Source: a virus (lineage: Duplodnaviria; Heunggongvirae; Uroviricota; Caudoviricetes). From it: a stretch of DNA of 5,048 nucleotides. Made by a program: the position numbers and the translations under genes. The notes below the pieces were generated by a model. The model was given only the letters and a program-made list of their open reading frames with translations. It was not told where the DNA came from and made no database searches. This document shows, one piece after another, positions 1 through 5,048 of the stretch; position 1 is the stretch's first letter; each line of letters begins with the position of its first letter. Where the stretch lies: IMG/VR virus record IMGVR_UViG_2693429642_000009. One strand, 5' to 3'.

Positions 1-501
1 GATACGACCGGGAAACAGCGCCCCGTCCGTCTCGGTCGGTGTGGCCAGCACAAACGAGGCCGTCATGGCTGTCAGCTGCGACATCTGCTCCACCACCCAG
101 CGGTCACTCAGCTCCTGCTCCAGGTCCGCTTCCGGATTGCCCGCAACGAAATTCACCGCATCCAGAAAACGGGCATACACCCGGCGGCGGACCACCGTGG
201 CCCCCACCAGGCTCTGCAAATCCTCCGCCATCCCGGTGACCAGACCGAACAGATTGGACACCGTCAGCGACGGTCTGGCACTGCTGCCCCGGCCGTTCAT
301 CTCAAAACCGCTGCCGTCAATCGGGTATGCCTCATACTTACGCCCCTGCCAGGTGACCGGCTCCCCTTTTTCATTCAGCTCATTACAGAAAAAATACCGC
401 TCACCGCCCTGTACCGTCAGGTCGATTTCCCAGAGTACCACCCGCGGTGACTGCTCTGATTTAACCGACTCGTTCAGACTTTCTTCGTGAATATCCTGCA
501 T
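1..501 (-). CDS. L: Minor tail protein L (lambda gpL family), N-terminal 167 codons; the 3' end lies beyond the window start
   Basis: Manual reverse-complement translation from the ATG at 501-499 gives MQDIHEESLNESVKSEQSPRVVLWEIDLTVQGGERYFFCNELNEKGEPVTWQGRKYEAYPIDGSGFEMNGRGSSARPSLTVSNLFGL..., which closely matches my recollection of the lambda gpL N-terminus (MQDIRQETLNE...VVLWEIDL...RYFFCNE...). The frame stays open to position 1. The start overlaps the M stop as ATGA. The position immediately downstream of M matches lambda synteny. This ORF is absent from the supplied track because it is truncated by the window edge. Confidence 0.85.
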   Translation of the reverse strand, partial: MQDIHEESLNESVKSEQSPRVVLWEIDLTVQGGERYFFCNELNEKGEPVTWQGRKYEAYPIDGSGFEMNGRGSSARPSLTVSNLFGLVTGMAEDLQSLVGATVVRRRVYARFLDAVNFVAGNPEADLEQELSDRWVVEQMSQLTAMTASFVLATPTETDGALFPGRI

Positions 502-830
502 CAGTTCACCACCTGCTTAAACTCCGCGCTGAACTCAACGCGCAACATCCCGACCCGCGCAGACCACCCGGCACAGGTCACCTTTATCTGCCGGTATGCA
601 TAGGGTGGCTTCCACAAAAATGCCTTCCAGCCACCGTGCTCTGCCAGAAACGCTTCCAGATGCCGGGCCTCCTCCCGGGTCACGGAAAGCATCACCCGGT
701 ATGTTTTCAGGTCAGCATTCAGCCCTGCCGCCATACGCTGTGAGTACCCGTCACCAAAACGCACTTCACGCACCGATGGCTGCGAGTTCACCTCCATATC
801 CGGCTTCACTTTCCAGCGAAAGGTTTTCAT
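501..830 (-). CDS. M: Tail tip assembly / minor tail protein M (lambda gpM family), 109 aa
   Basis: The 109-aa ORF (MKTFRWKVKPDMEVNSQPSVREVRFGDGYSQR...LRVEFSAEFKQVVN) has the same length as lambda gpM and near-identical N- and C-termini as I recall them. It sits between H and L as in lambda. A Shine-Dalgarno-like GGGAG lies 6 nt upstream, and the start overlaps the H stop as ATGA. Confidence 0.93.
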   Translation of the reverse strand: MKTFRWKVKPDMEVNSQPSVREVRFGDGYSQRMAAGLNADLKTYRVMLSVTREEARHLEAFLAEHGGWKAFLWKPPYAYRQIKVTCAGWSARVGMLRVEFSAEFKQVVN

Positions 831-3400
831 CCACCGCTCCCTGATAACATACCGCCATCACGCAACTGCAGCCGGAGTTCATCCTGTGCCCCCTTGCGGG
901 CCATCTCATACACCGCTTTCATCAGCTGCGGCCCTGCCCGCCCGTTGGGGCCGTCGTTCTGAATCACCACGTGATTGTTCTGATTAAAATTAATGCCTTC
1001 CGCCCGCCGCATCTGCGCCGGACTTCCGGCACCGCCGACATAACCACCTTCCGCATAGCCCCGCATCAGGCGGTACAGATTGCCGACACCAATCCGGCTG
1101 GTCGCCTCCTTCGTGAAGACAAACTCCCCGCGATGAACAATCCCCGCAGGTTCATATTTACCCCCCGTCCCCGTAAATCCCCCGGTCGCGAAATGGAAGT
1201 TCGCCGCCGCAGCCTGAATGGCCGTCCCCGTGGAAGCGGATGCGCCACCACCGAAAGCACCACCAATGGCGCTGCCGATACTCCCGACAATCCCCACCAT
1301 CGCCTGCTTCAGAAAAATCTCTGTCAGCATGGAGAGCACGGAACGGGTGAAACCACGCCAGTTCTGTTCGCTGCCGGTCAGCATCGCTGCCATATTCTGT
1401 GCAATACCGTCAAAGGTCTGCGTGGCCACGCTTTTAACCTGCGAAAAACTGTCCGTCGCACTTTCCGCCCACTCGCCCCAGCCGGACTTCATCCCGGCCA
1501 TCCAGCTTCCACGAAGCTGCTCCTCCGCAGACCAGGTGTTCTTCAGTGCAGATGTGGCCTTCGCCAGCGCAGCCGGATTATCACCGTACACCTCACGAAG
1601 GCGCTGCTCTTCCGACTCCCGCTGCGCCTGACGGTCGGTGAGGCCGCGGGCTTTTGCGCTGATGGCGGCCTGCTTCGCGCTCTGCTGCTGTTCAAACCGC
1701 GCCGCCTGCTGTGCCAGCTCATTCAGCCGTTTCTGGTGTTCAACCTTGTCGCCCAGGTCAGCCAGCTGGCGTTTGTACTCCAGCGTCTCTTTCTCATGGG
1801 CCAGCAGGGATTTTTCCTGCTCAGATAACTGCCGTTTCGTGGCGGCCTCTTTCAGGACCACATACTGATTTTCCGCTTTCCATAAATCCCGGCGCTGCTG
1901 GCTGATTTTCTCATTCACACCGCTGTGTTTTTCCAGCGTCCTGAGCTCGGTTTCAAGCGCCAGCAGGGCTGCATGCGCCCGGTCTTCCTGGCGCTCACCG
2001 GCAGACACCTTCACAGCAGATGGCTTTTTCAGCGTCGACTCATAATCCTTTTTCGCCGCCGCCATCAGCGTGTTGTAATCCGCCTGCAGGATTTTTCCGT
2101 CTTTCAGGGCCTTATTCAGCTCTTCCTGCCGGGCGGTATATTTCTCCAGTGGCGTCAGCAGGCGCTCATACGCCTTCTGCGCCTCTCCGGTATACTTCAG
2201 CTGTGACGACTCACGCTCAGCCCGGTCCCTTGCCGCCAGTTCACCGGCTTTTTCCATATCCGACTGCAGCGTTGCCGCTGCCAGACCCAGACGGGCATTT
2301 TCCCGGTCATCCCATGCGCCCTGAAGGTTGGCCCGGAAAGAGGAGGTTTTACCGCGGCGCTGGCTCCGGCTCTGGTACCACTGCCATTTTTTATCCGCCT
2401 CATCAAATGCCTTCTGCGCACTGGCGAGCATATCCGCTGAGGATTCCGGACGACCGATATCCAGAATGGCATCCCACATCGATTTGAATGCCTTCCCTGT
2501 TTTATCCGCCCAGGTCTCCAGTGTTCCCATGTTTTCTTTCAGGCGACGGGTCTGCTCATCAAAGCCTTTCGTGGCGATATCGTTCGCCGCCTGCAATGCC
2601 CCGGCCTCGTCTCCGGAACGCTGCAGCTGTGCAACATACGCAATCTGCTCTGCCGTCACGTTACGGAACTGGCGCGCCATCGCCATCAGTCCCGACGTCG
2701 GGTCAGTGGTCAGCTTCCCGAAGGCTTCAGCGACTTTATCCACCTCCACACCGGATGCAGACGCAAAACGCGCGACACTCTGGTTGATGGCATCAAACTG
2801 TTCACCACCACGCACACCGGCATTCACCAGGGCTGCCAGTGACTCTCTCGCCTGGTTAAACGTCAGCCCTGCTGCCTGCCCGGCTCTTGAGAGAGTCAGC
2901 ATACGATCGGCAGTCAGTCCGGACTGATTACCGGAAAGAACCAGGGTTTTATTAAACGCTGAAAGCGTGGAATCTCCCAGGTACCAGGCGTACACCAGCG
3001 CACCTGTCGCCACCGCCAGCGAGGTGACCCCGACCATCGGCAGGGTGATCGCACCGGCGAGCCCCCTGAACATGGGGATCATCCCGCCGAAGGAGTCCTT
3101 CACCTGACCGCCCTGTTGCAGCAGGATCAGCCAGGGATTCTGACCACCGGCAAGCTGCGTGGCGATATCCGTAAACTGTGCGGGCAGGGTTCGCATGGCC
3201 GCTTTATACTGCCCGACGGAAATCCCGGCTTTTTGTGCAGCCAGCGCCTGGCGGCTCAGGCCCTGTTCAACAGCACTGGCGGTTTTTCTGGCGTCGGTAT
3301 CCAGACCTGAAAAATGACGCCTTACCCGGCTCATCTGCTCATCGAAACGGACAGCATCCAGACTCAGGTCAATAACAAGATCACCAACCGGCTGGGACAT
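827..3400 (-). CDS. H: Tail tape measure protein H (lambda gpH family), 857 aa
   Basis: The 857-aa ORF compares with 853 aa for lambda gpH. The N-terminus (MSQPVGDLVIDLSLDAVRFDEQMSRVRRHFSG...) and C-terminal third (...TQTFDGIAQNMAAMLTGSEQNWR...GGKYEPAGIVHRGEFVFTKEATSRIGVGNLYRLMRGY...) closely match gpH as I recall it. It has a long Ala/Glu/Lys/Arg/Gln-rich central region typical of tape measure proteins. A GGGAGG Shine-Dalgarno sits 8 nt upstream of the ATG. It is in the expected position between G-T and M. Confidence 0.95.
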   Translation of the reverse strand: MSQPVGDLVIDLSLDAVRFDEQMSRVRRHFSGLDTDARKTASAVEQGLSRQALAAQKAGISVGQYKAAMRTLPAQFTDIATQLAGGQNPWLILLQQGGQVKDSFGGMIPMFRGLAGAITLPMVGVTSLAVATGALVYAWYLGDSTLSAFNKTLVLSGNQSGLTADRMLTLSRAGQAAGLTFNQARESLAALVNAGVRGGEQFDAINQSVARFASASGVEVDKVAEAFGKLTTDPTSGLMAMARQFRNVTAEQIAYVAQLQRSGDEAGALQAANDIATKGFDEQTRRLKENMGTLETWADKTGKAFKSMWDAILDIGRPESSADMLASAQKAFDEADKKWQWYQSRSQRRGKTSSFRANLQGAWDDRENARLGLAAATLQSDMEKAGELAARDRAERESSQLKYTGEAQKAYERLLTPLEKYTARQEELNKALKDGKILQADYNTLMAAAKKDYESTLKKPSAVKVSAGERQEDRAHAALLALETELRTLEKHSGVNEKISQQRRDLWKAENQYVVLKEAATKRQLSEQEKSLLAHEKETLEYKRQLADLGDKVEHQKRLNELAQQAARFEQQQSAKQAAISAKARGLTDRQAQRESEEQRLREVYGDNPAALAKATSALKNTWSAEEQLRGSWMAGMKSGWGEWAESATDSFSQVKSVATQTFDGIAQNMAAMLTGSEQNWRGFTRSVLSMLTEIFLKQAMVGIVGSIGSAIGGAFGGGASASTGTAIQAAAANFHFATGGFTGTGGKYEPAGIVHRGEFVFTKEATSRIGVGNLYRLMRGYAEGGYVGGAGSPAQMRRAEGINFNQNNHVVIQNDGPNGRAGPQLMKAVYEMARKGAQDELRLQLRDGGMLSGSGG
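837..841 (-). promoter_or_regulatory. Shine-Dalgarno-like GGGAG for M, inside the 3' end of H
   Basis: The minus strand reads GGGAG, then CGGTGG, then ATG (830-828). This is consistent with translational coupling to H through the ATGA overlap. Confidence 0.45.
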
Positions 3401-4252
3401 ATCTCACACCTCCCGGAATCCCCGCTGAAGCCATCATTAATGCGGCATCATCCACCATGACATCCGCCACATCCGCAGACGATAAAATATCGCGCCCTCC
3501 GTCCCCACCGAACCGGACGCCTCCGGCAAGTCCTGCCGCTTTCTGCATCAGCATGTCTTCCTCATCCGGCATCTCCGTCTGCGCTTCCTCTCGCCGGGGA
3601 GCCAGCAGACTGAAATCAGAGGGATGCATATCCGGATCGCAAAAAAACAGGCTGAGTACAGCGTACGTCAGCCCGGAAAAATGCATATCCAGCTGGGTAT
3701 CCTGAAAATAATGCGTGCGGTAAAAACGGTGCCAGTCGGCATATTCGGTGGATGTCATCCCGGCAAGCATGGCGCGCCAGTCGGGTCTCCCCATCTCACG
3801 CGCCAGTCTGAGGGCAAAGTTCAGCTCGCCGTCGAAGACTTTCCCGCAGAAAAATCATCATCAGTCAGCGTGTTATTTTTCGCCACTTCAGTAATATCAG
3901 TATCCGGACGAACAGCTTCGATCATCCCGGACAGGCACAACACCACGTCTTCCGCCCGGGCAATGGCATCGGCAGGCCAGGTGGTGAGCACTTCCTGCTC
4001 TATCTTCATCACGGCCTCATTCATTGACGGTGACCCCGTTTTCTGCGGATGGTTATGCCACAGGGACATCGCCACCAGAAACGCGCCGGTTCTGACGAGA
4101 TCTTCCACGCTTACCTGCAGGTTGCCGCTGGATTCTGCCTGTTCTGCACGCCGTTTCAGGAGGGCAAGATGCTCGATACGCTGCAGCGCAGACAATTCGG
4201 AAAGCGTGACAGACACACCGTTATATTCAAATTGTTCTGTTTTCAGAAACAT
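3381..4252 (-). CDS. GT: Tail assembly chaperone G-T fusion made by a programmed -1 ribosomal frameshift (about 290 aa: G residues 1-138, then 152 residues in the -1 frame)
   Basis: A slippery heptamer G_GGA_AAG lies on the minus strand (plus coordinates 3839-3845), five codons before the G stop. The -1 frame is open from that site (GKVFDGELNFALRLAREMGRPDWRAML...) to a TGA at 3381-3383. The track's 137-aa ORF 3381..3794 is the downstream part of this frame. The arrangement is the same as the lambda G/GT frameshift. Confidence 0.8.
3409..3414 (-). promoter_or_regulatory. Shine-Dalgarno (GGGAGG) for H
   Basis: The minus strand reads GGGAGG followed by an 8-nt spacer (TGTGAGAT) and the H start ATG at 3400-3398. 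The site lies inside the 3' end of the G-T coding frame. Confidence 0.6.
3821..4252 (-). CDS. G: Tail assembly chaperone G (lambda gpG family), 143 aa
   Basis: The ORF (MFLKTEQFEYNGVSVTLSELSALQRIEHLALLKRRAEQAES...SLWHNHPQKT...SAGKSSTAS) closely matches lambda gpG (140 aa) as I recall it. A GGAGG Shine-Dalgarno sits 6 nt upstream of the ATG. It lies immediately downstream of V on the minus strand, as in lambda. Confidence 0.92.
   Translation of the reverse strand: MFLKTEQFEYNGVSVTLSELSALQRIEHLALLKRRAEQAESSGNLQVSVEDLVRTGAFLVAMSLWHNHPQKTGSPSMNEAVMKIEQEVLTTWPADAIARAEDVVLCLSGMIEAVRPDTDITEVAKNNTLTDDDFSAGKSSTAS
3839..3845 (-). promoter_or_regulatory. Programmed -1 ribosomal frameshift slippery heptamer GGGAAAG (X_XXY_YYZ) for G -> G-T
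   Basis: The plus strand reads ctttccc at 3839-3845, so the minus strand reads G GGA AAG in the G frame (codons Gly137-Lys138). This is the same heptamer used in lambda G/T. The -1 frame downstream is open for 152 codons. Confidence 0.75.
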
Positions 4253-4258
4253 GTATTA

Positions 4259-4263
4259 CCTCC
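4259..4263 (-). promoter_or_regulatory. Shine-Dalgarno (GGAGG) for G
   Basis: The minus strand reads GGAGG, then TAATAC, then ATG (4252-4250). The site lies in the 13-nt V-G intergenic gap. Confidence 0.6.
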
Positions 4264-4265
4264 GT

Positions 4266-5018
4266 TTACCCTGCAGCGCCCGCTTCAGTAACGGTGACTT
4301 CAGCCACTGCGGCGAACTGACCATTTCCGCTCACCACAGGGATCTGCACCTTACCTGTCGCCACGCCGTTTACCGTAATTGTCATATCTTTCACACTAAT
4401 GGTGGCTTTCGACGGATCGGCGGAAACCGCTCTGAACGTCTTGTCGGTTGCACTTTCCGGCTCAAAAGAAACCGTCAGGGTGGTTGTTTTCCCTTTTGCC
4501 ACCGTACCGGATGTAGGCGTCACCTTAATCGCACTGACCGGCGTAATTTTGCTGCGTTCTTCCGCTACAGAAGGTTTACCCACGTTAGTGACTTTCACCG
4601 TGCGGGTGATCACTTCTTTCGCCGTCACGGCCTTACCGATACTGCTGACCCAGCCACGAAACACATCCACCGTGCCATTCGGAAAACGGATTTTATAGGC
4701 CCGGACATCCCCGCTTTCAAACCAGCCTATAAGCCCTTTCTGACCTTCTTCTCCCGGTTTCCTGGCCAGCGTAAAACTGGTATCTCCTGCAGACTTCTGC
4801 CCCTGCCCGGTCGCGCTCCAGTCCGCGTCTTCATCATCCAGGTAGTTATCATCGTAGGGTTCTGCCGTCATCTTGCCCGGCGTCAGATCCTTCACCTTAG
4901 CCAGTCGCTGCCAGTCATCGTCTGACAACGGGTTTGCATAGGCGTCACCCTGACCGTTATAAACCCACAGGGTGGTACCGGCACCTTTTACCGGCTCAAG
5001 GGGATTTGGTGTTGACAT
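4266..5018 (-). CDS. V: Major tail tube protein V (lambda gpV family), 250 aa, with a C-terminal Ig-like (Big_2-type) domain
   Basis: The ORF ([48 protein letters not shown]...[40 protein letters not shown]...[39 protein letters not shown]) closely matches lambda gpV (246 aa) as I recall it. A GAGGA Shine-Dalgarno sits 4 nt upstream of the ATG at 5018-5016. The stop TAA is at 4266-4268. Confidence 0.95.
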
Positions 5019-5022
5019 ATCG

Positions 5023-5027
5023 TCCTC
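5023..5027 (-). promoter_or_regulatory. Shine-Dalgarno (GAGGA) for V, overlapping the U stop codon
   Basis: The minus strand reads ATG TGA GGA CGAT ATG. GAGGA sits 4 nt upstream of the V start and overlaps the TGA that ends the putative U frame. Confidence 0.5.
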
Positions 5028-5048
5028 ACATCTCGTATGTAATGGAAT
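5026..5048 (-). CDS. U: Tail terminator protein U (lambda gpU family), last 6 codons plus stop only; the 5' end lies beyond the window end
   Basis: The minus-strand frame ending at TGA (5026-5028) translates ...SITYEM*, matching the lambda gpU C-terminus (...ITYEM) as I recall it. The stop overlaps the V Shine-Dalgarno, as expected for U immediately upstream of V. The fragment is very short, so the call rests on synteny plus a 6-residue match. Confidence 0.45.

What the first reader, a model, noticed from the sequence alone, without database searches (positions are those of the whole stretch)
827..3400. Tape measure protein of 857 aa predicts a lambda-length tail; the central segment appears mosaic relative to lambda gpH
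Tape measure length sets tail tube length, so 857 aa against 853 aa in lambda implies an essentially lambda-sized tail of about 150 nm. The N-terminal roughly 300 residues and C-terminal roughly 450 residues look near-identical to lambda gpH from memory. A block around residues 310-400 (minus-strand nt about 2200-2475, ...RPESSADMLASAQKAFDEADKKWQWYQSRSQRRGKTSSFRANLQGAWDDRENARLGLAAATLQSDMEKAGELAARDRAERESSQ...) looks substantially different, which suggests a recombinational patch in a region tolerant of change. The very C-terminus (about the last 60 residues) also looks more diverged.
Basis: partly seen in the sequence, partly recalled or inferred. Interest (0 to 1): 0.4.

Follow-up and report, generated by a model that had tools for sequence, protein, structure and literature searches.

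The report
Swappable central cassette in lambda-type tape measure
This is an ordinary, already-annotated lambda-family tail tape measure gene from an E. coli prophage, but its divergent middle block is one of two old, conserved, recombining versions, and the version here is the one recently linked to phages that enter cells without the ManYZ membrane protein.

Summary
ORF 827-3400(-) encodes an 857-aa lambda-family tape measure protein (TMP) within a V-G-T-H-M-L tail module. Against lambda gpH, residues 319-400 are 26% identical and the last 67 residues 58%, versus 85% for the rest. The flanks are not near-identical: overall identity is 78% and flank dS is 0.65-0.89.

The mosaic reading is strongly supported. 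Kati, STEC1575 and PhiR68_2 carry lambda flanks with the window-type block. Phage 1720a-02 carries window-like flanks with lambda's block. In a quartet test, 289:1 informative sites support one tree in the flanks and 0:73 in the block (p about 1e-76).

"Tolerant of change" is not supported. Within the window-type class, omega is 0.06-0.10 at dS 1.4-1.9. There are two discrete classes with no intermediates, found in 37% and 56% of 5,426 complete E. coli genomes. The block core switches from 21 aa with net charge -1 (lambda) to 27 aa with net charge +7.

A 2026 Nature paper already flagged this region in PhiR68.2, the one lambda-clade phage in its panel that did not need ManYZ and largely escaped the SNIPE nuclease.

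Best explanation (inferred, confidence about 0.45): the block is an exchangeable module that sets the inner-membrane entry route. Tail length is predicted unchanged. Novelty is low: the protein is known and common.

The parts
827..3400 (-). Gene H: tail length tape measure protein, 857 aa plus stop codon
   Evidence: ORF. Pfam TMP_2 and Tape_meas_lam_C. 78% identical and colinear with lambda gpH. The exact protein, P0022, is annotated in NCBI as a phage tail tape measure protein.
2201..2446 (-). Central cassette, residues 319-400, window-type ('W-type') allele
   Evidence: 26% identical to lambda, against 85% for the rest of the protein. dS is saturated. Identity across phages is bimodal. Quartet sites are 0:73 here against 289:1 in the flanks. 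Omega is 0.06-0.10 within the class. Found in 2,031 of 5,426 E. coli genomes.
2312..2392 (-). Basic, aromatic core of the cassette, residues 337-363: KKWQWYQSRSQRRGKTSSFRANLQGAW
   Evidence: 27 aa, net charge +7, no acidic residues, 5 aromatic residues. These properties are the same in all W-type sub-lineages. The lambda-type equivalent is 21 aa with net charge -1. AF2 places the loop SQRRGK (347-352) between two helices.
2441..2458 (-). Helix-breaking hinge DIGRPE, residues 315-320, at the left edge of the cassette
   Evidence: AF2 secondary structure shows a break at model residues 55-60. This coincides with the 319/320 split that the Ur-lambda authors used for AlphaFold3 hexamer models.
2489..2491 (-). 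Codon for Ala304, the residue whose A304V change lets lambda infect cells lacking ManYZ. It is conserved in the window.
   Evidence: for the sequence. for the literature.
2783..2839 (-). Small variable patch, residues 188-206 (VNAGVRGGEQFDAIN type; lambda has VKAGVSGEAQIASIS)
   Evidence: It reassorts independently of the central cassette. ev099 has this type with a lambda-type block. PhiR47_2 has the reverse combination.
830..1030 (-). Diverged C-terminal 67 residues (791-857), inside the cleaved gpHC fragment. Residues 822-853 correspond to the gpI-contact segment in lambda.
   Evidence: 58% identical to lambda. dS 0.83, dN 0.35, omega 0.42. Lambda residues 818-849 bind gpI. Co-variation with gpI is partial.
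2633..3241 (-). Pfam TMP_2 domain, residues 54-256
   Evidence: E=2.8e-68.
1286..1510 (-). Pfam Tape_meas_lam_C domain, residues 631-705
   Evidence: E=5.5e-21.
3821..4252 (-). Gene G, tail assembly chaperone, 143 aa
   Evidence: Pfam Phage_TAC_2, E=2.5e-50.
3381..3845 (-). T reading frame, reached by a -1 frameshift at the slippery heptamer GGGAAAG (3839-3845). It is open from the heptamer to the stop codon and overlaps the H start by 20 nt.
   Evidence: Pfam Phage_tail_T. Heptamer and open frame.
4266..5018 (-). Gene V, major tail tube protein with a C-terminal Ig-like domain, 250 aa
   Evidence: Pfam Phage_TTP_12 and Big_2.
501..830 (-). Gene M, distal tail protein, 109 aa. Its start overlaps the H stop codon in ATGA.
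   Evidence: Pfam Phage_min_tail, E=8.4e-38. Junction sequence.
1..501 (-). Gene L, the N-terminal 167 codons. The gene runs off the end of the window.
   Evidence: Open frame from the ATG at 501. Homologous loci annotate minor tail protein L at this position.

Best explanation
Gene H encodes a lambda-family tape measure protein (TMP) from an E. coli lambdoid prophage. It should template a tail of lambda length.

Its residues 319-400 are one of two ancient, functionally constrained versions of a helix-loop-helix module. The module starts at a hinge (residues 315-320) at the beginning of the second half of the ejected channel-forming protein gpH*. Homologous recombination in the well-conserved flanks moves this module between lambdoid phages and prophages as a cassette.

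I propose that the cassette sets how the ejected TMP engages the inner membrane. The lambda-type version makes DNA entry depend on the mannose permease ManYZ. The window-type version, with a conserved +7 basic and aromatic core, allows entry without ManYZ. That would lower exposure to defences that act through ManYZ, such as the SNIPE nuclease and DicB.

Shown here: TMP identity, the mosaic structure, the recombination, the purifying selection, the charge switch and the prevalence. Inferred: the link to ManYZ.
For: Identity and genomic context:
- Pfam TMP_2 and Tape_meas_lam_C hits, V-G-T-H-M-L gene order and the G-T slippery site.
- 78% colinear identity with lambda gpH.

Recombination:
- PhiR68_2, Kati and STEC1575 are 96-100% identical to lambda in DNA across V-G-T-H-M, except for the block (33-58%) and a small patch.
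- 1720a-02 is 98-100% identical to the window in the H flanks but 97-98% identical to lambda in the block.
- Quartet informative sites are 289:1 in the flanks and 0:73 in the block, p=1e-76.
- Left breakpoints differ between recombinants, so there were several separate events.

Constraint:
- Within the window-type class, dS is 1.4-1.9, dN 0.13-0.15 and omega 0.06-0.10.
- Block identity across phages falls into two groups, 73-100% or about 41%, with nothing between.
- The core's net charge of +7 is the same in all sub-lineages. Lambda's core is -1.

Both versions are common: 2,031 and 3,035 of 5,426 complete E. coli genomes.

Link to function:
- Nature 2026 (PMC13190303) reports that lambda-clade TMP phages need ManYZ and are SNIPE-sensitive. 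The single exception was PhiR68.2, whose TMP differs at 'amino acids 300 to 400'.
- That region lies next to A304V, the gpH change that frees lambda from ManYZ.
- I show that PhiR68_2 carries the same cassette class as the window (75% identity).
- TurboID-ManZ labels gpH during injection.
- gpH* forms the trans-envelope channel.

AF2 places a hinge exactly at the left edge of the block.
Against: - The phenotype rests on one natural isolate, PhiR68.2, with no swap experiment.
- PhiR68_2 also differs from lambda at the small patch (residues 188-206). I did not compare it with lambda downstream of gene M.
- The window's cassette belongs to a different sub-lineage from PhiR68_2's and is only about 75% identical to it.
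- No phage with the window's exact cassette (the PhiR12 and PhiR5 group) was in the tested panel.
- A304 lies 15 residues outside the block and is conserved in the window.
- The AF2 model is a single-sequence monomer with mean pLDDT 72. The real assembly is reported to be a hexamer.
Confidence: 0.45

Rival explanations
1. The cassette is an immune-evasion or exclusion-evasion epitope rather than a host-factor switch. A defence protein or a prophage superinfection-exclusion protein recognises this part of the ejected TMP directly. Balancing selection then keeps two versions that are not cross-recognised. Use of ManYZ would be unchanged or secondary.
For: - The SNIPE DUF4041 domain crosslinks to a siphovirus TMP, and Bas14 escape mutations map within its TMP.
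- Two discrete classes at intermediate frequency are what frequency-dependent selection would produce.
- Single genomes can hold both types, for example AREA_504.
Against: - PhiR68.2 was reported as an exception for ManYZ dependence itself, not only for SNIPE sensitivity.
- The Bas14 escape sites are at residues 100-150, not 300-400.
- No exclusion protein is known to target this region of lambda-type TMPs.
Confidence: 0.2
2. The cassette is a functionally neutral ruler segment. Its only role is to contribute length. The two versions are interchangeable historical accidents spread by the general mosaicism of lambdoid phages.
For: - Length is nearly preserved (76 versus 82 aa), and all TMPs of this group are 853-859 aa.
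- Both versions work with identical V, G, T and M partners.
- From established knowledge (Katsura and Hendrix 1984; Katsura 1987; recalled, not checked here), parts of the middle of gpH tolerate in-frame deletions and give shorter tails.
Against: - Omega of 0.06-0.10 within the class at near-saturated dS shows strong sequence constraint, not just length constraint.
- The charge signature is conserved.
- There are no intermediates.
- The PhiR68.2 phenotype.
Confidence: 0.2
3. The cassette co-adapts with an assembly partner, such as the chaperones G/GT or the tail tube protein V, so each version must travel with a matching partner allele.
For: Suppressors of pel (ManYZ) mutants map to both V and H. 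Chaperones bind the TMP during assembly (established knowledge).
Against: - PhiR68_2, Kati and STEC1575 combine lambda-identical V, G and T (96-100% DNA identity) with the window-type cassette.
- 1720a-02 combines a third type of G with the lambda-type cassette.
- So cassette type is not linked to V, G or T type.
Confidence: 0.05

Closest known systems
Bacteriophage lambda gpH (NP_040595, tail length tape measure protein)
   Same: - Colinear over the full length and 78% identical.
- Same Pfam domains.
- Same position after the G/G-T chaperone genes and before M.
- Length within 4 aa.
- Conserved hydrophobic segment, glycine-rich C-terminal region and Ala304.
   Different: - Residues 319-400 are a different allele class: 26% identical, 6 aa longer, core net charge +7 instead of -1.
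- The last 67 residues are 58% identical.
- DNA-level divergence is substantial throughout (dS 0.65-0.89).
TMP of Escherichia phage PhiR68_2 (PV340576; PhiR68.2 in Nature 2026, PMC13190303)
   Same: Carries the same central cassette class, about 75% identical, with the same basic core and the same net charge. This is the phage reported as ManYZ-independent and only weakly hit by SNIPE.
   Different: - Its flanks are lambda's (96-100% DNA identity), whereas the window's flanks are about 80% identical to lambda.
- Its left breakpoint lies about 10 residues further in.
- It belongs to a different sub-lineage of the cassette.
TMPs of Escherichia phages PhiR12_1/2/4/5 and PhiR5_1, and of E. coli prophages such as the one in strain AREA_504 (WP_023909007)
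   Same: The block is 100% identical, and the DNA is 96-98% identical over the whole window. These are effectively the same gene.
   Different: A few substitutions. PhiR12_2 differs at the extreme C-terminus of H and in the Ig-like half of V.
Escherichia phage 1720a-02 TMP (AGR48343)
   Same: Window-like H flanks (98-100% DNA identity in most of the gene) and a window-like C-terminus.
   Different: Carries lambda's cassette (97-98% DNA identity to lambda) from about residue 316 to about residue 453. It is the reciprocal recombinant.
HK97 TMP with PtsG and the gp15 exclusion protein (Cumby et al. 2015, cited; details recalled from memory)
   Same: A precedent that the TMP of a lambdoid siphovirus determines which inner-membrane protein is needed for DNA entry, and that prophage-encoded proteins exploit this.
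   Different: An unrelated TMP family and a different host protein. This is a resemblance in how it works, not family membership.

Membership tests
Lambda-type tail tape measure protein (Pfam TMP_2 + Tape_meas_lam_C) | Significant matches to both family models | tested here: met
   TMP_2 scores 230 bits against a cut-off of 30.2. Tape_meas_lam_C scores 74.9 bits against a cut-off of 23.
Lambda-type tail tape measure protein (Pfam TMP_2 + Tape_meas_lam_C) | Full-length colinear homology with lambda gpH | tested here: met
   666/851 identical, with only 8 gap positions.
Lambda-type tail tape measure protein (Pfam TMP_2 + Tape_meas_lam_C) | Gene order: tail tube, then chaperone pair with a -1 frameshift, then TMP, then distal tail protein | tested here: met
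   V, G, T, H, M and L were identified by Pfam. GGGAAAG lies 18 nt before the G stop codon, and the T frame is open from there.
Lambda-type tail tape measure protein (Pfam TMP_2 + Tape_meas_lam_C) | Protein length sets tail length (about 0.15 nm per residue) | not testable with these tools
   Needs electron microscopy of virions. The 4-aa difference would amount to about 0.6 nm, much less than one tube ring (inference from established knowledge).
Lambda-type tail tape measure protein (Pfam TMP_2 + Tape_meas_lam_C) | C-terminal cleavage to H* and ejection to form the trans-envelope channel | not testable with these tools
   The glycine-rich region around residues 700-745 is 90-93% identical to lambda. 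Cleavage itself needs protein work.
PhiR68.2-type (window-type) central cassette | Block sequence falls in the non-lambda class | tested here: met
   73-100% identity to class members, against about 41% to lambda-type sequences, with nothing between. 75% identity to PhiR68_2.
PhiR68.2-type (window-type) central cassette | Conserved basic, aromatic 27-aa core with net charge +7 | tested here: met
PhiR68.2-type (window-type) central cassette | ManYZ-independent infection and reduced SNIPE sensitivity | not testable with these tools
   Reported only for PhiR68.2. Phages with the window's exact cassette were not in the tested panel.

The most novel reading that the evidence does not exclude
Residues 319-400 of lambda-type tape measure proteins act as a modular 'inner-membrane host-range cassette', analogous to the swappable receptor-binding ends of tail fibres. 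The two versions are held as a balanced polymorphism across E. coli prophages. The lambda-type routes DNA entry through ManYZ. The window-type uses its +7 basic, aromatic hairpin to cross the inner membrane without ManYZ, and so evades ManYZ-coupled defences such as SNIPE and DicB. Recombination in the conserved flanks would let a phage switch entry route in a single step.
Probability: 0.35. Interest if true: 0.55.

Novelty: already known. Interest (0 to 1): 0.3.

Why it matters
The protein itself is a routine, very common prophage tape measure. What has some value is the 246-nt segment. It is sharply bounded and naturally exchangeable, and its two conserved versions are both common in E. coli. 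One version coincides with the only reported lambda-clade phage that does not need ManYZ and largely escapes the SNIPE nuclease.

That turns a correlation resting on one phage into a clean swap experiment. The breakpoints are defined, natural near-isogenic pairs exist (lambda versus PhiR68_2 or Kati, and the window or PhiR12 versus 1720a-02), and there is a specific candidate feature, the basic core.

If confirmed, it would identify the part of gpH that reads the inner membrane, a question open since the pel mutants of the 1970s. It would also help predict which prophages and therapeutic siphoviruses evade entry-stage defences.

Tried and rejected
- Searching the 5.8-billion-protein collection with the 89-aa block returned only fragments of the same TMP, so it gave no census.
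- The exhaustive HMMER search of 1.84 billion representatives found the window-type block only inside this TMP family, at residues 316-404, plus low-complexity noise. An outside donor is therefore not supported.
- The full-length search returned the cap of about 8,000 hits. The 120 listed were all 96-100% identical, so they did not help with diversity or as an AF2 alignment.
- The best phage DNA hit, phage 204576, has 20 single-base indels in H. I discarded it as an error-ridden record.
- Brenes and Laub 2025, the source of the PhiR phages, is not held in the library.
- The Tai tail-assembly-interference paper has nothing on the TMP.
- Burmeister 2021 gives no positions for H mutations.
- PhiR11_1 turned out fully lambda-type, so it could not separate the small patch at 188-206 from the block as the cause of the PhiR68.2 phenotype.
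- A joint count of block type against flank type in E. coli genomes was not possible, because the search tool reports coverage and identity separately.
- I did not run coiled-coil software (none is installed) and used AF2 secondary structure instead.
- I considered and rejected chaperone or tube co-adaptation.
- I also rejected recombination as the cause of the C-terminal divergence between the window and lambda.
Full report
**What is in the window.**

All large, coherent ORFs lie on the minus strand and form a lambda-type tail module:
- V: 4266-5018, tail tube plus an Ig-like domain.
- G: 3821-4252, chaperone.
- T frame: 3381-3845.
- H: 827-3400.
- M: 501-830.
- L: the first 167 codons, 1-501.

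The lambda slippery heptamer GGGAAAG sits at 3839-3845, 18 nt before the G stop codon. The T frame is open from there to its stop.

The exact H protein exists in public databases on a 5,048-bp E. coli contig and is annotated as a phage tail tape measure protein (P0022). So the window is a whole draft-assembly contig from a lambdoid prophage. The nearest complete genomes are 98.4% identical (for example strain AREA_504, where the module sits in a full lambda-like prophage). The nearest isolated phages are the PhiR12 and PhiR5 group, at 96-97%.

**Checking the observation.**

I fetched lambda (NC_001416) and aligned the two H proteins. They are 666/851 identical (78%).

A 30-residue sliding window gives 83-100% identity over most of the protein. 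Identity falls to 23-40% between about residues 316 and 405, and to 53-73% over the last roughly 70 residues.

In a multiple alignment:

| Region | Identical to lambda | Fisher p versus the rest |
|---|---|---|
| Block, residues 319-400 | 21/82 (26%) | 2e-28 |
| Residues 791-857 | 39/67 (58%) | 7e-7 |
| Rest of the protein | 603/710 (85%) | n/a |

The phrase 'near-identical' for the flanks is not correct. Residues 1-300 are 86% identical and residues 408-857 are 80%. Synonymous divergence is 0.65 for residues 1-315 and 0.89 for residues 401-790. The window's H and lambda's H are well-separated lineages throughout.

**Is the block a recombination patch?**

Yes.

Codon analysis shows saturated dS (at least 2) and dN of 0.72-0.85 in the block, against dN of about 0.09 in the flanks.

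A translated search of about 50,000 phage records with the block gives a bimodal result. Matches are either 73-100% identical or about 41%, with nothing between.

I fetched 17 related tail modules.
- Kati, phiSTEC1575-Stx2k and PhiR68_2 are 96-100% identical to lambda in DNA across V, G, T, H and M. The exceptions are one sharp patch at 33-58%, which is the block, and a small dip around H residues 188-206.
- Phage 1720a-02 is the reciprocal case. It is 98-100% identical to the window in most of H, but 97-98% identical to lambda from about residue 316 to about residue 453.

In the quartet window, 1720a-02, lambda and Kati:

| Region | Sites for (window,1720a-02 \| lambda,Kati) | Sites for (window,Kati \| lambda,1720a-02) |
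|---|---|---|
| Flanks | 289 | 1 |
| Block | 0 | 73 |

Fisher's exact test gives p = 1e-76.

Left breakpoints differ. The ev243, 2E9 and 2B8 group switches near residue 300. Kati, PhiR47_2 and PhiR68_2 switch near residue 328. Several independent exchanges have therefore occurred.

**Is the region 'tolerant of change'?**

No.

Three sub-lineages of the window-type block are 71-79% identical to one another in protein. Between them dS is 1.4-1.9, yet dN is only 0.13-0.15. That gives omega of 0.06-0.10, as tight as or tighter than the flanks at 0.11-0.13.

The lambda-type block is recognisable as far away as N15, at 61% identity.

The two classes share only a few motifs (ML..A..A[FY]..AD..W and W[DE].R[EA].A[RQ]L.L.AA).

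Between those motifs the core differs in kind:
- Window-type: 27 residues, KKWQWYQSRSQRRGKTSSFRANLQGAW, net charge +7, no acidic residue, five aromatic residues. These properties are the same in every sub-lineage.
- Lambda-type: 21 residues, DIWNLRKDDYFVNDEARARYW, net charge -1.

An exhaustive HMMER search of 1.84 billion representative proteins found the window-type block nowhere outside this TMP family. It is therefore a deep allelic lineage and not an import from another protein.

**Prevalence.**

Counts across 5,426 complete E. coli genomes:

| Block type | Genomes | Places |
|---|---|---|
| Window-type | 2,031 (37%) | 2,992 |
| Lambda-type | 3,035 (56%) | 3,836 |

Some genomes carry both, for example AREA_504.

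Almost all lambda-type copies are at least 95% identical to lambda in DNA, even where the flanks differ by about 20%. I have no explanation for that asymmetry.

**Structure.**

A single-sequence AlphaFold2 model of residues 261-477 has mean pLDDT 72, and 80-93 over residues 321-370. It is all helical:
- Helix, residues 263-314.
- Break at 315-320 (DIGRPE).
- Helix, 321-346.
- Loop, 347-352 (SQRRGK).
- Helix, 353-433.

The cassette therefore starts at a hinge and forms a helix-loop-helix, with the basic motif around the loop.

The hinge matches the 319/320 split used in the 2025 Ur-lambda cryo-EM and cryo-ET study. In that study, AlphaFold3 hexamers of gpH residues 1-319 and 320-691 formed tubes that fitted the trans-envelope channel (PMC12617516).

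This is only secondary-structure-level evidence.

**Function.**

The Nature 2026 paper on the membrane nuclease SNIPE (PMC13190303) reports four relevant results:
- ManZ-TurboID labels gpH during injection.
- Temperate phages with lambda-clade TMPs need ManYZ and are strongly restricted by SNIPE.
- This region adjoins A304V, the gpH substitution that lets an evolved lambda infect cells lacking ManYZ. The original report is Gupta et al..

My analysis adds three points:
- PhiR68_2 carries the same cassette class as the window.
- Within V-M it is otherwise almost lambda.
- PhiR29.1 and PhiR11.1, which were in the tested panel, carry the lambda-type block.

PhiR29_1 also has the window-like 'PAQMRR' C-terminal segment. 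Since PhiR68.2 was the only exception in the clade, the C-terminal variant is probably not the determinant. That last step is an inference.

The best-supported mechanism is therefore that the cassette sets the inner-membrane entry route. This remains an inference:
- It rests on one phage.
- No swap has been done.
- PhiR68_2 also differs from lambda at residues 188-206.
- The window's sub-lineage was not tested.

Co-adaptation with V, G or T is rejected, because cassette type is unlinked to them.

**Tail length.**

All TMPs in this group are 853-859 aa. The window-type block adds 6 aa, and the window lineage lacks 2 aa at residue 460. At about 0.15 nm per residue (established knowledge from Katsura and Hendrix, recalled from memory), 4 aa is about 0.6 nm. 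That is far less than one tube ring, so a lambda-length tail is expected.

**The C-terminus.**

For residues 791-857, dS is 0.83, like the flanks, while dN is 0.35 (omega 0.42). The quartet supports the flank tree 60:0. Between the window and lambda this is faster protein evolution, not a patch.

In other phages (PhiR29_1, 2B8, PhiR47_2) the sub-segment 789-821 does reassort.

Lambda residues 818-849 bind gpI in the tail tip. In five phages, the C-terminal domain of gpI tracks the type of this H segment in four. ev243 is a counter-example, and genetic linkage confounds the comparison.

**Verdict.**

However, the gene is a common, annotated lambda-family tape measure, and the divergent 300-400 region has already been noticed in print.

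The new content is descriptive:
- Two constrained allele classes.
- Reciprocal recombinants with defined breakpoints.
- A charge-switched core.
- High prevalence of both classes.

It also supplies a ready-made swap experiment.

Noticed in passing
L010 (Stx2a_JNE082642) about 3322; corresponds to window H nt 1047, residue 349 (window about 2354): In the record examined (L010), a 1-nt deletion inside the basic core of the cassette (CGCCGCGGT becomes CGCCG-GGG) splits H into 401-aa and 522-aa ORFs. All 33 Stx2a-converting phage records (LC7278xx) give the same truncated or split block match. This is either a defective tail gene fixed in a clonal lineage or a shared assembly error.
   Followed up: partly
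L002 (phage 204576, CP025907), H gene: The top phage DNA hit has 20 single-base indels within H relative to the window. The record is error-ridden, and its 97% identity is misleading.
   Followed up: yes
window 4320-4620 (V nt about 400-700, the Ig-like C-terminal half): Window and PhiR12_2 are only 55-68% identical here but 92-100% identical on both sides. This is a second mosaic patch, in the decorating Ig-like domain of the tail tube protein. PhiR12_2_star matches the window across V.
   Followed up: partly
window 2783-2839 (H residues 188-206): A small two-state patch (VNAGVRGGEQF versus lambda's VKAGVSGEAQI) reassorts independently of the central cassette. PhiR68_2 carries the non-lambda state, so the patch is a confounder for the published ManYZ phenotype.
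   Followed up: partly
E. coli genome census: The lambda-type block is at least 95% identical in DNA in about 3,000 genomes, even where the flanking H sequence differs by about 20%. The window-type block has three sub-lineages that are 71-79% identical in protein. The asymmetry is unexplained. It could reflect a recent spread of one cassette.
   Followed up: no
window 830-934 (H residues 822-853), and gpI in L018 17997-18578, L021-L024: The gpI C-terminal domain (PMPVPYGEMLVGSRRISQDISTRDEGG versus VLPVLYGEMRVGSRVVSQEISTADEGDGG) tracks the type of the H segment that contacts gpI in lambda. ev243 breaks the pattern, and linkage is a confounder.
   Followed up: partly
window 3839-3845 (-): The lambda G-T slippery heptamer GGGAAAG is conserved 18 nt before the G stop codon, and the -1 frame is open from it to the T stop codon.
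   Followed up: yes
L012 (1720a-02) 800-1700: Phage 1720a-02 has a third type of G and of the start of H, 45-57% identical in DNA to both the window and lambda. Its H start is annotated 11 codons upstream with a different N-terminus.
   Followed up: no
P0027: A 99%-identical copy of this TMP is labelled Enterococcus faecalis in NCBI. This is most likely contamination or mislabelling.
   Followed up: no
L018 (E. coli AREA_504): The same genome carries a window-type prophage TMP (about 590 kb) and a lambda-type one (about 4.896 Mb), so both cassette types coexist in single cells. That gives ample opportunity for exchange.
   Followed up: no

What the first reader, a model, noticed from the sequence alone, without database searches (positions are those of the whole stretch)
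3381..4252. Conserved G/G-T programmed -1 frameshift: slippery GGGAAAG five codons before the G stop, with a 152-codon open -1 frame
The heptamer G_GGA_AAG sits exactly where lambda has it, near the 3' end of G, and the -1 frame behind it is open down to the H start region. In lambda, a fixed low ratio of G-T to G is required for tail assembly, and this recoding arrangement is conserved across long-tailed phages. The genome annotation will be wrong if T is called as a separate Met-initiated ORF (3381..3794), as an automated caller would do.
Basis: partly seen in the sequence, partly recalled or inferred. Interest (0 to 1): 0.5.

Follow-up and report, generated by a model that had tools for sequence, protein, structure and literature searches.

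The report
Lambda-type G/GT tail chaperone frameshift
This is the textbook phage-lambda trick, here in a lambda-like E. coli prophage: a few percent of ribosomes slip back one base at GGGAAAG near the end of tail gene G and make a longer G-T fusion protein needed to build the tail. It is real but already well known.

Summary
On the minus strand, G (4252..3821, 143 aa) carries one in-phase X_XXY_YYZ heptamer, G_GGA_AAG (3845..3839). It lies five sense codons before the TGA. The -1 frame opens only at 3854, after three tandem TGAs, and runs 152 codons past the heptamer to the stop at 3383..3381, overlapping the start of H.

The heptamer aligns column-for-column with lambda's experimentally mapped site. 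G and the -1 segment match the curated lambda G and T families, and the T profile starts 11 residues upstream of the ATG at 3794.

That ATG has no Shine-Dalgarno and is Phe or Tyr in 65 of 79 distinct relatives. All 101 distinct junction sequences from 340 related loci keep an in-phase A_AAR at this spot. Substitutions between the heptamer and the G stop are silent in the -1 frame.

A stem-loop (3831..3761) is predicted 7 nt downstream. It is more stable than synonymous recodings in the lambda and phi80-like clades but absent in distant relatives. A hairpin with the same 7-nt spacer was flagged for this gene cluster in 2014.

Verdict: correct, ordinary, already known.

The parts
3821..4252 (-). 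Gene G, tail assembly chaperone (143 aa plus TGA at 3823..3821). GGAGG Shine-Dalgarno 6 nt upstream of the ATG at 4252.
   Evidence: ORF list; sequence; PF06894 E=1.6e-49; TIGR01674 phage_lambda_G equivalog, 164.6 bits against a cutoff of 74.45.
3839..3845 (-). Slippery heptamer G_GGA_AAG, where tRNA-Gly and tRNA-Lys re-pair to GGG_AAA. Codons 137-138 of G.
   Evidence: Single occurrence in the window. Only in-phase X_XXY_YYZ in G. Same column as lambda's heptamer. In-phase A_AAR in all 101 unique junctions.
3855..3863 (-). Three consecutive TGA codons in the -1 frame, read out of ACT GAT GAT GAT. They close the -1 frame just upstream, so a productive shift must occur within 3854..3824.
   Evidence: Stop map of the three frames; sequence.
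3381..3845 (-). The -1 frame (T) coding segment of the G-T fusion: GGG AAA, then 152 codons, then TGA at 3383..3381. Predicted product is G residues 1-138 plus 152 residues, 290 aa in total.
   Evidence: Translation. PF06223 at residues 167-245 of the fusion. TIGR01715 phage_lam_T, 205.7 bits, with profile position 1 at residue 7 of this segment, 11 residues upstream of the ATG.
3792..3794 (-). ATG that automated callers use as the T start. It is an internal Met (codon 18 of the -1 segment, in ...LAREMGRPDW...), not a conserved initiator.
   Evidence: No Shine-Dalgarno upstream (CTGGCGCGTGAG|ATG). This codon is ATG in 14 of 79 unique relatives and TTC, TTT or TAC in 65. PGAP and PhiR12_2_star annotate T from here.
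3761..3831 (-). Predicted downstream stem-loop, 7 nt after the heptamer. Helix 1 pairs 3831..3824 with 3768..3761. Helix 2 pairs 3805..3790 with 3785..3770. Candidate modest frameshift stimulator; unproven.
   Evidence: MFE -38.2 kcal/mol, z -2.69 against dinucleotide shuffles. z -2.44 against synonymous recodings. Pairs kept 97% in the lambda clade and 91-93% in the phi80 clade, 56-64% in distant clades, about 35% when slid. One fixed compensatory change, G-C to A-U.
827..3400 (-). Gene H, tape measure protein (857 aa), the binding partner of G and GT. Its start overlaps the end of the T frame by 20 nt. GGAGG lies 8 nt upstream of the ATG.
   Evidence: PF06791 and PF09718; sequence.
4266..5018 (-). 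Gene V, major tail tube protein (250 aa) with a C-terminal Big_2 Ig-like domain. It is the partner recruited by the T domain.
   Evidence: PF16461 E=7.4e-66 and PF02368 E=2.9e-18.

Best explanation
This is the G/GT programmed -1 ribosomal frameshift of a lambda-like prophage tail module.

Most ribosomes translating G stop at the TGA (3823..3821) and make the 143-aa chaperone gpG. A small fraction slip back one nucleotide when GGA and AAG occupy the P and A sites at G_GGA_AAG (3845..3839). The Gly and Lys tRNAs re-pair to GGG and AAA. E. coli's single tRNA-Lys (mnm5s2UUU) reading AAG is the shift-prone step.

Translation then continues in the -1 frame for 152 codons, giving a 290-aa G-T fusion. 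By homology with lambda, the G part binds the tape measure protein H. The T part recruits the tail tube protein V. The fixed low GT:G ratio is needed for correct tail assembly, and neither protein ends up in the virion.

T has no start of its own.

**Shown here:** the anatomy, the homology, the conservation of the slip site, and selection on the -1 frame upstream of the ATG.

**Inferred from lambda experiments:** the actual slippage, its efficiency of about 4%, and the assembly role.

**Possible but unproven:** a stem-loop starting 7 nt downstream raises the efficiency.
For: 1. **Anatomy.** There is one in-phase X_XXY_YYZ in G, inside the 31-nt two-frame overlap.
2. **Homology.** The heptamer is in the same alignment column as lambda's, with near-identical flanks. 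The fusion matches PF06894 plus PF06223, and the two parts match TIGR01674 and TIGR01715. The gene order is V-G-T-H-M.
3. **The -1 frame is translated upstream of the ATG.**
   - The -1 peptide GKVFDGELNFALRLAREMGRPDWRAML aligns without gaps across 16 phages from the slip site onward.
   - The TIGR01715 profile begins 11 residues before the ATG.
   - In the lambda/window clade, 6 nucleotide variants between the heptamer and the G stop give 2 peptides in the -1 frame but 6 in the 0 frame.
4. **No independent T start.** The ATG is present in only 14 of 79 unique relatives. It has no Shine-Dalgarno, whereas G and H each have GGAGG.
5. **Slip site conserved.** All 101 unique junctions from 340 loci have an in-phase A_AAR there: GGAAAAG, GGGAAAG, AAAAAAG, GGCAAAA or GGGAAAA. 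The G stop sits 0, 1 or 5 codons later.
6. **Literature.**
   - The lambda G-T -1 frameshift sets a ratio of about 30:1 that is crucial for tail assembly and is widely conserved (PMC5009743).
   - The 0 frame is kept about 96% of the time, and tRNA-Lys thiolation modulates the shift (PMC3296357).
   - G_GGA_AAG is highly shift-prone in E. coli (PMC5009743).
   - The E. coli prophage gpG cluster G_GGA_AAG_4 is listed as a true case (PMC4066793 supplement).
7. **Curated records.** Phage 21 and phi80 annotate the joined product, and phi80 also annotates the slippery sequence.
Against: There is no direct evidence of the fusion protein for this particular prophage, and it is not known whether the prophage is expressed.

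The bare heptamer is expected by chance about once per window, so the case rests on phase, position and conservation.

The bare G_GGA_AAG motif gave only 0.28% shifting in an E. coli reporter without a stimulator (PMC4066793 supplement). Context must therefore contribute to reach lambda's roughly 4%, and that contribution is not identified with certainty.
Confidence: 0.94

Rival explanations
1. T is an independent gene, initiated at ATG 3794 and translated separately from G, as RefSeq/PGAP and several phage records annotate it. The heptamer would be incidental.
For: An ATG-initiated 137-aa ORF exists at 3794..3381. It is annotated as 'phage tail assembly protein T' in L003 and L002. The heptamer alone is not rarer than chance.
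Against: - There is no Shine-Dalgarno before this ATG, although G and H have GGAGG.
- The codon is Phe or Tyr in 65 of 79 unique relatives.
- The conserved T-family profile and conserved residues extend 11-17 codons upstream of it, right up to the slip site.
- Substitutions upstream of the ATG are silent in the -1 frame.
- From my recollection of Levin et al. 1993 (paper not held here), T sequences in lambda are found only as the G-T fusion.
Confidence: 0.03
2. The G/T split is a frameshift mutation or sequencing error in what should be a single GT gene (a pseudogene or an artefact).
For: G and T are adjacent, in different frames, and always function as one fusion.
Against: The same two-frame arrangement, with the G stop 0-5 codons after the slip site, is present in all 340 related loci and in lambda itself. 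A permanently fused GT is non-functional in TP901-1 (PMC4493119), so free G is required.
Confidence: 0.01
3. The fusion is made by transcriptional slippage of RNA polymerase at the A run, not by ribosomal slippage.
For: Some relatives carry AAAAAAG, a run of six As. Transcriptional slippage is used in other systems (PMC5009743).
Against: The run here is only three As. From general knowledge, polymerase slippage needs longer homopolymers. In lambda the shift responds to tRNA-Lys U34 thiolation, which is a ribosomal property (PMC3296357).
Confidence: 0.02

Closest known systems
Bacteriophage lambda G / G-T -1 programmed frameshift (Levin, Hendrix and Casjens 1993; Xu, Hendrix and Duda 2004, 2013, 2014)
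   Same: - Identical heptamer G_GGA_AAG in the same alignment column, five codons before the G stop.
- Same V-G-T-H-M context and the same protein families.
- The downstream 80 nt are nearly identical.
   Different: - The fusion protein shows about 76% identity to lambda by tblastn.
- G has a different, longer acidic linker before the slip site (143 aa against 140 aa), which puts three -1 frame TGAs right upstream. The overlap is 31 nt here against 61 nt in lambda.
- T is 8 residues longer.
- This copy has not been tested experimentally.
E. coli prophage gpG cluster 'G_GGA_AAG_4' and ECs1801 cluster 'A_AAA_AAG_25' of Sharma et al. 2014 (PMC4066793)
   Same: Both are lambdoid prophage tail chaperone genes of E. 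coli, marked as true frameshift cases. A downstream hairpin is predicted with a 7-nt spacer, the same spacing as found here.
   Different: That study found the hairpin in only 51% of cluster members and no significant excess stability. Here a synonymous-recoding control gives z of about -2.4 for the window.
phi80 / N15 / HK225-type gpG-T frameshift
   Same: Homologous G and T, the same position, and the same downstream stem-loop architecture.
   Different: The slip site is G_GAA_AAG, which is not a perfect X_XXY_YYZ and probably relies on a single tRNA-Lys slip. The window's ATG position is Phe in these phages.
E. coli dnaX A_AAA_AAG -1 frameshift
   Same: The same shift-prone A_AAG / tRNA-Lys step in the same host (PMC5009743).
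   Different: By general knowledge, dnaX uses an upstream Shine-Dalgarno-like element plus a strong stem-loop, reaches about 50% efficiency, and gives a shorter product. No Shine-Dalgarno-like element is visible upstream here.

Membership tests
Lambda-type tail assembly chaperone G/GT -1 programmed ribosomal frameshift | Two overlapping ORFs located between the major tail (tube) gene and the tape measure gene | tested here: met
   V 5018..4266, G 4252..3821, T frame 3854..3381, H 3400..827. V and H families confirmed.
Lambda-type tail assembly chaperone G/GT -1 programmed ribosomal frameshift | Upstream ORF belongs to the gpG chaperone family | tested here: met
   PF06894 E=1.6e-49; TIGR01674 equivalog, 164.6 bits against a cutoff of 74.45.
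Lambda-type tail assembly chaperone G/GT -1 programmed ribosomal frameshift | Downstream ORF is in the -1 frame relative to G and belongs to the gpT family | tested here: met
   Frame map; PF06223; TIGR01715 equivalog, 205.7 bits against a cutoff of 77.35.
Lambda-type tail assembly chaperone G/GT -1 programmed ribosomal frameshift | In-phase slippery sequence (X_XXY_YYZ or at least Z_ZZN) inside the two-frame overlap near the 3' end of G | tested here: met
   G_GGA_AAG at 3845..3839 is the only in-phase heptamer in G and lies within the 31-nt overlap.
Lambda-type tail assembly chaperone G/GT -1 programmed ribosomal frameshift | Slip site homologous to the experimentally mapped lambda site and conserved among relatives | tested here: met
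   Same column as lambda. In-phase A_AAR in 101 of 101 unique junctions from 340 loci.
Lambda-type tail assembly chaperone G/GT -1 programmed ribosomal frameshift | T has no independent, conserved translation start, and the -1 frame is under protein-level selection from the slip site onward | tested here: met
   ATG in 14 of 79 relatives and no Shine-Dalgarno. The T profile and conserved residues extend upstream of the ATG. Substitutions are silent in the -1 frame.
Lambda-type tail assembly chaperone G/GT -1 programmed ribosomal frameshift | A G-T fusion protein is actually produced at a few percent of G and is required for tail assembly | not testable with these tools
   Known for lambda from the literature. 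There are no expression data for this prophage.
-1 PRF signals with a downstream RNA stimulator (dnaX, IS911 or IS3 type) | Conserved, covarying RNA structure 5-9 nt 3' of the heptamer that raises efficiency | tested here: inconclusive
   - Stem-loop at 3831..3761 with a 7-nt spacer: z -2.69 against shuffles and z -2.44 against synonymous recodings.
- It is kept in the lambda and phi80 clades with one compensatory change, but only 56-64% paired in distant clades.
- No Rfam family matches.
- The sequence also encodes the most conserved T motif, which confounds the test.

The most novel reading that the evidence does not exclude
The stem-loop at 3831..3761 begins 7 nt after the heptamer and is shared by the lambda and phi80/N15 clades. 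It may be a genuine, clade-specific frameshift stimulator that lifts G_GGA_AAG from its bare level of about 0.3% to the roughly 4% needed for the 30:1 G:GT ratio. Distant relatives, which place the stop codon 0-1 codons after A_AAG and lack the structure, would use a different tuning device. Lambda's G-T ratio would then be set by an RNA element, not by the heptamer alone.
Probability: 0.3. Interest if true: 0.3.

Novelty: already known. Interest (0 to 1): 0.1.

Why it matters
The practical value lies in annotation. The true second product is a 290-aa G-T fusion, join(4252..3839, 3839..3381) on the minus strand. RefSeq/PGAP instead calls a 137-aa Met-initiated T, and it does so across close homologs of this window found in E. 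coli genomes.

Biologically it adds nothing new. It is another copy of the best-studied phage recoding site.

Two minor points may be useful to specialists. First, across this G/T family the invariant core is A_AAR (Lys) and not the full heptamer. Second, the downstream stem-loop is limited to the lambda and phi80 clades.

Tried and rejected
- **Rfam.** An E-value scan of the whole window gave no frameshift-element family, only one chance lncRNA hit at E=0.17.
- **PDB.** A sequence search with the 290-aa fusion found no solved relative.
- **Xu et al. 2013** (PMC3762263) is not held, and Levin et al. 1993 could not be read. What lambda experiments say about downstream sequence requirements therefore rests on my memory and is not used as evidence.
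- **Genome-contig scan with T.** It returned mostly identical lambda sequence in unrelated genomes, which looks like contamination, and added little diversity.
- **First viral-contig scan with G.** It returned only relatives 97-100% identical. Diversity had to come from a protein search of phage records and from queries using distant T proteins or a T alignment.
- **Upstream Shine-Dalgarno-like stimulator, as in dnaX.** None is visible in ACTGATGATGATTTTTCTGC.
- **Transcriptional slippage.** Rejected because the A run is only 3 nt long.
- **Family-wide conserved RNA structure.** Rejected because distant clades do not keep it.
Full report
**What is in the window.** All the long ORFs with family matches lie on the minus strand:
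- V, 5018..4266, tail tube protein (PF16461) with a C-terminal Big_2 domain
- G, 4252..3821, 143 aa (PF06894)
- an ATG ORF at 3794..3381 (PF06223, 'T')
- H, 3400..827, an 857-aa tape measure protein (PF06791 plus PF09718)
- M, 830..501 (PF05939)

This is the lambda tail module. The whole 5,048 nt matches E. coli chromosomes at up to 98.4% identity, and 3,680 of 5,426 complete E. coli genomes hold a place covering at least 80% of it. The G-T stretch is 96-98% identical to Escherichia phages 204576 and PhiR12_2_star.

**Checking the observation.** GGGAAAG occurs once, at 3845..3839 on the minus strand. Relative to G it is phased G_GGA_AAG, and it is the only in-phase X_XXY_YYZ in the gene. After AAG come five sense codons (TCT TCG ACG GCG AGC) and then TGA at 3823..3821.

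The -1 frame read from 3845 gives GGG AAA, 152 sense codons, and a TGA at 3383..3381. That matches the '152-codon' figure. It ends 20 nt inside H.

Upstream, the -1 frame is closed by three tandem TGAs at 3863, 3860 and 3857. A ribosome can therefore pass productively from G into T only within 3854..3824.

The heptamer alone is not statistically remarkable, since 0.94 are expected per window. The phase, the position in a 31-nt overlap and the conservation are what carry the case.

**Homology with lambda.** In a three-way alignment with lambda (NC_001416) and PhiR12_2_star, the heptamer is in the same column. The surrounding 32 nt differ from lambda at two sites, TCT against TGT and GGC against GGT. 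Both changes are silent in the -1 frame (Val, Gly) and non-synonymous in the G frame (Ser/Cys, Ala/Val).

The G protein reaches the NCBIfam equivalog TIGR01674, and the -1 segment reaches TIGR01715. The TIGR01715 profile begins at residue 7 of the -1 segment. That is 11 residues upstream of the Met encoded by ATG 3794, so a Met-initiated T would lack conserved family positions.

**Conservation of the recoding site.** Sixteen phages spanning 34-97% identity to the fusion protein were fetched: lambda, 21, Stx1/Stx2 phages, VT1-Sakai, HK225, mEp213, phi80, cdtI, Ayreon and Providencia PSTCR8lys. From the slip site onward the -1 peptide aligns without gaps as GK(V/A)xxxE(L/M)xF(A/V)xxLARE(M/F)GRPDWR(A/R)ML. 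The G stop moves between 5, 1 and 0 codons after the AAG.

With further viral contigs, 340 loci gave 101 unique junctions. Every one has an in-phase A_AAR at the homologous position: GGAAAAG 81, GGGAAAG 14, GGCAAAA 3, AAAAAAG 2 and GGGAAAA 1. The invariant core is the Lys A_AAR tetramer. The window and lambda carry the full canonical heptamer.

In the lambda/window clade, six nucleotide variants of the 15 nt between the heptamer and the G stop encode two peptides in the -1 frame but six in the 0 frame.

**T has no start of its own.** The codon at 3794..3792 is ATG in only 14 of 79 unique relatives, and TTC, TTT or TAC in the other 65. It is preceded by CTGGCGCGTGAG, with no Shine-Dalgarno. G and H each have GGAGG 6-8 nt upstream of their ATGs.

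**Annotation.** RefSeq/PGAP annotates 'phage tail assembly protein T' as a separate ORF at the position equivalent to 3794..3381 (L003), as do PhiR12_2_star and several others. RefSeq lambda lists T as an unjoined 10115..10549. Curated records for phage 21 and phi80 use a joined CDS, and phi80 also marks the slippery sequence.

**Mechanism.** The literature states the following:
- Low-level -1 frameshifting links gpG and gpGT at a molar ratio of about 30:1 that is crucial for tail assembly.
- The G part binds the tape measure protein and the T part binds the major tail protein.
- Neither protein is in the virion.
- The arrangement is widely conserved in long-tailed phages (PMC5009743).
- The 0 frame is maintained about 96% of the time, and hypomodification of tRNA-Lys(mnm5s2UUU) raises shifting and lowers phage yield (PMC3296357; PMC7618472).
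- G_GGA_AAG is among the most shift-prone heptamers in E. coli (PMC5009743).

That the same happens here is an inference from near-identity of the signal and its context.

**Downstream structure.** Folding 3845..3760 gives -38.2 kcal/mol, with z -2.69 against dinucleotide shuffles. The structure is a two-helix stem-loop at 3831..3761 that starts 7 nt after the heptamer.

Because this stretch also encodes the most conserved T motif, I compared native sequences with synonymous recodings:

| Sequence | z |
|---|---|
| window | -2.44 |
| lambda | -1.86 |
| phi80 | -2.57 |
| HK225 | -2.29 |
| L166 | -3.10 |
| distant clades (cdtI, L287, L305, L328, L331, Providencia) | -1.4 to +1.8 |

Pair retention is 97% in the lambda clade and 91-93% in the phi80 clade. 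It is 56-64% in distant clades, against about 35% for slid controls. One compensatory change is fixed between the two clades, G-C to A-U at alignment columns 16 and 84. RNAalifold's covariation term is small, at -0.45 kcal/mol.

Sharma et al. 2014 had already flagged a hairpin with a 7-nt spacer in their E. coli gpG cluster. It was present in 51% of members with no significant excess stability (PMC4066793 supplement). Their reporter values for GGGAAAG were 0.28% bare, 3.8% with IS911 stimulators and 43% with IS3 stimulators.

Those values suggest that lambda's roughly 4% needs some contextual help. The stem-loop is therefore a reasonable but unproven candidate stimulator. No Rfam family covers it.

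**Verdict.** The observation and the interpretation are both right. The feature is the classic, experimentally established lambda G/GT frameshift in a common E. coli lambdoid prophage. It is already known. The value is correct annotation of the 290-aa fusion, not discovery.

Noticed in passing
L005-L021 (genome-contig hits): T-gene matches with identical statistics (73% identity to the window's T) turn up in assemblies of unrelated bacteria: Neobacillus, Oceanobacillus, Pseudomonas, Shewanella, Kitasatospora, Chromatium, Leeuwenhoekiella and Enterococcus. Most sit on low-coverage contigs, and three of those contigs are about 48.4-48.5 kb long. L006-type junctions are identical to lambda. This looks like lambda control or ligation-standard DNA contaminating the assemblies.
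   Followed up: partly
MW057783.1 (hit H60): 'Campylobacter phage CJLB-4' (48,361 bp) has G/T match statistics identical to phage lambda, at nearly the same coordinates as lambda (9630-10462). It is probably lambda DNA deposited under a Campylobacter phage name.
   Followed up: no
window 3381..3560 (minus strand; C-terminus of the T frame): The T segment ends with two copies of a G(L/I)xGGVR(F/Y) motif about 40 residues apart: AAGLAGGVRFGGDG and SAGIPGGVRYVPAG. Lambda has the same duplication. phi80, HK225, cdtI and VT1-Sakai T proteins stop after a single copy. Lambda-type T therefore carries a C-terminal extension of about 35-40 aa, which overlaps the H start.
   Followed up: no
window 3855..3863 (minus strand): There are three consecutive TGA stops in the -1 frame immediately upstream of the slip site, produced by the Asp-Asp-Asp codons ACT GAT GAT GAT in G. 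They shrink the two-frame overlap to 31 nt, against 61 nt in lambda. The G C-terminal linker before the slip site is the most divergent part of G relative to lambda.
   Followed up: partly
L281, L285, L162 and the cdtI/Providencia-type loci: Relatives use non-canonical slip sites: G_GAA_AAG, G_GCA_AAA followed directly by TAG, and G_GGA_AAA. The G stop is 0 or 1 codon after the Lys codon. Only the A_AAR tetramer is invariant, which suggests that a single tRNA-Lys slip, perhaps helped by an adjacent stop codon, suffices in much of the family.
   Followed up: partly
window 4266..5018 and 827..3400 (minus strand): V carries a C-terminal Big_2 Ig-like domain (residues 161-241). H is 857 aa against 853 aa in lambda (from the annotated coordinates), which would imply a marginally longer tail if length scales with H.
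   Followed up: no
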